Positions 1 to 64,000 of a stretch of DNA of 64,000 bases are shown in pieces. The notes under the pieces were generated by a model. The model had not been told where the DNA came from. It did no database searches and was given only the letters and a program-made list of their open reading frames with translations. Source of the DNA: Aquificaceae bacterium (GTDB taxonomy: Bacteria; Aquificota; Aquificia; Aquificales; Aquificaceae); NCBI GenBank assembly GCA_037924335.1, contig JAXSMZ010000003.1, forward strand, positions 1 to 64,000, written 5' to 3'. The position numbers were made by a program, and so were the translations under genes. The number at the start of each line of letters is the position of its first letter. Positions within the stretch are counted from its first letter, which is position 1.

Positions 1-236
1 CTATCAATTAGGTAGTATCTTTCATCCACTTGTGGTAGACATGCAAGTTTTAATATGATGGTTTGCATATAAGGTAGCAGTTTCTCAAGTCTTCTTGAGA
101 AGGTAGATTTATCAGGGACTTTAGGGAAGAGATGACTACTCAAGAGCTTTTGAGTAGTTTGCACAGAAATCTGTTCTATGGGAATACACTATAGGGAGCT
201 TTTTTACCATATCTCTTTATAACTTGCAACTCGGGT
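1..236 (-). mobile_element. IS982-family-like insertion sequence remnant (left end plus disrupted transposase), runs off the window
   Basis: Minus-strand 236-221 reads ACCCGAGTTGCAAGTT, resembling IS982-type terminal IRs. ATG at 210 gives MVKKLPIVYS... and stops after 24 codons. Another frame reads LFPKVPDKSTFSRRLEKLLPY...RYYLIDS, the FP..P..S.F.RR...IDS pattern of IS982/DDE_Tnp_1 transposases. Confidence 0.65.
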
Positions 237-254
237 TATAATAATTAGGAATAA

Positions 255-328
255 GGAGGGTGTAGCTCAGCTGGCAGAGCAGTGGACTGTGGATCCACGG
301 GTCGCGGGTTCGACTCCCGTCACCCTCC
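255..328 (+). tRNA. tRNA-His(GTG)
   Basis: Cloverleaf: G-1 at 255, acceptor GAGGGTG/CACCCTC, anticodon arm GTGGA-CTGTGGA-TCCAC, T-loop TTCGACT, discriminator C328. Confidence 0.97.
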
Positions 329-332
329 CATA

Positions 333-1484
333 TCAGGATATTAGAATGTTTCCCTTTATCCTAAAGATCCCCAACTCCAATTTATCTCCCTTAGGTACGT
401 TGAGAGGTAAACTCTTTATATCAAAAATTACACTTGCGGTTTCATCGAGTAGGTAGGCATCTACAAAGTACATACCGTACAGGAGTGGAAAGTCCTCAAA
501 GGAGAAAAGAACATCCCTCTCGCCATCCACATTAACCTTTCTCATCTCGTGCTCTGTTGAGTATACACCAATACGTAGATTATCATTTCTTCTAAACATT
601 ACAGCAACAACAACCCTCTCTTTTTTATTCGACCTTACTCTTATCCATGCCTTGAGCGTATCTCCAGGTTTTATCTCGTTGTGAGAGAGTTTAAAGTCTT
701 CTATGTAAGCATGGGCAACGTTAGTCCTTTGGGTATTGCTTTGCTCCTCGTTTACCTTATCCTTTTCCCTCATGTAGTCCTCATACTCCTTCACAACGCT
801 GAAGGGGTCCCCTTCCATCTGCACCTTTCCATCCTTTAGCCATATAGCTCTGTCGCATACGTTTGTTATCTGATACATGGAATGTGTCGTGAAGATAAGA
901 GTACCACCCCTGTCCCTGAATTCCCTTACCTTATCAAAGGATTTCTTTTGAAAGTGTATATCTCCAACGGAAAGCGCCTCGTCTATTATGAAAATCTCCG
1001 GTTCAAGGGCTATCATAACTGAGAATGCCAACCTAACTATCATGCCCGTTGAGTAGGTCTTAATAGGTTGATAGAAGAAGTTTCCAAGTTCAGAAAAATC
1101 TACTATAAAGTTTAGCCTTTTATCTATTTCACCCTTAGACAGTCCCATGAGAGAAGCGTACATATAGGTATTTTCAATTCCTGTGAACTCAGGATGGAAA
1201 CCAGCTCCCAATTCAAGTATGGCACATACCCTACCATCAACCCTTACGTGACCAGATGTGGGAGACTGAACGCCAGATATTATGGAAAGAAGTGTGCTTT
1301 TCCCAGCCCCATTCTCTCCTACAACACCAAGAGCCTCTCCTTTTCTAACTTTTATGCTCACATCCTTGAGGGCTACTTTCTCGTAGCTAAAGCTCCTTCT
1401 GAAGAGCAACTCCTTTAACCTGTCCACTGGCTTTCTGTATATTCTGTAAACCTTTGAAACATCCTTTAGCTCTACAATATGCAT
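333..1484 (-). CDS. wzt: Polysaccharide ABC exporter ATP-binding protein with C-terminal Wzt_C-like domain
   Basis: GENGAGKST Walker A, ELGAGFHPEFTG, YSTGMIVRLAFS, IIDEALSVGD, plus a ~130-aa beta-rich C-terminal extension. Confidence 0.9.
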   Translation of the reverse strand: MHIVELKDVSKVYRIYRKPVDRLKELLFRRSFSYEKVALKDVSIKVRKGEALGVVGENGAGKSTLLSIISGVQSPTSGHVRVDGRVCAILELGAGFHPEFTGIENTYMYASLMGLSKGEIDKRLNFIVDFSELGNFFYQPIKTYSTGMIVRLAFSVMIALEPEIFIIDEALSVGDIHFQKKSFDKVREFRDRGGTLIFTTHSMYQITNVCDRAIWLKDGKVQMEGDPFSVVKEYEDYMREKDKVNEEQSNTQRTNVAHAYIEDFKLSHNEIKPGDTLKAWIRVRSNKKERVVVAVMFRRNDNLRIGVYSTEHEMRKVNVDGERDVLFSFEDFPLLYGMYFVDAYLLDETASVIFDIKSLPLNVPKGDKLELGIFRIKGNILIS

Positions 1485-1508
1485 AACTTCCCTTTTATAA
1501 TTATAAAC

Positions 1509-2675
1509 ATGGTCTTTTCCTATAAGGGTGTTTACAAAAGCGGTCCAGTAGAGGGCCTTTTGGAAGCGGAGAGCAAAACGGAAGCAGTTGCAAAGTTAAA
1601 ATCTCAGGGTGTAAAAGTCCTCAGCCTCCGTGAGGTAAAACTAAAAGAATCCAAGGTTGACTCAAGCTTTATTGAGAGGTTCACGTCAAACCTCTTACAG
1701 CTCCTGAGGTCTGGACTAACGGTTGATAAGGCTCTCATGTTCATAGCAGAGAGGGAGAAAAAACATCGTGAAAGTCTCCTGAAGGTCTATGAGGAAATAA
1801 GGTCTGGTAGCAGTTTAAGTTTGGCTCTGCACTTTTCCAACCTGTTTCCAGAGTTCTACGTGCAGATGCTGAGGTCAGCAGAAGAGAGCGGTAGCTTGGA
1901 AGAAACGCTCCATCTTATACTTGAGTTCATAAGGGAAGAGAATCAACTAAAAAGTAGTGTAAAGACAGCAATGGTTTACCCATCCTTTGTGCTTTTTGTA
2001 TCTCTTACCTCTCTTCTTATAATATCCACATACGTAGTACCAAAGTTCAAGCTTGTTTTTCAGAGCACAGATATAAAGCTTCCAATGCTCACTAGGGTGA
2101 TGTTCTTCTTCACAGATATAATAAACTACCTCATAGTAAGTATGATCCTGTTCCTGTCTTTGTCTTTTCTGTATGTTAGGTACGCTCTGAAGGACAGAAA
2201 CCGGAGGTTGAGCTTTGAAAACATCCTTTTTAGGATGCCCCTCCTTAGAAAGTTCCTTTTGGATACGGAAATAGTCAGAACATTTCAGACTCTCTACACA
2301 CTCGTTAAGGGAGGTGTTACTCTAAACCATGCCCTTGACCTTGCTCAAAAGGTACCAGTTACAATAAGGATGAGGGATGCTCTGCTTACTCTGAAAAAGG
2401 ATGTAGTAAAGGGTTCCTCCCTATCTAAGGCTATGAAGTCTGTGAATATCTTCCCAGACATGGCCATAGAAGTGGTTTCTGTTGGAGAGCAGACTGGAGA
2501 GCTTCCAGGTGCCTTTTATCAGATATACACAACGTATAACGAGGAATTCAAGACCCTTATAAGAAGGTTCCTTAGCTTTCTTGAACCAGCCATAATACTC
2601 ATAATGGGCCTATTTGTAGGTCTTATAGTCTTCTCCATGATGCTGGCAGTCTTTAGCCTCTCCGAAGGCATATAA
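1509..2675 (+). CDS. Type II secretion/type IV pilus inner-membrane platform protein (GspF/PilC family)
   Basis: Two GspF repeats (LLRSGL...SAEESGSL; VGEQTGEL...LEPAIILIMG) and TM helices. Start moved to ATG 1509 because the longer ORF overlaps wzt. Confidence 0.9.
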   Translation: MVFSYKGVYKSGPVEGLLEAESKTEAVAKLKSQGVKVLSLREVKLKESKVDSSFIERFTSNLLQLLRSGLTVDKALMFIAEREKKHRESLLKVYEEIRSGSSLSLALHFSNLFPEFYVQMLRSAEESGSLEETLHLILEFIREENQLKSSVKTAMVYPSFVLFVSLTSLLIISTYVVPKFKLVFQSTDIKLPMLTRVMFFFTDIINYLIVSMILFLSLSFLYVRYALKDRNRRLSFENILFRMPLLRKFLLDTEIVRTFQTLYTLVKGGVTLNHALDLAQKVPVTIRMRDALLTLKKDVVKGSSLSKAMKSVNIFPDMAIEVVSVGEQTGELPGAFYQIYTTYNEEFKTLIRRFLSFLEPAIILIMGLFVGLIVFSMMLAVFSLSEGI

Positions 2676-2678
2676 AAC

Positions 2679-3587
2679 ATGGAGATAAGACCTTACAGGG
2701 AAGGTGATGAGAAGAACATAGTGGAACTCTTCAAAATAGTATTTAACAAAGATATGAGCTTGGAGCTTTGGAGATGGAAGTACAGACTACATGGACTTGG
2801 TACCATGGTATACGTTGCAGAGGACAATGGAAAGATAGTGGCTCATTACGGTGCTGTTCCAAGGAGATGCTCCTTCTTTGGGAAGGATGTAATATCGGCT
2901 GTAATATCTGATAGCATGGCACACCCAAGCTATAGAGGCATATTTACCAAAGAGGGAGTTTTTGTAAGGCTTGCAAAGGAATACATAGAAGCTCATGCAC
3001 CAAAGATAGGTGATAGATTGATAGATTTTGGCTACGGATTTCCTATGGAGAGGGCTAGGCTGTTAGCCCTTAGACTTGGTCTCTACGAGGATGTAGAGCA
3101 ATGCAAGGAGCTTCTTGTAAAGAGTGGCGGCAAAAGGTTCTACGAGAGCATAAAGAGGATAGAGAATCTGTATATGGCAGACAGGCTTTGGGAAGAGATG
3201 AATGAACCAAGGTTGATAATAAACTTCAGAGACAGGAAATCCTTAGAGTGGAGGTACTCCATGCCAGATGCTCAATTTTCCTTTTTTCTTTACAGGTCTT
3301 TCTTCTTCCCAAAGGCTCTTCTTGTTCTTAGAACAGATACAAAACCACCCAAGCTTTACGATTATGTGGGTAACATCAGGCATCTGTCAAGGGCTTTTTC
3401 GGCTTTGCACAGCAAGGTAGGAGACTACATTGTAAAGGTACCACCGTGGATAGCTGAAGGTCTCAAAAACTTGAAGTTAGAAGATATGGGGTCTAAGAGC
3501 TACCTTGTTGCCAACAAGCTTACAGGACCACGGGCTGAAGAGATAAGGGGAAGGTTCTTCTACATGTGGGGGGACGAGGACACTTAG
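2679..3587 (+). CDS. GNAT-family N-acetyltransferase
   Basis: IRPYREGD..IVELF N-terminus and DSMAHPSYRG acetyl-CoA-binding-like motif. Confidence 0.7.
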   Translation: MEIRPYREGDEKNIVELFKIVFNKDMSLELWRWKYRLHGLGTMVYVAEDNGKIVAHYGAVPRRCSFFGKDVISAVISDSMAHPSYRGIFTKEGVFVRLAKEYIEAHAPKIGDRLIDFGYGFPMERARLLALRLGLYEDVEQCKELLVKSGGKRFYESIKRIENLYMADRLWEEMNEPRLIINFRDRKSLEWRYSMPDAQFSFFLYRSFFFPKALLVLRTDTKPPKLYDYVGNIRHLSRAFSALHSKVGDYIVKVPPWIAEGLKNLKLEDMGSKSYLVANKLTGPRAEEIRGRFFYMWGDEDT

Positions 3588-4045
3588 CGTTTTTTGTTCC
3601 CTATAAAGTACTCTTCGGAACATAAAGTCAAAAGTATATACTCTTTGTCCCCCACTCTGAACCTTATAGCTTTTCTTCCATCGTAGGAGAAGATGGAATC
3701 TACTGGCAGTATATACCTGTAAAGAAGAGAATTATCCCACGGGTCATACTCCTCATAGAACACACCATCCTTTCCAGCGTCCAAATGAACCCTTACAAAC
3801 TCCTCTGTAAGTCCAAAGGATGTAAGGTATGTTATGCCTTCACTTCTAAACTCCAGGCTGTGGCATCCTATCAACTGTCTCTGGACTGTGTAGATAAAGT
3901 GATCCACTTTTTTCTCCTGAACCTTTCTCTTGTAGAGGTCAAGAGTTTTTAAGGATGTGTTTATGAGATAAGACAGAGAAAGAGCCACAAAGAGGCTAAG
4001 GACTGTTGCCACAAGGAGCTCTATGAGAGTAAAGCCTTTACTCAT
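3584..4045 (-). CDS. Minor pseudopilin (GspJ-like)
   Basis: Prepilin motif KG|FTLIELLVA with hydrophobic helix; follows the gspI- and gspK-like genes. Confidence 0.75.
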   Translation of the reverse strand: MSKGFTLIELLVATVLSLFVALSLSYLINTSLKTLDLYKRKVQEKKVDHFIYTVQRQLIGCHSLEFRSEGITYLTSFGLTEEFVRVHLDAGKDGVFYEEYDPWDNSLLYRYILPVDSIFSYDGRKAIRFRVGDKEYILLTLCSEEYFIGNKKR

Positions 4046-4823
4046 ATGTCCTTCCACAGTCTACTATGTAGCCAGTCTTTTCAAAGATGCAAAAAAGACC
4101 ATGAGAGAAAAGACCATTCTCCGACCTTACGCTTATTCTAAAGTATTGGGGAAGTATGCTGGAATAAAGAGCAGTCTCTATGATGGTCTCTTTTCCTGGA
4201 AAGATGGGCTTTAGGCTCTCCTTGGAAAAGTGTTCAACCCTCTCCCTCAGCTTTACTATCTGGTCTGCATCATCTTTGCTAAAGCCAACTGCCTGAAGAA
4301 CCAAAGGGCTTGCGTAGTTAACGTTTACCAAAGTTGGGACTATGCTTATGTAATCCTTTGCTCTCTTGTAATCTTCCTCGCTCATGTAGTGTTTGAGCTG
4401 GGAGAGGGACAAAAAAACACTCTTCCTTCTGTCTGAAACAAGCCTTTGGGATATTTCCCTTGCTCTATCTTGCTTTGTACCAAGGAGCAAAAAGAGCCTC
4501 TCTAAGGATTGGACATCGGCAGTGTTCACGCTGAGCTTTGCATCCTCTGGCTCTACAACCACCCTGTAAACTCTGTTTTGATAACCGAATTCCCTATCTA
4601 CATTGACTACCCGCTGGGGGTTTTTTGAAAGAAAGACCTGGTTCCTTGTCTCTGTAAGGACGGCTTTTGCAACGGCGAGCATCTCCAATGTTTGCATATA
4701 GCTCTCTGAGCTCCTTGCAAGAGTTCCCCTGTAGAAGTAAAGCCCACCCACTACCATCATAAGGACAAAGGAGACAAAGCCAAGAGACCAAAGGACGTAT
4801 ATGAGTATGCTCCCTCTTTTCAT
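4038..4823 (-). CDS. GspK-like minor pseudopilin
   Basis: KRG|SILIYVLW (no Glu5), EDAKLSVNTA and VNVNYASPLVLQAVG motifs. Confidence 0.8.
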   Translation of the reverse strand: MKRGSILIYVLWSLGFVSFVLMMVVGGLYFYRGTLARSSESYMQTLEMLAVAKAVLTETRNQVFLSKNPQRVVNVDREFGYQNRVYRVVVEPEDAKLSVNTADVQSLERLFLLLGTKQDRAREISQRLVSDRRKSVFLSLSQLKHYMSEEDYKRAKDYISIVPTLVNVNYASPLVLQAVGFSKDDADQIVKLRERVEHFSKESLKPIFPGKETIIETALYSSILPQYFRISVRSENGLFSHGLFCIFEKTGYIVDCGRTYE

Positions 4824-5173
4824 TCTATCCTTGGGAGGAGGTACCACCTATCTTTTATCTTAGTCTGGTAGGAATCGGATGGAATGGATTGGTCTCCCAG
4901 TTTGAACATATAAGGACATCTTGTGGCTTCTACCCCTTTTTGCTCCAGCTTTTGGCAGTAAAGCTCACCCTCCTTGGTTGTCCCCCTGTTTAGTATGCTG
5001 ATATCCCTGTAGAGAGCAACGTAGACATATTTGGAAAGGTCAGAGATGCTCCCATCCTTTTCTTTTCTTTTCAGATTCAAGGTCAGGCTTGATACAGAAA
5101 AGTAAAAAAGAGATGTGCCAAGTATTGCCAAAGTGAAAGCCACTATTACTTCCAAAAGGGTAAAGCCCTTCAT
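4820..5173 (-). CDS. Minor pseudopilin (GspI-like)
   Basis: KG|FTLLEVIVAFTL prepilin N-methylation motif; 117 aa. Confidence 0.75.
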   Translation of the reverse strand: MKGFTLLEVIVAFTLAILGTSLFYFSVSSLTLNLKRKEKDGSISDLSKYVYVALYRDISILNRGTTKEGELYCQKLEQKGVEATRCPYMFKLGDQSIPSDSYQTKIKDRWYLLPRIE

Positions 5174-5937
5174 CTACTCTTTCTTTCCAGGTACCTGTCT
5201 ATCAGGATGGTAAAGTTGGCAAGGCTGTCAAAGGCATGGTAAATGACCCTTAAAAAGTCGTTCTGCACAAGCTTCTTCAAAGTGTGAGGGTCAAAAGCCT
5301 TTAGCTTCTCTATGTCTATAGTGTTTACCCTAACCCTTATGTCCTTGTAGATTATGTCCCTTGGAACCAAAAGCTTTAAATCCTCTATGGTCTTCAAAAA
5401 AACCTGTCTTATCTGATTGCCAGAGATAAAGGAAAAAAGAGGGTCCACAAAGTTCTTCTGGGCGTATTGTGTTAGCTCTCCTTCCTCATCTACCATCAGC
5501 TCCCCATCTTCGTAACTCCATCCAGGGCAATCAAGACCTATGATGAGACCTATCTGGTCTGTTCCTGGCACATTTCGGCTTGTAAATGGATACTTCTTGC
5601 AGGCAATTAGCCTGTCCTCTCCCAAAAGGCAACCCCTGTTTGGGTCCAAGTAGACACATCCAGCCTCGTCATCCACATCCGTATAGCCGAGGGTAAGAGC
5701 ATAAACGACCCTTACATCCAAGCTCAAGGATCCATCTTCCCTTTTTGTGTAAGGAAAGACTACAGGGAAAAAACGGGAAGCAGAGGGGATCTCATGAAGA
5801 GCTATTGAAGTATCCCTTGCTCGCAGACAGCAGTTAACTGGACACTGCGCCTCTAAACACTTCCAGCGCAGTCCTCTGTGCCTTTCCCTGTCTAAAGGCT
5901 CCGAGGGTTCAAAGAACCTGACCTCTTTCTCTACCAT
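5170..5937 (-). CDS. YkgJ-like cysteine-cluster protein
   Basis: C-x4-C-x3-CC ... CVYL...C...R..ACKKYPF...CPG pattern. Confidence 0.65.
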   Translation of the reverse strand: MVEKEVRFFEPSEPLDRERHRGLRWKCLEAQCPVNCCLRARDTSIALHEIPSASRFFPVVFPYTKREDGSLSLDVRVVYALTLGYTDVDDEAGCVYLDPNRGCLLGEDRLIACKKYPFTSRNVPGTDQIGLIIGLDCPGWSYEDGELMVDEEGELTQYAQKNFVDPLFSFISGNQIRQVFLKTIEDLKLLVPRDIIYKDIRVRVNTIDIEKLKAFDPHTLKKLVQNDFLRVIYHAFDSLANFTILIDRYLERKSR

Positions 5938-7649
5938 TGAAGAGCGTATCCCAGCATTGGAAGGTCAACTGCATAGTACCACTTACCATCTATGTAAACC
6001 CATATGTTGCCCTTTATCTTCTGCTCTATGCTTCTCTCCTGCTCCCTTATTGGTTTGCCCATTATCTGTCCTGGAAGCCTTGCCTTTATGTATCCGTCGC
6101 ATGCTGCCAAGACAGAGTCCTCTAATATCTTACATTTTTCAAGTTTGTAGTCCAATATGTTTGCATTTATGTTCTTCATCATCTGCTCATGCATACCCTC
6201 AGATATACCGCTCCTGTAAGTTGGGTCAAGCATGCTGTAAACACACTTATAGTCGTTCTTCTTCCTACACTCCACGTATCTGTTGACTGTCTTTATGAGA
6301 AGGTCCTTGTCTGGCTTTGGCATTTCGTAGAGGCTATCTATGCTGTTGGCTTTTATATCCTTTGCTCTGTATATCCATACCTTTTCCTTTTGGTCCTCTA
6401 CGGGATAAAAGACCCTAAAGAGGCCCTCTCCAAGGTATGCTACCTTTGGGCTTCCTGTTGCAACCCATGGCTTTTCTATGAGCAAGTCCTTTTTAAGGAG
6501 CTTGCCTTTGGAATCTATTACAGAGACCATGACAGTTGGAACTGTCAGCCTTCTGTCCATGTAGGCAACAACGGCATATTCACTAGAAGAGTCGTAAGAT
6601 GTTAAGTTGCTTGTGAACATAAAAGGTTTTTCACCAACTAACCTCTCAAAGGTTTTGCCATTGTATGAATAAAAGACGTTTAACCTCTGTGGAAGGGAGT
6701 ATCCTTCAACATCCACAGGCTTTGTTGGTATGCCTGCACCAAACACGAGAGGAGTTCCACCAAGGAGTCCTACCTGAAGTATGTCAAAATTGTTGACAAG
6801 GTCCTTTGGCTTTTCTATAGCATACTCCTTCTTCTTTTCAAAGGCTCTGTCGTAAACTATTATGTTTACCTTTGAAGAAAGCTCGTAGGGGCTTAAGACA
6901 AATCCATCCTTGTACTCATAAAAGTCAAAGTCAGTGGAGCTGTTTCCCGTATATAGTAGCTTTTCGGAGTTATCGGATAGGAACCTAACACGCACTTCGG
7001 ACATTTTGCCACCCTTTCCAGCCTTTGTGTAAACAAGTGCAAACCCCTTGCTTGTGTAAACAGACTTTACAGAAAGGACAGGGTTTTGGTCAAATCCTAT
7101 GACTTCTTCCTTTTCGGGAAACTGGTCGTTTTTTACAAGTAAATAGGCAGCCTTTACGTAGGGGGGAGTCTCATCTATCCAAGAGAGGAGCATATTACCC
7201 TTTCCGTCAAAGGCAAAGGATGCCGGTCTTAGAACTTGCTCTAAGCTGGAAAGCTCCTTTGTGTAGAGAACCTTCCCATCTGGCTCCATCTTTATGAGTA
7301 TTAGCTTTTTGGGACCCCATCTTACAGGCTGAGAGAAGTAAAGATACTTGCCATCAAAAGCATAGGAAAAGCTCATAGGAACCCCGCCAATCTTCTTGTA
7401 CTTGTCCATTATTTCCCTGTTTATAATCCTGTCTTCTTTTCCGTTGTAATAATGGGTATAACCATCTTGGTCTTGATAGAAAAAGACAACCCTATCTTTT
7501 GTGTTTAGTTCCTTCACAAACATATACTTCTCTGGACTGTAGTCAGTGCTGACTTTTGTCTTTACATCAATGGGTTTGACCTCTGGCTTTTTTGTACAAG
7601 AACTCAATAAAGACAAAAAGATCAAAAACGGAACTAAGAATCTTAACAT
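5931..7649 (-). CDS. Large lipoprotein of unknown function (beta-rich, possible propeller)
   Basis: Signal peptide with lipobox LLSS|C; 572-aa ORF with an AAGGAG SD. Confidence 0.7.
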   Translation of the reverse strand: MLRFLVPFLIFLSLLSSCTKKPEVKPIDVKTKVSTDYSPEKYMFVKELNTKDRVVFFYQDQDGYTHYYNGKEDRIINREIMDKYKKIGGVPMSFSYAFDGKYLYFSQPVRWGPKKLILIKMEPDGKVLYTKELSSLEQVLRPASFAFDGKGNMLLSWIDETPPYVKAAYLLVKNDQFPEKEEVIGFDQNPVLSVKSVYTSKGFALVYTKAGKGGKMSEVRVRFLSDNSEKLLYTGNSSTDFDFYEYKDGFVLSPYELSSKVNIIVYDRAFEKKKEYAIEKPKDLVNNFDILQVGLLGGTPLVFGAGIPTKPVDVEGYSLPQRLNVFYSYNGKTFERLVGEKPFMFTSNLTSYDSSSEYAVVAYMDRRLTVPTVMVSVIDSKGKLLKKDLLIEKPWVATGSPKVAYLGEGLFRVFYPVEDQKEKVWIYRAKDIKANSIDSLYEMPKPDKDLLIKTVNRYVECRKKNDYKCVYSMLDPTYRSGISEGMHEQMMKNINANILDYKLEKCKILEDSVLAACDGYIKARLPGQIMGKPIREQERSIEQKIKGNIWVYIDGKWYYAVDLPMLGYALQW

Positions 7650-7663
7650 AACGAAGCTCCTTT

Positions 7664-7687
7664 AAAAAAGAGCCCCCCGAAGGGGGA
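7664..7687 (-). terminator. Rho-independent terminator after the 373-aa secreted-protein gene
   Basis: Minus strand reads CCCCC-TTCG-GGGGG followed by CTCTTTTTT. Confidence 0.8.
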
Positions 7688-7693
7688 CGCCTT

Positions 7694-8815
7694 TTATTTT
7701 ACATACCACTGCTGGTGCTGTGGTGTGACCGCATAACCATAACCGCTTGCAAACTCGACCTTGTACTCGACGATGGCATCGCCAAGCTCAGTTCCAGCAC
7801 CGTTACCATTACATACTTGTATACCTACAGGTGCCTCATTCTCAAGACATCTTGGAGAGATGTTGTACCATCCGCCATCTGCTATGAAGGTAACTAAACC
7901 AGAGTCCACCATCATGCTTGGAGGTAGCTGGGCAAAACAGACAACATCGTTTGTTCTCGATACAGACCTAAAGTCCTCAAGCCTGTTGTAAACACCAAGG
8001 TTATAACCTTCGGCAGCGTCCATACGTGCTTCGAGCCTGATCCTTGCATTGTATCCAGATGTAACAAGGTTTAATGAATTAAGATCATCAGCTAGTTCAT
8101 TTGTTCCAGCTAAGTTCACAGCTATAACGTAAGCGCCCGTGTTTGCAGTCCTGGGCGGAAGGAACATAAACCTGCTGAGAGTTCCAGCCGTGGTGTTATC
8201 AAAAACTGTAGCTGCACCAGCAGAGAAGGGAGTTGCTTGAAGATAGTTACATACTCCACAACCAGGCGCATCAATAGACACGTTACCACCCGGAGAAGGA
8301 GCATTGTGTGTTACGGTAAGGGCTCTTTGAGAGTATAGGAACCCAGAACCAAGGTTGAAGATTATAGCCTCTGATGTTAGAGTTCCATCAGCACCCATTG
8401 CTCCAGTATCATCGTAGTTTTCAAGAACAAGGAATCCTTCTGCTGGGGCTGGGGCTGGTGGTGTTATGAGGGCTCCTCCAACGCTGTCAGTAGATGGGAA
8501 AACTGTTCCAAAACCTCCACCCACAGTGCTAAGAACCGTAGTGGTAAGGTCGTTCTGCGTTGTTTTTGACCTTCCGTCCAAGTGTGTGCAAGCAGCTGTC
8601 AGGTTTGTTGGGTCCTTCACCTGGTAGGTTGCATGGACAAAGACCTGTCCTCCGGCTGGTGGGGCTTGGGTGTTGACGTAAGAAACTACAGAAACCCAAC
8701 CGCTCCCTACCTTGATGGCTGGTATAAGGTTGGCATGAGCCTTTGCGGTGCTGTTGGCACCAAAGAGGGCTGCGCTTGCTAGAACTGCTGCTGTGAGCTT
8801 CTTGTTAGCTCTCAT
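7694..8815 (-). CDS. Secreted Ala/Gly/Thr/Val-rich protein, candidate major surface or S-layer protein
   Basis: Sec signal peptide (...STAKA|HA). Has a consensus promoter, perfect SD AAGGAGGTG and its own terminator. The function is inferred only. Confidence 0.55.
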   Translation of the reverse strand: MRANKKLTAAVLASAALFGANSTAKAHANLIPAIKVGSGWVSVVSYVNTQAPPAGGQVFVHATYQVKDPTNLTAACTHLDGRSKTTQNDLTTTVLSTVGGGFGTVFPSTDSVGGALITPPAPAPAEGFLVLENYDDTGAMGADGTLTSEAIIFNLGSGFLYSQRALTVTHNAPSPGGNVSIDAPGCGVCNYLQATPFSAGAATVFDNTTAGTLSRFMFLPPRTANTGAYVIAVNLAGTNELADDLNSLNLVTSGYNARIRLEARMDAAEGYNLGVYNRLEDFRSVSRTNDVVCFAQLPPSMMVDSGLVTFIADGGWYNISPRCLENEAPVGIQVCNGNGAGTELGDAIVEYKVEFASGYGYAVTPQHQQWYVK

Positions 8816-8848
8816 GATTCCACCTCCTTAAATTTTTAGGTTGTTTTT

Positions 8849-8877
8849 AGTATAGCAAAAGTTTTTGGCTTTGTCAA
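8849..8877 (-). promoter_or_regulatory. Sigma70 promoter of the 373-aa gene
   Basis: TTGACA-N17-TATACT with extended -10 TG. Confidence 0.85.
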
Positions 8878-8906
8878 GTGGTTTGTTTTTGTTTTTCAGC
8901 CTTTTT

Positions 8907-10874
8907 TCATAAAACCTCAAGGCTCGTTGGTCTTAGGGACCTTAGAAGCCTTAGAAGACTCTTCGTTTTCTTTGTCTTTAGCATTATCTCTGTTAGCTCT
9001 CCGTACTTTCTTATGTTGTAGCTAAGTTGGTGTGCTTTTAGCTTTTTTTCAACATCTTTTTTGAACCTTGCAATCAAGAGCCTTGAAAAGGGTGGAAGGT
9101 CTTCTTCCTTTCTCCTTCTTAGCTCATCATCCAAAAATTTCTTCCAGTCTCCCCTCAGAAGTCCCTTTATAACCTTGCTCTCTGGAAATAGGCTTTGAAC
9201 AACGAATATCCTTCTTGCAAGAGAGTATGCCCTCCATATGTACCTGTAGAAGTTCTCCTCAGACTGGAAGGATGGGTAAGATAGGAATGTGTCTGCACTC
9301 AAAACAACCACAATGTCGTATCTCTTCCCCCAGTTGGGATAAGTAGAAAAGCTAAAGTTTCCTCCTATCTCCTCCATGACCCTTTCTATTCCAAAGCCTA
9401 CATCTTTGACCTCCCCTCCACAGTTGGGACACTCAAGCCCACTTTTGTACCCGCAGTTGGTACATATTAGCTTCCCCTTCTCTTTGTAAAAGGTCAGGAA
9501 TGTATTACAGAGAGGGCATAGGGCAAGGCTTTCACACCTTGGACAGTAAGCGTAGCCGTAACCACTTTTACTGACAAGGAAAAGAACATCCCTGCTATCT
9601 TTTAGGACATCCTTGCACCCTTGAGTGAGAACCTCACCAGACCTAATACCAAAGACAAGGACATCCGCACTTGGCTTTTTGTACTCATAAGGGACTCTTT
9701 TTGATAGGACAAAGTGGTATGTCTGGATGTCAAAGGAGGGAAGGAAAAGGGCGAACTCAGCACCAGTATGCTTTGAAAGTAAAAAAAGGAAGTTTCTCGT
9801 ATCAACGCCATCTTTCATCTTTATACCAACGTCATCGAAGATGGCAACGGAAAAAAGGTCCCTTATGGGTGAGAGAAGGGCTACCTTTGTGCCTAAGATG
9901 ACCCTTTTACCCTCTTGACATCTAAACCAGTCTTTGGAAAGCTTCTTATGAGCCGTTAGTGATAAGACCACGTCCCCAAAGTGTTTTTTAAGCTCATCCT
10001 CAAGCCAGAGGAGTGTTGACCGACTGCTGCAGAAGACCAATATGGACCCCTTTTCCAATGTGCTTTCTATAAGGCTTTTTAGCCTATCAAGGGCAGTATC
10101 CGCCACACCTACAAACACATAGCTTCCCTTTATTTCCCTTACCATGCGTGTTTTTACTTTATGCTCTATGTCTTTTCTTTCTTCTACGAGCTTTTCCTTC
10201 CTTAAAAGCCCCATTCTCACGAGCGCATCTATGTCTTTTGGGTTGTGTCCCATTTCCTTTATCTCCTCCCTCGTGGCGTATGTCTTTTCCATCAAAAATA
10301 GGACTATGTCAAGCTTTGACTGTTTTCTCTTTGACCTTCTTATCTTCTGATGGACCTGTTCCATAGTTGCTACAAGTCTGTATACTTCTTCAGTCCTGTC
10401 TGGCATCTCCAACACTTTTTCCCTTCTCAAAAAGCCTTTCTCCAAGAGGAACCTTATGACCTCTCCCCCAAACTTCTTCTCCAAGCTTTTTGGCTTTGCC
10501 CTCTTTTTTTTCAGAAGGTATCTTATTACATCCATGCTCGCCTTGTCCAGGTGTTGTGGAACGATCTGCGGTGGAACTATGTACTCTTCTTCTTTCCAGA
10601 TAAAAACCTTTGGAAGAAGGCTAAAGAGAAAGCTCCAAGGTGTAAGCCCATACATTTCTGATATTTCCTTTATGACCTCTATATGCTCTGGTAGGACTAA
10701 GGGGTTGGCATCTGGAAAATGAGCCTGAAGACTTTTACCGCTCTTGGCATATCCAACAACGACCCCTGTTCTGGATGAGACTATTACTCTGTATCCTACT
10801 GGGCTTTTATCAAAGGGGAAGTCTGTTGATATGTTTACAGTCCTTCCGTTGTTGAAAGCCACTCTTAGGTTCAT
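8907..10874 (-). CDS. priA: Primosomal protein N' (PriA)-like, helicase motifs degenerate
   Basis: Four CxxC pairs followed by GFGIERV, and a C-terminal R..EDLPPFSRL motif. Walker A and DEEH are absent. Confidence 0.8.
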   Translation of the reverse strand: MNLRVAFNNGRTVNISTDFPFDKSPVGYRVIVSSRTGVVVGYAKSGKSLQAHFPDANPLVLPEHIEVIKEISEMYGLTPWSFLFSLLPKVFIWKEEEYIVPPQIVPQHLDKASMDVIRYLLKKKRAKPKSLEKKFGGEVIRFLLEKGFLRREKVLEMPDRTEEVYRLVATMEQVHQKIRRSKRKQSKLDIVLFLMEKTYATREEIKEMGHNPKDIDALVRMGLLRKEKLVEERKDIEHKVKTRMVREIKGSYVFVGVADTALDRLKSLIESTLEKGSILVFCSSRSTLLWLEDELKKHFGDVVLSLTAHKKLSKDWFRCQEGKRVILGTKVALLSPIRDLFSVAIFDDVGIKMKDGVDTRNFLFLLSKHTGAEFALFLPSFDIQTYHFVLSKRVPYEYKKPSADVLVFGIRSGEVLTQGCKDVLKDSRDVLFLVSKSGYGYAYCPRCESLALCPLCNTFLTFYKEKGKLICTNCGYKSGLECPNCGGEVKDVGFGIERVMEEIGGNFSFSTYPNWGKRYDIVVVLSADTFLSYPSFQSEENFYRYIWRAYSLARRIFVVQSLFPESKVIKGLLRGDWKKFLDDELRRRKEEDLPPFSRLLIARFKKDVEKKLKAHQLSYNIRKYGELTEIMLKTKKTKSLLRLLRSLRPTSLEVL

Positions 10875-11362
10875 TCACCCTTGTACTCTGCCTTTGATGT
10901 TGCCGTTTCCCATAGGACAACACGTGAGACCCTTACCTCCCCCAAAAGCTTAGCCTCTTGAAGCCTTTCAGACAAAAACTCGTAAAAGAACTTGGCAAGA
11001 GCCTCTGCTGTTGGACAAAAATCTACTGGAAAGATCCTAAGGCCAAACTTCTCAGAGAGGGTTTTTATGTCCTCATAGAGGGGGTCCTTCACGTCCACTA
11101 TGAAGCTATGGTCCATATCATCTATGAGGTTTTTAAGAGCGTTCTTGACATGATAAAAGTCCATAACCATATCCTGCTCGTTTAGAGTATTAGAGCTAAG
11201 AGTGACTTCAAGCACGTATCCATGGCCATGAAGGTTAACACACTTGTTCTGGGGAACTTCTGCCTCCCTTGTGAACTCTGAACCCCTTCCTGAAGTTAAG
11301 TTTTGCTTCCAGACCCTGTGTCCTGCCTCAAACCTAAAGACCTTTGTTATCTCCCACATCAC
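10871..11362 (-). CDS. queD: 6-carboxy-5,6,7,8-tetrahydropterin synthase (QueD/PTPS family)
   Basis: FEAGHR, C..LHGHGY, MVMDF, DH, PTAEALA and WET motifs. Confidence 0.88.
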   Translation of the reverse strand: MMWEITKVFRFEAGHRVWKQNLTSGRGSEFTREAEVPQNKCVNLHGHGYVLEVTLSSNTLNEQDMVMDFYHVKNALKNLIDDMDHSFIVDVKDPLYEDIKTLSEKFGLRIFPVDFCPTAEALAKFFYEFLSERLQEAKLLGEVRVSRVVLWETATSKAEYKGE

Positions 11363-11598
11363 CAGACCACAACCCTTTTTGCCTTTACTATGAGCTCTGC
11401 TATATCATCGTAGCTCTTTGCCAAGTTTTCTGGGACCTCAATACCCCTTGCCAGAACGTCCTCTTTGCACACAAACCATCCCTTTCTTGTCGGAAACCTG
11501 AGAACTCCATCCTGAACAAGAACCACTATATCATCTTCCTGTACAAGGTCTGAGGAGAAGTCTCCGAGCTTTCTAACAAGCCAAAGGGTGTTTACCAT
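11359..11598 (-). CDS. DsrH/TusB-family sulfur relay protein
   Basis: VLVQDGV...EDVLARG...SYDD..ELI pattern; position after the DsrE/F-like genes. Confidence 0.8.
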   Translation of the reverse strand: MVNTLWLVRKLGDFSSDLVQEDDIVVLVQDGVLRFPTRKGWFVCKEDVLARGIEVPENLAKSYDDIAELIVKAKRVVVW

Positions 11599-11936
11599 AC
11601 GAGTACCCCATCAGCATCTCTTATAAACTTATCCACTTCCTCTATACTTATGAAGCTAACGGGCTTTACAAAGCTTCCCTCCTTTAAGCCCCTCTCTTCT
11701 GCGGAGGTATCTTCAACAAAGAGCTTGACGTTCACATAATCTATATTCTCAAGAAGCTTATCGAATCCTGTTATATAAAGCTTTTCTGGATTCCAATGAG
11801 TTATTGCATAGACGCCATCCTTCATAAAGATAAAGCTAACCTCGCTGTTTATACCTACTGCCATACCAACCCTCATGGCTTCGTGTACCTTCCAAGAGTA
11901 AGGGTCTCCTTTTACTATAAAGACTATCTTCTTCAT
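11592..11936 (-). CDS. DsrF/TusC-like protein
   Basis: GDPY...FMKDGVY...SAEERGL DsrE-fold motifs, with no Cys. Confidence 0.75.
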   Translation of the reverse strand: MKKIVFIVKGDPYSWKVHEAMRVGMAVGINSEVSFIFMKDGVYAITHWNPEKLYITGFDKLLENIDYVNVKLFVEDTSAEERGLKEGSFVKPVSFISIEEVDKFIRDADGVLVW

Positions 11937-12238
11937 CAGTTAAAGGCTAAAAGCTTATCGCACTCAGGAAGTATCTTGGAAAAGTTGTATGTGGAGCTGC
12001 TTTCAAAGTAGCTTGGAAAGTTTTCTATTCCCCTCTGGTGTGCAGAGTGAGCGCAGAACAAAAGCCTTGCTCCAAATTCTGAGAGGCTTTTAGTTTCTGG
12101 TCTAAGAAGGTAGTAAACTCCGTTCCCAGAGAAGAAGATTATAACCTGTCCCTTCCTTGAAAGAGCCTTTACAAGGTTCAGTATGGTAGAAAAGTCCTTA
12201 GCAAAGGGGTTGCTAGTAACTGCAAAGAGGAACTTCAT
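11936..12238 (-). CDS. DsrE/TusD-like sulfurtransferase
   Basis: IFFSGNGVY and active-site CAHSAHQRG. Start set at MKFLF, an ATGA overlap with tusA. Confidence 0.8.
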   Translation of the reverse strand: MKFLFAVTSNPFAKDFSTILNLVKALSRKGQVIIFFSGNGVYYLLRPETKSLSEFGARLLFCAHSAHQRGIENFPSYFESSSTYNFSKILPECDKLLAFN

Positions 12239-12468
12239 CTTTTTTTCCTCACTATGATCTCCCACTCGTTGCCGTTTAGCTGGTTTACTGCTAAAACTTC
12301 CTGTCCTTCTTCTCTCATGCTCTTTGGTACGTTCTCGGCGGAAGGTTGGTAATCTACAATAACCCTTAGTACCTGTCCTACTTGCATATCCTCAAGAACA
12401 AGCTTGCTCTTGACAAAGGTAAAGGGGCAAACATCACCCCTTATATCCAACTCTCTGTCGTATTTCAT
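12235..12468 (-). CDS. tusA: TusA/SirA-family sulfur carrier
   Basis: LDIRGDVCPF motif; 77 aa. Confidence 0.88.
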   Translation of the reverse strand: MKYDRELDIRGDVCPFTFVKSKLVLEDMQVGQVLRVIVDYQPSAENVPKSMREEGQEVLAVNQLNGNEWEIIVRKKR

Positions 12469-12492
12469 AGGATTAAATTATAATCCATCTTC

Positions 12493-14193
12493 TTATTTGG
12501 CCAACACTCTTGCAACTTCTTGGAGGGAGGTTATGCCCTTTTTAACCTTAAGAAGCCCTGCTTCGTACAACGTCCTCATCCCTTTCCTCCTTGCAAGGTC
12601 TTTTATGTCTTCTGCTGTGGCATTGGTAAGTATGAGTTTTCTCATCTCTTCATCTACCTGCAGGATCTCGTGAACTGCCGTCCTTCCCCTATAGCCAGTG
12701 CCCTTGCATACTTCGCATCCACCTTCCCTGTGCGTATAAACAACAACATCCTCAGATGGGTCCTTTATTACCCCTATTCTAAGTAAGGCTTCCTTTGGTA
12801 TGTCAGCCTCCACTTTACAAGCAGGGCATAGCTTTCTTACAAGCCTTTGAGCTACTATGAGGATGACAGAGGAACCAACAAGGAAGGGCTCTATTCCCAT
12901 GTCAACGAGCCTTGTGATGGATGAGGATGCGTCGTTTGTGTGAAGCGTGGAAAAAACAAGGTGGCCTGTTAAAGCTGCCCTTATGCCTATCTCTGCCGTT
13001 TCTGTATCCCTTATCTCACCCACCAGTATGATGTCTGGGTCCTGTCTTAAGAAGGCTCTTAAGACAGTTGCAAAGTTAAGCCCAATGTTTTCTCTAACTT
13101 GCACCTGGTTAAGTCCAGGTATGGAAACCTCCACTGGGTCTTCCACTGTCATTATGTTCACATCGGGCTTGTTTCTCTCCATTAGGGATGCATAAAGGGT
13201 GGTAGTTTTGCCAGAGCCAGTTGGTCCTGTAACAAGTATCATCCCCCAAGGTGTCCATATGGCTTTTCTGAATTTCTCAAGGTCGTCTGATTCAAACCCA
13301 AGTTCTTCAAGCTTAACGCTTAAATACCTCTCAGCCTCTTGGATCCTCATGACTATCTTCTCTCCGTAAACTGTTGGAACGGTAGATACCCTGAGGTCTA
13401 TTCTCTTGTCCCCGATCCTTATCCTTATCCTTCCGTCCTGGGGCTTACGCCTTTCTGATATGTCCATGTTTGAGAGTATCTTATATCTTGCAGTTAGTGG
13501 GTCTTTGACCCTCTGAGGGAATTCGTGAAAGATCCTTAGAACCCCATCCACCCTATACCTTACAACAAGCTTCTTCTCGTAGGGCTCTATGTGTATGTCA
13601 GAAGCTTCGAGCTTTACAGCCTCGTATATGAGATGGTTTGCAAGCCTCACAATGGGTGCTTCTCCAGCTTCGGACGCTAAAGCTTCTGGAGAGAGCTCAA
13701 CGGGAAGCTCTTCTATGGACACCTCTTCTCCCGTCTCTATCTCCTCTAATAGCTCTCTTATCTCCGAATAGAGCTTATCTATTGTGTTTTCTACCGTCTT
13801 TTTTGGTGCAGCATAGGTTATTACGTTCTCTACACCGCTTTTGAACTTTATCTCATTGACAACAGACTGGTTGAAGGGGTTTACCATTATAACAGTGAGT
13901 CTTCCGTTTTGGAAGTTTACTGGTGCTACGTAGTACTTTCTTAGAAGTTCCCTTGATAATAGCCTAAGTATTTCTTGGGGTACGTTCACTTCATCCATGC
14001 CTCCCTTCCAAAGCTTTGTGGGTATGTATTTGGAGTAAAAGTCCATGAGTTTTGTGTCATCCATGTAGCCGAGCCTTATAAGACAGCTTATTATATCCTC
14101 ATCCTTTTCCTTCTGTATGTACGCCTCTTTGGCTTGCTGTGATGTTATGTAGCCAAGCCTTACAAAAAGCTCTAGCAGTTTTGCCTCATCCAT
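12493..14193 (-). CDS. pilB: Type IV pilus assembly ATPase (PilB/GspE family)
   Basis: ASDIHIEP, GPTGSGKTTTLY, LRQDPD, TGHLVFSTLHTN and a CxxC...CxxC zinc motif. Confidence 0.88.
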   Translation of the reverse strand: MDEAKLLELFVRLGYITSQQAKEAYIQKEKDEDIISCLIRLGYMDDTKLMDFYSKYIPTKLWKGGMDEVNVPQEILRLLSRELLRKYYVAPVNFQNGRLTVIMVNPFNQSVVNEIKFKSGVENVITYAAPKKTVENTIDKLYSEIRELLEEIETGEEVSIEELPVELSPEALASEAGEAPIVRLANHLIYEAVKLEASDIHIEPYEKKLVVRYRVDGVLRIFHEFPQRVKDPLTARYKILSNMDISERRKPQDGRIRIRIGDKRIDLRVSTVPTVYGEKIVMRIQEAERYLSVKLEELGFESDDLEKFRKAIWTPWGMILVTGPTGSGKTTTLYASLMERNKPDVNIMTVEDPVEVSIPGLNQVQVRENIGLNFATVLRAFLRQDPDIILVGEIRDTETAEIGIRAALTGHLVFSTLHTNDASSSITRLVDMGIEPFLVGSSVILIVAQRLVRKLCPACKVEADIPKEALLRIGVIKDPSEDVVVYTHREGGCEVCKGTGYRGRTAVHEILQVDEEMRKLILTNATAEDIKDLARRKGMRTLYEAGLLKVKKGITSLQEVARVLAK

Positions 14194-14989
14194 AACTCTC
14201 CTCCATGGATGGGAAAACTCCTCCCTCTACATCTTCTTTGAACCTCTTCAGAGCTTCTCTAAACATATTAGCACCTTCTAAGTACCTTCTGACAAACTTA
14301 GGCTTTATGTCCTCCACAAGGCCAACTATGTCATAAAAGACAAGAACCTGACCGTCGCAGTGTGGCCCTGCACCTATCCCTACGGTTATAGCTTTTGAGC
14401 TTGATGTTAGCTCTTGGGAGATGTAAGAAGGTACGCTCTCAAGCACTATCATAAAGGCACCAGAATCTTCAAGGGCTTTAAAGTCTCTGAAGAGCCTATC
14501 CCTTTCTTCTTCTCTCTTTCCAACAACCCTGTATCCACCAAGAGCATGAACGCTCTGGGGTGTAAAACCTAAGTGTCCAACAACCGGTATCCCAATGCTT
14601 ACAATTTTTTTCACCAGATTGGCTATGTTTTCTCCTCCTTCCAGCTTTACTGCATTGGCAGCCGTTTCCTTCATAACCCTTCCGCAGTTTTTTATGGCAT
14701 CCTCCTCACTGATTTGATAGCTCATAAAGGGCATATCAACTATGAGAAAAGCTCTACTTATCCCTCTCTTTACAGCTTTTGTATGGTATATCATCTCTTC
14801 AAGGGTAACGGGTATTGTAGAGTCAAGACCCTGAAAGACCATCCCAAGGGAGTCTCCAACAAGTATGCAATCTATGCCTACTTGGTCACACAGCTTGGCA
14901 GAGATGTAATCGTATGTGGATACCATAGTTATCTTTTTCCCATCTGACTTCTTCTTAAAAAGAGTTCTTAAAGTAATTCTATCATCCAT
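14186..14989 (-). CDS. panB: 3-methyl-2-oxobutanoate hydroxymethyltransferase
   Basis: LVGDSLGMV, DMPFMSY, VKLEGG, GIGAGPHCDGQVLV. Confidence 0.97.
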   Translation of the reverse strand: MDDRITLRTLFKKKSDGKKITMVSTYDYISAKLCDQVGIDCILVGDSLGMVFQGLDSTIPVTLEEMIYHTKAVKRGISRAFLIVDMPFMSYQISEEDAIKNCGRVMKETAANAVKLEGGENIANLVKKIVSIGIPVVGHLGFTPQSVHALGGYRVVGKREEERDRLFRDFKALEDSGAFMIVLESVPSYISQELTSSSKAITVGIGAGPHCDGQVLVFYDIVGLVEDIKPKFVRRYLEGANMFREALKRFKEDVEGGVFPSMEESYG

Positions 14990-15281
14990 CCTTTTGTTCC
15001 TCCATCAGGCTCAGGAGATCCTTGGAGTAAGCCTTTAGCAAGCTTATGTCGGACAGATCCCTCATTTGGCTGACCAAAACATTTAGGACCTTAAGAAGCT
15101 CCTCCTTCTTTGGACCACTCCCCACCCTTACATGATAGGCTGCTGCAGTTATTGGGTCCCTTACAGTACTTACGATCTTCTTAGCCAAAGCCTTGTCCTC
15201 TGTTTTAGCAAGCTGGTCAATCTCCGGCATAATTTTTTTTATCAGTTCTATGGCCATCTCATACTCCTTAGAGGTAGTCAC
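14982..15281 (-). CDS. Hypothetical protein (99 aa)
   Basis: ORF overlapping both the leuS stop and the panB start. Confidence 0.7.
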
Positions 15282-17062
15282 TTTGCATCCTCCTTTATTC
15301 TTTCTATGAGCAGGTCAAGGTCATCCTCTTCAGATATGCCAAAATGTGATAGGAATCCTTCTATGCTGACCCACCTTTTTAGTACCATCCCTTGAGTTAT
15401 GAGCCTCAAGAAGGGTTCCTTATCTTTTACCAAGCCAATGTCATAAAGAAACTTTTGGAAAAACCTCGCATAAAGAAGGTGCAAGACAGCATGCTCTATT
15501 CCACCTATGTATATGTCAACTGGCATCCAAAAATCTGCCCTTTCCTTAGAGAAGGGTTTCATGTTATTCTTTGGGTCGCAGTACCTTAGGAAGTACCAGC
15601 TTGAATCGAAGAAGGTATCCATGGTATCTGTTTCTCTCCTCGCAGGTCCTTTACACCTTGGGCATGTTGTCTTTACAAACCCCTCCACGCTCTCAAGTGG
15701 GTTTCCATGCCCAGTTATCTTTACATCCTGCGGAAGCTCTATGGGAAGGTCATCGTAAGGAACTGGCACTATGCCACATACTTCGCAGTAAACTATGGGG
15801 ATGGGTGTCCCCCAGTACCTTTGTCTAGATATGTTCCAATCCCTCAGCTTGTAAGTAACCTTAAGGTCTCCAAGACCTCTATCCTTAAGCCACTTTACTA
15901 TCTCACTCTTTGCCTTATCAGAAGGAATGCCAGAAAATTCTCCAGAGCTTATGAGCGTACCCTCTCCCTCGTAAGCTCTGTCCTTTGGAATCTCCCCTTC
16001 TATCGGTTTTACCACATGCCTTATGGAAAGCTTGTACTTTATGGCAAACTCGTAGTCCCTTTGATCATGGGCAGGTACACACATGATGGCACCGCTTCCG
16101 TACTCATAAAGAACGTAGTTGGCAACCCAGACTGGTATCATATCACCGTTTGCTGGATTCTTGGCATAAACCCCAAGAAAAACACCCTCCTTTATGTTAT
16201 CTTCCTTGCTTTTTGATCTTAAAAATTCCTCCAGCTCCTTTGTTTTATTTCCCTTCTTTGCAAGCTCAAAGACAAGGGGATGCTCTGGCGCCAAAGCTAA
16301 AAATGTGGCTCCAAAAAGTGTGTCTGGTCTTGTTGTGAAAACTTCTATTGGTATATCATTCACATAAAACTTTATCAGAGCTCCCTCTGACCTTCCTATC
16401 CAATTTATCTGCTGAGTTATGACCCTCTCTGGCCACTTGCCCTCTAACTCCTTTAGGTCATCCAAAAGCCTCTCCGCATAGTCCGTTATCTTTATGTACC
16501 ATGATGGAACCTTTTTTCTTATTATGTGCGTACCGCACCTCCAGCATCTTCCATCTATAACCTGCTCGTTGGCAAGAACAGTCTCGTCTTTTGGACACCA
16601 GTTTACTTCCGCTTCCTTCCTGTAGGCTAGCCCCCTCTCGAACATTCTCAGAAAGATCCACTGATTCCATCTGTAATAATCGGGTGTGCATGTGGTTATC
16701 TCCTTGCTCCAATCATAAGAAAAACCAAGACTTTTTAGCTGTCTTTTCATGTAGTCTATGTTTTGATAAGTCCAAAGTGCTGGATGAATACCATGCTTTA
16801 TGGCTGCATTCTCAGCTGGAAGGCCAAAAGCATCCCACCCCATAGGATGAAGCACAGTGAAGCCATCAAACCTTAAAAACCTTGCAATAGCATCACCTAT
16901 GGTGTAGTTTCTCACATGACCCATGTGTATCCTTCCAGATGGGTATGGAAACATCTCAAGTATGTAAACTTTCTTGCCTTCCTCCTTTGAAGAAAAGATG
17001 CCCAAATCCTCCCATATTCTTTGCCACTTTTCCTCTATACTGGAAGGGTTGTAACCTTGCAT
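15278..17062 (-). CDS. leuS: Leucyl-tRNA synthetase alpha subunit (split LeuRS)
   Basis: MFPYPSG.IHMGH, FTTRPDT editing motif, [21 protein letters not shown]; ends after QGMV with no KMSKS. Confidence 0.93.
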
Positions 17063-17069
17063 GATACTA

Positions 17070-18053
17070 TTATAGTAAACTTTTATTTATCAATCTTGCC
17101 AAGTCCTTTGCAAAGTAGGTTATTATCATATCAGCTCCAGCTCTCTTTATGGATGTTAGTACTTCTGCCATAACCTTCTGCTCATCTATCCAACCTAACC
17201 TCCCTGCCGCCTTTATCATGGAATACTCGCCGCTTACGTTGTAAGCACAGACGGGGAGTAAGGTTGCCTCTTTTACTCTGTGTATTATGTCTAAGTAAGA
17301 AAGGGCTGGCTTTACCATAACTATGTCTGCACCCTCTTCCACATCCAAAAGGACCTCCTTCAGAGCTTCCCTTGCGTTGGCTGGGTCCATCTGATACCCT
17401 CTCCTGTCTCCAAAGGATGGTGCAGACTGGGCAGCATCTCTGAAAGGTCCATAGAAGGCTGAAGCAAACTTTGCCGAGTATGCCATTATGGGTATGTTGT
17501 AAAAACCTTCATCGTCAAGGGCCTCCCTTATGGCCTTTACCATACCGTCCATCATACCAGATGGAGCAAGCATGTGAGCTCCGTTTTTAGCATGGGATAC
17601 TGCCTGTTTTTTTAAGTTCTCAAGAGTTTTGTCGTTTTCAACCTCTTGTCCTACAAGGACTCCACAGTGTCCATGAGTTGTGTACTCACAGAAGCAAACA
17701 TCCGTGATAAGGTAAACATCTGAAACTTGCTGTCTTATGGCTCTTAGAGTTCTTTGTATTATGCCATCGTCGCTCCATGTGTCCGAACCTACCTCATCTT
17801 TATGCTCTGGGATGCCAAAGAGTATGACTGCCTTTATTCCAAGGTCCACTACGCTTTTTACCTCTTCAACGGCTCTGTCCATGCTAAACCTGTAAACTCC
17901 TGGCATGGATGGTACTTCTTCTGATACCCTTTCCCCCGGGCATACAAATATGGGGTATATAAGGTCATCAAGGGTTATCCTTGTCTCTCTTACAAGCCTC
18001 CTTATGTTTTCATTCTGTCTTAGTCTTCTTGGTCTTAGGTCTGGAAACTTCAT
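17070..18053 (-). CDS. hemB: Porphobilinogen synthase
   Basis: [36 protein letters not shown]. Confidence 0.98.
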
Positions 18054-18067
18054 GGTATAATATTATA

Positions 18068-18835
18068 GTGAAAGTTGGAGTCTTTGATTCTGGCGTCGGT
18101 GGTCTTACGGTCCTTAGAGCTATAAGAGAACACTTTCCCAATTTGGACCTTTTATACCTTGGGGACACGGCAAGGGTTCCATATGGTAGCAAGTCAAAGG
18201 AAACTGTTGTACGCTACAGCATAGAATGCGCAAATTTTCTTTTGGGTTTTGGCATAGACCTTCTTGTAGTGGCTTGCAACACTGCAAGCTCTTATGCCTT
18301 GGATTTTCTCAAGGAGGAACTTACCATCCCTGTTTTTGGTGTTATAGACCCTGGTGTGAAGGCTGCCTTAGAGGTGTCAAAGAGAAAAGTTATAGGCGTC
18401 ATAGGTACAAAAGGAACGATAAGCAGCGGAGTCTATAGGAGAAAGCTGGAAGAAGTTGGAGCGAAAGTTTATGAGAAAGCATGCCCCCTCTTTGTACCTC
18501 TTGTGGAGGAAGGTATAAAAGATGGAACAATAGCGGAGAGTATAGTTGAGTTTTACCTTAAAGAGTTAAAAGAAAAGGGTATAGACACGCTCATAATGGG
18601 ATGCACTCATTATCCACTTCTCAAAGAGGTCATAAAGAAGTACATGGGAGATGTTCATGTGGTAGACTCTGCCTTATGCATAGCTCAGGAGCTAAAGCCT
18701 TATGTGAAGGATGTGGGGGGAGCTTCCCTTAGGCTATTCTTTACGGATAACTCACAAAGCCTGGAGAGCCTCATAGACCTCATACTCGGAAAAGGATACA
18801 AGCCGGAGTTTATTCCCACGCTTTGCAGCCTTTAA
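18068..18835 (+). CDS. murI: Glutamate racemase
   Basis: GVFDSGVGGLTV, PYGSKS, ACNTAS, GCTHYP. GTG start at 18068. Confidence 0.96.
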   Translation: MKVGVFDSGVGGLTVLRAIREHFPNLDLLYLGDTARVPYGSKSKETVVRYSIECANFLLGFGIDLLVVACNTASSYALDFLKEELTIPVFGVIDPGVKAALEVSKRKVIGVIGTKGTISSGVYRRKLEEVGAKVYEKACPLFVPLVEEGIKDGTIAESIVEFYLKELKEKGIDTLIMGCTHYPLLKEVIKKYMGDVHVVDSALCIAQELKPYVKDVGGASLRLFFTDNSQSLESLIDLILGKGYKPEFIPTLCSL

Positions 18836-19318
18836 CTCATCAAGAAAGCTCCTTCTGACCATTTCAAAAAAGCTTTTTATCCTTCTGTCCCTGTAGTCTG
18901 CATACGTCCAGTAAAGGGCTCTAAAGCCCCCATGAACAAAAAGGTACTCTATCTCTGCATAAACCCCTCTTCCTAAGTAGACCCTTCCTCCCCTTCTTTT
19001 GGAAGAGGTCAGCATAAGGTGGCTTTCGTCTATGTAACCTGGGTCTATGTTAAGCCTCCTTTTTCCATCTTGGGAGAAAAGGAGCTCTTGGTTTATAGCC
19101 CAAAGCTTGAAGTCAGCCAAGTTTTCCTTATTCATTAGTCCCTTCAGCGAAACGTAGACTTTTAAAATGTTCTCCCCCATCTCTTTGGAGTAGTACTTCT
19201 GTATGTGTGGAAAGAAAAAGGGTTCAGTTATGTGTTCAACGCTCAGAGAGCTTAAAAGACCTTCAAGCTTTTTCTTGTCTGTGTAAAATATACAGAGGAT
19301 TGGCTTGCTCAACTCCAT
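18752..19318 (-). CDS. DUF4416-family protein
   Basis: YYSKEMG, RRLNIDPGY, RVYLGRGVYAE, WTYADY motifs. Confidence 0.75.
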   Translation of the reverse strand: MELSKPILCIFYTDKKKLEGLLSSLSVEHITEPFFFPHIQKYYSKEMGENILKVYVSLKGLMNKENLADFKLWAINQELLFSQDGKRRLNIDPGYIDESHLMLTSSKRRGGRVYLGRGVYAEIEYLFVHGGFRALYWTYADYRDRRIKSFFEMVRRSFLDELKAAKRGNKLRLVSFSEYEVYEALQAL

Positions 19319-21534
19319 AGGGTGTACCTCAAAAGCTCTTCTTTTTTCATCCTGTAGGCTACTTCTCCCATGCTGAAAAGCCCAAAGGCAAGAAGTATCT
19401 TATCGTCTATCAAGAAGCCCTTACTGTTTCTTTCAATTATGTTCATAAGCCTCCTTACCTCTTCTTTTGCTTTGCTCTCACTTAGCTTTCTATCTTCCGT
19501 GAGTATGTACTCAAGAGCATCCTTTTCCATAAGGATGCTTAGAAGTTCCTTAGTCTTTGAGCCTAAAGGTGGTGCCTCTATTCCTTGACTTTGCATGAAC
19601 CTTTTTAGCAAGTTTGCCCTTATGTGTCCTATCCCCTTTATACCGCAAAGGGAGGAATAGCTTTTGTCTACACCATACTTTACAGAGTGCGCTATCTGGA
19701 GAATATCCATGGTGCTTAAGTTCCAGAGATTTAGCTTTTTTAGCTCTAAGAGCATTCTAACAAGGTGGAGAGCATCCGTAGCCAGGTAGGAGAACTCACC
19801 AGGTGGATTTTTTATATTTGGATACTTAAAGGTCAACCCTTCTACATAAAATATAAACTGGTCTGTGTTGTCCTCAAAACAGAGTTCTCCGCAAGGAACA
19901 AGCTTTTTAGTTACATGATACCTATCCTCCTCAAAGCTCTCCCCGCCATTTACAAAATCGTAAAGAGAATCGAACTTCTTCATATAAAGCAAAGGCCTTA
20001 TCACAACAAGATGGTCTAATCCAAGGGATAGCCTTCTTAAAAACTCTTCAAACTTCGTAGGGGGAATACCACTCCTTATGCAGTAAAGAGCCTTATCTGT
20101 TAGCTCATGGTCATTTAAGTATCCATGGTTTATGAGAAAGTTCATTGCTCTGTCTATCTCTTTACTGCTAACATCCGAATAAGAGTAAGTTTTTCTTATA
20201 AAGCCTTCGTAGTTCTTTTTCTCATAAAGCATACCTATGAGCAAAAAAAGACAAAGAGTGTCCAAGCTCTTTCCTTCTTTGACCATGCTTTTTAAAGAAG
20301 TGTCAAAGGTTTCTCTTATGCATCTTTCAAAGTTATCTTTATCACCTCCGTAGAGAAGAAGGTTAGAGTAACCCAAAGGCTTTATGCCCAACCTTCCTGC
20401 TCTTCCTTCCATCTGTAAAATATCTAAAGCATCTGGTAGCATCTTGACTTTCCCCCTTTCCCAGAACATTCGTACAAGCACCAAAACCCTATCTGCTGGA
20501 AGGTTGACACCGTAGGCAAGCGTTTGGGTAGCTATAAGCCTTCTGAGCTTTCCATCCCTGAAAGCCTTTTCTATCTCCTCCCTCTCTTCCTTTGGTACGT
20601 CTGCGTTGTGAAAGGCTATCTCTTTTTCTTCCCTCTCTTCCACTTCGAAGGGAAGCGTCTTGTTCATTATTCCTATCTTTTCTTCGTTTGCCAGCTCTAG
20701 CAACTTCCAGCCTACCTTCTTTGAAGGCACAAAAAGTATAACCTTCTCATCATGCTTTGGTATTTCAAACATACAGCTCAAGAGCTTTGCTGGTAGTGCG
20801 TATTCCCTTCCCCTCTTTCTGCCAACCTTGTCAAATTCCTTTAAGAGTTTTACATCTCTTATTAGCTCAGTTGGCCTCCACTCACTTTCTACTAAAAGCT
20901 GAACCTCGAGCCATTGGGCTATGCTGCTTGCATCTGGAAGCGTGGCAGAAAGGCCAAGGATGGGGATATCCCTCTTTAGGGCATAGGTTATTACCTCTTC
21001 AAGCACCCATCTTTTTGCTATCTGGTGCACTTCATCCACAACAAGGCAATGCATGTTCTCCACCCAGCTTGACCTGTTTCTGAAAGCGTAAGCCAGATTC
21101 TCGTATGTGCTGACAACAACATCTCCTGTTGGTTCCTTGTAATTCTCCAAAAGCCTATCCCCTGTTCTTACGTCCACATTTCTGTAATACTTCTTAAACT
21201 CTAATGCCTTTTCATAGACTAAAGACTTGGTTGGTGCTATATATACCTTCCTACCCTTTTTGTCCTTCATGAAGAGGTAAGCTATAAGGCTTTTACCCGC
21301 AGAAGTGGGAGCACAGACTAGGCTACTGCCTCCTTGGTAAGCGTAGAAAAAAAGACTTTGAAGTGGGTTCAAAAATGAGTATGGAATTTTCCCGTCTATC
21401 TCTGTTGCTGGTACAAGAGGAAGTTCCTTCGGTCTCAGCTCCGTGTCGTACCTGCACACTACCTTCCCAGATGGTGGGTTAAGGCGGTACTGACTTTCCT
21501 TCATAAGAAGCACAGACCTTACAGCTTTTCCCAT
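19309..21534 (-). CDS. Ski2/Hel308-like SF2 helicase
   Basis: APTSAGKS, DEVH, LSAT, WRP, FHNA, ATQTLAYGVNLPA, QMEGRAGR and a C-terminal HhH (GIKGIG). Confidence 0.85.
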   Translation of the reverse strand: MGKAVRSVLLMKESQYRLNPPSGKVVCRYDTELRPKELPLVPATEIDGKIPYSFLNPLQSLFFYAYQGGSSLVCAPTSAGKSLIAYLFMKDKKGRKVYIAPTKSLVYEKALEFKKYYRNVDVRTGDRLLENYKEPTGDVVVSTYENLAYAFRNRSSWVENMHCLVVDEVHQIAKRWVLEEVITYALKRDIPILGLSATLPDASSIAQWLEVQLLVESEWRPTELIRDVKLLKEFDKVGRKRGREYALPAKLLSCMFEIPKHDEKVILFVPSKKVGWKLLELANEEKIGIMNKTLPFEVEEREEKEIAFHNADVPKEEREEIEKAFRDGKLRRLIATQTLAYGVNLPADRVLVLVRMFWERGKVKMLPDALDILQMEGRAGRLGIKPLGYSNLLLYGGDKDNFERCIRETFDTSLKSMVKEGKSLDTLCLFLLIGMLYEKKNYEGFIRKTYSYSDVSSKEIDRAMNFLINHGYLNDHELTDKALYCIRSGIPPTKFEEFLRRLSLGLDHLVVIRPLLYMKKFDSLYDFVNGGESFEEDRYHVTKKLVPCGELCFEDNTDQFIFYVEGLTFKYPNIKNPPGEFSYLATDALHLVRMLLELKKLNLWNLSTMDILQIAHSVKYGVDKSYSSLCGIKGIGHIRANLLKRFMQSQGIEAPPLGSKTKELLSILMEKDALEYILTEDRKLSESKAKEEVRRLMNIIERNSKGFLIDDKILLAFGLFSMGEVAYRMKKEELLRYTLWS

Positions 21535-21839
21535 ATCCTTTCCAAGTTTTTGAGGTCTATATCGAACTTAAAGCTTAGCTCTGGAACAGACTTTACCCTT
21601 AGCCTTTTAATGAGCAATGCCTTTATGTAGTTCTTTGCAGACCTGAGTGCATCTTCCACTTCTTTTTCCCTACCCTCTGGAATGGTGGTAAAGTAAACCT
21701 TTGAGTTCTTCATATCTTCTGAGAGCTCAACTCTTGTGATCACAACCATGCCTATCCTTGGGTCTCTTACCTCATCTCTTAATATCTGAGATATCTCTTC
21801 CTTTAGAAGTTTGGCTAGCCTTTCCTTTCTTCTCATCAT
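21519..21839 (-). CDS. rbfA: Ribosome-binding factor A
   Basis: EVRDPRI...ITRVELSED...PELSFKFD. Confidence 0.95.
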   Translation of the reverse strand: MMRRKERLAKLLKEEISQILRDEVRDPRIGMVVITRVELSEDMKNSKVYFTTIPEGREKEVEDALRSAKNYIKALLIKRLRVKSVPELSFKFDIDLKNLERIWEKL

Positions 21840-21854
21840 AGGTCAACTATAAAG

Positions 21855-23153
21855 CTACTCCTCCCTTCCTTTTAGTACAAGCTTTAATGGGGAATGTTTT
21901 ATCCGCAGATGTTCTCTAAGTCTTCTCACAAAAAACTTCCTGTAGTTCTGTTTCCATCCCTCTGGCTCGTTGGTTATAACTACAAAGGTGGGCGGGCATG
22001 CAGACTCTTGAAAGGAATAATAAACTTTTATTTCCTTTCCCTCGTGTGCTGGTGGCTTTTTCTCTCGGATAACTCTATGTGCAGCTCTGTTTACAAAGGA
22101 CGTTTTGTGTATCTTTGTGTAGTCTGTGTACACCAAGAGTACATTGTCAAGAAGGTTTTCCAAGCCTTTTCTCTGCGTTGCAACTGTTAAGGCTATGGGT
22201 GCGTAATCAAGAAAATAAAGGCTTGACTTTATATAGTTCTCTGCATCCTTCTCCTTTAAGCTTACAAGGTCAAACTTGTTGCCAACTATCACACAACCTT
22301 TGTACCTTCTCTCTATGAGCCCAGCTATCTTCTTATCTTGGTCTGTTATGCCTTCTGAAAGGTCCAAGACAAGGCATACCACGTCTGACATATCTATGGC
22401 TTTTATGGACCTTCCCACTGAAAAAAACTCTACCCCGTAATCCACTTTTGTCCTTCTTCTGATGCCAGCCGTGTCTATGAGGACAAGGCTTCTGTTCTTG
22501 TACATAAAGGGTATCTCTACAGCGTCCCTAGTTGTGCCTGCAACTGGAGAGACCAAAACCCTCTCCTCGTTGAGAAGTGCATTGATGAGAGAGGACTTTC
22601 CTACGTTTACCCTTCCTACAAAGGATACCTTTATGCCAGAGTAGTCAAGCCTTGCCAACTTTTCTTCAAGGAGAGGGTAGATGGCATCCAAAAGCTCACC
22701 TATGTTTCTTCCGTGTTGCGAAGACACGGGAAATACCCTTTCAAAACTTAGAGCAAAGAACTCGTACACGTTTTTCTCAAGTCTTTCGTTGTCTATCTTG
22801 TTAACAACCAAAAAGACTTTCTCTTTGTGTGGGTAAAGAAGCTTGGCAATATACTCATCTGTTGCCGTTAGTCCTTCCCTTCCATCAACTACAAAAAGCA
22901 CAATTTGAGCCTTTGATATTGCATCCTGAACTTTTCCCTTAACCCTCTCCCATATATCCTCTTTTGTCTCCCATATTCCGCCGCTGTCAACTAGTATAAA
23001 GCTTTTTCCTTTCCAGCTTGCCTCTGCCTCTAAAAGGTCCCTCGTCACGCCTGGAAGGTCATGGACTATGCTTTTTCTTCTTCCCAGTATTCTGTTAAAA
23101 AGAGTAGATTTTCCTACGTTTGGCCTTCCAAGGATCAGAACTCTGTTGCTCAT
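21855..23153 (-). CDS. der: Ribosome biogenesis GTPase Der
   Basis: Tandem GTPase domains: GRPNVGKS/PGVTRD and GRVNVGKS/AGTTRD/DTAG. Confidence 0.97.
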   Translation of the reverse strand: MSNRVLILGRPNVGKSTLFNRILGRRKSIVHDLPGVTRDLLEAEASWKGKSFILVDSGGIWETKEDIWERVKGKVQDAISKAQIVLFVVDGREGLTATDEYIAKLLYPHKEKVFLVVNKIDNERLEKNVYEFFALSFERVFPVSSQHGRNIGELLDAIYPLLEEKLARLDYSGIKVSFVGRVNVGKSSLINALLNEERVLVSPVAGTTRDAVEIPFMYKNRSLVLIDTAGIRRRTKVDYGVEFFSVGRSIKAIDMSDVVCLVLDLSEGITDQDKKIAGLIERRYKGCVIVGNKFDLVSLKEKDAENYIKSSLYFLDYAPIALTVATQRKGLENLLDNVLLVYTDYTKIHKTSFVNRAAHRVIREKKPPAHEGKEIKVYYSFQESACPPTFVVITNEPEGWKQNYRKFFVRRLREHLRIKHSPLKLVLKGREE

Positions 23154-23181
23154 AGACAGTTAAGCATTATAATATAAGAGC

Positions 23182-23520
23182 ATGAAAGTGTCCGAGTATA
23201 TAGAGCGGATGGGGCTTAAAAATTTAGTGGAGCAAGCTCCTTCAGGTTATGAAGAGTTGGGAAGTTGCCAGCGTGGTTGTCATTCTGTAACTTTTTATGT
23301 CAAGATGGATAAAGATAAAGTATCAGATGTTAAGGCAAAAGTAAGCAAGAGGTGTAAAAAGCTCATGGCTTTGGCTGACTGTGTGGCATGGCTTATGAAG
23401 GAAAGGGGTTTAAGGGTTGATGAGGAGGAGGTCATGAATTTTTTCAAAGAGGAAAAGGAAGTTGATAAGATGAAGGAAAGGTTAAATATGATTAAAGAGG
23501 CCTTGGCTCTTCCCTCTTAG
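23182..23520 (+). CDS. Small IscU/NifU_N-fold-like protein
   Basis: GSCQRGCHSVTFYVKM...VSDVKAK...RC resembles the U-type scaffold core. Similarity is weak. Confidence 0.45.
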   Translation: MKVSEYIERMGLKNLVEQAPSGYEELGSCQRGCHSVTFYVKMDKDKVSDVKAKVSKRCKKLMALADCVAWLMKERGLRVDEEEVMNFFKEEKEVDKMKERLNMIKEALALPS

Positions 23521-24690
23521 TTTGAAGTAAAGCATCCCACCCATTAGCACATTATAGAGAAGAAGCAAAAAGGAAGCTATGTGTATAAAAGAAGCTACCG
23601 CATAACCGAGCTTGAACAAAAAAGAGAGTCCCACAGCAAACACCCATAAAGCATGAAGGTAAAAGCTCATCCTTATCCTCTTGCTCGGTATAACATCGGA
23701 CATAAGGGGTACATCCTTTACGAGCTCATTGCTAAGATGAAACCATACCAAAAAGGGCACAATTCTGTACATCATCCCCATTATCATGCTTGAGAAGAAA
23801 ACAAACTGAGAGAACAAGAATGGATAAAAAGCAAATTCTAAAAAAGGAAACAGGAGCAACGATACCATAAGGAAAGCCATAGAAAGGTACCAAAAGTAAA
23901 GAGTGTAATCTGGGTTCTTTCTTCTCCTTTTTAAAAGCCTCTTTATGGTCATAAGGGAGTAAGACAAGAAGATAAAAGAAAGCGGAAGGACAAAAAGCCC
24001 ATCCAATAGGGACAGAAGTATGCCAGCGCTTACCAAAAGGGGGAAGCTCATAGAAAATTTTCTTTTGTAAGCTTCTGTAACAAAGAACATCTCAACTACT
24101 TGAAAGGACACGCTGGCTATAAGCAGTCCTATCCACCCAAAGAGAAGCAAGGTGAAGTGTATGCGGATAGCTTTTTCAAAGTATGGGACAAGTCCACCGT
24201 AGGACAGTACTGTATAAAGTCCCAAGCTAGCTCCAAGCATCAAAAAAATTAGGGAGAACCTAAAACCCTTAGGCGTTGGGGTATAAACCCTTATCTTCAT
24301 AAGATGAAAGAGTGCAAGCAGAGAAGTGTATAGTATTCCCGCATAAGTTATGAGCGCACCTGGTATTAGCAACACACCCTTTGAGAATCCAAAGGTCAGT
24401 AAAGGAACTCCAAGGATGAGTAGGGCGTAAGAGAGGAGGGCTTTCGGTTTTGGGTTTTTTATGACTGCACCGGCCACAACTGGCAGCATCTGAAAGAGAG
24501 CTCCAAACATACTAAAGAGAGCAAAGCCAAGAGTGTATAGGTGGACCAATATGGGAAGGTTCAGAGCTACATTCAAAGAGAAGTAAAGCTCAAGGAAGGA
24601 AGCTACAGTGCCAAAAACTATAGCTGTTAAGAAAAACCCAAAAACTATTATGAAAGGGGGTGCCTGAAGAAGGGACAAACCAGGGCTCAT
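23482..24690 (-). CDS. Multi-pass membrane protein (~12 TM, internal duplication)
   Basis: Repeated H...LG.....G...Q..P motifs (HLYTLGF/FQMLPV; HFTLLLFGW/FQVVEMF); coupled to the hemerythrin gene. Confidence 0.7.
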   Translation of the reverse strand: MSPGLSLLQAPPFIIVFGFFLTAIVFGTVASFLELYFSLNVALNLPILVHLYTLGFALFSMFGALFQMLPVVAGAVIKNPKPKALLSYALLILGVPLLTFGFSKGVLLIPGALITYAGILYTSLLALFHLMKIRVYTPTPKGFRFSLIFLMLGASLGLYTVLSYGGLVPYFEKAIRIHFTLLLFGWIGLLIASVSFQVVEMFFVTEAYKRKFSMSFPLLVSAGILLSLLDGLFVLPLSFIFLSYSLMTIKRLLKRRRKNPDYTLYFWYLSMAFLMVSLLLFPFLEFAFYPFLFSQFVFFSSMIMGMMYRIVPFLVWFHLSNELVKDVPLMSDVIPSKRIRMSFYLHALWVFAVGLSFLFKLGYAVASFIHIASFLLLLYNVLMGGMLYFKLRGKSQGLFNHI

Positions 24691-25115
24691 AAGCTTTCCA
24701 TCTTTTCCACAACCTTTGAACTGTTCAGATGTTGGTCACACATGGGGTAAAGTATCTGCTCCTCTTTCATGTTATGCTGCTGAATGAGGATCATAAGGGT
24801 ATCACCTACGGACAGAAAACCTTCTTTGCTCCTTTTTTCCAAGGAAAACTTCATTCTTTCCAGAAGTTCCCTTGCTTGAGAGTGCTCCATCCTCATAACC
24901 TGCGTAGGCCCCATGGTAATACCCGTAGTTTTTTCAAACTCTGGAAACAGCACCTCTTCCTCCTTTTTAAAGTGAGCTAAAGTTTCTTCTTGGAAGGACC
25001 TAAAAACATCTTGGGCTTTCTCCCATTCATCCTTCTGAACGTGCTTTTCCAGCTCAGCGTACAGGGCATCGCATTGCCTGTGCTCCTCTGTCAAATAGTC
25101 CCTTATGCTTTTCAT
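24687..25115 (-). CDS. Hemerythrin-domain protein
   Basis: H...HFKKEE..LFP...MEH...HNMKEE.ILYP di-iron motif. Confidence 0.88.
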   Translation of the reverse strand: MKSIRDYLTEEHRQCDALYAELEKHVQKDEWEKAQDVFRSFQEETLAHFKKEEEVLFPEFEKTTGITMGPTQVMRMEHSQARELLERMKFSLEKRSKEGFLSVGDTLMILIQQHNMKEEQILYPMCDQHLNSSKVVEKMESL

Positions 25116-25147
25116 AAGCTTCTGCCTCCTCACATGTTTTAAGTATA

Positions 25148-25176
25148 TATATACTTACTTTTATGGAAGTTGTCAA
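25148..25176 (-). promoter_or_regulatory. Putative sigma70 promoter for the hemerythrin operon
   Basis: TTGACA-N17-TATATA on the minus strand. Confidence 0.5.
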
Positions 25177-25254
25177 CTGAACGTCATAGGCTATTTTTGA
25201 AACACCCCAAATTAAACTTACCGAAGGGTTTATAATATACAAAGGAGGTTTGTA

Positions 25255-25584
25255 GTGATTGATGGCTTTGAGGAGATAACAGACCAGGATGTTTACGATA
25301 AAGCTATAGCAGGAGATAAGCCTGCAGTTTTGCTCATGACCTATGAAGGTAATAGGCTGAACAAGGCTTTTTTAACTCTCTTGCTCAAGTTTCAAAAGCT
25401 TTACGGTGATAGGGTAAGCTTTTATTACTTGGATGCTTCAAAGAACACCAGTGCCGAAGACCTTGGAGTTTTCACGTTCCCAACTGTACTTTACTTTAGG
25501 GATACCATGGAGCTAGAGAGACACGACTATTTACCATCTGAGGAGGAAGTGGAGAAAGCAATAAGGAGGCTTTTGAGAGAGTGA
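25255..25584 (+). CDS. Thioredoxin-fold protein without CxxC
   Basis: Trx pattern (KPAVL...LGVFTFPTVLYF) but the protein has no Cys; GGAGG SD. Confidence 0.7.
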   Translation: MIDGFEEITDQDVYDKAIAGDKPAVLLMTYEGNRLNKAFLTLLLKFQKLYGDRVSFYYLDASKNTSAEDLGVFTFPTVLYFRDTMELERHDYLPSEEEVEKAIRRLLRE

Positions 25585-26084
25585 AGATACTTTGGGCACC
25601 CTGGAGGTCTGCATACGTAGAGAGTGTAGGGCGTATAAGTGAATGCTTTCTCTGTGATGCTGTCAATAAGCCAGAGGATAAATTAAGAGATTTCCTAGTT
25701 CTTTACAGAGGGAAAAGGTCTTTTGTTATATTCAACAAGTATCCTTACAACGCTGGGCATCTGATGGTTTCTCCTGTTGAGCATATTGGAAGCTTTCTGT
25801 CCTTAGATGATGAGACTGCTTTGGAGATACACAAGTTGACGAAGGCATGTATAGAGGCTCTTAGCGTATGCTTGAAGCCTCACGGGTTTAATGTGGGTTA
25901 TAACTTGGGAAGGCCTGGAGGGGCTGGCTTTGAAGAGCACATACATCTTCATATTGTACCCAGATGGGTAGGCGATACAAACTTCATGCCAGTCATATCC
26001 AACACAAAGGTCGTATCCCAAGACCTCTATGAGCTTTACGATAGGATAAAACCTGTCTTTGATGGTATTGTAAATGCTACTTGA
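25581..26084 (+). CDS. HIT-family nucleotide hydrolase
   Basis: LWAPWR, NKYPYNAGH, HIHLHIVPRW. Confidence 0.93.
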   Translation: MKILWAPWRSAYVESVGRISECFLCDAVNKPEDKLRDFLVLYRGKRSFVIFNKYPYNAGHLMVSPVEHIGSFLSLDDETALEIHKLTKACIEALSVCLKPHGFNVGYNLGRPGGAGFEEHIHLHIVPRWVGDTNFMPVISNTKVVSQDLYELYDRIKPVFDGIVNAT

Positions 26085-26820
26085 AGTTGACCATCTTAAC
26101 CTTTGGTATGAAAACAAGCACGTTTTGAGGGATGTTAGTTTTTATGTAAAGAATGGGGAAGTTCTGTGCATTGTGGGAGAATCTGGCTCTGGAAAGTCCT
26201 CCATCCTTAATGCAATAATGGGTCTACTTCCGAAGAAGGCAAGGATATCTGGAAGTATAAAGTTCAAGGGTAAAGAGCTCGTTGGGCTAAGAGAAAAAGA
26301 TTACAGAGATATAAGGGGAAGGTACATATCTATGGTTTTTCAAGAGCCATCCTCTTACCTTGACCCACTTTTCAAAGTGGGACTGCAGGTAGAAGAAACC
26401 TACGTGGCACATTTTGGAAAGAAAGGGGCTAAGGAGAGGGCTATAAAGGCTTTAAAGGAAGCAGGCATTCAGGATGCTCAGAAGGTTTACTCCTTATATC
26501 CCCATCATCTATCTGGCGGACTAAAGCAGAGGGTATGCATAGCCATAGCTACAGTTTGCGACCCTGACCTTATACTTGCTGATGAACCGACAACAGCCCT
26601 TGATGTTTCTGTACAAAATAAGATACTTAGCCTTTTTGGGAGTTTGAGAGACAAAGGTAAGGCTATAGTGCTTGTGACTCATGACTTTGGCGTTGTTGCA
26701 GAAGTGGCAGATAGAGTTATAGTTTTGAAGGATGGAGAGATTTTGGAAGAAAAGGATGTTTTCAGCATATTTGACAATCCAGAACATCCTTACACTGTAG
26801 AGCTTCTGAGGGCTTTGTGA
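26074..26820 (+). CDS. Oligopeptide/nickel-type ABC transporter ATP-binding subunit
   Basis: GESGSGKS, YPHHLSGG, ADEPTTALD, HPYT. Confidence 0.9.
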   Translation: MLLEVDHLNLWYENKHVLRDVSFYVKNGEVLCIVGESGSGKSSILNAIMGLLPKKARISGSIKFKGKELVGLREKDYRDIRGRYISMVFQEPSSYLDPLFKVGLQVEETYVAHFGKKGAKERAIKALKEAGIQDAQKVYSLYPHHLSGGLKQRVCIAIATVCDPDLILADEPTTALDVSVQNKILSLFGSLRDKGKAIVLVTHDFGVVAEVADRVIVLKDGEILEEKDVFSIFDNPEHPYTVELLRAL

Positions 26821-26824
26821 AGAT

Positions 26825-27382
26825 ATGCCTTACTTTCCTGCCTTCTTGGACCTAAAGGGTAAAAGCCTATTGGTAGTTGGTGGTGGACCTGTGGCCGAAA
26901 GGAAGGTAAAGAAGCTACTTGACTTCGAGCCAAACATTAAGGTTATAGCTCCTAAGGTAACGACTGGGATAAGGGATCTCTCTAAAAAGGGAAGGATAAA
27001 ACTGGTGCTTAGGAAGGTAAGACTATCAGATATAAAGGGAGCTTTTGCTGTAATAGTTGCCGTCGATAACCTTCAGCTTCAGAAAAGGATTTACAAGCAG
27101 TGTAAAAAGAGGGGAATACTCTGCAACTCAGTTGATAGCATAGAGTACTGCTCTTTTATATTTCCTGCTCTCATAGTAAAGGGAGATGTTGTTATAGGCA
27201 TATCCACATCGGGACAAGTTCCAGCACTTTCTAGGGCTATAAGGGAGTATTTAGAGAAGGTTTTACCGCAGGGTATTGAGGAAGTAGAACGTAGGCTGGA
27301 AGAGATTAGGAAAAGCTTACCCAAAGGAGAAAAAAGACAGAAGACGGTCACAGAGCTTGCTTTGAAACTTCTTAAATTATAA
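26825..27382 (+). CDS. Precorrin-2 dehydrogenase/sirohydrochlorin ferrochelatase (CysG N-terminal/SirC type)
   Basis: VVGGGPVAERK, CSFIFPA, ISTSG..PALSR. Confidence 0.88.
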   Translation: MPYFPAFLDLKGKSLLVVGGGPVAERKVKKLLDFEPNIKVIAPKVTTGIRDLSKKGRIKLVLRKVRLSDIKGAFAVIVAVDNLQLQKRIYKQCKKRGILCNSVDSIEYCSFIFPALIVKGDVVIGISTSGQVPALSRAIREYLEKVLPQGIEEVERRLEEIRKSLPKGEKRQKTVTELALKLLKL

Positions 27383-27391
27383 TGTTTTCCA

Positions 27392-28342
27392 ATGTGGGTC
27401 CTTGGTGAGCACGATGAACCTTACAGAAAGCTAAGAAACTCTGTGCTCAACCTTATAGGAAACACCCCTGTCGTTAGAATAAAAAAGGTTATACCAAAAG
27501 ATTTATCTCCAAAGGTGGAGATTTACGCAAAGATGGAGAGTTTTAACCCTGGCGGTTCTGTAAAAGACAGACCAGCCCTTAGCATGTTCCTTTCTGCCAT
27601 AAAGGATGGAATTATAAAGGAGGGGAAGGTTGTGATAGATGCCACTTCTGGAAATACAGGTATAGCTCTTGCAATGGTTGGAGCCTCTCTTGGTGTACCT
27701 GTGGAGCTTGCTATGCCGGCAAACGTGAGCGAGGAAAGGAAGAAGATCATAAAGTCTTTTGGTGCCAAAGTGCACCTGACTGACCCTTTGGAAGGTACGG
27801 ATGGAGCTATACTCTTTGTCAGGGAAAAGGTAAAGATAGAGCCAGATAAGTATGTTTACCTTGACCAGTATAACAACCCTGCCAACTGGAAAGCGCACTT
27901 TTATTCCACAGGGGTAGAGATATGGAATCAAACGGCTGGAAGGATAACTCACTTTGTAGCTGGCATAGGAACTGGTGGAACTGTGATGGGAACAGGGAGG
28001 AGATTAAAGGTTTACAACCCGGATGTTCAGGTTATAGGCGTCCAACCAGCCTATCCTTTCCACGGCATTGAGGGACTAAAGCATATAGAAAGTTCCATAA
28101 AACCAGGCATATTCGATGAGACTTTCCTCGACAGGACCATCTTTGTGGAGACGGAGGATGCCTACAGTATGACAAAAAGGTTAGCGTTGGAGGAGGCTCT
28201 TTTTGTAGGACAATCTTCTGGTGCTGCGCTCTTTGCTGCCATTCAAGTGGCAAGAGAGATAGAAGAGGGCATTATCGTGGTTGTCTTCCCAGATGGGGGA
28301 GAAAAGTACCTTTCAACGGCCCCATTTAGAGAAATGATATAA
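27392..28342 (+). CDS. cysM: PLP-dependent cysteine synthase
   Basis: IGNTP, NPGGSVKDR, ATSGNTG, GTGGT, SSGA. Confidence 0.85.
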   Translation: MWVLGEHDEPYRKLRNSVLNLIGNTPVVRIKKVIPKDLSPKVEIYAKMESFNPGGSVKDRPALSMFLSAIKDGIIKEGKVVIDATSGNTGIALAMVGASLGVPVELAMPANVSEERKKIIKSFGAKVHLTDPLEGTDGAILFVREKVKIEPDKYVYLDQYNNPANWKAHFYSTGVEIWNQTAGRITHFVAGIGTGGTVMGTGRRLKVYNPDVQVIGVQPAYPFHGIEGLKHIESSIKPGIFDETFLDRTIFVETEDAYSMTKRLALEEALFVGQSSGAALFAAIQVAREIEEGIIVVVFPDGGEKYLSTAPFREMI

Positions 28343-28354
28343 TAATATAGTAAA

Positions 28355-29749
28355 ATGGCTAAGGAGATAAGGTATTTAGACAGAAATAAAGAGCCAATGC
28401 TACCACCCCAAGAGAGAAGGAAGACCTTTAGAGAATATGCCCTTGGTTTTTCAATAAGCATGGCCATTGATGAAGCAAAAAGATGTCTCTTTTGCAGAGA
28501 TGCAGAGAAAAGATGTATAAAGGCTTGTCCTGTCAATGTGGATGTACCGGGCTTCATAAAAAAGATAATTGAAGGTAACTTGATAGAAGCGTATAAAAAG
28601 ATAATAAAATCAGACCCTTTCCCTTCCGTGTGTGGAAGGGTGTGCCCCCAAGAGAGGCAGTGCGAAGGTGCTTGTATTCTTTACTATGATGTTGTTAGGA
28701 ACAAAAGGAACAGAGGGCTTCCTGTTAGTATAGGGACTCTTGAAAAGTTTGTGGGTGATTTTTTAAGGGTCTCTGGTTTTGAGGTGGAGGAAGACATTGC
28801 TGAGCCAACTGGTAAAAGGGTTGCCATAGTCGGAGCTGGGCCTGCAGGCTTATCCTGTGCCTATGACCTTGTAAAGTTAGGTCACCGTGTTCATGTTTAT
28901 GAGGCACTTCCAAAGGCCGGTGGTGTTATGATTTACGGCATTCCATCTGCAAGGTTAGAAAAAAGCATAGTGGATTGGGAGGTGGAAAGACTGAAAAGGA
29001 TGGGTGTTGAATTCTTTCATGGTCATATAATCGGTAAAACATTAAGCTTAAAATTTTTGCTCGAAAGTTACAATGCTGTTTTCTTGGCCATAGGTGCAGG
29101 TGTTGGGTCTTTGGGTATAAGGGGAGACCATCTTTTGGGCGTTTATCAAGCCCTGGATGTTCTAAAAAGCGTAAACCTCAAAAAGGAGTATATCAACTTA
29201 GGTTCTAAAACCGTCATAATAGGTGGGGGTTTTACTGCCATAGATTGTGCGATAACATCTATACGCCTTGGGGTTGAGACGCATGTGGTTTACAGAAGAA
29301 CGAGGGAGACATCCTCTGCAAGGGACGAAGAGTGGGACCATATAGAGCAGGAGGGTGCAATAATTCACTGGCTTACACAACCCATAGAGATATTGGGAGA
29401 AGATAGAGTAAAGGGTGTTAGGTGTATTAAAATGAAGCTTGGAGATCCAGATGAGAGCGGAAGGCCAAAGCCTATAGCCATACCCGGCTCGGAGCACACA
29501 ATTGAGTGTGATTCTGTAATATTTGCCATAGGACAAAAGCCAGACCCAACAGTTTATGAAGAGCTAAAAGACCTTAAAGTTTCCAAGTGGGGGACTGTAC
29601 AAGTAGATGAAGGATTCAGAACAAGCGTAAAGGGGCTTTTTGCTGGTGGAGATGTAGTAAATGGTGGAGAAACGGTTGTGAGAGCTATAGCACATGGAAA
29701 GAAAGCTGCCCAATCTATACATGAGTACCTTAAAAAGGAGGTGTTTTGA
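28355..29749 (+). CDS. GltD/NfnL/SudA-family FAD, 4Fe-4S, NAD(P)H oxidoreductase
   Basis: RCLFC...C..ACP, CGRVCPQERQCEGAC, GAGPAGL, GGGFTAID, FAGGD. Confidence 0.88.
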   Translation: MAKEIRYLDRNKEPMLPPQERRKTFREYALGFSISMAIDEAKRCLFCRDAEKRCIKACPVNVDVPGFIKKIIEGNLIEAYKKIIKSDPFPSVCGRVCPQERQCEGACILYYDVVRNKRNRGLPVSIGTLEKFVGDFLRVSGFEVEEDIAEPTGKRVAIVGAGPAGLSCAYDLVKLGHRVHVYEALPKAGGVMIYGIPSARLEKSIVDWEVERLKRMGVEFFHGHIIGKTLSLKFLLESYNAVFLAIGAGVGSLGIRGDHLLGVYQALDVLKSVNLKKEYINLGSKTVIIGGGFTAIDCAITSIRLGVETHVVYRRTRETSSARDEEWDHIEQEGAIIHWLTQPIEILGEDRVKGVRCIKMKLGDPDESGRPKPIAIPGSEHTIECDSVIFAIGQKPDPTVYEELKDLKVSKWGTVQVDEGFRTSVKGLFAGGDVVNGGETVVRAIAHGKKAAQSIHEYLKKEVF

Positions 29750-29750
29750 T

Positions 29751-30176
29751 ATGAAAAAGGTCATCCTGATCTTGGGAGCTATTCTACTTGCCTTCCTCCT
29801 TTTCAAGTCCTGTGGCGATAGCTCAAAGGAGGCAAAGGGTACCGTTGAAGACTTCATATCGGCTATCAGGGATGAGAATGGAGAGAAGGCGGTAAGGCTG
29901 CTGTATCCTCCTTTCAGGGAGGCTCTTGTCAGTCAGGTAAAAATGCCCTTTGAGCTGACGGAGATGAAACCCTCTGAACTATTAGCCTGCACCTTATCAA
30001 CTATGGGGAAAAACATAAAGAAGGTAAAGTATGTGGACGTGAGTAAAGTAGATGACAACCACACAGAGGTTGTAGTTAGGATAACGGACAGGGAAGGCAT
30101 GGAGAAGATGTTCACCTTCATACTCATAAAGGAAGAAAACAAGTGGAAGATAGCGAGCATATCTTCATTGAGATGA
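29751..30176 (+). CDS. Exported NTF2-like hypothetical protein (possible lipoprotein)
   Basis: Hydrophobic N-terminus ending KSC, C-terminal L.KE..KWKI, AGGAGG SD. Confidence 0.6.
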   Translation: MKKVILILGAILLAFLLFKSCGDSSKEAKGTVEDFISAIRDENGEKAVRLLYPPFREALVSQVKMPFELTEMKPSELLACTLSTMGKNIKKVKYVDVSKVDDNHTEVVVRITDREGMEKMFTFILIKEENKWKIASISSLR

Positions 30177-31147
30177 AGGTGCTCATCTGGCAGACTGCTT
30201 TCATTGGTGATGTAGTTCTTACTACACCCCTTATCAGAACCCTTCAAAGGAGTTTCAAGGATGCAACAGTAGGCTTTGTAGGGAGGCCCTTCATACTGGA
30301 GCTTTTAAAAGGTTACAACATAAACCTAATACCCTTCGATAAGAGCCTTGCAAGTTCCTTTTCCATCATGGAGAAGATAAAAGATTACACAGTTGTCCTG
30401 TCTCCGCATATATCCGCAAGGTCTGCGCTCATACTCTTCTTCTCTGGAATACCTACAAGGATAGGCTTCCATAGGTCAGAGTTGCCTTGGCTTTATACAA
30501 ATGTTGTGGAACATAAATGGGAAGAGCATGAGGTTGATAGGAATTTGGAACTGTTAAAACCTATGGGAATAAAGGATAAGAATTTTATAAGAGAGACAAA
30601 GCTCTTTGTGGATGATAAGCAAGTTAACGCTGTTTTCAGAAAGTTTAACCTTCCAGAAGATTATGTAGTAGTTTCTCCTTTTTCCAACTTTCCCCTAAAG
30701 GAGTGGTACATGGAAGGATGGGTGGAGGTAATAAGGAACCTGAGTAAAGATGTTGTTTTGGTCGGAGCCAAAGGGCACGAAGAGAGAGCAGAAAAGATAT
30801 CCCAAGGGGCAAGTGTTATAAATCTGGTGGGAAAAACTACGCTAACAGAGCTTATGGCTGTTTTGTCAAAGGCAAAGCTTGTCCTTTCCTGTGATTCTTC
30901 CCCTGTACACATAGCAAACGCCTTTGGTGTCCCAGCCATATCCATATACACTTCCACATCCCCTCACTATGGCTTCTACCCTACTATTGGGTCCTATCTA
31001 AAACCAGACATACCTTGTTCGCCTTGCTCCCCCAACCCCAAAGGCTGTAAAGTGGGCATGTCTGAATGTCTGAGGGCTGTAAAACCAGCAGACGTTTTGT
31101 GTCAAGCTTCAAAATTTTTGACTCTTAGCCACTTACCGTCAGTGTAA
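30173..31147 (+). CDS. GT9 LPS heptosyltransferase-like glycosyltransferase
   Basis: IGDVVLTTP, KEW, GKTTL.EL, CDSSPVHIA. Confidence 0.9.
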   Translation: MKVLIWQTAFIGDVVLTTPLIRTLQRSFKDATVGFVGRPFILELLKGYNINLIPFDKSLASSFSIMEKIKDYTVVLSPHISARSALILFFSGIPTRIGFHRSELPWLYTNVVEHKWEEHEVDRNLELLKPMGIKDKNFIRETKLFVDDKQVNAVFRKFNLPEDYVVVSPFSNFPLKEWYMEGWVEVIRNLSKDVVLVGAKGHEERAEKISQGASVINLVGKTTLTELMAVLSKAKLVLSCDSSPVHIANAFGVPAISIYTSTSPHYGFYPTIGSYLKPDIPCSPCSPNPKGCKVGMSECLRAVKPADVLCQASKFLTLSHLPSV

Positions 31148-31623
31148 ATGTATATCTCTTCAAAAGCCTCGCTCATTACGTTCATCTTCCTTATCTTTGC
31201 ATACTCTTCTGGGGCTTTTAAAAACTTCATAAGATGTTCTTTGCTATCAAAGAAAAGGAAAAGATGGCCAGCTTTTAGAGCTACTATGTTGTCCACGAGC
31301 TTCACAAAGGCACTGCATACAGGGCATCTATACCCATCCGGTATGTTTATCTCTATAGTTGCATACCTTATGGCGTAAAGGGCTATGATAAGTATTCCAA
31401 AAAAGGTCAAGACTGTTACAAGAAGGGAAAGCTTCAAAGTCAAACCTTTAAAGAAGAGAGATAGAACTAAAGTACTAAGGCTTGTCAGAATCATAAATAG
31501 AACCAAGTAAATGTACCTTGCGGCAACACCCCTTACTGCAAAGAGAAACAGGATGCCTATACCAAAAAACTCAAGAAGCCTCGCCAGCACGAAAAGCACA
31601 CCATCTACCAGCGGCGTCTCCAT
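31102..31623 (-). CDS. Membrane protein with C-terminal YHS/TRASH-like metal-binding domain
   Basis: Three TM helices, then CPVC...FFDS.EHL.KF.KAPEEY. Confidence 0.55.
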   Translation of the reverse strand: METPLVDGVLFVLARLLEFFGIGILFLFAVRGVAARYIYLVLFMILTSLSTLVLSLFFKGLTLKLSLLVTVLTFFGILIIALYAIRYATIEINIPDGYRCPVCSAFVKLVDNIVALKAGHLFLFFDSKEHLMKFLKAPEEYAKIRKMNVMSEAFEEIYIYTDGKWLRVKNFEA

Positions 31624-31647
31624 ACCTTTAAATTAATTCTCAGCCCA

Positions 31648-32283
31648 TTACTTTATAAAGTCTTTTAGCGTAGCATAGGCCTTCATGGCTTTATCAAACC
31701 TCCCATTTATAACATCCCAGTTGAGATTCTCTAGAAAAGCGTCTATGTAAGGAGGTCTTTTGTTCTTTTGGTCCACGTAGTAAGCGTGTTCATAAGTGTC
31801 CAAAACTATTAAAGGTATGAGCCCTGTGTAGTTGTACACGTTATGTGCGTCAAGACCGTTCACCACAAGCCTGCCAGAGAACACATCAAGCCCCAAAATT
31901 GCCCATCCCCTAAAGGCTATGCCTGCAGCCTTTATCTCTTGAAGGCATGCATCCCATGAACCAAAGTCTTCTTCAACTTTCTTCCTCAGGTCCTCAGATG
32001 GCTGCCCCTTTGGACCCAAGTGCCCAAAGTAAAGTTCGTGCAAAACAACTCCCATGTAATTGAAGGTCTCTTCTACCTTAAGCTCTCTGTACTCAGAATA
32101 GTTTTGGTTTGCCTTAGTTCTGTCAGAAAAGCCAAGGTCCGAGAGCTTTTCTTGAATCTCGTTGTACTTGCTTACGTAGCCTTTGTAGTGAGCTTCAAAG
32201 TGTGGTTCTATCTGTTCGTTGGAGATTCCTTTCAAGTCCGATGGTTTAAGATGGTTCTTCGGTTCCAGCCTGTGAGTTGCCAT
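31648..32283 (-). CDS. sodB: Fe/Mn superoxide dismutase
   Basis: HFEAHYKGYV, LHELYF, DTYEHAYY; GGAGG SD before ATG 32283. Confidence 0.93.
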   Translation of the reverse strand: MATHRLEPKNHLKPSDLKGISNEQIEPHFEAHYKGYVSKYNEIQEKLSDLGFSDRTKANQNYSEYRELKVEETFNYMGVVLHELYFGHLGPKGQPSEDLRKKVEEDFGSWDACLQEIKAAGIAFRGWAILGLDVFSGRLVVNGLDAHNVYNYTGLIPLIVLDTYEHAYYVDQKNKRPPYIDAFLENLNWDVINGRFDKAMKAYATLKDFIK

Positions 32284-32412
32284 GATCCTACCTCCTTGAA
32301 AGATTTTCTTTATTAACATTTAAACATATTAGCAAGTTATATTCATATGATAACGGTCAGATTGCACGTTAAAAACTTATGGCATAAAGTTTTTAAAAGA
32401 GGAGGTGTGGAC

Positions 32413-32985
32413 ATGCCAGAAGTTTCATACTCTGGATGGGAGACTTTCTTTAGATGGGTTCATTTTTTAGCTGGTATTACTTGGATAGGCCTTCTTTATT
32501 TCTTTAACTTGGTGAACGTTCCTTATACAAAGGCTACAAAGCCTGAGGAAAGACCCGCACATGTCCCAAAACTCATGCCCTTGGCTTTGGCATGGTTTAG
32601 GTATGCAGCCTTGGTGACAGTAGCCGTTGGTCTTGTTATGATCTATATGAAGTACTGGTCTGCAGGTGATATTGTAAGCTCCAACTCTGCAAAAACTATC
32701 CTAGTGGGAGGCATACTCGGTATTATCATGATGCTCAACGTATGGTTCTTTATATGGCCAAACCAGAAGAAGATAATCCAAGCAACAGTTAAAGGGGAAA
32801 AGGCAGACCCAGCATGGGGCAAGAGGGCTTTGCTTTTCTCAAGAGTTAACTTTACCCTATCTTATCCCATGTTGCTTTTTATGGGCGCTGCTACACATTA
32901 CCCAATGGACTGGAGAATGATACTACTTACTGGCATCGTAACGGCTATTATAGGTGCTGTTATAGTTCTTTTTGTTCAACGCTGA
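32413..32985 (+). CDS. PuuD N-terminal (Urate_ox_N)-like membrane protein
   Basis: RWVHFLAGITWIG..YFFN, WFRYAA..T, IMMLNVWFFIWPNQKK, SR.N..L..PML.FM. Confidence 0.7.
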   Translation: MPEVSYSGWETFFRWVHFLAGITWIGLLYFFNLVNVPYTKATKPEERPAHVPKLMPLALAWFRYAALVTVAVGLVMIYMKYWSAGDIVSSNSAKTILVGGILGIIMMLNVWFFIWPNQKKIIQATVKGEKADPAWGKRALLFSRVNFTLSYPMLLFMGAATHYPMDWRMILLTGIVTAIIGAVIVLFVQR

Positions 32986-32986
32986 A

Positions 32987-33427
32987 TTAATGGTTATGCA
33001 TCCTCTCGTGCATATCACCCATGCCTCTCTTTACTGGAGCAGACACCTTTATCTCCCCAGACTTCTCAAACTTTAAGGCAAGGTCCACCTTTTGGCCTTC
33101 CTTTGGTTTCTCTGTTAGGTTTATGAGCATGATGTGATAACCACCGGGTTTTAGCTCTACGCTTTTTCCAGCTGGTATCTCGAGAGCTTTTACCCTTCTC
33201 ATCTTTCCGCCTACAGTCTCATGGATCTCCACAGCCTTAGCTATCTTCGTGGATGCACCTATGAGCTTGTCTGGCTCATCCCCCTTGTTTTCAATTACCA
33301 TGTAAGCAGCGCTCATGCTTGATGTTGGAGGAACTTCTCTAACCCATGCGTCCTTGACCTCGATCTTTGGTGCTGCCAATCCAACTCCAGAGACAACAAG
33401 ACCCAAGAGAAGCTTTCTCATGTTCAA
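32987..33427 (-). CDS. Copper chaperone PCu(A)C
   Basis: AWVR, SAAYM, EIHE, LKPGGYHIML, Met/His-rich tail, signal peptide. Confidence 0.92.
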   Translation of the reverse strand: MNMRKLLLGLVVSGVGLAAPKIEVKDAWVREVPPTSSMSAAYMVIENKGDEPDKLIGASTKIAKAVEIHETVGGKMRRVKALEIPAGKSVELKPGGYHIMLINLTEKPKEGQKVDLALKFEKSGEIKVSAPVKRGMGDMHERMHNH

Positions 33428-33489
33428 ACCTCCTTTAGAATTTGATATTAATTCTAGTCCGAAAAGATGAAAATTCTATGAGTTTATAA

Positions 33490-33563
33490 CCGGTCCGGCG
33501 GGAGTCGAACCCGCAACCTTGGGATCCGTAGTCCCACGCTCTATCCAATTGAGCTACGAACCG
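33490..33563 (-). tRNA. tRNA-Arg(ACG)
   Basis: Acceptor CGGTTCG/CGGACCG, anticodon arm TGGGA-CTACGGA-TCCCA, T-loop TTCGACT; no CCA encoded. Confidence 0.96.
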
Positions 33564-33583
33564 TAATATTATAGTATATAAGC

Positions 33584-34027
33584 ATGAGGGCTCTTTTGCA
33601 AAGGGTCAAGTCTTCTTGGGTGTTGGTGAATGGAAGGGAAGTTGGGAGGATAGGTGAGGGCTTTAACATCCTTTTAGGTGTAGGAGTGGGAGATTCGGAG
33701 GAGGACGCAAGGAAGCTTGTAGAAAGAATAGTAAACTTGAGGGTCTTTGAGGACAAGTCTGGAAAGTTCAGCCATTCACTGTTGGATGTGAAGGGCTCAG
33801 CTCTTATCATCTCACAGTTTACTCTCTATGCAAGCATGAAGAAGGGAAGGAGGCCAAGCTTTGAAAATGCAGAAAAGCCAGAGAGAGCAAAAGAGCTTTA
33901 TGAGTACTTTGTTAAACTTATGTCTCAAAAGGTTCCAGTAAGCACAGGAGTTTTTGGTACCATGATGGAAGTTAATATAGTGGGTTGGGGTCCTGTTACC
34001 ATACTCCTCGACAGCAAAGATATCTAA
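33584..34027 (+). CDS. dtd: D-aminoacyl-tRNA deacylase
   Basis: MRALLQRV, SQFTL, GRRPSF, GPVT. Confidence 0.96.
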   Translation: MRALLQRVKSSWVLVNGREVGRIGEGFNILLGVGVGDSEEDARKLVERIVNLRVFEDKSGKFSHSLLDVKGSALIISQFTLYASMKKGRRPSFENAEKPERAKELYEYFVKLMSQKVPVSTGVFGTMMEVNIVGWGPVTILLDSKDI

Positions 34028-34866
34028 AAGTTCTGCTCTTCAAGTATCACCTTTTTGTAGAGACTCTCCGGTAGAAATGCATGTCTGTGCATGTCTGTAC
34101 TGTAAAGTTTGGTTTGAATATCAATCTGTCTTAATGGCTCTCTTGTCCCGTACTTCTTTGATGCTATGGAAAAAGTCCACCAGTAACCTGCATAACCTGG
34201 TATAACGGCAGTATATAGGTCCACTATGGGAAACACTTTCTTGAGAGACTTCTGTATCCTTCTTACTATCTCTGTGTGGTAATATATAGACTCTGTCTGC
34301 CCTACGTATATACCATCATCTTTTAAAGCTCTGAAGACATACCTGAAGAACTCCTCAGTGGTTAGCACATGGGCAAACCCTACAGGGTCCGTAGAGTCTA
34401 CCATTATAACATCAAACTCTCCCTCGTAATCCTGTATGTACTTGTAGCCATCCTCGTTCAAAACCATAGCCCTTGGGTCTTCAAAGGCCGCGGACATGGT
34501 GGGGAAAAACTCCTTTGAAACCCTTATCACTTCAGCGTCTATATCAACGAGAACTGCTCTTTTGACATCTTTGTGCTTGAGTACCTCCCTTAGAGCTCCA
34601 CCGTCCCCCCCGCCTATTATGAGTACATTCTCTGGGTTTGGATGGGAGCAAAGGGGAACGTGGGATATAAACTCATGGTATATGAACTCAAACCTCTCAT
34701 CACACTGAGCCACTCCATCAAGAACTAAAACCTTTCCAAAGTTTGGAGACTCTATCACCATGATCTCCTGGTAATCGCTCTTACCTTGGTAGAGGACCTT
34801 AGATACAGGATAGCAATGCCTTATAGGAGCGTATGGGTCTCGCTCAATAAAGAACACATCCAACAT
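34024..34866 (-). CDS. speE: Polyamine aminopropyltransferase (spermidine synthase)
   Basis: LVLDG..Q..E..EF.YHE, IGGGDGG, DSTDP. Confidence 0.93.
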   Translation of the reverse strand: MLDVFFIERDPYAPIRHCYPVSKVLYQGKSDYQEIMVIESPNFGKVLVLDGVAQCDERFEFIYHEFISHVPLCSHPNPENVLIIGGGDGGALREVLKHKDVKRAVLVDIDAEVIRVSKEFFPTMSAAFEDPRAMVLNEDGYKYIQDYEGEFDVIMVDSTDPVGFAHVLTTEEFFRYVFRALKDDGIYVGQTESIYYHTEIVRRIQKSLKKVFPIVDLYTAVIPGYAGYWWTFSIASKKYGTREPLRQIDIQTKLYSTDMHRHAFLPESLYKKVILEEQNF

Positions 34867-34911
34867 TCTTGCTCACCTCTTAAGTTTTGACATTTATTAT
34901 AATCAAAATCC

Positions 34912-35868
34912 ATGAAAGTCTTAGTAACGGGTGGAGCTGGGTACATAGGGTCCCACATGGTGAAGATGCTTGGAAGCATGGGGCATGAAGTTGTTACGTA
35001 TGACAATCTTTCAACAGGAAACAAAGATGCGGTACTTTACGGCAGGCTTGTGGTGGGTGACCTTTTGGAAAAGGAAAAGCTAAGGCAGGTGCTGATGGAT
35101 TTTAGACCTCATGTGGTTGTACACTTTGCAGCGAAGATATCCGTACCAGAGAGCGTGAAAGACCCAATTACCTATTACGAGAATAACTTCTGTGGAACTC
35201 TGAACCTGCTCTCTGCGATGGAGGAGGCTAAAGTAAAGCATATGATCTTTTCTTCAACGGCAGCAGTGTACGGTATACCAAAGAGAATACCCATGGCAGA
35301 AGAAGACCCAACACACCCTATAAACCCTTACGGACGGAGCAAGCTCTTTGCAGAGCAAGCCATAAAGGATTCTGGAGTTAGCTTCATCATCCTCAGGTAC
35401 TTTAACGTGGCTGGTGCAGACCCAGAAGGTAAGCTTGGAGAAAACTCTAAGGAAGCCTTCCATCTTATCCATAGAGCTCTAAAGGTTGCAAAGGGAGAGA
35501 TACCTTACATGGAGGTTTACGGGACAGACTACCCAACACCCGATGGCACATGTATAAGGGATTATATACATGTCACAGACTTGATACAAGCACACATTGA
35601 TGCCATGGAGTACCTTTTGGACGGTGGGAAGTCTGACGTTTTTAACGTGGGATACGGTCGTGGTTATTCGGTTCTTGATGTCATAAAGGCTGTAAAAGAA
35701 ATTACAGGAGTGGACTTTGAAGTGAGGTTAGCAGGCAGGAGGGAAGGTGACCCACCAGTTCTAATAGCAGACAGTAGAAAGATAAAGAGCATAGGCTGGA
35801 GACCCATGTACAACGACCTGAAGTTTGTCATAGGGACTGCTTGGAACTGGGAAAAGAATTATATTTAA
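34912..35868 (+). CDS. galE: UDP-glucose 4-epimerase
   Basis: TGGAGYIGSH, YGRSK, RYFNVAGA, DGTCIRDYIHV. Confidence 0.95.
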   Translation: MKVLVTGGAGYIGSHMVKMLGSMGHEVVTYDNLSTGNKDAVLYGRLVVGDLLEKEKLRQVLMDFRPHVVVHFAAKISVPESVKDPITYYENNFCGTLNLLSAMEEAKVKHMIFSSTAAVYGIPKRIPMAEEDPTHPINPYGRSKLFAEQAIKDSGVSFIILRYFNVAGADPEGKLGENSKEAFHLIHRALKVAKGEIPYMEVYGTDYPTPDGTCIRDYIHVTDLIQAHIDAMEYLLDGGKSDVFNVGYGRGYSVLDVIKAVKEITGVDFEVRLAGRREGDPPVLIADSRKIKSIGWRPMYNDLKFVIGTAWNWEKNYI

Positions 35869-35873
35869 AAACT

Positions 35874-36182
35874 ATGGAGTATGAGGTTTACGAAAGGTTG
35901 AAAGATATAAAGGACCCAGAGATACCCTTGGATATAGTAAACCTTGGACTTGTTTACGGTGTAAGCGTGAAAGACAGTATAGCGTACATAGATATGACCT
36001 TAACAGTTCAAGGATGTCCGGCTAAAACTTACTTTGCGCAGTATGTGAGGGAGTATATCCTTAAGAGTTTCCCCAAGCTTAAGGATGTAGTTGTTCAATT
36101 TGTTTTTGAGCCACCCTGGAACAGGGATAAAATATCTGAAGAAGGAAAACAAAAGCTAAGGAGTATGGGATGGAATATTTAA
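35874..36182 (+). CDS. DUF59/SufT metal-sulfur cluster assembly factor
   Basis: DPEIPLDIVNLGLVY, MTLT..GCP, FEPPW. Confidence 0.9.
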   Translation: MEYEVYERLKDIKDPEIPLDIVNLGLVYGVSVKDSIAYIDMTLTVQGCPAKTYFAQYVREYILKSFPKLKDVVVQFVFEPPWNRDKISEEGKQKLRSMGWNI

Positions 36183-36655
36183 ATAACAAATTTAAGGCTT
36201 TGGCTGAAGCCATTGAAAGGGAGTCTGTCTTAATTCATCGTGCTGCCCTTATAGATGGGTACAGAGACATACACAAATTTTCAAAGCTTGGTATTGATAA
36301 GATCATAAAGAGGGCTGCCAAGTATGGAGGCAAAAAGGGGGCAAACATACTAAAGGAAAGGTATGGTCTTCTCACAGATAGGCTCGATGAAGCATTGGAT
36401 ATACTCACTGTTATAGCAGAATCATCAAGGTTGCTTGATATATTTGAGTACGATATGGATGCTATGGAGATAAGGGTTGAAGGCTCTATACTGGTTGAAG
36501 CCATAGGAAAGAGCGAAAAGCCAGTCTGTGAGCCCATGGCAGGATTCTTTGAAGGTTTTTTGGGTGCTCTTCTAGAAAAGAACTTTGATATTAGGGAAAT
36601 AAAATGCAAGGCACAGGGGCACGAGAAATGTATATTTAAAATACACCAAAAATGA
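36170..36655 (+). CDS. V4R-domain protein
   Basis: KPVC...AGFFEG...E.KC.AQG...C.F. Confidence 0.85.
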   Translation: MEYLNNKFKALAEAIERESVLIHRAALIDGYRDIHKFSKLGIDKIIKRAAKYGGKKGANILKERYGLLTDRLDEALDILTVIAESSRLLDIFEYDMDAMEIRVEGSILVEAIGKSEKPVCEPMAGFFEGFLGALLEKNFDIREIKCKAQGHEKCIFKIHQK

Positions 36656-37053
36656 TGAAGATCCTTAACATAAGAACTACAAAGAAAACAATGTTTGTGA
36701 ATATAACCCATGATGTTAGGAATGCGGTAAAGAAATCTGGCATAAGCTCTGGGCTGTGCGTTGTTTATGTTCCGCATACAACTGCGGCTGTTTTTATAAA
36801 CGAAGGGGCAGACCCAAATGTACTAAAAGACATATCCTACGCAGTTGAAAAGCTAATACCGTGGGAGGACAAAGCATACTCTCACATGGAAGGAAATGCA
36901 GCAGCTCATATAAGAAGTGCTATAGTGGGCAACTCTAGGATAGTGCCAGTTGATAACGGAGAGCTTTTGCTCGGAACTTGGGAATCCATCTTTTTGGTTG
37001 AATTCGATGGACCAAGAAGTAGGAAAGTTATTGTTAAAACCATTGAAGGATAA
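36652..37053 (+). CDS. yjbQ: YjbQ/UPF0047-family protein
   Basis: PHTTAA..INE.AD, H.EGNA.AH, LGTW..IF..EFDGPR. Confidence 0.9.
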   Translation: MMKILNIRTTKKTMFVNITHDVRNAVKKSGISSGLCVVYVPHTTAAVFINEGADPNVLKDISYAVEKLIPWEDKAYSHMEGNAAAHIRSAIVGNSRIVPVDNGELLLGTWESIFLVEFDGPRSRKVIVKTIEG

Positions 37054-37066
37054 ATAGGAGGATCAG

Positions 37067-38362
37067 ATGGAAACTGTTGTAGCCTTTCTTGTACTTATCG
37101 GTGTGCTCGTTTGGTTTCATGAGTTTGGACACTTCTTATTTGCTAAGTTTTTTGGTGTAAAGGTGGAGGTTTTTTCCATAGGCTTTGGTCCCGTGCTAGC
37201 TAGTAAAAGGCTTGGTGAGACGGAGTATAGGGTATCAGCTGTACCTTTGGGTGGTTTTGTAAAGCTTTACGGTGAAGAAGGGCAAACTGATGACCCAAAA
37301 GCCTTTTCTTCTAAGCCTAACTGGCAGAAGGTCCTCATAGCCTTTGCTGGCCCTCTTTTTAACTTCTTTCTTGCCATCTTTGTGTTCTCTTCTGTCTTTA
37401 TCATGGGCAGGACTATGCCATCCTACCTTCTTGAAAAACCCGTTGTGGGTTACGTTGTCTCTCAGAGCCCAGCATACAAGCTTGGTATAAGGGCTGGGGA
37501 CACGATACTGGAACTTAACGGAAAGAAATTAAACACATGGAAGGACTTAGAGAGTACAAGCCTTGAAAACGTACTGAAAAAGAACTGGTCTCTGAAAGTT
37601 CTGAGGGATGGACAGACTCTTGAGCTTTTTGGTAAAGTAGAGCTCTCCAGAGCTACTGGTTTTGGTGCAGAACCCTACATAAAACCCGTAATAGGTAAAG
37701 TTTTGCCCAGAAGTCCAGCAGAGCAGGTGGGTCTGCAAGAGGGAGATATGATCCTGGAGATAAACGGTCAGAAAGTAAACAGTTGGTATGATCTGGTCGA
37801 TGGAATAAGAGAGTCAAAGGCTGATGTTATAAACCTAAAGCTTAAAAGGGGAGACAGAGTTTTTGAGAAGATGGTAGTGCCGATAAGGAGCAAAGAGACA
37901 GGAATACCCATGCTAGGAATATCCCCTTACATAGAGACCATAAAGGTCAGTGAGCCTGTTCACAGAGCATTCCTTGAAAGCTTGGAGAGAGTAAAGACCT
38001 TGACACTTCTATCCCTGAAAGCCATATGGGGACTGTTGACGGGTAGTATATCTTTAAAGACCTTAGGTGGGCCAATAGCTATAGCTCAGCTTGCTGGTGA
38101 ATCAGCACAGCAAGGAGTTGTTGCCTTCTTAGGTATGATGGCATTCATATCAGTTCAGCTTGCAGTCTTCAATCTCATACCCCTTCCCGTTTTGGATGGA
38201 GGTCTTATACTTCTTTTCCTGATAGAATCTCTGAGAAGAAGGCCTCTCTCTCAGAAGTTCAAGGAAAATTGGCAAAGGATCGGTTTTGCTATAATAATAG
38301 CCCTTTCAGTTTTTGTTATACTGAACGATATACTGAGAGTGCTTACTGGGAATAAGGTCTAA
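37067..38362 (+). CDS. rseP: RIP metalloprotease RseP
   Basis: HEFGH, two PDZ domains, [11 protein letters not shown]. Confidence 0.95.
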
Positions 38363-39012
38363 AAAGGTTTGTCTGGTACCTTTTCCCAGTCCTTTAAGAA
38401 AAGCTCTAAACCTCTATCTGTAAGTGGATGGTTGAAGAGCTTCTTCATAACTTCAAAGGGCATAGTGCATATATCCGCACCTATTAGGGCAGCCTCAGCA
38501 ACGTGCATGGGATGCCTGACGCTTGCTACTATTATTTCAGTTTCTATGTCGTAGTTATCGAAGATGGTCTTTACATCCTTTATTAGCTTCATCCCCTCTC
38601 CAGATATATCATCTATCCTACCTATGAAGGGTGATACGAAGGTTGCACCAGCCTTTGCAGCTATGAGCGCCTGAGTAGGAGAGAACACCAAAGTTACGTT
38701 TACTGGTATGCCTTCAGATTCTAAAGCCTGGACTGCCTTTATACCTTCTGTTGTCATCGGTACCTTTACGACAACGTTATCCCCAAGCTCGGCGAGCATT
38801 CTCCCTTCCTTTATCATACCCTCTGAATCAAGGGATACAGTTTCTAAGCTTACAGGACCGTCTACCAATTTTACTATCTCCTTGGCAACATCCATGAAGG
38901 GTCTTCCTGTCTTGGCTATCAGGCTTGGGTTTGTAGTAGCTCCGTCCAGTATACCCCAATCTAGAGCCTGCCTTATCTCTTCCACATTTCCAGTATCAAG
39001 AAAGAACTGCAT
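38359..39012 (-). CDS. tal: Transaldolase (FSA/MipB short type)
   Basis: DT...[32 protein letters not shown]. Confidence 0.9.
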
Positions 39013-39030
39013 GAGAACCTCCTTTTATAA

Positions 39031-40353
39031 TTATACAACACTTCTTGGTCTTCCTAAAAAATCCATCACTTTGCTTGCCAGATTATGGGATACTTTTATG
39101 CAATCCGACACAGACACACCATGTATGTAGTTTCCGCCCAAGAAGAGGCCAGGTTGCTCCTTCTCTATAGAGTTTGCAAGCTCTATATACTTTCTATATC
39201 CCAAAGTGTACTGGGGTATACCCCTTTTCCAGCGAGTAACCTTTAAAAATTCAAACTCCTTTATGTCAAGTATATTTTCAAGCTCCTTCTCAACTATGCT
39301 CATAACAGCTTCATCTTCGTAGTCTACCACCTCTGGGTCTGTTGCTCCGCCAAGGTATACAGTCAATAGTTCTCTAACTTCTGGGCTTCTTCCATCAAAG
39401 AGCTGTGAGGAGAAGATAACTCCTAGAATTCTTTTCCTTTCCACTCTTGGAACTAAGAAACCAAAGCCTTCTGGCAATAGTCCCTTTTTGACAGAGACAT
39501 GCACAACCAAGAGGGGAGCATAGTATATATTGTCAAACTCCTCCGATGCACTCCAAGATAAGTCTCTGAGCAGATAGCTTGTAGACGTCGCTGGAGCACA
39601 GACAATAACTGCCTTTGCTGTCAGTTTACCCTCCTTAGTGTCCAGAAGGAAAAGGTCATCCTTTCTTCTTATTCTGAGAACCACGTTGCTTTTACTGATG
39701 CTTAGACCTTCTGATAGCTTATTTATCAAGGATGCGTTTCCATCTTTGAAGGATACTAGCCTTCCATTGGGTCCAATAGCCTTGAGCTTTATAGCCCCCT
39801 TTATCAAACTTCCAAACCTTTTCTCCAACTCGTACACTTTCCTCACTGCATACCTTACAGAGAGCTCCTCTGGGTCACCGGCATAGACTCCAGACACAAA
39901 CGGTGAAACTATGTAATCCAAAAACTCCTTTCCCAACCTTCTTCTGACAAAAGCCCCTATACTTTCCTCCTCCTTTTGAGACCTTTGAACGAAAGGCTCC
40001 TTTAGAACTCTTAGCTTTGCTCCTAAGGAGAGCAAGGGTGATGTAAAGAACTCTATGGGTGACAGAGGAAGAGCTAAAAGCTTTCCTTTTTTGTATATGT
40101 ACCTTTTCTTTGAGGAGGGGTTAGAATATATAGGTTCTATGCCTACATCCTTAAAGAAGTTCTCTACGGAATCGTCAGCTAAGATGGTCTGTGGCCCAAG
40201 CTCCAAAAGATAACCATCTCTGTATTCGCTCTGTATTTTGCCCCCAATTTTATCCTCCTTTTCGAGGACATTGACATCTACTCCGGCTTTTTTAAGATGA
40301 TAGGCTATCGAGAGACCGGATATACCACCACCTATGACGGCAACCTCTATCAT
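39031..40353 (-). CDS. hemG: Protoporphyrinogen oxidase (HemY type)
   Basis: [33 protein letters not shown]. Confidence 0.9.
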
Positions 40354-41156
40354 GACTTGTAAGGAACGCCTTTAAGAGGGGAGGATGGAACTGCGTATGT
40401 TCTCTTTGGCATCCTACCAGCAAGGTAAGAGAACCTACCGGCTATAACTGCATACCTCATAGCTATAGCCATCTTTACAGGATCCTTTGCTTCAGCCAAG
40501 GCTGTGTTGGTAAGTATGGCATCCACTCCAAGCTCCATAACGGGGGGTATGTCTGCAGCGCTCCCTATACCAGCATCCACTATCACTGGGACAGAAACAG
40601 CCTCCTTTATGAACATTATGTTATAAGGGTTTTGAAGTCCAAGCCCAGAACCTATTGGAGCTGCCAATGGCATTACAGCGGCACAACCTACATCTTCAAA
40701 CTTCTTAGCATATATGGGGTCATCAAAGATATAAGGAAGAACCACAAAACCCTCTTTTACTAGAAACCTGGCAGCATGCAAAGTCTGCTCCATATCTGGG
40801 AGGAGCGTCCTTTGGTTACCTATGACCTCGAGCTTTATCCAGTTTATGCCCGTTGCCTCTCTTGCAAGAAGAGCAGTCTTTATAGCCTCCTCTGCTGTGT
40901 AGCATCCTGCTGTGTTGGGAAGTATCAGATACCTTTTGAGGTCTATGTAATCCAGAAGGTTTTCTTTAGTGGGGTCTGTTATGTTTACCCTTCTTACGGC
41001 TACTGTTATTATCTGGGCACCGCTGTGTTCTAACACTTCCTTTGTCTGCTGAAAGTCCTTGAACTTACCAGAGCCTATGATGAGCCTGGACAAAAATGTC
41101 CTTCCCGCTATCTCAAGCGGATCATCCTGAAGAAACTTTTCTATATCTTGCATCAT
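40350..41156 (-). CDS. thiG: Thiazole synthase
   Basis: [31 protein letters not shown]. Confidence 0.97.
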
Positions 41157-41359
41157 CCACCTCCTACCAGATGTATGACCTCTACGCTATCTCCTTCTTT
41201 TATATACTTGCTTTGATACTCTCTCTTGAGAATTACCTCGCCGTTTATAGAAACTGCGAGCCCCACATCCCTGTAAGCTATACCTAAATGAGACAAAAGT
41301 TCCAGTACACTCATACTTCCTTCAATTTCTTTTTCCTCTCCGTTTATCCTGACCAACAT
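41153..41359 (-). CDS. thiS: Sulfur carrier ThiS
   Basis: INGE...[14 protein letters not shown]-terminus, coupled to thiG. Confidence 0.93.
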
Positions 41360-41447
41360 TTTGGAATTAAATATATAGCCAAGCATAGGATTTTCAACTT
41401 TGCAAATATGCAAAAGTTTCTGTACAAGTGCAAAAACAAATTAGGAC

Positions 41448-41476
41448 TTGACAAGGTATTTTTTGTATGCTAGAAT
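41448..41476 (+). promoter_or_regulatory. Sigma70 promoter of the porin gene
   Basis: TTGACA-N17-TAGAAT with extended -10 TG. Confidence 0.85.
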
Positions 41477-41510
41477 TTAGGTATTAAATCCTTCAAAGGA
41501 GGGTAAGAAC

Positions 41511-42677
41511 ATGAGGAAGAGTCTTTTAGCAATGGCAGCCCTTATGGGAGCGGCGGTACTGCCAGCAGAGGCGGCAGTCATCAGAATTGACGAAGACACT
41601 TTTGCCAACACAGGCCTCAAGCTTCAGATCTGGGCACAAAGGCTTGGAAAAACAACCCCAGGTGGTAAGGACTTAACAGACTTCTCCATCACCAATGCCA
41701 GAATCTACTTCAGCGGACAGGTCAACAAAATGGTCCAGTTTGGAGCTAACCTTGACTTTGCTTTGCATGGAGCAGGCTCTGGAAGAGGACTCCATCAGGG
41801 TACAGAAGTCTCCAGGGCAAACGATGCTTTCATCAATTTAAAGCCTATGAATGAAGTTCAGCTGATGGCAGGTCTTTATAGGCTTCCCTTCTCAAGAGCT
41901 ACCCTTACAGACAGCTATAGCTACTATATACCGACGGGCTATGGCTACAGCATAAGGGGGAATATGTTTGCTCCCTTTACAGTAGGCTCCGACATCAAAA
42001 ATGCTTACAGGGATGCTGGGGTCACCCTTTGGGGTAACGTAGCGGATGGTCTTCTCAAGTATCAACTTGGTGTGTTTGATGGAAGATGGGACCACGTAAA
42101 CCCTCTTGGTGTGAAAGACAACGTTGCCTTCTCTGGAAGGCTCCAGTTTACTCCAACTATGCTTGGTTTCAAAGCTGAAAAGGGCTTTACCTTAGCAGAC
42201 ACCTACCTTGGAAAACAGAATGTGCTCTCCATAGGTCTCGGTTACAACACCCAAAAATGGGATGATGGTAAGGGCAACTCAGCAACAGCAAAGGCTTGGA
42301 CTGTTGACGCCATGTGGGAGCAAAAGTTTGGAGACATAGTGCCTAACCTCCAGCTTGGCTATCAAGACAGAAAGGATATGCCTGCTGCCACACTTCCTGG
42401 AAAAGTAAAAGACAGAGCTTGGTACGTTCAAGGTCAGCTTCTCTTTGACCAAGTTGTAGGGCTTGGAAAACCAGCCCTTGGTGCAAGGTACGAAAATCAG
42501 GATGACAGAACGGCTGCTAACAGAGACACAAACAGGACAGGTGTTTTCCTCAACTACTACGTAAAGGGTCAGGATGCCAAGATCCAGTTGGGTGCTGACG
42601 TTGTAAGCTTGAAGAACAAGAGTGCTACTGAGAAGAACTACACAGACTGGACATTGGCCCTTCAAACACAGTTCTGA
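41511..42677 (+). CDS. Outer-membrane porin (OprO/P-like beta-barrel)
   Basis: Signal peptide, AR..FSG, PFSR..L, YRDAGV, alternating beta-strands, C-terminal QTQF. Confidence 0.82.
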   Translation: MRKSLLAMAALMGAAVLPAEAAVIRIDEDTFANTGLKLQIWAQRLGKTTPGGKDLTDFSITNARIYFSGQVNKMVQFGANLDFALHGAGSGRGLHQGTEVSRANDAFINLKPMNEVQLMAGLYRLPFSRATLTDSYSYYIPTGYGYSIRGNMFAPFTVGSDIKNAYRDAGVTLWGNVADGLLKYQLGVFDGRWDHVNPLGVKDNVAFSGRLQFTPTMLGFKAEKGFTLADTYLGKQNVLSIGLGYNTQKWDDGKGNSATAKAWTVDAMWEQKFGDIVPNLQLGYQDRKDMPAATLPGKVKDRAWYVQGQLLFDQVVGLGKPALGARYENQDDRTAANRDTNRTGVFLNYYVKGQDAKIQLGADVVSLKNKSATEKNYTDWTLALQTQF

Positions 42678-42687
42678 AAAGACAAAA

Positions 42688-42713
42688 GCCCCGCTTCGGC
42701 GGGGTTTTCTTTT
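42688..42713 (+). terminator. Rho-independent terminator after the porin gene
   Basis: GCCCCGC-TTCG-GCGGGGT followed by a T-rich tract. Confidence 0.9.
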
Positions 42714-42726
42714 ATAATCCTTATAT

Positions 42727-43272
42727 ATGTCTATCTTAATCTTTCTTATATTTCTCATAACTTCCTGTAGTGCGGAGGATAGAAGCCAAAATCCTACTCT
42801 TGGTATAAACTCCAAGGATGTCCCCTGTAAGGTAGTTCACGTTTCAGACGGTGATACCTTTAAATGTATGCTCTCCTCTGGTGAGGAGATAAAGGTAAGG
42901 CTCATCGGCGTTGATACTCCTGAAAGTCATGTAAACCCAAAGGCAAGAAGGGATTCTCAAAGAAGCGGAATAGACCTGGAAGATATGATCAAGATGGGTC
43001 AAGAGGCATATAGGTTTACAAAAAGTTTGATAGATAAAAAAACAGTCTATTTAGAAACGGATGTTCAACTTACGGATAGATACGGAAGAATTCTGGCATA
43101 CGTGTGGTTGGATAGGGAAAGGATGCTCAACGAGGTGCTTGTAAGAGAAGGTTACGCTCAGGTTTACACCATTCCTCCAAACGTTAAGTATCAAGAGAGA
43201 TTTCTAAAGGCACAGAGAATGGCAAGTGAGGAAGGAAAAGGCTTTTGGAAAGGTTGGAAGTACGGCTTTTAA
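42727..43272 (+). CDS. Thermonuclease (SNase) lipoprotein
   Basis: Lipobox ITSC, DGDT, VRLIGVDTPE, DRYGRILAYV. Confidence 0.92.
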   Translation: MSILIFLIFLITSCSAEDRSQNPTLGINSKDVPCKVVHVSDGDTFKCMLSSGEEIKVRLIGVDTPESHVNPKARRDSQRSGIDLEDMIKMGQEAYRFTKSLIDKKTVYLETDVQLTDRYGRILAYVWLDRERMLNEVLVREGYAQVYTIPPNVKYQERFLKAQRMASEEGKGFWKGWKYGF

Positions 43273-44597
43273 AAGGTTATCTCTCTCATGATCTCTTCTG
43301 GAACTCCCACGTTATCCCTGAGCTGTCCATTTCCAAAGATTATGAACTTCTCTATGGTCAACTCCTCTAAAGCCATTGGACCCCTTGCGTGTATCTTATC
43401 TGTAGATATACCCATCTCTGCTCCCATTCCAAACTCGTTGCCATCTGTAAACCTTGTGGACGCGTTAACATACACAGCTGCTGAATCTACCTCTGTCAAA
43501 AACTTCATAGCCCTTGTGTAGTTCTCTGTAATTATGGCATCAGAATGCTTGGAACCATATTTTTCTATAAAATCTATAGCCTCTTCTATGTCATTAACTA
43601 CTTTTACAGCAAGTATGAGGTCCAAAAACTCCTCGTAGTAATCCTCCTCTTCTGCTGGCACAGCTTTAACAAAAGAAAGCTTTTGGTTGGACTTTATCAC
43701 TTCTAAACTCTCATCATCGCACCTTAACTCCACTCCTGCCTTTCCAAGTATGTAGGCCATCTTTGGAAAAAACTCTTTCAAGGTCTTTCTGTTTATAAGA
43801 AGGTTCTCCACCGCATTGCACACAGATGGTCTTTGAACTTTAGCGTTGTAAACTATGTGATAGGCTTTCTGTAAGTCTGCCTCATCATCCACGTATATGT
43901 TGCAGACTCCTTTGTAGTGCTTTATCACTGGCACCTTTGCATTTTCGGAGACAGCCCTTATTAGGCTCTCACCCCCTCTCGGTATAGCAACGTCTACCTT
44001 GCCCTCCATCTGCAGAAGCTCCCAGACTATCTCCCTCTCTGGCCTGTCTATGAACTGAATGGCATCCTCTGGGAAGCTTGTCTGTCTTGCTGCCTCTCTT
44101 AGTATCTCCACAAGGATCCTGTTAGAGTTTATGGCTTCCTTTCCACCCCTTAAAATTATGGAGTTGGATGACTTCATGCATAGGGATGCAGCCTCAACTG
44201 TCACATTGGGTCTAGATTCGTATACGATGAAAACAACCCCTAAGGGAACCCTCATCCTTCCTACTTTCAGGCCGTTTGGTAATGTCCACATCCTTGTTAT
44301 CTCGCCAACTGGGTCTTTAAGATGAGCCACATCCCTGAGAACCTTCATCATACCGTTTATCCTCTTGTCGTCAAGAAGAAGCCTGTCAATGAGTGCAGAA
44401 GAAAGACCCAAGCTCTTTGCATACTCAATGTCCTTTGCGTTCTCCTCCTTTATTAGCTCCCTTTTTTTGTCCATAAGCTCAGCAGCTAAGAGAAGGGTTT
44501 TGTTTTTTGTATCCGTCTTTAAAGATATAAGACTGCGCAGTACCTTTCTTGCTTTTTCTACCTTTTCTTCAGCATAGCTAAGAGTTTTCGAACTCAT
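43269..44597 (-). CDS. proA: Gamma-glutamyl phosphate reductase
   Basis: VYESRPNVT, PRGG, RPSVCNA, NASTRFTDG, STDKIHARGP. Confidence 0.97.
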   Translation of the reverse strand: MSSKTLSYAEEKVEKARKVLRSLISLKTDTKNKTLLLAAELMDKKRELIKEENAKDIEYAKSLGLSSALIDRLLLDDKRINGMMKVLRDVAHLKDPVGEITRMWTLPNGLKVGRMRVPLGVVFIVYESRPNVTVEAASLCMKSSNSIILRGGKEAINSNRILVEILREAARQTSFPEDAIQFIDRPEREIVWELLQMEGKVDVAIPRGGESLIRAVSENAKVPVIKHYKGVCNIYVDDEADLQKAYHIVYNAKVQRPSVCNAVENLLINRKTLKEFFPKMAYILGKAGVELRCDDESLEVIKSNQKLSFVKAVPAEEEDYYEEFLDLILAVKVVNDIEEAIDFIEKYGSKHSDAIITENYTRAMKFLTEVDSAAVYVNASTRFTDGNEFGMGAEMGISTDKIHARGPMALEELTIEKFIIFGNGQLRDNVGVPEEIMREITF

Positions 44598-44645
44598 GTT
44601 GAAGATTTTACCCCTTACTTATTTTTCAGTCAACTTGATTGAATT

Positions 44646-45602
44646 CTATTTCCTTTTTGAATAAGTACCATAGGATAACGTGGCTTGCACGCCCAAGATT
44701 TCTGGGTCAAAGGGTAGGTATGTTCTTTTTGACTTGGAAAGACCGTCGATATGTATGCTTGATTTACTCGTAAAAGCGTTCCTTCCTACTATAGGTTTGT
44801 TAGGTTCAAGTTCAAGCCCCTTATTTATAACATAGTCTATCATCTGACGAAGTCCCATTATATCTATACCTGTGTGTATCTTCTGTACAACTTCAAGATA
44901 GAGAACAACCTCTTCAGTTGGAGCTATACCACATCTTTCACCCAGCCCCAGTAAAGATGTGTTTATATACTTTGCACCAGAAAGTGCTGCTACCACAGAG
45001 TTTGCTGTAGCCATACCAAAATCGTTGTGAAAATGTACCTCCACATCTATTATGGGTGAAAGTTCTCTAACAAGCTCAACCACCTTTATCGGATTTAAAA
45101 CTCCAACCGTATCAGATAGTCTTATCCTATCTGCGTCCATCTCTTTTATGTGGTCTACAAACTTGAACACAAAGTTTTTATCAGCACGGGATACATCCTC
45201 AAGCCCAACGGACACGTAAAGGCCATGAGTCTTTGCATAGGGTACTAAGTTCTTAGCAAGGCCAAGCACGTATTCCCTTGTCCTTCTTAACTTTTCTTCT
45301 ATCATGATGTCGGATATGGGGAATGCTATCTCTACTTTTTTAACCTTACACTGGATAGCGAGTTCTATATCCTTTTGGTTAGCTCTATTCCAGACGATCA
45401 GCTTTTCTGCATACTGGCTTTCTGCAAGATCCTTTATGTATTCCCTCTCTTCTTCGCTGTAAGCAGGAACACCAGCTTCTATTTCCTCCAAACCAATTAG
45501 AGCCAAGAAGAAGAATATATCTTTTCTCTCTTGATAAGAGAGTTCAAAACTTGCCGACTGAATACCCTCTCTTAAGGTAGTATCCGTTATAAATACCCTC
45601 AT
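44646..45602 (-). CDS. NifV-like homocitrate synthase (DRE-TIM family)
   Basis: DTTLREG.Q, EIEAG, W.R, EDVSRAD, RIRLSDTVG, HFHNDFGMATAN, GLGERCG; no LeuA regulatory domain. Confidence 0.8.
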   Translation of the reverse strand: MRVFITDTTLREGIQSASFELSYQERKDIFFFLALIGLEEIEAGVPAYSEEEREYIKDLAESQYAEKLIVWNRANQKDIELAIQCKVKKVEIAFPISDIMIEEKLRRTREYVLGLAKNLVPYAKTHGLYVSVGLEDVSRADKNFVFKFVDHIKEMDADRIRLSDTVGVLNPIKVVELVRELSPIIDVEVHFHNDFGMATANSVVAALSGAKYINTSLLGLGERCGIAPTEEVVLYLEVVQKIHTGIDIMGLRQMIDYVINKGLELEPNKPIVGRNAFTSKSSIHIDGLSKSKRTYLPFDPEILGVQATLSYGTYSKRK

Positions 45603-46696
45603 ACCATGCTCCCTATTTTTTCTAAAACATCCCTTAGAGTGTTAAGGAATGTTTTTATATCCCCTATGGATGTAAGAGGTGGTACTCTTATGAAGAGAAG
45701 GTCTTCAAAACCACACTTCTCCTTTATCCTACCCTTTACCCTGTTTACCATGCAGGGAGATGGATAGCTCAAAAAATAACCCTTCTTTTCCATGAAGGAT
45801 ATTAGCATTTCTGCCTCCATGTCCTTTAAACCATAAGAAAAAAGGCCAGGAGCCTTCCAACCTTCTTTAAAGACTGGAGGAAGAGATAGATTTTCCATAA
45901 TGTATCTGTCGCAAAGGTTGAGGCTTTTCTTCACAGCCTCCTCTCTTTCCATCAAAAGTGCTATAGATTTGGATAGTGAGAATGTCCCAAAGAGATTTTC
46001 CTCTCCAGCTCTTAATCCCCTCTCCTGAACCCCCCCTTCTATCAGAGGCTTGACCCTTACATTTTTTCTCACGTAAAGAACACCTACTCCCTGAGGTCCA
46101 AGCAGGAATGGTCCATCCAAGCTTGCCATATCAAGATCCCTCAAGTCAATCTGGCTGGTGGGATAATAAAGTCCCCACAGATCAAAGTGGCAAAGGGTGT
46201 TCGGATTTGCTCCTTTAACTGCCTTTGTAATTCCATTTACATCCCTCAACGTCGCCGTTTCTCTGCACACTGCCCCCATGGTGACCAACAACGTATCTTC
46301 AGTGACAGCATCTTTTACACGCTCTGGGTCTATGAAACCTGTTTTGTCTGTCCCTAAGTAAACTATCCTTAAGCCTTGTTTTTCTGATAGAGTTTTTAAA
46401 GGGTGTAGGATGGAGGGGTGTTCAAAATCGGTGGTAATTATGCTACCCCTTTTGTTCCACACAGCACCTTTTATAGCAAGGTTGTTGCTTTCCGTAGAGC
46501 TTGATGTAAAAATTATTTCAGAGTTAGCACATTTAAGGAATTCTGCCACAACTGCCCTTGACCTTACAAGCATCTCCTTTGATTTTGTGGATAATGTGTT
46601 TAGTCCAGAAGGGTTTATAAAAAAGTAGGGTAGATTATTGTAAACTTCTCTAAAGACCTCTGGAAAAGGAAAGGAGGAGTATGGTTCATAGATCAT
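45599..46696 (-). CDS. NifS/IscS-like cysteine desulfurase homolog lacking the PLP lysine
   Basis: FTSSSTESNN, EHPS, GPQGVGVLYVR and GG.QERGLR are present, but SGHK reads DGPF. Confidence 0.8.
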   Translation of the reverse strand: MIYEPYSSFPFPEVFREVYNNLPYFFINPSGLNTLSTKSKEMLVRSRAVVAEFLKCANSEIIFTSSSTESNNLAIKGAVWNKRGSIITTDFEHPSILHPLKTLSEKQGLRIVYLGTDKTGFIDPERVKDAVTEDTLLVTMGAVCRETATLRDVNGITKAVKGANPNTLCHFDLWGLYYPTSQIDLRDLDMASLDGPFLLGPQGVGVLYVRKNVRVKPLIEGGVQERGLRAGEENLFGTFSLSKSIALLMEREEAVKKSLNLCDRYIMENLSLPPVFKEGWKAPGLFSYGLKDMEAEMLISFMEKKGYFLSYPSPCMVNRVKGRIKEKCGFEDLLFIRVPPLTSIGDIKTFLNTLRDVLEKIGSMV

Positions 46697-48482
46697 GCAT
46701 AAACTCCTCTAAGGAAAGCCTGACAAGCGTCTCTTTTGTTGGCTTACCTTCCTTATCCCAGCCAAAGGCATTGTAAAACTCCTTTATCATAGACACAAGT
46801 TCCTCTTCTGTAGTTCTGTACCCCATCTCTGTACATTCTTTCTTTATCCTATCGGGCAACGTGTCATCCTTTCTGGAGAAGCCCTCTTTCACATTGAAAA
46901 GTCTTTCGAGTGTATAGATCCTTTCTCCTATCTTGTAAAGCTCGTCCATGGAGATTTCCCAATCCATTAGGGCGTTAACCATATTCAGTATCTCCTCATT
47001 GAGCACGTACCCCACAACCCTTTCCGCACTAAGACAGTAGATGATGCTGTTGACCACACATGTCCAAACAGCAAGGTCCTTACCCATTTTTCCTTTACCC
47101 TCTGGCTTTCCTAAGGGTACTATGTTATTCTCTTCCATTCCAGGCCTTATATCGCAATGGACTGGTCCCCTGTTGGAAACAGCGTAACCAAGAGCCTGAG
47201 TCTTTACAGCCCTTGGAGAATGTCCTGCTATCTCCGTACCTTTGACTGTCAAAAGAAAGGACTCTCCTATACCAAGGAACTTAGAGGCCCTCTGAGAGCC
47301 TTCCGCAAGCACATTACCTATACCTTCCCTAAAAGCTATCTTCTTTAATAGTTTTTTGACAGCCTCAGTGTTGCCAAAATTAAGCTCAAGTCCATCCAAA
47401 CTTTCCCTACTTATGAGCCCCTTCTCATAACACTCCATAATCCATGCTACCACTCCACCGGTCTGTATCTGCCCAAGCCCAAGCTCGTCTGTCAGCCTAT
47501 CCAAGCTTATCAGCTCATCCAAATCCCAGTTTCCAATGGCTGTTCCCATAGAAAAAATACCCTCATACTCCGGACCAACTGTGAAGGTATCTTTACTCAC
47601 AGAGTATTTTCCACAGGGAACTATGCATCCAAAACAGGAAATATCCTTTATCACCTTACTCCTCAACGATTCTCCGCTGATCTTTTCTGCAAAGGGGAAG
47701 GTCTCCCTTTGCCAGTTGTATGAGGGCAGAGCTCCAATGTGCTGAAGATGCATAACCCCTGCAGCCGTTCCAAACATCACAAGATTCTTAACTCCAGGAT
47801 GTTTATGGACTTTTTCCTCAAAGCCTTTTATAAAGTCAATGAGTTTATCAGGATTACGAGGTTTTAATAACCTTTCCCCTCTTACTGTGATAGCCTTTAC
47901 TCTTTTTGAACCGAGGACAGCACCAATACCACCGGTGCCCACAGCTCTTAGGTCTGATATAACGCAGGCATACTTTACAAGATTTTCACCAGCTGGACCG
48001 ATAACGAGAGTTTTCACATCCTCTCCATACTTTTCCTTTAGCTTTTTTTGAGCAATACTCGTGTAGGAACCCTTTAGTTCCTCTGTCTTGTTGAAGTAAA
48101 CCTTATCGTTCTCTATGTGTATATGTGTCCAATCATGGCAAGATCCGGTGAGTATAATACCATCCCACCCGGCAAACTTTATTTCCTGTCCAAACTCACC
48201 CCCGCAGAAGCCTTTGGTAAAGCCCAGCGTCTGGGGAGATTTGGTAAACATAGCAAGTTTTGAAGCCATCGGTAAAAGGGTACCGTTTGCTGGGCCTGTG
48301 TTGATTATCACAGGATTATCCTCTGAAAGAGGGTCAGAACCTCTTTTTGTAAACTTGTAAAGAAGGTATACACCTAAGCCGTTTCCTCCTAAGTACTTCT
48401 CTACAAGCCCTTCAGGTACTTCGTAAACATCGTACTTCCTTTCTGTAAGGTCTATTAGAAGATACCTTCCCCACCAACTCAT
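46686..48482 (-). CDS. Aldehyde:ferredoxin oxidoreductase family (W/Mo-pterin) catalytic subunit
   Basis: YLGG.GLG, KSPQT, GPAGENLV, GAVLGSKRVKAI, CFGCIVPC, GPEYE, ERLFN...G...DDTLP.R. Confidence 0.9.
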   Translation of the reverse strand: MSWWGRYLLIDLTERKYDVYEVPEGLVEKYLGGNGLGVYLLYKFTKRGSDPLSEDNPVIINTGPANGTLLPMASKLAMFTKSPQTLGFTKGFCGGEFGQEIKFAGWDGIILTGSCHDWTHIHIENDKVYFNKTEELKGSYTSIAQKKLKEKYGEDVKTLVIGPAGENLVKYACVISDLRAVGTGGIGAVLGSKRVKAITVRGERLLKPRNPDKLIDFIKGFEEKVHKHPGVKNLVMFGTAAGVMHLQHIGALPSYNWQRETFPFAEKISGESLRSKVIKDISCFGCIVPCGKYSVSKDTFTVGPEYEGIFSMGTAIGNWDLDELISLDRLTDELGLGQIQTGGVVAWIMECYEKGLISRESLDGLELNFGNTEAVKKLLKKIAFREGIGNVLAEGSQRASKFLGIGESFLLTVKGTEIAGHSPRAVKTQALGYAVSNRGPVHCDIRPGMEENNIVPLGKPEGKGKMGKDLAVWTCVVNSIIYCLSAERVVGYVLNEEILNMVNALMDWEISMDELYKIGERIYTLERLFNVKEGFSRKDDTLPDRIKKECTEMGYRTTEEELVSMIKEFYNAFGWDKEGKPTKETLVRLSLEEFMHDL

Positions 48483-48700
48483 GACACAAACTCCAAAGCA
48501 TTTAGAAGACAAAAATCAATACAGTACAATTCCTGACAATCTTCACAATAGCCTAACCTGTATGCGATGGGTTTATTCCCTATGTCCGTTTTTATTTCAA
48601 TGGAGGAGTACCTTGGATTAAAACCTCCCTTTTTATAAAAGGAACAGGCCAACATGCACCTTTTGCATCCTGAACAAAGGTCTAAGTTTAACCTTATCAT
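48479..48700 (-). CDS. 4Fe-4S ferredoxin-like subunit
   Basis: CSGCKRCMLAC and CEDC...CIDFC; coupled to the AOR gene. Confidence 0.85.
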   Translation of the reverse strand: MIRLNLDLCSGCKRCMLACSFYKKGGFNPRYSSIEIKTDIGNKPIAYRLGYCEDCQELYCIDFCLLNALEFVS

Positions 48701-48701
48701 C

Positions 48702-48956
48702 TTAGCCTCCTGCAGTTGGAAGTGTTATCACAAGCTCGTCATCTTCCTTCACCACCTCCGTGTCCTTACAAACCAGTCTACCGTTTAGTATTAGAAGTAT
48801 GCCCTCCCACAACTGGCCTCCGCTGTAAAGGAGTGCATCCATACCCTTTAAGTTTGAAACCCTGTCAAGCACATCCTTTATGTTTTTAACGTTTTCTATT
48901 TCAATGACCTCCTTTCCAGCAACATACCCAAGGTAGCCCAACAGTTTCACCCTCAT
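48702..48956 (-). CDS. MoaD/ThiS-family ubiquitin-like sulfur carrier
   Basis: ILNGR...DDELVITLPTAGG with C-terminal GG. ATG 48956 is preferred because ATG 48965 lies upstream of the predicted sigma54 +1. Confidence 0.85.
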   Translation of the reverse strand: MRVKLLGYLGYVAGKEVIEIENVKNIKDVLDRVSNLKGMDALLYSGGQLWEGILLILNGRLVCKDTEVVKEDDELVITLPTAGG

Positions 48957-48970
48957 CCTAGACATTATTG

Positions 48971-48986
48971 TGCAAAGAATATGCCA
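48971..48986 (-). promoter_or_regulatory. Sigma54 (-24/-12) promoter of the moaD-fdx-aor-nifS-like-nifV-like operon
   Basis: Minus strand reads TGGCAT-ATTCT-TTGCA. Confidence 0.85.
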
Positions 48987-49004
48987 GGTTTTTATTATGT
49001 TTTT

Positions 49005-49042
49005 TGTAAACTTTGTTACAAAAAAATGTAAGAAAAATTACA
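49005..49042. promoter_or_regulatory. Two tandem NifA-type UAS (TGT-N10-ACA)
   Basis: TGTAAACTTTGTTACA (49005-49020) and TGTAAGAAAAATTACA (49027-49042), 22 bp apart. Confidence 0.78.
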
Positions 49043-49059
49043 AAACCTTTTTATTCCAT

Positions 49060-49075
49060 TGGTACAGATGTTGCA
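49060..49075 (+). promoter_or_regulatory. Sigma54 promoter of the nifA-like gene
   Basis: TGGTAC-AGATG-TTGCA, ending 14 nt upstream of ATG 49090. Confidence 0.75.
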
Positions 49076-49089
49076 TATATTATTTTAGG

Positions 49090-50652
49090 ATGGATATGGA
49101 GATTTTAAAGAGGTTTATGAGTGCTGAACTTCAACTACTTTATAACTTATCAAAAAAACTCACCACAATGAATTTAAACCCTGGGCAGTTAATGAAAGAC
49201 TTAGTATATATGCTTGGTGAGTTAGAAGGTGTTAGGAGGGTGGCCCTTTACGTTGCCAATACAGATACATCTAGCGTATCTTTGGTTTCGAGCATTGGTG
49301 TGAATGAGAGCAACGTAACGCTTGATAAGGAAGAAGGTGTGGTAGGCTTTATATTTGGAAAGGGCTATCCTGTTGTTATTAAGAATCTTATGGAAGAGCC
49401 ACTTTTCTTAAACAAGATCAAGAGAGAAAGGCTAAACGATGTAAGCTTCATAGGTGTTCCAATTAGGTACAACGACAAGATCGTAGGCGTTATAACAGTT
49501 GATATAAACAAGGGATTTATCGCAACGGCATACTTAGCAGACCTACTTCTCATGATAGCGAACCTTATAGGGAATTATATATACACTTACATGAAGCTAA
49601 ACGAGAGGGAGAGTGTCCTTAAAGAAGAGATAGCGACGCTTAAGAGAGAGTTTATAAAAAAGTTTAAGGTTGAAGGGTTCATAGGCGTAAGTAGGGCTTA
49701 TCAAAGCATCGTAAAACAGGTTTTGAAGATAGCTGAATTGGACGTTACCGTGATGATAAGGGGGGAATCTGGAACAGGCAAGACTACACTTGCCAAAGCT
49801 ATCCATTACTTTTCTAAAAGGAAAAACCGCCCCTTTGTTGAGATTAACTGTTCAGCGATTCCCACAGAATTACTCGAAGCAGAGCTTTTCGGTTATGAAA
49901 AGGGTGCATTCACCGGTGCTTACACCACAAAGATAGGCAAGCTTGAGGCAGCAAATGGGGGAACTATATTCTTTGATGAGATAGGAGACTTAAGCCTTAC
50001 CATTCAGGCAAAGCTTTTAAGGTTTATGCAGACAAAGGAATTTGAGAGGCTTGGTAGCACAAAAACGCAGAGGTCTGATGTCAGGATCATAGTTGCAACG
50101 AATAAAAACCTTGAAAATATGGTAGCAAAGGGAGCGTTCAGAGAAGACCTATATTATAGGATAGCTATCTACCCCATATATATTCCGCCTTTAAGAGAGA
50201 GGAAGGAGGACATCCCCGTTTTAGTTCAGCATTACCTAACCCAGCTCGGCAGTATGATAGGTAGAAAGTTAAAGGTTGAAGAGAGCACATTGAAGGCGAT
50301 AACATCCTGTGATTTTCCAGGTAATGTAAGGGAACTGATCAACTGTCTGACAAGAGCCGCCATATCATCCAACACGGACCTTATAAAGATGAGCGACCTA
50401 TCGTGCATAGGTACAGGTGTATGTTTTTCTCATATTAAGAAGGAGGATACTGAAAAAGAGAATACGCAGGTGGGAATAAAAGGACAAAAAGATCCCACTG
50501 TTTATGTGCCAAAAGATGAAAGGTCCATGATCATAGAGACTCTCGAGAAGGTTGGTTATGTTCAAGCAAAAGCGGCAAGATTGCTTGGTATGACAGTTAG
50601 ACAGCTCAATTACAGATTGAAGAAGTACAATATACCCATAAAGAAGATTTGA
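49090..50652 (+). CDS. nifA: NifA-type sigma54 activator (GAF-AAA+-HTH)
   Basis: GAF domain, GESGTGKT, ELFGYEKGAFTGA, C-x11-C-x19-C-x5-C linker, QAKAARLLGMT.RQ..YR HTH. Confidence 0.8.
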   Translation: MDMEILKRFMSAELQLLYNLSKKLTTMNLNPGQLMKDLVYMLGELEGVRRVALYVANTDTSSVSLVSSIGVNESNVTLDKEEGVVGFIFGKGYPVVIKNLMEEPLFLNKIKRERLNDVSFIGVPIRYNDKIVGVITVDINKGFIATAYLADLLLMIANLIGNYIYTYMKLNERESVLKEEIATLKREFIKKFKVEGFIGVSRAYQSIVKQVLKIAELDVTVMIRGESGTGKTTLAKAIHYFSKRKNRPFVEINCSAIPTELLEAELFGYEKGAFTGAYTTKIGKLEAANGGTIFFDEIGDLSLTIQAKLLRFMQTKEFERLGSTKTQRSDVRIIVATNKNLENMVAKGAFREDLYYRIAIYPIYIPPLRERKEDIPVLVQHYLTQLGSMIGRKLKVEESTLKAITSCDFPGNVRELINCLTRAAISSNTDLIKMSDLSCIGTGVCFSHIKKEDTEKENTQVGIKGQKDPTVYVPKDERSMIIETLEKVGYVQAKAARLLGMTVRQLNYRLKKYNIPIKKI

Positions 50653-50668
50653 GCTTATAATCTTCTTG

Positions 50669-50878
50669 ATGGATAAGGTCAGATGCTTGATCGTAGACCT
50701 TGAAGGTACTACAAAGGAGATAACAGAGAAGTTAAACGAAGCAATTTCTGGCATTGAAATGGAGGGTGGTAGAATAGTTGATATAAAGATAACTCACGCA
50801 AGGGAGCATGGTATAGACGGTTTTGTGGTTGTCTATACGATCGCTTACACGATCTCCAAGGAGGTTCTGGAGGAATGA
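50669..50878 (+). CDS. Small hypothetical protein
   Basis: ~69-aa ORF with TATAAT 7 nt upstream, coupled to the DUF167 gene. Confidence 0.6.
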   Translation: MDKVRCLIVDLEGTTKEITEKLNEAISGIEMEGGRIVDIKITHAREHGIDGFVVVYTIAYTISKEVLEE

Positions 50879-51096
50879 TGATAGAAGTTAGGGCAAAGCC
50901 AGGCTCAAAAGATGAGTATGTAAAAAAGTTGTCGGATGAGGTTTATGAGGTGGCAGTGAAAGAACCTGCAGAAAAGGGAAGGGCGAACAACAGAATAGTA
51001 GAGCTCCTAGGTGAGCATTTTGGAGTTCCTAAGAGCAGAGTAGTGCTTATAAGAGGTAAAACATCTAAGATAAAGCTTTTTCAAGTAGAGATATAA
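50875..51096 (+). CDS. DUF167/YggU-family protein
   Basis: V.AKPGS...PAEKGRAN...GKTSKIK. Confidence 0.88.
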   Translation: MMIEVRAKPGSKDEYVKKLSDEVYEVAVKEPAEKGRANNRIVELLGEHFGVPKSRVVLIRGKTSKIKLFQVEI

Positions 51097-51706
51097 GACC
51101 TTTTGGCTCTGATACAAAAAAGTCTGGTTTTGTACCGTTTGCATCAGAATAGCCCCATTCTGCCAGAGTTGTCCATACACCAGCCTCTTTTCCAGCAACT
51201 ATGTCTGCATCCGTATCCCCTACCATCATAGCATCTTTTGGATGTAGACCAAAGTATTCCAAAACCTTTAGGATGGGCAGAGGAGATGGCTTCTTCTCTT
51301 GAAAAGTATCACCCCCTACTAAAAGGTCTATATGTTTGTGAAGCTCTAACCTTCTTAGTATCTCCTTAGACAGGCTTTCCGATTTGTTTGTTACCACAGT
51401 TATTCTTTTGCCATTTGTTTTTATAAATTCCAGAAGCTCCTCTATCCCTTCGTAAGGCTCTGTATAAATAACTGGTTCTTTCATATAATACTTCCTAAAG
51501 AGCTCTAAGGCTATTTCTACCTGATGCTCTGGAAAAAGGTTCTCTATGAGTTTTCTTGCTCCGCTACCTATCATTCCCTTTATTCTCTTATGGTCTATCT
51601 GTTTTCTTCCAAGGTCCTTCAAAACTCTGTTTAAATGAAAAGCTATGTCTATATGGGAATCTATCAGAGTTCCATCCAGGTCAAAGATCAAAAGCTTCAA
51701 ACGCAC
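51065..51706 (-). CDS. HAD-family phosphatase (phosphoglycolate phosphatase-like)
   Basis: FDLDGTLIDS, VTNK, KKPSP, MVGD...D. Confidence 0.88.
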   Translation of the reverse strand: MRLKLLIFDLDGTLIDSHIDIAFHLNRVLKDLGRKQIDHKRIKGMIGSGARKLIENLFPEHQVEIALELFRKYYMKEPVIYTEPYEGIEELLEFIKTNGKRITVVTNKSESLSKEILRRLELHKHIDLLVGGDTFQEKKPSPLPILKVLEYFGLHPKDAMMVGDTDADIVAGKEAGVWTTLAEWGYSDANGTKPDFFVSEPKGLISLLEKALS

Positions 51707-52182
51707 TGCCTTTCTCTCAGATAATCTTGGACCTTCTTCTTTTTGTACTCTTCATCTTTGACATAGTCAACTATGCAGGCTAAAGCTTTAGGTTCTACAT
51801 AACCTGGTATGCTCAGAACTATGTTACCCTTTCTGTTATAAAAGAGCAAATACGGAAAGGAATTGACCCTTAGCATTTTTGCGAGCTCTTCTTCGCTTTT
51901 TACTCCTTCTTTCCCCTCAAGCTTATACTTAACCTTTGAGTTGCTCTCGTAGAGAATCCTGTAAATGTTCATACTTTGAAGGGCTACTTTGAGATTTTCA
52001 TCGCTTTTGAGGTCCTTGTCCAGTTGCTTGCAGTATATACAGCTTTCACTCTCCACTATGAGGAGGTTGTGCTCACCTTTTGGCGTTATATCTTTCATCT
52101 GGGATGAGGGGCTGTTGTTTTGAGCTTTGTTACATGCAAAAAGGAAGACCATTGAAAGGATAAAGAATACTTTCCACTTCAT
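51697..52182 (-). CDS. Thioredoxin-fold lipoprotein (SoxW-like)
   Basis: Lipobox LFAC, CIYC, V.SFP..LF, IPGY. Confidence 0.78.
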   Translation of the reverse strand: MKWKVFFILSMVFLFACNKAQNNSPSSQMKDITPKGEHNLLIVESESCIYCKQLDKDLKSDENLKVALQSMNIYRILYESNSKVKYKLEGKEGVKSEEELAKMLRVNSFPYLLFYNRKGNIVLSIPGYVEPKALACIVDYVKDEEYKKKKVQDYLRERQCV

Positions 52183-52220
52183 AGTTCTATAATTTTATGC
52201 AACTAGGCTTTTAGTTCAAG

Positions 52221-52595
52221 ATGGTTGGTATAGATATAATAAAGAATGAGAGAATAAAAAGGGCTATAGAACGATTCGGAGACAAATTCCTGAACCGTGT
52301 GTACACACCAAGAGAGCTATCTTACTGTATGTCCCAAAAATCCTTTTACCAGTGCCTTTCTGCCAGATGGGCTTGTAAGGAGGCAGTACTGAAAGCCTTT
52401 TACCAAAGGTTTGGCATAGTTTTAAAGTTTTCTGATATAGAGGTCGTAGGGAACAGAGGAAAGCCAGCAAAGGTTAGTATTCTCAGAGATGACCTTTCAC
52501 ACCTTCTTGTAAATGTTACAATTATAGTTTCCCTCTCTCATGAGATGGACTACTCTGTTGCCATAGCCCTTATAAATGACCTCCAGGGTGTTTAA
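52221..52595 (+). CDS. acpS: Holo-ACP synthase
   Basis: GIDI, ARWACKEAVLKA, GKP, VSLSHE. Confidence 0.95.
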   Translation: MVGIDIIKNERIKRAIERFGDKFLNRVYTPRELSYCMSQKSFYQCLSARWACKEAVLKAFYQRFGIVLKFSDIEVVGNRGKPAKVSILRDDLSHLLVNVTIIVSLSHEMDYSVAIALINDLQGV

Positions 52596-52733
52596 AATAC
52601 AGCCAGACATCTGCCTCCCTCTCAGGCATTCCTACCAACCGTGAACTTTTGGTTTATAACTATGGATAAGCGCAGTAGCAAAGCCATGAATGCTATCCAT
52701 CTCTTTAAAACCGGCCTGTTTTTTTTACACCCC

Positions 52734-52761
52734 TTGACAAAATTTTTTTATATTATATACT
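52734..52761 (+). promoter_or_regulatory. Sigma70 promoter upstream of the candidate sRNA
   Basis: TTGACA-N16-TATACT. Confidence 0.7.
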
Positions 52762-52766
52762 ATATT

Positions 52767-52850
52767 ATGTAGGTTATAAACGTGGGAGTGACAAACTCCC
52801 TCCCCCTCCCTCCCCTAATTGTTTGCCCTACCGCCCGGTAGGGCTTTTCT
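52767..52850 (+). ncRNA. Candidate C-rich small RNA (alternatively an attenuator leader of sfsA)
   Basis: Promoter upstream, hairpin GGGAGT-gacaa-ACTCCC, unpaired TCCCCCTCCCTCCCC, terminator hairpin; no ORF. Confidence 0.55.
52825..52850 (+). terminator. Rho-independent terminator
   Basis: GCCCTACC-GCCC-GGTAGGGC followed by TTTTCT. Confidence 0.85.
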
Positions 52851-52854
52851 AAAA

Positions 52855-53490
52855 ATGAGATTTCCCAAGCTCATAGAGGCTGAGTTTTTAAGCAGGATAA
52901 ACCGCTTTGTGTGCCTTGTAAAAATAGATAAGAAGACCTTTTACGCGTATGTAAGAAACACGGGTAGATTAACGGAGCTTCTTTGCAGAGGCAAGAGGGT
53001 CTATCTGAGAAAGAAGGAGAGTGGTAAGTATCCTTATGAGGTTTTGCTTGTCTTGCATGAAAACACGCTTGTATGTGTAGATTCTCAGTTAGCCACAAAG
53101 GTATACGTAGAGAGCCTTAGTGGGAAGGTAACCTATGAGCCCAGAATTCTCAACAGAAGGTTAGACTTACTTCTAGACAACACCCTTATAGAAGTAAAAT
53201 CTGTAAACCTTGTGAAGGAAGGCATTGCTCTTTTCCCAGATGCACCTACAGAGAGGGGAAGGAAACACATAGAACTTCTTATGAAAGTTTATCCTGAGTT
53301 TGTACCTAAGGTTATTTTTGTCGTTATGAGGGAAGATGCCAAAGTCTTCTCTCCCAACTGGGATACAGACCCTTCTTTTTCCAAAATGCTGAAAAACTTC
53401 TTTGATGCTGGTCATGAGGTAAGGGCTTACGTGTGCCAGGTTAGTTTAGAAGATATTAAATTAAAGGGAGAAATACCCATCAAACTCTGA
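52855..53490 (+). CDS. sfsA: DNA/RNA nuclease SfsA
   Basis: RINRF, NTGRLTEL, IEVKSVNL, FPDAPTERGRKH. Confidence 0.93.
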   Translation: MRFPKLIEAEFLSRINRFVCLVKIDKKTFYAYVRNTGRLTELLCRGKRVYLRKKESGKYPYEVLLVLHENTLVCVDSQLATKVYVESLSGKVTYEPRILNRRLDLLLDNTLIEVKSVNLVKEGIALFPDAPTERGRKHIELLMKVYPEFVPKVIFVVMREDAKVFSPNWDTDPSFSKMLKNFFDAGHEVRAYVCQVSLEDIKLKGEIPIKL

Positions 53491-53503
53491 TGGAGGTGAA
53501 GCT

Positions 53504-54091
53504 ATGAGATTGAAACTTACTGCGAAGGATGCTCTGATAGTGGTTGATATGCAAAACGACTTTATGCCGTGGGGTGCACTTCCAGTTCCAGACGGAGATA
53601 AGGTAGTACCCAGATTGAACAGATACATAGAAACATTCTCTTCCAAAGGTCTTCCTGTGTATTTTACAAGAGACTGGCATCCAAAGGAACACATATCCTT
53701 TGAAGGTTATGGTGGTGTATGGCCTCCCCACTGTGTACAAGATACAGAAGGAGCCAAATTTCACAAAGATTTAATAATACCTGTGGATAACAAGTTCATC
53801 ATCTCTAAGGGTACAAGTAGAGATTTTGACGCTTACTCTGGCTTTCAGGGAACTCTCCTGAATGAACTTTTAAAAGAAAGGGCAGTAAGGCGTGTTTTTG
53901 TTGGTGGAGTTGCTACAGACTATTGCGTTAAGAATACGGTTTTGGGAGCCCTTAACCTTGGATACTCCTCCTTTATCCTGCTTGATGGTATAAAGGGGGT
54001 TGATGTACATTCTGGGGATTCAGACAGAGCCATAGAGGAGATGATGTCAATGGGTGCTGTTTGTATAGGCTTTGAAGACTTGACTTTATAA
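53504..54091 (+). CDS. pncA: Nicotinamidase/pyrazinamidase
   Basis: VDMQNDF, DWHP..H.SF, WPPHCVQ, KG...DAYSGF, GVATDYCV. Confidence 0.93.
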   Translation: MRLKLTAKDALIVVDMQNDFMPWGALPVPDGDKVVPRLNRYIETFSSKGLPVYFTRDWHPKEHISFEGYGGVWPPHCVQDTEGAKFHKDLIIPVDNKFIISKGTSRDFDAYSGFQGTLLNELLKERAVRRVFVGGVATDYCVKNTVLGALNLGYSSFILLDGIKGVDVHSGDSDRAIEEMMSMGAVCIGFEDLTL

Positions 54092-54108
54092 GCGTAGCTT
54101 TTTATCTT
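54080..54108 (+). promoter_or_regulatory. Putative sigma70 promoter of hsp20
   Basis: TTGACT-N17-TATCTT upstream of an AGGAGG SD. Confidence 0.55.
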
Positions 54109-54141
54109 TATTCTTATAAAAACTTAAAAGGAGGTAGGAGC

Positions 54142-54573
54142 ATGAGAAGAGGACTTTCACTTTGGAGCCCAATAGCAGAGCTTGAAAGGATAAGAAGGGA
54201 GTTTGATAGGTTAATATCGGAGATCTGGCCAGCGGAGGAGGTAGAGAGAGCCTTTTCACCAGCCGTTGAGGTGTACGAAACAGATAAGGAGGTTGTTGTC
54301 AAGGCTGAGCTTCCAGGTGTAAGGAAGGAAGATATTAAAGTTAGCATTAAGGACAACATGCTTTATCTGAAGGGTGAAAAGAAGGAAGAGAGAGAAGAAA
54401 AGACAGAGACCGTACATAGAGTAGAGAGGGTTTATGGAAAATTTGAAAGAGTGATAACTTTACCCTCAGACGTGAAGATGGAAGATATTAAAGCAGAATA
54501 CAAGGACGGTGTTTTGGATATAAGACTACCAAAAACGCAAGTGGCAAAGGAGAAAGAGATAGAGGTCAAATAA
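54142..54573 (+). CDS. Hsp20/alpha-crystallin small heat-shock protein
   Basis: AELPGV, ERVYGKFER.I.LP, AEYKDGVL.I.LPK. Confidence 0.95.
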   Translation: MRRGLSLWSPIAELERIRREFDRLISEIWPAEEVERAFSPAVEVYETDKEVVVKAELPGVRKEDIKVSIKDNMLYLKGEKKEEREEKTETVHRVERVYGKFERVITLPSDVKMEDIKAEYKDGVLDIRLPKTQVAKEKEIEVK

Positions 54574-55858
54574 GGCTATGTAGTGGGCGCTTTTCTATAT
54601 GCGCCCCTAACTTCCTTAGCTTTTCATCCATCCTTTCGTATCCTCTTTCCAGATGGTGTATATCCCTTACAATAGTCGTTCCCTCTGCCACAAGCCCAGC
54701 GAGAACCAAGCTCGCAGAAGCTCTCAGGTCAGTGGAAAAAACTTCAGCACCAGTTAATCTTTCCGTCTTTCTTACTATTGCGGTTCTTCCATTTATGTGT
54801 ATGCTTGCTCCCATCCTCTGAAGTTCTGCCACATGCTGAAACCTATTTTCAAATATGTTTTCTGTGACCTCTGAAGTGCCATCCGCTATACAACACATAG
54901 CAATAAACTGAGCTTGCATGTCTGTAGGAAATCCGGGATATTCAGAAGTTTGTATAGTTAAAGGTCTTATTCTCTCATCCTTGGAGTATATCCTTATTCT
55001 ATCCTTATCTTTTACCTCTATGCTTGCTCCAGCTTCGTAGAGCTTTTCCAGCACACTGCCCAGATGTTGAGGGTAGGCTCCCAGAAGCTCTACATCCCCC
55101 CCTGTCATAAAACTTGCGACGAGAAAAGTGCCCGCCTCTATCCTGTCTGGTATAACTCTGTGTCTAAAGCCCCTCAGTTGGGACATCCCCCTTATTACCG
55201 CAACCCTACCCTCTATTTCTATTTCAACACCCATTTTCCTGAGAGCCTCCACAAGGTCTATTACCTCCGGTTCAAGGGCTATGTTCCTTAGAATGCTTCT
55301 CTTTTCGCATCTGCTCAGAAACATGATGGCGTTCTCCGTTCCAGTTACTGTGATAACATCAAAAGTGTGTTCCACTGGCTTTATTTTTTTTAGTTCTAAG
55401 TGTATGTATCCATGCTCAACTCTTATGCTAGCCCCACCCTTTTCAAAGACCCTCAGGTGCTGGTCTATGCTCCTTACACCTATGGAACATCCTCCAGGCA
55501 TAGAAACAGTAGCTTTACCAAACCTTGAAAGGAGAGGGCCCATGGCAAGCACAGACGCCCTCATCCTCCTAACGATATAGTCTGGAGCCACATAGTTGCT
55601 TAGGTTTGAAGCATCAACCCTTAAGACTTTATCCTTGTATTCAAACTCAGCTCCTAAAATCTTTAGGAGTTCTAACGTGTTTTCTACATCAAGGAGCCTT
55701 GGAACGTTCTCAATATAGCAAACTTCATCCGTCATAAGCACAGACATCATCAGAGGAAGGGATGCGTTCTTTGAACCAGAGACCTCAACCTGCCCCTTTA
55801 GCCTTCTTCCTCCTTCTATTACTAAGCTCTCAGAAGAATATGATGTTATGTTTTTCAT
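54566..55858 (-). CDS. murA: UDP-N-acetylglucosamine 1-carboxyvinyltransferase
   Basis: SGSKNA, MRAS, PGGCSIG.R, DRIEAGT, PGFPTDMQAQ, DLRA. Confidence 0.97.
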   Translation of the reverse strand: MKNITSYSSESLVIEGGRRLKGQVEVSGSKNASLPLMMSVLMTDEVCYIENVPRLLDVENTLELLKILGAEFEYKDKVLRVDASNLSNYVAPDYIVRRMRASVLAMGPLLSRFGKATVSMPGGCSIGVRSIDQHLRVFEKGGASIRVEHGYIHLELKKIKPVEHTFDVITVTGTENAIMFLSRCEKRSILRNIALEPEVIDLVEALRKMGVEIEIEGRVAVIRGMSQLRGFRHRVIPDRIEAGTFLVASFMTGGDVELLGAYPQHLGSVLEKLYEAGASIEVKDKDRIRIYSKDERIRPLTIQTSEYPGFPTDMQAQFIAMCCIADGTSEVTENIFENRFQHVAELQRMGASIHINGRTAIVRKTERLTGAEVFSTDLRASASLVLAGLVAEGTTIVRDIHHLERGYERMDEKLRKLGAHIEKRPLHSLI

Positions 55859-56003
55859 CCTTCCTTATTATAATCTTTACCACTTCCCACTTTTTAGAGT
55901 AGTATATGAGAACACCATCATCCTCTTCTAAGTAAACTGGTTCCTCTTCTGAGTATACAACGGTTATTCTATCCTCCCCATCCAACACCTTTGGATAAGT
56001 CAT
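55830..56003 (-). CDS. 57-aa small protein, DUF2283-like (absent from the ORF track)
   Basis: Hand translation: MTYPKVLDGEDRITVVYSEEEPVYLEEDDGVLIYYSKKWEVVKIIIRKDEKHNIIFF*. ATGA overlap with the Lrp-like stop; fills the gap to murA. Confidence 0.7.
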   Translation of the reverse strand: MTYPKVLDGEDRITVVYSEEEPVYLEEDDGVLIYYSKKWEVVKIIIRKDEKHNIIFF

Positions 56004-56272
56004 ATCCTGACCACTACACAGGTGAGTGCTTCCTTCACACCTTCCAACGAGTGTATCTTATTTATAACTAATCTACCAAGCTCATCTTGATTTCTAAGTT
56101 CAGAAAAAACTATAATATCGTATGGACCAGTTACTACATCTGCTGTTTTTACACCATCAAAAGTTGAAAGAGCAAGCATGATGGACGGTATCTCTCTCGG
56201 GTCTGCTTTTATTAGAATGTAGGCTTTTATGGAATACTCGGATTCAAGCTCCATCAGCTCTGTTATAGACAT
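56000..56272 (-). CDS. Lrp/AsnC ligand-binding (RAM) domain protein without HTH
   Basis: AYILI...VTGPYDII...I..LEGV....T.VV. Start uncertain (56299 is an alternative). Confidence 0.8.
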   Translation of the reverse strand: MSITELMELESEYSIKAYILIKADPREIPSIMLALSTFDGVKTADVVTGPYDIIVFSELRNQDELGRLVINKIHSLEGVKEALTCVVVRI

Positions 56273-57473
56273 GGGATAACCCTCTGAACGCGTTTCCATA
56301 CTCTACCTCCTTGACGAATATTTTATACAATCTTTCTGCCATAGATGGTTGCTTCCTTATCTCCTCAACAACGGAGTGTATGAGCCTTCTTACCGCCGGT
56401 TCCTTAGCCTCTAAGTCCTTCCACTCTTCCTTTATTCTTATTATGTAATCCTCCACGCTCAGGAGATGAAGCCATCTTATGAACTTTTCCACCTCGTCCC
56501 AAAGGATTATCTCCCCCTTTTCTTTTTCCTTTAACCTTTCCATAAGGTTTTTCTCCGCTATGCTTTTTAGGTCATCTATGTTATAAAGGAAAACCTCATC
56601 AAGCTCATCTATAGAAGGGTCTGCATTTCTTGGCACAGATATATCTATGATGAACATAGGGTTATATTTCCTGACCTTCATAGCCCTTTTTACTTCGTCT
56701 CTCTTTAGTATAAAATCCTTCGAACTTGTTGAAAGGATCACTATATCGAATTCGCTTATATATTCAGAGATGCCTTCAAACCTAAGAGCATGCCCATCAA
56801 GCCTTTGCGCAAGTTCTACAGCCCTTTCGTAAGTTCTGTTTGTTATGAATATCTGAGCCTGAAACTTTTTCATGTACGTGGATGCAAGCTCTGCCATCTC
56901 ACCAGCACCAACAAGAAGTACCCTTGCCTTTTTCAGGTCTCCGAATATCTTCCTTGCAAGTTCAACGGCAACATAGCTTATGGAAACAGCGTTCTTGCTT
57001 ATACTCGTCTCCGTTCTTATCCTCTTTGCTGTTCTTAGAGCTTTCTCGTAGAGCCTGTTGAAGATCTTTCCCGTAGTTCCCACTTCTTTTGCTATTCTAA
57101 AGGCCTCTTTGAACTGTGATGTTATCTGAGTTTCCCCAACAACCATAGAATCAAGGCTTGAAGCAACGCTAAATATGTGAAGCAACGCCTCCCTTCCCTT
57201 CAAAAGGAAGGAGTGCTTCCACAGATCCATACTTACCCTTTTTATAGATAAAAAATCGTTTACGAGTTGACGCATAGAATCGTACCCATCCGTTCTTGAA
57301 TAGATCTCAACCCTGTTACAGGTGGAAAGGATAACAAGCTCCTTTATATCCCTTGTTGTTTTTAATGCTGGAAGCAGGTATTCTATCTCCTCCCTACTGC
57401 ATGCAACCCCTTCCCTAAACTCTATGGGTGCAGTCTTAAAGCTAAGACCCCATGCAAATATGCTCTCCATCAC
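56244..57473 (-). CDS. hemA: Glutamyl-tRNA reductase
   Basis: LSTCNRVE, SLDSMVVGETQI, GAGEMA, DISVPRN. Confidence 0.96.
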   Translation of the reverse strand: MMESIFAWGLSFKTAPIEFREGVACSREEIEYLLPALKTTRDIKELVILSTCNRVEIYSRTDGYDSMRQLVNDFLSIKRVSMDLWKHSFLLKGREALLHIFSVASSLDSMVVGETQITSQFKEAFRIAKEVGTTGKIFNRLYEKALRTAKRIRTETSISKNAVSISYVAVELARKIFGDLKKARVLLVGAGEMAELASTYMKKFQAQIFITNRTYERAVELAQRLDGHALRFEGISEYISEFDIVILSTSSKDFILKRDEVKRAMKVRKYNPMFIIDISVPRNADPSIDELDEVFLYNIDDLKSIAEKNLMERLKEKEKGEIILWDEVEKFIRWLHLLSVEDYIIRIKEEWKDLEAKEPAVRRLIHSVVEEIRKQPSMAERLYKIFVKEVEYGNAFRGLSHVYNRADGA

Positions 57474-57489
57474 ATAATAATATAATGCT

Positions 57490-58587
57490 ATGAGAAGGTT
57501 TTTTGAGAGCGTAAAGGATAAACTTTGGAGAGACTATAGCTGGCAGATTAAACATAGAATAAAAATAAGGGAAGAGCTTGAAAAGTACATAAAGCTTCTT
57601 CCAGAAGAGGTAGAGGGGATAGAGAGAACTAAAGGGCTATACCCAATGGCCATAACTCCTTACTACCTTTCTCTGGTGAACCCCGAAGACCCAAGAGACC
57701 CCATAAGACTTCAGGCTATTCCAAGGTACGAAGAAGTAGATAAAGAAATTCAAGAACTTGGAGACCCGGACCCCTTTAAGGAAGAGGGAGAAGTACCTGG
57801 GCTAACCCACAGGTATCCAGACAGGGCGATGATCACAGTTACAACCTTTTGTGCTGTCTACTGTAGACACTGTATGAGGAAAAGGATATTTTCCCATGGA
57901 GAAAGGTCAAGGACTAAGGAAGAACTATCAGTTATGGTAGATTACATAAAAAGGCATGATGAAATAAAGGATGTGCTCATATCAGGTGGTGAACCACTTT
58001 CTTTAAGCTACGAGAAGTTGGAGTTTCTTCTTTCTGAGCTGAGGAAAATAAAGCATTTGGAAATAATAAGGTTTGGAACGAGGTTGCCAGTCCTTACACC
58101 GCAGAGATTCTTTGACAACAAGCTCTTGGATATACTTGAAAAACATTCTCCAATATGGATAAACACCCATTTTAACCATCCAAAGGAGATAACTGAAGAA
58201 TCTCAGGAGGCCGTTGAGAATCTTCTGAGAAGGGGCATACCAATTAACAACCAGACAGTACTTCTTAAGGGTGTAAACGACGAGCCTCAAACTATGCTTG
58301 AACTTTTCAGAAGCTTGCTCAGGATAAAGGTAAAGCCTCAGTATCTCTTCCATTGCGACCCAATAAAGGGAGCCATACACTTCAGAACGAGTATAGAAAG
58401 GGGGATAGAGATAATGAGATATCTGATAGGGAGACTTTCCGGGATGGGCATACCCATATACGCAGTTGACTTACCTGGTGGAAAGGGAAAGGTACCCATA
58501 ATGCCCAACTATATACTCAAAAGGGATGGGAACAGATATACATTCTTAAGCCCATTGGGAGGTACCGTAGATTATGAAGTTGTTTGA
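57490..58587 (+). CDS. KamA/EpmB-family lysine 2,3-aminomutase-like radical SAM protein
   Basis: LTHRYPDR, CAVYCRHCMR, SGGEPL, HFNHP, NQTVLLKGVND, PGGKGK. Confidence 0.92.
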   Translation: MRRFFESVKDKLWRDYSWQIKHRIKIREELEKYIKLLPEEVEGIERTKGLYPMAITPYYLSLVNPEDPRDPIRLQAIPRYEEVDKEIQELGDPDPFKEEGEVPGLTHRYPDRAMITVTTFCAVYCRHCMRKRIFSHGERSRTKEELSVMVDYIKRHDEIKDVLISGGEPLSLSYEKLEFLLSELRKIKHLEIIRFGTRLPVLTPQRFFDNKLLDILEKHSPIWINTHFNHPKEITEESQEAVENLLRRGIPINNQTVLLKGVNDEPQTMLELFRSLLRIKVKPQYLFHCDPIKGAIHFRTSIERGIEIMRYLIGRLSGMGIPIYAVDLPGGKGKVPIMPNYILKRDGNRYTFLSPLGGTVDYEVV

Positions 58588-59368
58588 TAGTATAAAACTT
58601 GGGTTTAAAGCCCTTTACCTTTCTGTGTACGAAGGCTATACCTACCACGCTGCTTCGCTTACTTATAACTTTCTTATGGTTCTTGGCTCCTTGGCTCTCT
58701 TTTTCAACTTCATAGCTTCCTTCTTACCCTTTTTTGATTTTGATAGGCTTGCAGGCTACTTTTCTCGCTCCTTCCCCGAGCAGGCAGGAGGCATGATCCT
58801 TAAGATATTTGAGATATACGAACATAGAGTGTCTGGCTCCATAATATCTGTTCTGATAGCCTACTTTTTTTCCGTTGGATTTTCTAAATCAATACACAGG
58901 GCCTTCTTGTACGTACTCTCCCAAGCTTACAGAGAGAAGGAATACACTTTTTGGATAAAGACACCCCTGCTTATAGTTGCTTATACTTTTGTCCTCTCCT
59001 TCATCTTTCTGCTTATGTCTGTTATAAAGTATTACTTGATAGGCTTTTTTAGCTATGTGTTCTATGTTGTAAACTTCCTATCTCTCTGGCTCGTTATTTT
59101 CCTTGTGTACTATCTTTTTCTTCCTCTTGGGTTTAATGTACTTTATCTTTCCCAAGGTGCTTTTTTTGTATCTATAAGCTTCTTTTTCCTCAACAAGATA
59201 TTCACTTTGTTTGTAGTTAAAATAATACTCCTGAATCCTCTGTATGGTTTGATGGGTTCTGTTCTGCTCTTTTTGATATGGTTAAACCTATCCTTCACTG
59301 TTCTCCTTGCCGGAGTCAAGTACGTACAGCTAATCGAAAAGGAAGAAAAGAATAACTGCGTTTACTAA
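58574..59368 (+). CDS. YihY/BrkB-family membrane protein
   Basis: AASLTY, about 6 TM helices, YG..GSV..FL.WL. Confidence 0.8.
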   Translation: MKLFDSIKLGFKALYLSVYEGYTYHAASLTYNFLMVLGSLALFFNFIASFLPFFDFDRLAGYFSRSFPEQAGGMILKIFEIYEHRVSGSIISVLIAYFFSVGFSKSIHRAFLYVLSQAYREKEYTFWIKTPLLIVAYTFVLSFIFLLMSVIKYYLIGFFSYVFYVVNFLSLWLVIFLVYYLFLPLGFNVLYLSQGAFFVSISFFFLNKIFTLFVVKIILLNPLYGLMGSVLLFLIWLNLSFTVLLAGVKYVQLIEKEEKNNCVY

Positions 59369-59761
59369 GCCAGAGACTGCATCATCTGCCACAACGCCAT
59401 GTCCCTTTGGCAGTCTCTCAAAAAGCTTTATGGGATAAGGTTTTACAATATCAAGAACACGGAAAGTTATAAAACCAACGAGGATTGTCTTTATGGTTGG
59501 TTCCACAAACATGTAAGAGAGGAAGTATCCGAGAACTTCATCTATAACTACCTCTTCTGGATCCCTTTCTTTTGTCATATCTATCATATAGTTAGAAGAC
59601 CAAAGGGCCAAAAGGTAAAGGAATATTCCAAGGGTAAACACCACCCACCATTTGAAAGCAAAGAGGTAAACTAATGGTATACCCAAAAGAGTTCCAAAGC
59701 TGCCTGGTGCGTACTTCATTCTTCCAACGTAAAAACCAGTTGCTATAAGTTCTTCAAGCAT
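59330..59761 (-). CDS. pgpA: Phosphatidylglycerophosphatase A
   Basis: APGSFGT, DP.EVVIDEV.G, FR..DI.KP.P, GV.ADD. Confidence 0.93.
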   Translation of the reverse strand: MLEELIATGFYVGRMKYAPGSFGTLLGIPLVYLFAFKWWVVFTLGIFLYLLALWSSNYMIDMTKERDPEEVVIDEVLGYFLSYMFVEPTIKTILVGFITFRVLDIVKPYPIKLFERLPKGHGVVADDAVSGLVNAVILFFLFD

Positions 59762-59787
59762 GTTAGAATATTATACGGAGGTTTTGG

Positions 59788-60228
59788 ATGGATATACAGC
59801 AGGCTCTTTATCCAAACTACACCCTTTTTATACAGGCAGGTCTGTTTCTCCTCTTTATGTTTCTTGTAAACTATATTTTTGTCAAGCCATACTCAAAGGT
59901 CATAGAAGAAAGGGAGAGAATAACGGAAAAAAATTACGAAGAAGCCAAAGCTCTAAGGGAAGAAGCTTCTAAGCTTCTTTCGGAAGCATCAAAGATACTT
60001 GAGGAAGGAAAAAGGGAATCAAACGCTGTATTGGAGAAAGCAAGGAAGGAAGCGGAGAAAATGAAGGAAGAAATAATAGCGCGTGCGGAAGGAGAAGCAC
60101 AGGAAGAGATCACAAGGGCTGTTAATGAGCTTAGAAGGACGCTGGAGGAGGAGAAGAAGAAGCTAAAGGATAGGATAGAGGATGTGGCAAGGCTCATAAG
60201 GGACAAGCTCTTGGAGGAAGCGGCATGA
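59788..60228 (+). CDS. atpF: ATP synthase F0 subunit b'
   Basis: N-terminal TM followed by KP...IEER coiled coil; upstream of b and delta. Confidence 0.85.
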   Translation: MDIQQALYPNYTLFIQAGLFLLFMFLVNYIFVKPYSKVIEERERITEKNYEEAKALREEASKLLSEASKILEEGKRESNAVLEKARKEAEKMKEEIIARAEGEAQEEITRAVNELRRTLEEEKKKLKDRIEDVARLIRDKLLEEAA

Positions 60229-60731
60229 CAGAAGGAGGACACCACACCATAGAGCTCTTATGGAAAGGTTTTAACATACTGCTTTTATTGGGTATAGTTT
60301 ACTTTTTTGCACGTAGGCCCGTATCCGAGGCTTTTGGTAAGTACTTTATAGGTTTAACGGAAAGGTTAAACCATTCTGAGAAGGAGCTTGAATCCGCCAA
60401 ACAGGACCTCAATAAGGCAAAATTTGAGTATGAGGATGCTCAAAGAAGGTACAAAGAACAGATAAGATTGGCTGAGGAAACAGCCGACTACATCAAGGAG
60501 GAAGAGATAAAAAAGGCTCAGGACATGGCAGATAGGATAAAAGAAAAAGCTAAAGAGGTGATAGAGATAGAAACAAAGAAAGCAAAAGAAGAATTGGTAC
60601 GCTATGGTATGGAGGAGGCAAAGTATGTGTCTGCAAGAATGCTTGAAGAGGCCTTTAAGGACCCTCAAATTCAAAGAAGGTACATAGAAAAGTCTATAAG
60701 AAAAATGGAGGAAGCATGCAAAAGAACGTAG
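60225..60731 (+). CDS. atpF: ATP synthase F0 subunit b
   Basis: LWK.FN...L...YFFA.RP TM followed by a coiled coil. Confidence 0.85.
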   Translation: MTEGGHHTIELLWKGFNILLLLGIVYFFARRPVSEAFGKYFIGLTERLNHSEKELESAKQDLNKAKFEYEDAQRRYKEQIRLAEETADYIKEEEIKKAQDMADRIKEKAKEVIEIETKKAKEELVRYGMEEAKYVSARMLEEAFKDPQIQRRYIEKSIRKMEEACKRT

Positions 60732-61252
60732 ACCTTGCAAGGAAGTTAGCCAAAAAGCTCATAAGCAGCCTTCCCAAGGAGAAAAAGACCATGGTCCAAG
60801 CTTCTGACTTCTTGGACCTTTTATCAAAGCTCTACAGAAGGGAAAAAGAGTTTAGGGATTTTATGCTCAACCCTCTTATACCTGTTGACAAAAAGAAGGC
60901 TTACATGGAAAACCTAAGGGGAAAGTTTGGTCTAACCAAGGACATAGATAAGGTTATGCACTTACTTGTGGAGGTTGGAGCCTTCCCAATGATAGAAGAG
61001 ATAAAGAGATTATACGACCGTGAGATGGAAAACCTTCTTAAGTTGGCCAAAGCATACCTTTTTCTTGCGAAGGATGCAGATATGGTTCAGGTTGAAAGGA
61101 TAAAGAATGTTCTCAGTAAGCTTGTTGGAAGGGACCTTGAGTTTGAAGTTAGAGAGGACCCTTCGCTGATCGGTGGCTTTGTTGTGAAAACAGCCAGCTT
61201 TGTGTTGGATACTTCTGTAAAAAGGAACCTTGAAAAGGTATTGAGGGAATGA
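60716..61252 (+). CDS. atpH: ATP synthase F1 subunit delta
   Basis: NPLIP..KK, DPSLIGG.VV...VLD.SVK..L. Confidence 0.9.
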   Translation: MQKNVDLARKLAKKLISSLPKEKKTMVQASDFLDLLSKLYRREKEFRDFMLNPLIPVDKKKAYMENLRGKFGLTKDIDKVMHLLVEVGAFPMIEEIKRLYDREMENLLKLAKAYLFLAKDADMVQVERIKNVLSKLVGRDLEFEVREDPSLIGGFVVKTASFVLDTSVKRNLEKVLRE

Positions 61253-61677
61253 GCATGGAAAGGACATTGGTAATAATAAAGCCCGATGCTTTCGAAATGG
61301 GTGCCACTGGAAAGATAATAGATATATTCCTGTCACAAGGACTTAGCTTGAGAGCTATGAAGCTCCTTAGGTTTACCAAAGAGCAGGCAGAGAACTTTTA
61401 CATAGTGCATAGAGAGAGGAGTTTTTACAGAGAGCTTGTGGATTTTATGACATCTGGTCCAATAGTGGCATGCATATTGGAAGGGGAAAATGCTATAAAA
61501 AGAGTGAGGGACCTGATAGGTCCAACGGATAGCCAGGAAGCAAGAAAAACAGCTCCAAACTCTATAAGGGCTCTCTTTGGTACAGACAAAGGGAAAAATG
61601 CCATACATGCCTCGGATTCAAAGGAATCTGCAGATTACGAGATACCCTTTGTATTTTCCCAGCTTGAAATAGTATGA
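61249..61677 (+). CDS. ndk: Nucleoside-diphosphate kinase
   Basis: ERTLVIIKPD, FMTSGP, R.LIGPT, NAIHASDS. Confidence 0.97.
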   Translation: MSMERTLVIIKPDAFEMGATGKIIDIFLSQGLSLRAMKLLRFTKEQAENFYIVHRERSFYRELVDFMTSGPIVACILEGENAIKRVRDLIGPTDSQEARKTAPNSIRALFGTDKGKNAIHASDSKESADYEIPFVFSQLEIV

Positions 61678-61722
61678 TGGATCCCTCTTCTCCTTTGGAA
61701 TGGTCTCTTAAATTTAAAAACC

Positions 61723-62577
61723 ATGGAGTATATGAGAGTTTTTTTAAACACCTTCTATGGTTATGCCGTAGAGATAGTACCTTACTTTGTTCTGGCAGCG
61801 CTGATAACTTCCATAATACAAACCTATGTGAGCCTTTCCTGGTTGAGGAAGGCATTAAAGAATGAAAAGACAGCGCCTATCTTTACCGGTTTTTTAGGTG
61901 GTTTACTTCCTGTCTGTTCCTGTTCTATGATACCAGTAGCTAACCTTATAAACAACTTTTCAAGGACGTACGCACCAGTTCTAGCTTTTTTGGTCGTTGC
62001 TCCAGTGGTCTCTCCTATAACTGTAACGCTCACCTTTGCTTTCTTTGGACTTGAGATGACGCTTTTCAGAGTTTTTGGCGTGTTTCTTTTTGCTATACTT
62101 TTAGCTTACAGCGTAGGTATGTTCTATAAAAAGGAAAGAGCAATACCTCTTCTTGGAGGATTCAGCGGTACGGAGAGTAAAGGTAATGTTTTTTTAAAAT
62201 CCTTTAAATTCACTCTTTTATCAACTGGTAAGTACCTACTGTTGGGAATATTTATAGCAGCCCTGATAAAAGCCTTTCTGCCAATGGAGCTTGTCAGCTA
62301 TGTAGCAGGCACACCCCTTTCTTATCCTCTCATAGCTCTTGTTTCTGTACCTGTATATGTTTGTTCTGGGGAGGATGTACCCATAGCAAAGGCTCTTTTG
62401 CAGGTAGGTTTCACTCATGGAAACGCACTCACCTTCATGCTTGGTGGCAGTGGCATATGCGTACCAACGATATTGGCCACAATGAGCTTTTTACCCAAGA
62501 GGATAGTTCTTGTGTACACCGTTTCTTGTTTTTTTATGTCGTGGTTAGCGGGTCTCTTGTTCGATCTATTGTTTTAG
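61723..62577 (+). CDS. ArsP/DUF318-family permease
   Basis: PVCSCS.IP and YVCS..D.P motifs, about 8 TM helices. Confidence 0.85.
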   Translation: MEYMRVFLNTFYGYAVEIVPYFVLAALITSIIQTYVSLSWLRKALKNEKTAPIFTGFLGGLLPVCSCSMIPVANLINNFSRTYAPVLAFLVVAPVVSPITVTLTFAFFGLEMTLFRVFGVFLFAILLAYSVGMFYKKERAIPLLGGFSGTESKGNVFLKSFKFTLLSTGKYLLLGIFIAALIKAFLPMELVSYVAGTPLSYPLIALVSVPVYVCSGEDVPIAKALLQVGFTHGNALTFMLGGSGICVPTILATMSFLPKRIVLVYTVSCFFMSWLAGLLFDLLF

Positions 62578-62608
62578 TATATACTATATTGTAAAATAGG
62601 AGGGAAAA

Positions 62609-62962
62609 ATGGACAAGTATATGCAGGTGCTTCAGGAGCTCATAAAAAGCAGCGGGTTAGAAGGTGCTTCTTTATTTTCTGCTGATGGACTTCCCATATC
62701 CTCTGTTCTCAAGCCTGGCTTTGAAGAGGATAGATTGGCTGCCATGAGTGCTGCCATTCTATCCCTAGGTGAGAGAGTTTCAGAAGAGTTAGCAAAAGGT
62801 ACGCTTGAGCAGATAACTATTAAGGGGCACAATGGGTACGTCATTCTAACTGGCGTTGGTCAGGACGCTGTTATGGTAGTGCTTGCTGACAATAACGCCA
62901 AGTTAGGGCTTTTGCTCATGGAGATAAAGAAAGCCCAACAAAAGTTGAAAGAGATGATATAA
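62609..62962 (+). CDS. Roadblock/LC7 (MglB-like) protein
   Basis: SADGLPI.S...EDRLAAMSAA...G.LEQ..I.G..GY...A.LGL. Confidence 0.92.
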   Translation: MDKYMQVLQELIKSSGLEGASLFSADGLPISSVLKPGFEEDRLAAMSAAILSLGERVSEELAKGTLEQITIKGHNGYVILTGVGQDAVMVVLADNNAKLGLLLMEIKKAQQKLKEMI

Positions 62963-63655
62963 ATGGTTCTCACTGGTGACCTTAGCACCTTTAGCTTTGT
63001 GGATATATTTCAAGTACTTGCAAAGGACAGGAAGAGCGGTATTCTGATCATAGAATGGCAGGATTTTACAGTATCTTATTACGTTAAGGACGGAGAGATA
63101 GTCTTTGCAAGACCCGTAGACAGAATATTTAGAGTTTATGCAGAGAGAGATTTTGACCATCTTATAGATAAGCTGAGGATATCAAAGGAGAACCTTCCAA
63201 AGACTGTAGAGATATTTCTTATAAACAGGTTGGATGCTAAGGATGGTATTTTTTCTTTCACACCAGGTTTTATAAGCTATAACTCCGAGTTACCCATTAA
63301 ATACCCAATAGAAAAGCTCATAATGTATGCTTCGAGACTTCTGAGTCCTGAGGAGGTTGAGAGAAAGATATCCGATGAGATGCTTGTGTTTGAAAGTCTT
63401 CCAAATAACACAGGGAAAAAGGAAAGAGCTGAGCTATCGCAGGAGGAGAGTAAAGTTCTGTCGCTCGTTGACGGTGAAAGAAATGTTTTAGACATAAGGC
63501 GTCAATCTGGACTTGATAATCTCACAGTGGACAGGGCCTTGTACGGTTTTTTAGCGTTGGGTGTAATAAGAAGGAAGAAAAGGGAAAGGAAGCAAAAGCC
63601 ATCTATAACCCTTGAGCTACTTGCCAAGATCATTGAGAAGATAAAGGGGATGTAA
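62963..63655 (+). CDS. DUF4388 (PatA_N-like) protein with C-terminal wHTH-like segment
   Basis: L.GDL..FS..DI.Q.L...RKSG.L.I...Y..DGEIV.A; LS.EE.KVL.LVDG.R.V.DI. Confidence 0.85.
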   Translation: MVLTGDLSTFSFVDIFQVLAKDRKSGILIIEWQDFTVSYYVKDGEIVFARPVDRIFRVYAERDFDHLIDKLRISKENLPKTVEIFLINRLDAKDGIFSFTPGFISYNSELPIKYPIEKLIMYASRLLSPEEVERKISDEMLVFESLPNNTGKKERAELSQEESKVLSLVDGERNVLDIRRQSGLDNLTVDRALYGFLALGVIRRKKRERKQKPSITLELLAKIIEKIKGM

Positions 63656-64000
63656 TGAAGGCCATAAAGAAGATAAAGATAGTTATAGCCGGACCTTTCG
63701 CTGCAGGTAAGACACAGTTTATAAACACGGTGAGTGATATAAAGACGGTGAAAACAGAAAGAAAAACGAGCTTATCTGGGGAGAAAGGTATAAAGGACCA
63801 TACCACTGTAGCCATGGATTTTGGGAAGATAAAGATAGATGATGAGCATGAGCTTTACCTTTTTGGTACCCCTGGACAGTCCAGGTTTGACTTTATGTGG
63901 GATATACTAGGGGAGGGTGCTCTTGGTATCATACTTCTGGTTGATAGCAGAGACCCATCAACTTTTAACGAGGCGAGAAGGATAATAAACTTCTTCCAAT
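63655..64000 (+). CDS. MglA-like small GTPase (5' part, truncated by the window edge)
   Basis: Hand translation from ATG 63655: KIVIAGPFAAGKT...TTVAMDFG...LYLFGTPGQSRFDFMWD. Confidence 0.9.
   Translation, partial: MKAIKKIKIVIAGPFAAGKTQFINTVSDIKTVKTERKTSLSGEKGIKDHTTVAMDFGKIKIDDEHELYLFGTPGQSRFDFMWDILGEGALGIILLVDSRDPSTFNEARRIINFFQ

What the first reader, a model, noticed from the sequence alone, without database searches (positions are those of the whole stretch)
44646..50652. NifA-controlled operon joining an AOR-type pterin oxidoreductase to nifS- and nifV-like genes
Seen: five genes with overlapping or abutting stops and starts (moaD-like, 4Fe-4S ferredoxin, AOR-family enzyme, NifS-like, NifV-like). 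They run from a sigma54 promoter, divergent from a NifA-type activator, and no nifHDK lies in the window. Established: nifS-nifV is the order in nif clusters; NifV makes homocitrate for FeMo-co; AOR enzymes use a W/Mo-bispterin cofactor and reduce ferredoxin; the known electron routes to nitrogenase are NifJ/NifF, Fix and Rnf. I know of no AOR wired into a NifA regulon. Two inferences. (a) This is an unrecognised nif-regulon branch in which AOR plus ferredoxin supplies low-potential electrons or handles Mo/W for a nitrogenase encoded elsewhere. (b) nif genes were co-opted to mature an unusual pterin-metal cofactor, with homocitrate as metal ligand and MoaD plus the NifS-like protein as sulfur relay.
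Basis: partly seen in the sequence, partly recalled or inferred. Interest (0 to 1): 0.92.

Follow-up and report, generated by a model that had tools for sequence, protein, structure and literature searches.

The report
Aldehyde oxidoreductase recruited into nitrogen fixation
In hot-spring Aquificales bacteria, a gene for an unusual aldehyde-oxidoreductase-family protein is part of the nitrogen-fixation gene set and travels with it; it likely supplies low-potential electrons to nitrogenase where the usual suppliers were not found, which is untested.

Summary
The window is one of three pieces of a complete nif gene set; nifHDKENX and nifB lie on other contigs. Among 148 Aquificales genomes, all 9 with an intact nifH carry this AOR/WOR-family gene. 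In the 8 relatives it lies 2-15 kb from nifH. Its tree mirrors the nif trees and it is under purifying selection. Its sigma54 promoter carries the same TGT-N10-ACA sites as nifH and the nifB operon. The protein keeps the AOR fold, the 4Fe-4S cysteines and most catalytic residues. It belongs to a small clade that has lost two near-invariant pterin-pocket residues (R186, D343). No tungstate permease and only one MoeA were found, which points to Mo rather than W. The MoaD-like and ferredoxin genes are the AOR's own accessories (WorX, shortened WorS). The NifS-like protein lacks the PLP lysine, so reading (b) fails. Best guess (about 0.4): an electron feed to nitrogenase in place of Fix/Rnf, both not found. 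Against an essential role: 3 diazotrophs of a sister family lack it. No expression or activity data exist here. One key paper was not available.

The parts
44646..45602 (-). nifV, homocitrate synthase-type; 318 aa, C-terminally shorter than canonical NifV
   Evidence: Best model TIGR02660 but under its cut-off. Groups with nif-cluster NifVs, two of which pass the cut-off, and apart from the genome's LeuA/CimA-like paralogues. Found in the same 7 of 61 genomes as nifH.
45599..46696 (-). NifS/IscS-like protein without the PLP lysine; the C-terminal Cys is kept; probably a nif-dedicated paralogue of the Aquificales IscS
   Evidence: the Lys is absent in 9 of 9 nif-cluster copies and also in 25 of 25 housekeeping copies read.
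46686..48482 (-). AOR/WOR-family large subunit (WorL), 598 aa, of the clade lacking R186 and D343 (Pyrococcus AOR numbering)
   Evidence: Pfam AFOR_N+C; E 7e-104 to 1AOR; model pLDDT 96, TM 0.94-0.96 to AOR structures; clade and residues.
48479..48700 (-). 73-aa two-cluster [4Fe-4S] protein, an internally shortened WorS small subunit
   Evidence: Eight Cys kept; aligns with a 150-aa four-cluster AOR neighbour that has the middle part. Fused to the AOR in clade member P0040.
48702..48956 (-). MoaD/ThiS-like protein (WorX) ending in GG
   Evidence: WorX next to WorL is described in PMC13328260.
48971..48986 (-). sigma54 -24/-12 site of the worX-worS-worL-nifS-nifV operon
   Evidence: Strict match in 6 of 8 genomes at the same spacing; one-mismatch variant in the other 2.
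49005..49020 (.). TGT-N10-ACA NifA-type upstream site 1
49027..49042 (.). TGT-N10-ACA NifA-type upstream site 2
49060..49075 (+). sigma54 -24/-12 site of the activator gene (predicted autoregulation)
49090..50652 (+). NifA-type GAF-AAA-HTH activator, 520 aa
   Evidence: A close GAF-region orthologue (E<1e-58) occurs in 8 of 148 genomes, all AOR carriers. It lies directly before nifH in G004, G005 and G015.

Best explanation
The locus is a detached piece of the Aquificales nif gene cluster, in which an AOR-family oxidoreductase with its own small iron-sulfur subunit and MoaD-like helper is predicted to be switched on by NifA with the other nif genes and likely passes low-potential electrons from an aldehyde-level substrate to ferredoxin and nitrogenase. 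Shown: gene content, synteny with nifH, co-inheritance, purifying selection, shared promoter sites, intact fold and catalytic residues, no ETF/Fix or Rnf family match. Inferred: NifA control; a bis-molybdopterin cofactor, more probably Mo than W; electron flow WorL -> WorS -> ferredoxin -> NifH. Speculative: in an autotroph the aldehyde would be regenerated with NAD(P)H and ATP (acid -> acyl-phosphate or acyl-CoA -> aldehyde -> acid), an ATP-driven way to make reduced ferredoxin. NifV makes homocitrate for FeMo-co as usual. The NifS-like protein cannot be an ordinary desulfurase.
For: Co-occurrence: AOR, nifH and nifV in the same 7 of 61 genomes. Of 148 order genomes, 9 of 9 with intact nifH have the AOR; 0 of the 137 without it have an intact nifH, and the 2 with a broken nifH lack it. 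AOR-nifH distance is 2.3-15.3 kb in 8 relatives. The AOR tree matches the nifH/D/B/E trees, including a cross-family pair G080+G044. dN/dS is 0.08 against G006; identity 73-76% across genera, above NifV and NifS. Of 59 sigma54-like sites in the genome, 9 have a TGT-N10-ACA site upstream, and 5 of these are nif promoters, this one included. In G044 the AOR follows a nif-specific ferredoxin III behind such a promoter. The four FeS Cys, T243, E311 and H448 are kept in 49 of 49 clade sequences; E313 is kept in the Aquificales copies. No ETF (controls 10 of 14) and no RnfD (controls 4 of 14) in the 99.9% complete genome. PMC12780486 section 16 notes the same lack in a diazotrophic Aquificaceae and leaves the electron route open.
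Against: No expression, substrate or mutant data; the one RNA run does not hold the locus. Three genomes of family f5 with intact nifH lack this AOR, and 2 of them lack MoeA, so it is not needed for nitrogenase in general. All Aquificales must already reduce ferredoxin for reverse-TCA carbon fixation without it (own knowledge). An autotroph has few free aldehydes. If the metal is Mo, the centre would be expected to be less reducing than W (recalled). E313 is Gln in 10 of 49 clade sequences, all outside Aquificales. The activator cannot be told from the Nlh-like paralogue on C17 by the NifA model (486 against 484 bits), and glnB, nirB-like and globin promoters share the site. PMC12780486 proposes ferredoxin-NADP+ reductase instead.
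Confidence: 0.42

Rival explanations
1. It is a nif-regulated redox enzyme but not the electron donor: it removes or recycles a harmful compound (an aldehyde leaked by 2-oxoacid oxidoreductases, or an oxidant) while the cell fixes N2 in low oxygen, or it acts as a reductase.
For: Detoxification is the usual role of WORs (PMC13328260). It is found in the Aquificales diazotrophs and not in the 3 f5 diazotrophs, which are probably anaerobes (lifestyle inferred). Mo-type signs fit a higher-potential centre.
Against: This does not explain why non-fixing sister genomes of the same genera, with the same carbon metabolism, never keep the gene (0 of 137 AOR-free genomes fix; no AOR carrier shown to lack nif). 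It is coupled to nif ferredoxin III in G044.
Confidence: 0.25
2. The protein handles metal for FeMo-co: it stores or delivers Mo in place of NifQ, or traps tungsten so that it does not enter nitrogenase. The altered pterin pocket would serve that purpose.
For: Loss of R186 and D343 and the change D489N in the pterin pocket. No NifQ match (no positive control). A TOBE-domain gene in the G015 cluster. Only ModA-type uptake was found.
Against: Catalytic second-shell residues and a dedicated FeS subunit are kept. The same pocket changes occur in non-Aquificota members, one of which sits in a worX-worS-B12 radical SAM-worL locus with no nif gene in 4.7 kb. The f5 diazotrophs manage without it.
Confidence: 0.17
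3. The AOR module is a passenger that once inserted into the nif cluster and has no role in N2 fixation.
For: Only about 11 related genomes carry it, and kin are not independent. The clade exists outside nif clusters. 78 of 80 loci from a genome-wide scan were non-nif AORs of other clades.
Against: All three genes stay inside the cluster after rearrangement in G044 and G080. Strong purifying selection. Absent from the two genomes with broken nifH. MoaD has lost its GG in G005, where nifD is also split.
Confidence: 0.09
4. One reading: NifV and NifS were co-opted to build an unusual pterin-metal cofactor for the AOR, with homocitrate as ligand.
For: The operon order worL-nifS-nifV, the altered pterin pocket, and AOR-nifS adjacency in 9 genomes.
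Against: An intact Mo-nitrogenase needs this sole NifV. The NifS-like protein has no PLP Lys and is absent from the G044 cluster. nifV faces the other way in G044 and G080. A non-Aquificota clade member has neither gene nearby.
Confidence: 0.03

Closest known systems
W-dependent aldehyde:ferredoxin oxidoreductases (PDB 1AOR, 9G7J, 9MQX, 8C0Z)
   Same: Fold (TM 0.92-0.96), four FeS cysteines, T243/E311/Y312/E313/H448, R182/A183/G95.
   Different: 31-35% identity; R186->T, D343->G, T344->Q, D489->N, Y427->H. No TupB match and a single MoeA in the host. Sits in a nif regulon.
Class II WORs (WorL+WorS: PfASOR/WOR5, CbGOR; PMC13328260 section 9 read)
   Same: Large subunit with an adjacent FeS small subunit; a WorX/ThiS-like gene nearby; His at the Y427 position as in WOR5 (PMC12096430 passage).
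   Different: The small subunit has two clusters, not four. The main text and 3 held supplements do not mention nitrogen, nif or Aquificae.
E. coli YdhV (Mo-bis-MPT, function unknown)
   Same: Also lacks R186 and, on a gapped alignment, D343, yet binds bis-MPT (PMC12096430 section 6).
   Different: A distant clade with a Cys ligand and no second-shell catalytic residues; membrane-linked operon.
Known electron routes to nitrogenase: FixABCX, Rnf, NifJ/NifF, ferredoxin-NADP+ reductase
   Same: The proposed job; in the case of Fix and NifJ, also control with the nif genes (recalled).
   Different: ETF and RnfD families were not found in this genome. No AOR route appeared in the searches run.
Aquifex Nlh1/Nlh2 NifA-like activators (PMC9866876 passage) and lysine-less IscS (PDB 9WFY series, 4EB5)
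   Same: GAF-AAA-HTH design; IscS fold without the PLP Lys.
   Different: The window's copies are separate paralogues confined to nif-bearing genomes.

Membership tests
AOR/WOR family | AFOR_N + AFOR_C domains and AOR fold | tested here: met
AOR/WOR family | [4Fe-4S] ligands C288, C291, C295, C494 | tested here: met
   49 of 49 clade sequences
Aldehyde-oxidising WORs | Second-shell T243, E313, Y427, H448 | tested here: met
   T, E and H are kept in the window's protein; Y427 is His, a state seen in WOR5 and in 31 of 145 representatives
Canonical W-AOR | Pterin-contact residues R76, G95, R182, D343, D489 (list from bioRxiv 2023.01.23.525143) | tested here: not met
   G95 and R182 kept; R76->K (common); D343->G; D489->N. 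Near-invariant R186 is also lost
Canonical W-AOR | Host tungsten machinery (Tup transporter, second MoeA) | tested here: not met
   TupB 0 of 148 at 1e-35 (one weak control only); one MoeA in 10 of 11 carriers and none found in the 11th, against two in 2 of 2 f5 genomes with another AOR-family protein. WtpA was not searched genome-wide; the two binding proteins score as ModA
AOR/WOR family | Bound W- or Mo-bis-MPT and aldehyde oxidation | not testable with these tools
   Needs purified protein
Class II WOR | WorS with four [4Fe-4S] clusters | tested here: not met
   73 aa with eight Cys; the middle part is deleted
NifA | GAF-AAA(GAFTGA)-HTH architecture | tested here: met
NifA | Score above the TIGR01817 cut-off and separation from Nlh-like paralogues | tested here: not met
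   484 < 529 bits; the C17 paralogue scores 486 and nests among nif-cluster activators in the tree
NifA | Confined to and syntenic with nif clusters; UAS at nif promoters | tested here: met
NifA | Binds the UAS and activates transcription under N limitation | not testable with these tools
   No RNA holder listed
NifV | Score above the TIGR02660 cut-off | tested here: not met
   324 < 463 bits; the protein is about 50 aa short. The G044 and G080 copies pass
NifV | Groups with nif-cluster NifV rather than LeuA/CimA; metal HxH, catalytic Glu, His and Tyr kept | tested here: met
   (FastTree support 0.97). Residue roles are recalled; no AksA or named reference was included
NifS cysteine desulfurase | PLP-binding lysine (SxHK) | tested here: not met
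NifS cysteine desulfurase | Persulfide-carrying Cys in the C-terminal loop | tested here: met
   C315 invariant in 31 of 31
NifS cysteine desulfurase | Adjacent nifU | tested here: not met
   The single IscU-type gene lies on C22, away from nif genes

The most novel reading that the evidence does not exclude
Aquificales diazotrophs run a previously undescribed electron route to nitrogenase: a NifA-controlled, molybdenum-type AOR with a rebuilt pterin pocket which, in an ATP- and NAD(P)H-driven acid-aldehyde loop, makes reduced ferredoxin in place of Fix and Rnf.
Probability: 0.28. Interest if true: 0.88.

Novelty: new variant of a known kind. Interest (0 to 1): 0.7.

Why it matters
How thermophilic, oxygen-respiring Aquificales reduce nitrogenase is an open question in print: Fix and Rnf are absent (PMC12780486). 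This locus gives a named, deletable candidate that is conserved in every intact Aquificales nif cluster examined. It also defines an uncharacterised WOR clade that has lost two residues kept in 438 of 440 other aligned family members, in hosts with no sign of tungsten uptake. That makes it a test case for what sets Mo against W in this family. Aquificae nif genes also appear in nitrogenase-engineering studies (search listing), so a missing accessory function would matter there.

Tried and rejected
A first structure prediction from 7 sequences failed (pLDDT 40); it was redone with 125. Complex prediction of the AOR with the NifS-like protein gave no answer (score 0.01); this is no evidence either way. 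RNA: no RNA holder was listed, and the one run laid covered only 38-50-letter pieces of the activator from other organisms. Context for non-Aquificota clade members: the metagenome scan returned 1 clade member among 80 loci; the genome scan returned none outside Aquificota among 80; 0 of 401 sampled genomes of the phylum of G178 matched P0132. So whether the about 20 unnamed clade proteins are nif-linked stays open. The BamB residues at R186/D343 could not be displayed, so the Mo reading lacks that control. The tandem ModA pair is limited to G000 and G006 and does not track the AOR. proA after nifV is limited to G000 and G006 and is treated as the insertion site. The NifQ search had no positive control. 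Sigma70 and terminator scans were at chance level. Earlier scan findings: nothing returned. Papers not held: Palmer et al. 2025, Poudel et al. 2018, Boyd et al. 2015, Batchelor et al. 2013. Rejected: 'generic activator and LeuA-like synthase unrelated to nif', and 'cofactor-less pseudo-enzyme' as the main reading, because YdhV lacks the same pair and binds bis-MPT.
Full report
1. Observation. The five genes and the divergent activator are present as described, with overlapping or abutting ends. The 133-bp spacer holds two opposed sigma54 sites and two TGT-N10-ACA sites. Shuffles gave two UAS in 6 of 5000, two sigma54 sites in 0, and both features in 0. Names that sources give to close homologues (73-75% identity: Thermocrinis albus, Hydrogenobacter sp. 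T-2) place the organism in the Aquificales.

2. The genome is a diazotroph by gene content. G000 (99.9% complete) has nifH-D-K-E-N-X on C1 and PII-PII-nifT-nifB-fdx-nifW-nifZ on C13. NifD passes its cut-off and keeps the FeMo-co ligand motifs (motifs recalled). The window holds the only NifV-type gene; the other two close paralogues are LeuA/CimA-like. So the window is one of three fragments of a cluster that is contiguous in relatives.

3. The AOR belongs to the nif cluster. In 61 genomes the AOR, nifH over its cut-off and the nifV orthologue occur in the same 7. In the phylum scan of 178 genomes, 24 have an AFOR_C match. Of these, 11 are in the order, and 13 in family f5 are a distant protein of about 680 aa. 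Intact nifH occurs in 12 genomes: 9 in the order, all with the AOR, and 3 in f5, none with it. Two genomes with a broken nifH (G087, G128) have no AFOR_C match. Two AOR carriers have no nifH hit: G111 (54% complete, with nifA-moaD-fd-aor-nifS-nifV at a contig end) and G083 (86% complete, a 1.7-kb contig). In the 8 relatives with both genes, the AOR lies 2.3-15.3 kb from nifH. In G044 and G080 the cluster is rearranged, yet worL, worS and worX all stay inside it; in G044 worL follows a nif-specific ferredoxin III behind a sigma54/UAS promoter. The AOR tree matches those of NifH, D, B and E, including the pairing of G080 (f1) with G044 (f3) (the correlations of 0.87-0.95 are descriptive, since kin are not independent). 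dN/dS against G006 is 0.08; synonymous sites are saturated in the other pairs.

4. Regulation. At least one TGT-N10-ACA site lies before worX in 8 of 8 genomes; a strict sigma54 site in 6 of 8 and a one-mismatch site in 2. Of 59 sigma54-like sites in G000, 9 have such a site upstream: nifH, nifA, this operon, the PII-nifB operon, the Rop-like nif gene, glnB, a nirB-like gene, a globin-like gene and one with no ORF (the last gene names are read from N-terminal sequence). The activator's close orthologue is found in 8 of 148 genomes, all AOR carriers, and stands before nifH in three. Against a clean call: it scores under the NifA cut-off, a paralogue on C17 scores the same and nests among the nif activators, and NifA-like activators are known in Aquifex (PMC9866876, passages). 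Nitrogen-linked sigma54 control is likely; control by this protein alone is inferred.

5. The enzyme. A model from 125 sequences (pLDDT 96) matches AOR structures at TM 0.92-0.96. In a 75-row tree, 26 rows form one clade (SH-aLRT 100): 13 Aquificota-type and 13 unnamed metagenome proteins (quick method, midpoint root, rows subsampled from about 290). The clade keeps the four FeS Cys, T243, E311 and H448 (49 of 49), has E313 in 39 of 49 and His, Phe or Leu at Y427. It has lost R186 and D343 together. Over 511 aligned sequences (some duplicates), 438 keep both, 59 lack both, 2 keep only R and 12 are gapped. D343, with D489 (here Asn), is a listed pterin contact (bioRxiv 2023.01.23.525143, passages, by offset numbering). 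The co-variation suggests a coupled pair (inferred; no coordinates were available). E. coli YdhV, the Mo-bis-MPT member (PMC12096430 section 6 read), also lacks R186 and probably D343, so the loss does not exclude a cofactor. The genome has moaA, moaE and one moeA and ModA-type uptake. No TupB was found in 148 genomes (weak control), and carriers have one MoeA where two f5 genomes with the other AOR-family protein have two. Mo is therefore more likely than W, on weak evidence.

6. The small genes. The MoaD-like protein is the WorX seen beside many WORs (PMC13328260, first part of section 4 read). The ferredoxin is a WorS with the middle deleted and is fused to the AOR in P0040. The only non-Aquificota clade member with context reads worX-worS-B12 radical SAM-worL, with no nif gene in 4.7 kb. 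The module therefore came as a unit and was recruited by nif. The NifS-like protein lacks the PLP Lys in 9 of 9 nif copies, as do 25 of 25 housekeeping IscS read; the closest PDB entries differ among themselves at that residue. It is probably a Cys-donating FeS-assembly partner rather than a desulfurase (by analogy with Archaeoglobus IscS; its Cys ligand role from a PMC13066941 passage, its inactivity recalled).

7. Mechanism. ETF/Fix and Rnf were not found. PMC12780486 (section 16 read) reports the same for a nitrogen-fixing Aquificaceae and suggests ferredoxin-NADP+ reductase. Acid/aldehyde couples are low enough to reduce ferredoxin (recalled, about -580 mV). That the module is a functional part of the nif regulon I put near 0.9. 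Points against the electron role: the f5 diazotrophs lack it, non-fixing relatives reduce ferredoxin without it, no substrate is known, and Mo would raise the potential.

8. What is in print. Searches (listings and abstract openings) showed no paper linking an AOR to a nif cluster. The one paper holding all terms was not opened. PMC13328260 has no 'nitrogen', 'nif' or 'Aquific' in its main text or in 3 held supplements (46,000 characters; the large datasets may not be among them). PMC6307999 (passages) shows nitrogenase activity in Hydrogenobacter isolates and has no 'aldehyde'. PMC12727526 was seen as passages only. Palmer et al. 2025, Poudel et al. 2018 and Boyd et al. 2015 were not held and may mention the gene, so novelty is provisional.

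9. Verdict. The finding is real and conserved. It is a new variant of a known enzyme family in an unreported setting, with a testable role in an open question. Interest 0.70.

Noticed in passing
G000:C1:102698-104337 (L024:12698-14337): nifK is split into two adjacent ORFs (251 and 295 aa) in G000 and the other Aquificaceae-type clusters, and whole in G044, G080 and f5. Already noted in print (PMC12780486).
   Followed up: partly
G000:C2:124920-126155 and L234-L257: All 25 housekeeping IscS-like proteins read from Aquificales lack the PLP lysine; G000 shows no other desulfurase homologue at E<1e-4, so its sulfur source for FeS clusters is unusual.
   Followed up: partly
window 48956-48986 and 49060-49090: Both sigma54 sites begin 30 nt before the start codon, the worX one at 29-33 nt in the relatives with a strict match, which would give leaders of only about 4 nt; the UAS lie closer to the promoter than is usual.
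   Followed up: partly
L029 (G005) and L031/L039 (G044): Signs of decay: G005 has split nifD and crp-like genes, MoaD ending in GE and a changed NifV metal motif; G044 has split nifA and nifE. G087 and G128 hold broken nif remnants.
   Followed up: partly
G000:C13:18063-18260 (L269:4064-4261): A 66-aa ORF after nifZ, conserved in several nif clusters, with no NCBIfam hit (no Pfam hit for its orthologues); it looks TOBE/molbindin-like by eye.
   Followed up: no
G000:C1:100593-102701: Crp-like, DUF269 and DegT-aminotransferase-like genes sit between nifK and nifE in the Aquificaceae-type clusters.
   Followed up: no
G000:C1:23509-27086: Two tandem ModA-type binding proteins share one permease; a close copy was found only in G006.
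   Followed up: yes
L121:507-4265: An AOR of the same clade sits in a worX-worS-B12 radical SAM-worL operon, which hints at a cofactor or substrate methylation step in non-Aquificota members.
   Followed up: partly
L212-L215 (family f5): A distant AOR-family protein of about 680 aa in 13 of 28 f5 genomes, none of them among the three with nifH; it lacks the first FeS Cys in my alignment.
   Followed up: no
window 43269-44597: proA follows nifV on the same strand in G000 and G006 only; probably the insertion site of the moved block.
   Followed up: yes

Follow-up and report, generated by a model that had tools for sequence, protein, structure and literature searches.

A conserved C-rich small RNA gene of the Aquificota with a candidate anti-Shine-Dalgarno core

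Introduction

In the Aquificaceae genome studied here through a stretch of 64,000 nt (the window), the acpS gene (52221..52595, + strand; TIGR00516) and the sfsA-pncA genes are separated by an intergenic gap of 259 nt, the second largest of the 79 gaps in the window according to our own ORF calls and rightly described by an initial annotation as one of the few large ones. The gap carries a promoter-like sequence, a C-rich tract, and a terminator-like hairpin just ahead of sfsA (52855..53490, + strand; TIGR00230 above cut-off), a gene without a Shine-Dalgarno (SD) sequence. The question is whether these elements form an RNA gene of their own and, if so, whether the RNA acts in trans by covering the SD sequences of other messages or in cis on the expression of sfsA-pncA, both of which had been put forward for this locus. 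The literature searched contains no regulatory small RNA (sRNA) with a known function in Aquificota.

Anatomy of the locus

The element, whose features all lie on the + strand and at the coordinates first assigned to them, begins with a -35 hexamer TTGACA (52734..52739) and, after a 16-nt spacer, a -10 hexamer TATACT (52756..52761), recovered by the promoter scan and together matching the consensus at 11 of 12 positions. The predicted start at about 52768 opens a variable, often G-rich 5' segment (52768..52792) that includes a non-conserved GGGAGU arm and is followed by the C-rich core (52793..52815), the predicted seed, with three overlapping CCUCCC words, columns that are invariant or nearly so in A1 and A2, and a C tract at 52801-52815. 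An A/U-rich single-stranded linker (52816..52824), in which three invariant U precede the stem, is a candidate Hfq site and leads to a 3' hairpin of 8 bp with the loop GCC(C/A) (52825..52844), and to a short U tail, UUUUCUAA (52845..52852), which, judging from the U counts across copies, is probably a leaky intrinsic terminator; TTTTCT runs to 52850, and the ATG of sfsA is found at 52855.

The initial annotation had described the stretch as free of ORFs and as ending in a terminator with a U-tract. The first statement has to be amended for a 17-codon ORF with a GTG at 52788, a start that is not conserved among copies, and for a TTG at 52819 in frame with sfsA; the second holds for the 8-bp hairpin and the presence of a tail, the tail itself being short (4 U in 8 nt, as in most Aquificaceae). 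A hidden peptide was considered and rejected, since a GTG or TTG start is present in 29 of 61 copies, the core is nearly without nucleotide variation, and indels shift the frame.

The pattern C3-T-C3-T-C3-T-C3 occurs once in the 1.53 Mb genome. Scans of this single genome recover 9 promoter-like sites (shuffles, 4.1±1.8) and 4 terminator-like sites (shuffles, 2.5±1.7), the window hairpin passing the latter scan; these values are near chance and weak as evidence by themselves. The RNA folds with z = -3.2 to -3.9, and the reverse strand folds comparably. What such scans cannot settle is settled by conservation, which shows this to be a genuine RNA gene. Elsewhere in the window, an operon read from the sequence (46686-50652) resembles aldehyde:ferredoxin oxidoreductase, ferredoxin, and a MoaD-like protein, and is divergent from a NifA-like sigma54 activator whose match is below cut-off.

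Conservation and spread in the Aquificota

With BLAST at E<1e-8, 22 of the 24 same-family relatives searched have a match, as opposed to 0 of 16 relatives from two other families. When 185,579 species genomes were scanned with an exact pattern, 54 loci were returned, namely 52 in records with Aquificota titles, one in a mis-titled record that corresponds to an Aquificaceae genome, and one chance match, and two exact-pattern scans of viral_contigs found no phage copies. A record titled Acidobacteria (L082) carries the element and sfsA at coordinates identical to those of the Aquificaceae genome G059, and its title looks wrong; L048, which matches the core pattern and has no hairpin, promoter, or model hit, was dropped. 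After removal of 12 duplicates and the chance match, 64 of 77 loci were analysed, and all 64 share one layout of promoter, variable 5' segment, near-invariant core, U-rich linker, 8-bp hairpin, and short tail. The promoter conforms to TTGAC-N16/17-TANNNT in 58 of the 60 loci with enough upstream DNA, the 57 Aquificaceae promoters dividing into 32 with a 16-nt and 25 with a 17-nt spacer, and the 5' segment measures about 14-52 nt in the Aquificaceae values sampled and 0-6 nt in most copies of family f3.

A covariance model (R1) extended the set to g11, a divergent genus, to a second copy carried by genus g5, and to homologs from two further families, f3 and f4, which probably correspond to the Hydrogenothermaceae and the Desulfurobacteriaceae, f1 being the Aquificaceae according to its record titles. 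The model was rebuilt from 30 of these extended homologs (R2) and matches 104 of 118 genomes at E≤1e-5. R2 is low in complexity, and for this reason an outgroup control was run: of the 41 genomes searched from another phylum, 3 have weak matches at E≤1e-5, the best scoring 35 bits, and none has a match at E≤1e-9, so that counts were taken at the stricter threshold. At E≤1e-9, R2 matches 103 of the 118 Aquificota genomes in three families (f1, 52/57; f3, 33/35; f4, 17/18; plus the window's genome), with model E-values that are rough and some matches that are training sequences, and matches neither the six genomes of family f2 nor the single genome of f5. Two matches are present in most f3 and f4 genomes, a subset of these matches having been inspected. 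A second f3 subtype, represented by L100, L118, and L120, is found at the 3' end of a gene upstream of homoserine dehydrogenase, has no obvious promoter, and is possibly a 3' UTR-derived relative, and in L123 and L125 one f4 copy lies directly 3' of a tRNA-like gene, ahead of queF.

The 3' hairpin is paired in 456 of 456 alignment cells, with compensatory changes in 5 of 8 pairs and a covariation score equalled by 0 of 500 shuffles; across the three families, in an alignment fitted to the model, 237 of 237 cells are paired and 7 of 8 pairs are compensatory. The covariation that the initial annotation had named as a check is found in this hairpin across the three families, together with conservation of the C-rich tract. 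Conversely, the 5' hairpin that it had drawn between GGGAGT (52784-52789) and ACTCCC (52795-52800) is present at these positions in the window and is not conserved, with 75.7% of cells paired and no compensatory change. A closing helix between the bases preceding the core and the tail was also rejected, being 84.7% paired, no better than shuffles, and devoid of covariation.

Within the core, U separates the C tracts in a way that yields complements of GGAGG and GGGAGGG; the CCCCCUCCCUCCCC portion of the core is found again in f3 and in some f4 copies, the core of f1 tolerates the gain of whole CCCU units, and on average about 50-57% of it is unpaired in this family. The linker has a median of 6 U per 10 nt in f1, the hairpin loop (4-6 nt) is conserved in f1 and of the GCAA type in f3, and the tail has 4 U per 8 nt in 41 of 63 f1 copies and 5-7 U, a normal U tract, in 14 of 20 f3 copies. 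A core that stays invariant next to a stem that varies with compensation fits a seed followed by a terminator. Moreover, the predicted f3 RNA (median 59 nt) extends from the core to the terminator and is therefore little more than these two parts, pointing to core plus terminator as the minimal unit.

Relation to published Aquifex transcripts

Two candidates from an RNA survey of A. aeolicus, n68 (989704-989840, +) and n75 (1168974-1169071, -), are listed in Table 3 of PMC4227106, where n68 is tagged 'Aae-65 [85]', pointing to Willkomm 2005. In the A. aeolicus genome (G020), model matches at 989737-989825 (+) and 1168982-1169071 (-) coincide with these intervals in position and strand, and at E≤0.01 the models match nothing else on that chromosome; the window RNA aligns with 989758-989817 at a BLAST E of 1.7e-9. 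On both sequence and structure, the window RNA is a homolog of n68 and n75. The survey reports dRNA-seq reads for both (476/756 for n68, 158/79 for n75), gives their conservation as 2-4 of 11 genomes, and shows for n75 sense and antisense Northern bands of unexpected size, the authors leaving its polarity open (PMC4227106). The starts predicted here, 989703 and 1169069, are 1 and 2 nt off the published 5' boundaries (989704 and 1169071). This agreement speaks for the promoter and identifies the C-rich strand as the sense strand of n75. The 3' boundaries given in the survey coincide with the next start codon (PMC4227106) and therefore do not prove termination or a discrete RNA.

In the main text of the 2014 survey, n68 and n75 appear as unrelated candidates, with no function assigned and no connection drawn, and its main-text sections describe no paralogy, anti-SD core, or phylum-wide family (PMC4227106). 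Willkomm 2005 or the supplement of the survey may already note the C-rich tract or the likeness of the two RNAs; beyond PMC4227106, the literature searched contains neither 'Aae-65' nor a functional study of n68 or n75. Rfam and ARAGORN detect only two tRNAs in the window, with no other gathering-score Rfam match, and Rfam searches of seven loci give only chance-level matches, none better than E 0.19. The RNA therefore belongs to no known Rfam family, and a match to such a family is what the initial annotation had named as fatal to novelty; novelty is nonetheless reduced by the Aquifex homolog, already a published candidate. What is new, within the literature searched, is the spread over three families, the paralogy of n68 and n75, the core-plus-terminator anatomy, and the target lead discussed below.

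The g5 paralog to which n75 belongs (L088:1183-1272, L089-L093) has an altered core and a weaker -35 element and keeps the g5-type hairpin. The g5 copies also seem to have swapped neighbours, a phosphoesterase following both L021 and L088, and in G020 a DDE transposase gene (L023:412-1377) lies just upstream of the n68 promoter.

Proposed mode of action

The likely reading is that of a trans-acting sRNA that pairs with G-rich SD regions, like RsaE/RoxS or CJnc190, probably with the aid of Hfq. Specifically, an RNA of ~83 nt would be transcribed from its own strong sigma70-type promoter and end at the hairpin with the short U tail; its single-stranded C-rich core, with repeated CCUCC/CCUCCC words, would pair with GGAGG extended by G, and pairing at the SD of several SD-led mRNAs would block 30S binding, with Hfq probably assisting through the U-rich linker and the tail. 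Of the trans-acting repressor first proposed for the locus, the stand-alone C-rich sRNA is well supported and the anti-SD repression in trans is the best reading, with pairing and targets standing as predictions.

In the window's genome, GGAGG precedes 24% of 410 unambiguous starts, the figure for internal ATGs being 1.3%, and a strict -10 box lies 4-7 nt before 11.7% of starts versus 1.1% in the control, an enrichment of both kinds which indicates that SD-led and leaderless genes coexist. The premise of the initial annotation, that the RNA serves a genome of mixed SD-led and leaderless genes, holds here, but the RNA is also found in G068, where only 26 of 1118 starts have the leaderless signature. 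The same signature is seen at 313 of 1527 and 268 of 1526 starts in two Aquificaceae (G000 and G020), all these figures leaning high because the start picker rewards the motif.

Hfq-binding modules combine a U-rich stretch before a hairpin with a 3' U tail; the linker described above is U-rich, but most f1 copies have just 4 U in their tail. Hfq is encoded in 40 of the 41 genomes searched, with two paralogs in 37, three in one, one in two, and none in one incomplete genome; the paralogs of G000 are located at C2:69085-69273 and C5:42820-42996. Family f2 has Hfq in 8 of 8 genomes and the RNA in 0 of 6. Aquifex Hfq binds U-rich RNA with nanomolar affinity, and its structure has been solved in a paper whose text contains neither 'paralog' nor 'second Hfq' (PMC5379935).

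Several known sRNAs resemble the element. RoxS/RsaE of Staphylococcus and Bacillus has several C-rich regions able to pair with G-rich SD sequences and to block translation, acting on ppnKB independently of Hfq (PMC4409812); the present RNA has repeated C-rich words in one continuous tract, about half unpaired on average, in place of separate regions, and matches no Rfam family. CJnc190 of Campylobacter pairs through a C/U-rich stretch with a G-rich ribosome-binding site (PMC8687705), and RepG of Helicobacter, with no homologs found outside that genus, pairs with a G-repeat in a 5' UTR and not with the SD itself (PMC8295292). Both are, like the window RNA, short and directed by a C/U-rich stretch against G-rich leaders or ribosome-binding sites, but their tract is exposed in a hairpin loop (in RepG, the terminator loop), whereas here it lies 5' of the hairpin; moreover, C. 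jejuni, the host of CJnc190, lacks Hfq, whereas Aquificota genomes encode it. The cuckoo family of Alphaproteobacteria (RSs0680/CcsR-like) shares the repeated anti-SD-like C-rich words and is built of 2-4 hairpins, each with a CCUCCUCCC loop (PMC4615179), unlike the single covarying hairpin with loop GCC(C/A) of the window copy, which has no CCUCCUCCC. By analogy, the element may work like RoxS/RsaE, CJnc190, RepG, and cuckoo RNAs, but it differs from them in structure.

KH-domain proteins and Rho are binders of C-rich RNA, and it is conceivable, if rather unlikely, that the unpaired tract is a decoy that titrates a poly(C)-preferring protein of this kind. Near-total sequence invariance and gained CCCU units in f1 would suit a repeated protein site, the f1 loop is conserved as well, and mRNA targets are not clear in genome-wide tests; nevertheless, the U separators make exact anti-GGAGG words, the loop differs in f3 (GCAA type), and known C-rich sRNAs of similar layout pair with ribosome-binding sites, an analogy that favours pairing with mRNA.

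Candidate targets

By free duplex energies, start regions pair with the RNA no better than coding controls (94/1514 versus 93/1447 at ≤-20), and the best perfect start-region matches in the window's genome reach only ~8-10 nt. A cross-genome test, limited to three genomes (G000, G020, and 1.2 of the 1.93 Mb of G068) with 872 and 492 start-consistent orthologs, finds 17 leaders that rank in the top tenth in G000 as well as in G020 versus 7.9 expected, an excess that four control C-rich seeds reproduce with ViennaRNA stacking energies; with G068, 4 shared leaders versus 1.7 expected (p=0.08) are not significant for the seed. With accessibility included, under another set of stacking energies, the cross-genome excess is not significant. 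The short matches would also be compatible with an RNA that acts as a sponge or antisense partner, mainly on G-rich sites other than SDs or on another non-coding RNA, a role for which RepG, with its 5' UTR G-repeat, offers a precedent (PMC8295292); however, the exact 20-nt core pattern and its complement were found only at the locus itself in a genome scan and no partner RNA was identified in the start regions searched, which makes this explanation quite improbable.

For the preferred anti-SD reading, the top-ranked list includes PilM, a PilT-like ATPase, PilC, MglB, and SoxA, and in G000 four of the five pilMNOPQ leaders pair at ≤-10. This pilus idea is post hoc and was followed in a hold-out of 80 metagenome loci at ppsA, 49 of them with pil genes, collapsed to 13 PilM lineages, which share ancestry and are small in number. 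In the eight Aquificaceae-like lineages, the share of leaders pairing at ≤-9 kcal/mol is 8/8 for pilN, 5/8 for pilO, 3/8 for pilM, 2/7 for pilP, and 0/6 for ppsA, against a matched background of 0.23; for pilQ, scored at ≤-12 kcal/mol, it is 4/4 against 0.09. In five f3-like lineages, pilN and pilQ pair in 0 of 4 and 0 of 5, respectively, and pilM in 3 of 5. The pilN site coincides with the coding end of PilM (LRG/LRE) and is confounded by the C-terminal codons of that protein, which can force G runs. At the pilQ site, two adjacent Gly codons are spelled GGA-GGG in 4 of 5 loci and in G000, a spelling used by 2 of 34, 7 of 29, and 2 of 22 in-frame SDs of this kind genome-wide; as it runs against the 16S optimum, it favours an sRNA, within few lineages of shared ancestry. 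Altogether, the pilQ, pilN, and pilO leaders are a suggestive lead in one family only, and pilus assembly genes may be real targets, at clearly less than an even chance. At G000:C6:36239-40173, soxA and the next gene (probably soxX; no Pfam hit) have a G-extended SD in G000 and G020, and the two genes before soxA, probably soxYZ, have a plain GGAGG SD.

Independence from the neighbouring genes

Downstream of the 64 loci lie sfsA in 33, a convergent gene in 19, and another co-directional gene in 8, with 4 loci too short to tell; sfsA is thus the neighbour in 33 of 60 informative loci and other genes are found in 27, with Pfam names that include thymidylate kinase, a DeoR regulator, SpoU methylase, PurD, rhomboid, MnmA, phosphoesterase, a permease, an ABC ATPase, and QueF. 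Upstream genes also differ among loci, acpS not being a conserved partner. The element has its own promoter and terminator and is independent of its neighbours, and this variation is why the attenuator of sfsA-pncA, which the initial annotation had offered as its alternative, fails as a general function. A cis-acting leader is refuted in this general form and very improbable altogether, even if sfsA starts a few nucleotides downstream without an SD, the tail is weak, published read boundaries extend to the next gene, and the GUAGG/CCUAC pairing proposed as antiterminator has a GUGGG/CCCAC counterpart in L003 and L005. Against it stand the 19 convergent and 8 unrelated downstream genes, a forced antiterminator fold that is worse by 4.0 (37 C) and 6.7 (70 C) kcal/mol, a mean z of -0.44 for this pairing over 55 loci (9 below -1.65), and the complete absence of the 5' segment in most f3 copies. 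A more modest connection fits the sRNA gene: sfsA starts 4 nt past a weak tail, without an SD and without room for a promoter of its own, which makes partial read-through likely, and in Aquificaceae sfsA is probably fed in this way.

In L016 and L018, the antisense strand of the entire RNA is covered by the frame of a convergent SpoU methylase, which ends 15 nt short of the core, the core being unchanged; in L017, L019, L020, L022, and similar loci, the convergent gene reaches into the conserved RNA tail with its stop codon, resulting in a built-in antisense overlap. A type I toxin-antitoxin system was rejected for want of a fixed neighbour. Lastly, a G-quadruplex on the opposite strand (four G tracts, 1-nt loops), as DNA or antisense RNA, is hardly credible: f1 has four tracts of at least 3 C, the sole such tight motif in the genome, and antisense reads are published for n75 (PMC4227106), but the number of such tracts drops to three in 8 of 20 f3 copies, the loop base is invariant where a quadruplex would presumably not need it, and in all copies inspected the promoter and the terminator are oriented for the C-rich strand.

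Biological significance

The mechanism class of C-rich anti-SD sRNAs is itself already well known; the present analysis joins two orphan Aquifex transcripts into one family absent from Rfam. Kept in ~87% of the sampled genomes and in three families, the RNA is a substrate for tests of Hfq-riboregulation at 60-90 C and allows the age of Hfq-type riboregulation to be asked. Tentatively, it may represent an ancestral riboregulator of a deep-branching thermophilic phylum, retained by almost every member and with a second copy in several lineages, that would function as a broad SD occluder graded by G-extension; in Aquificaceae, it would damp SD-led messages, such as those for type IV pilus assembly and perhaps SoxAX, leaving the large leaderless set immune, and it could be the first natural client of the two Aquificota Hfq paralogs.
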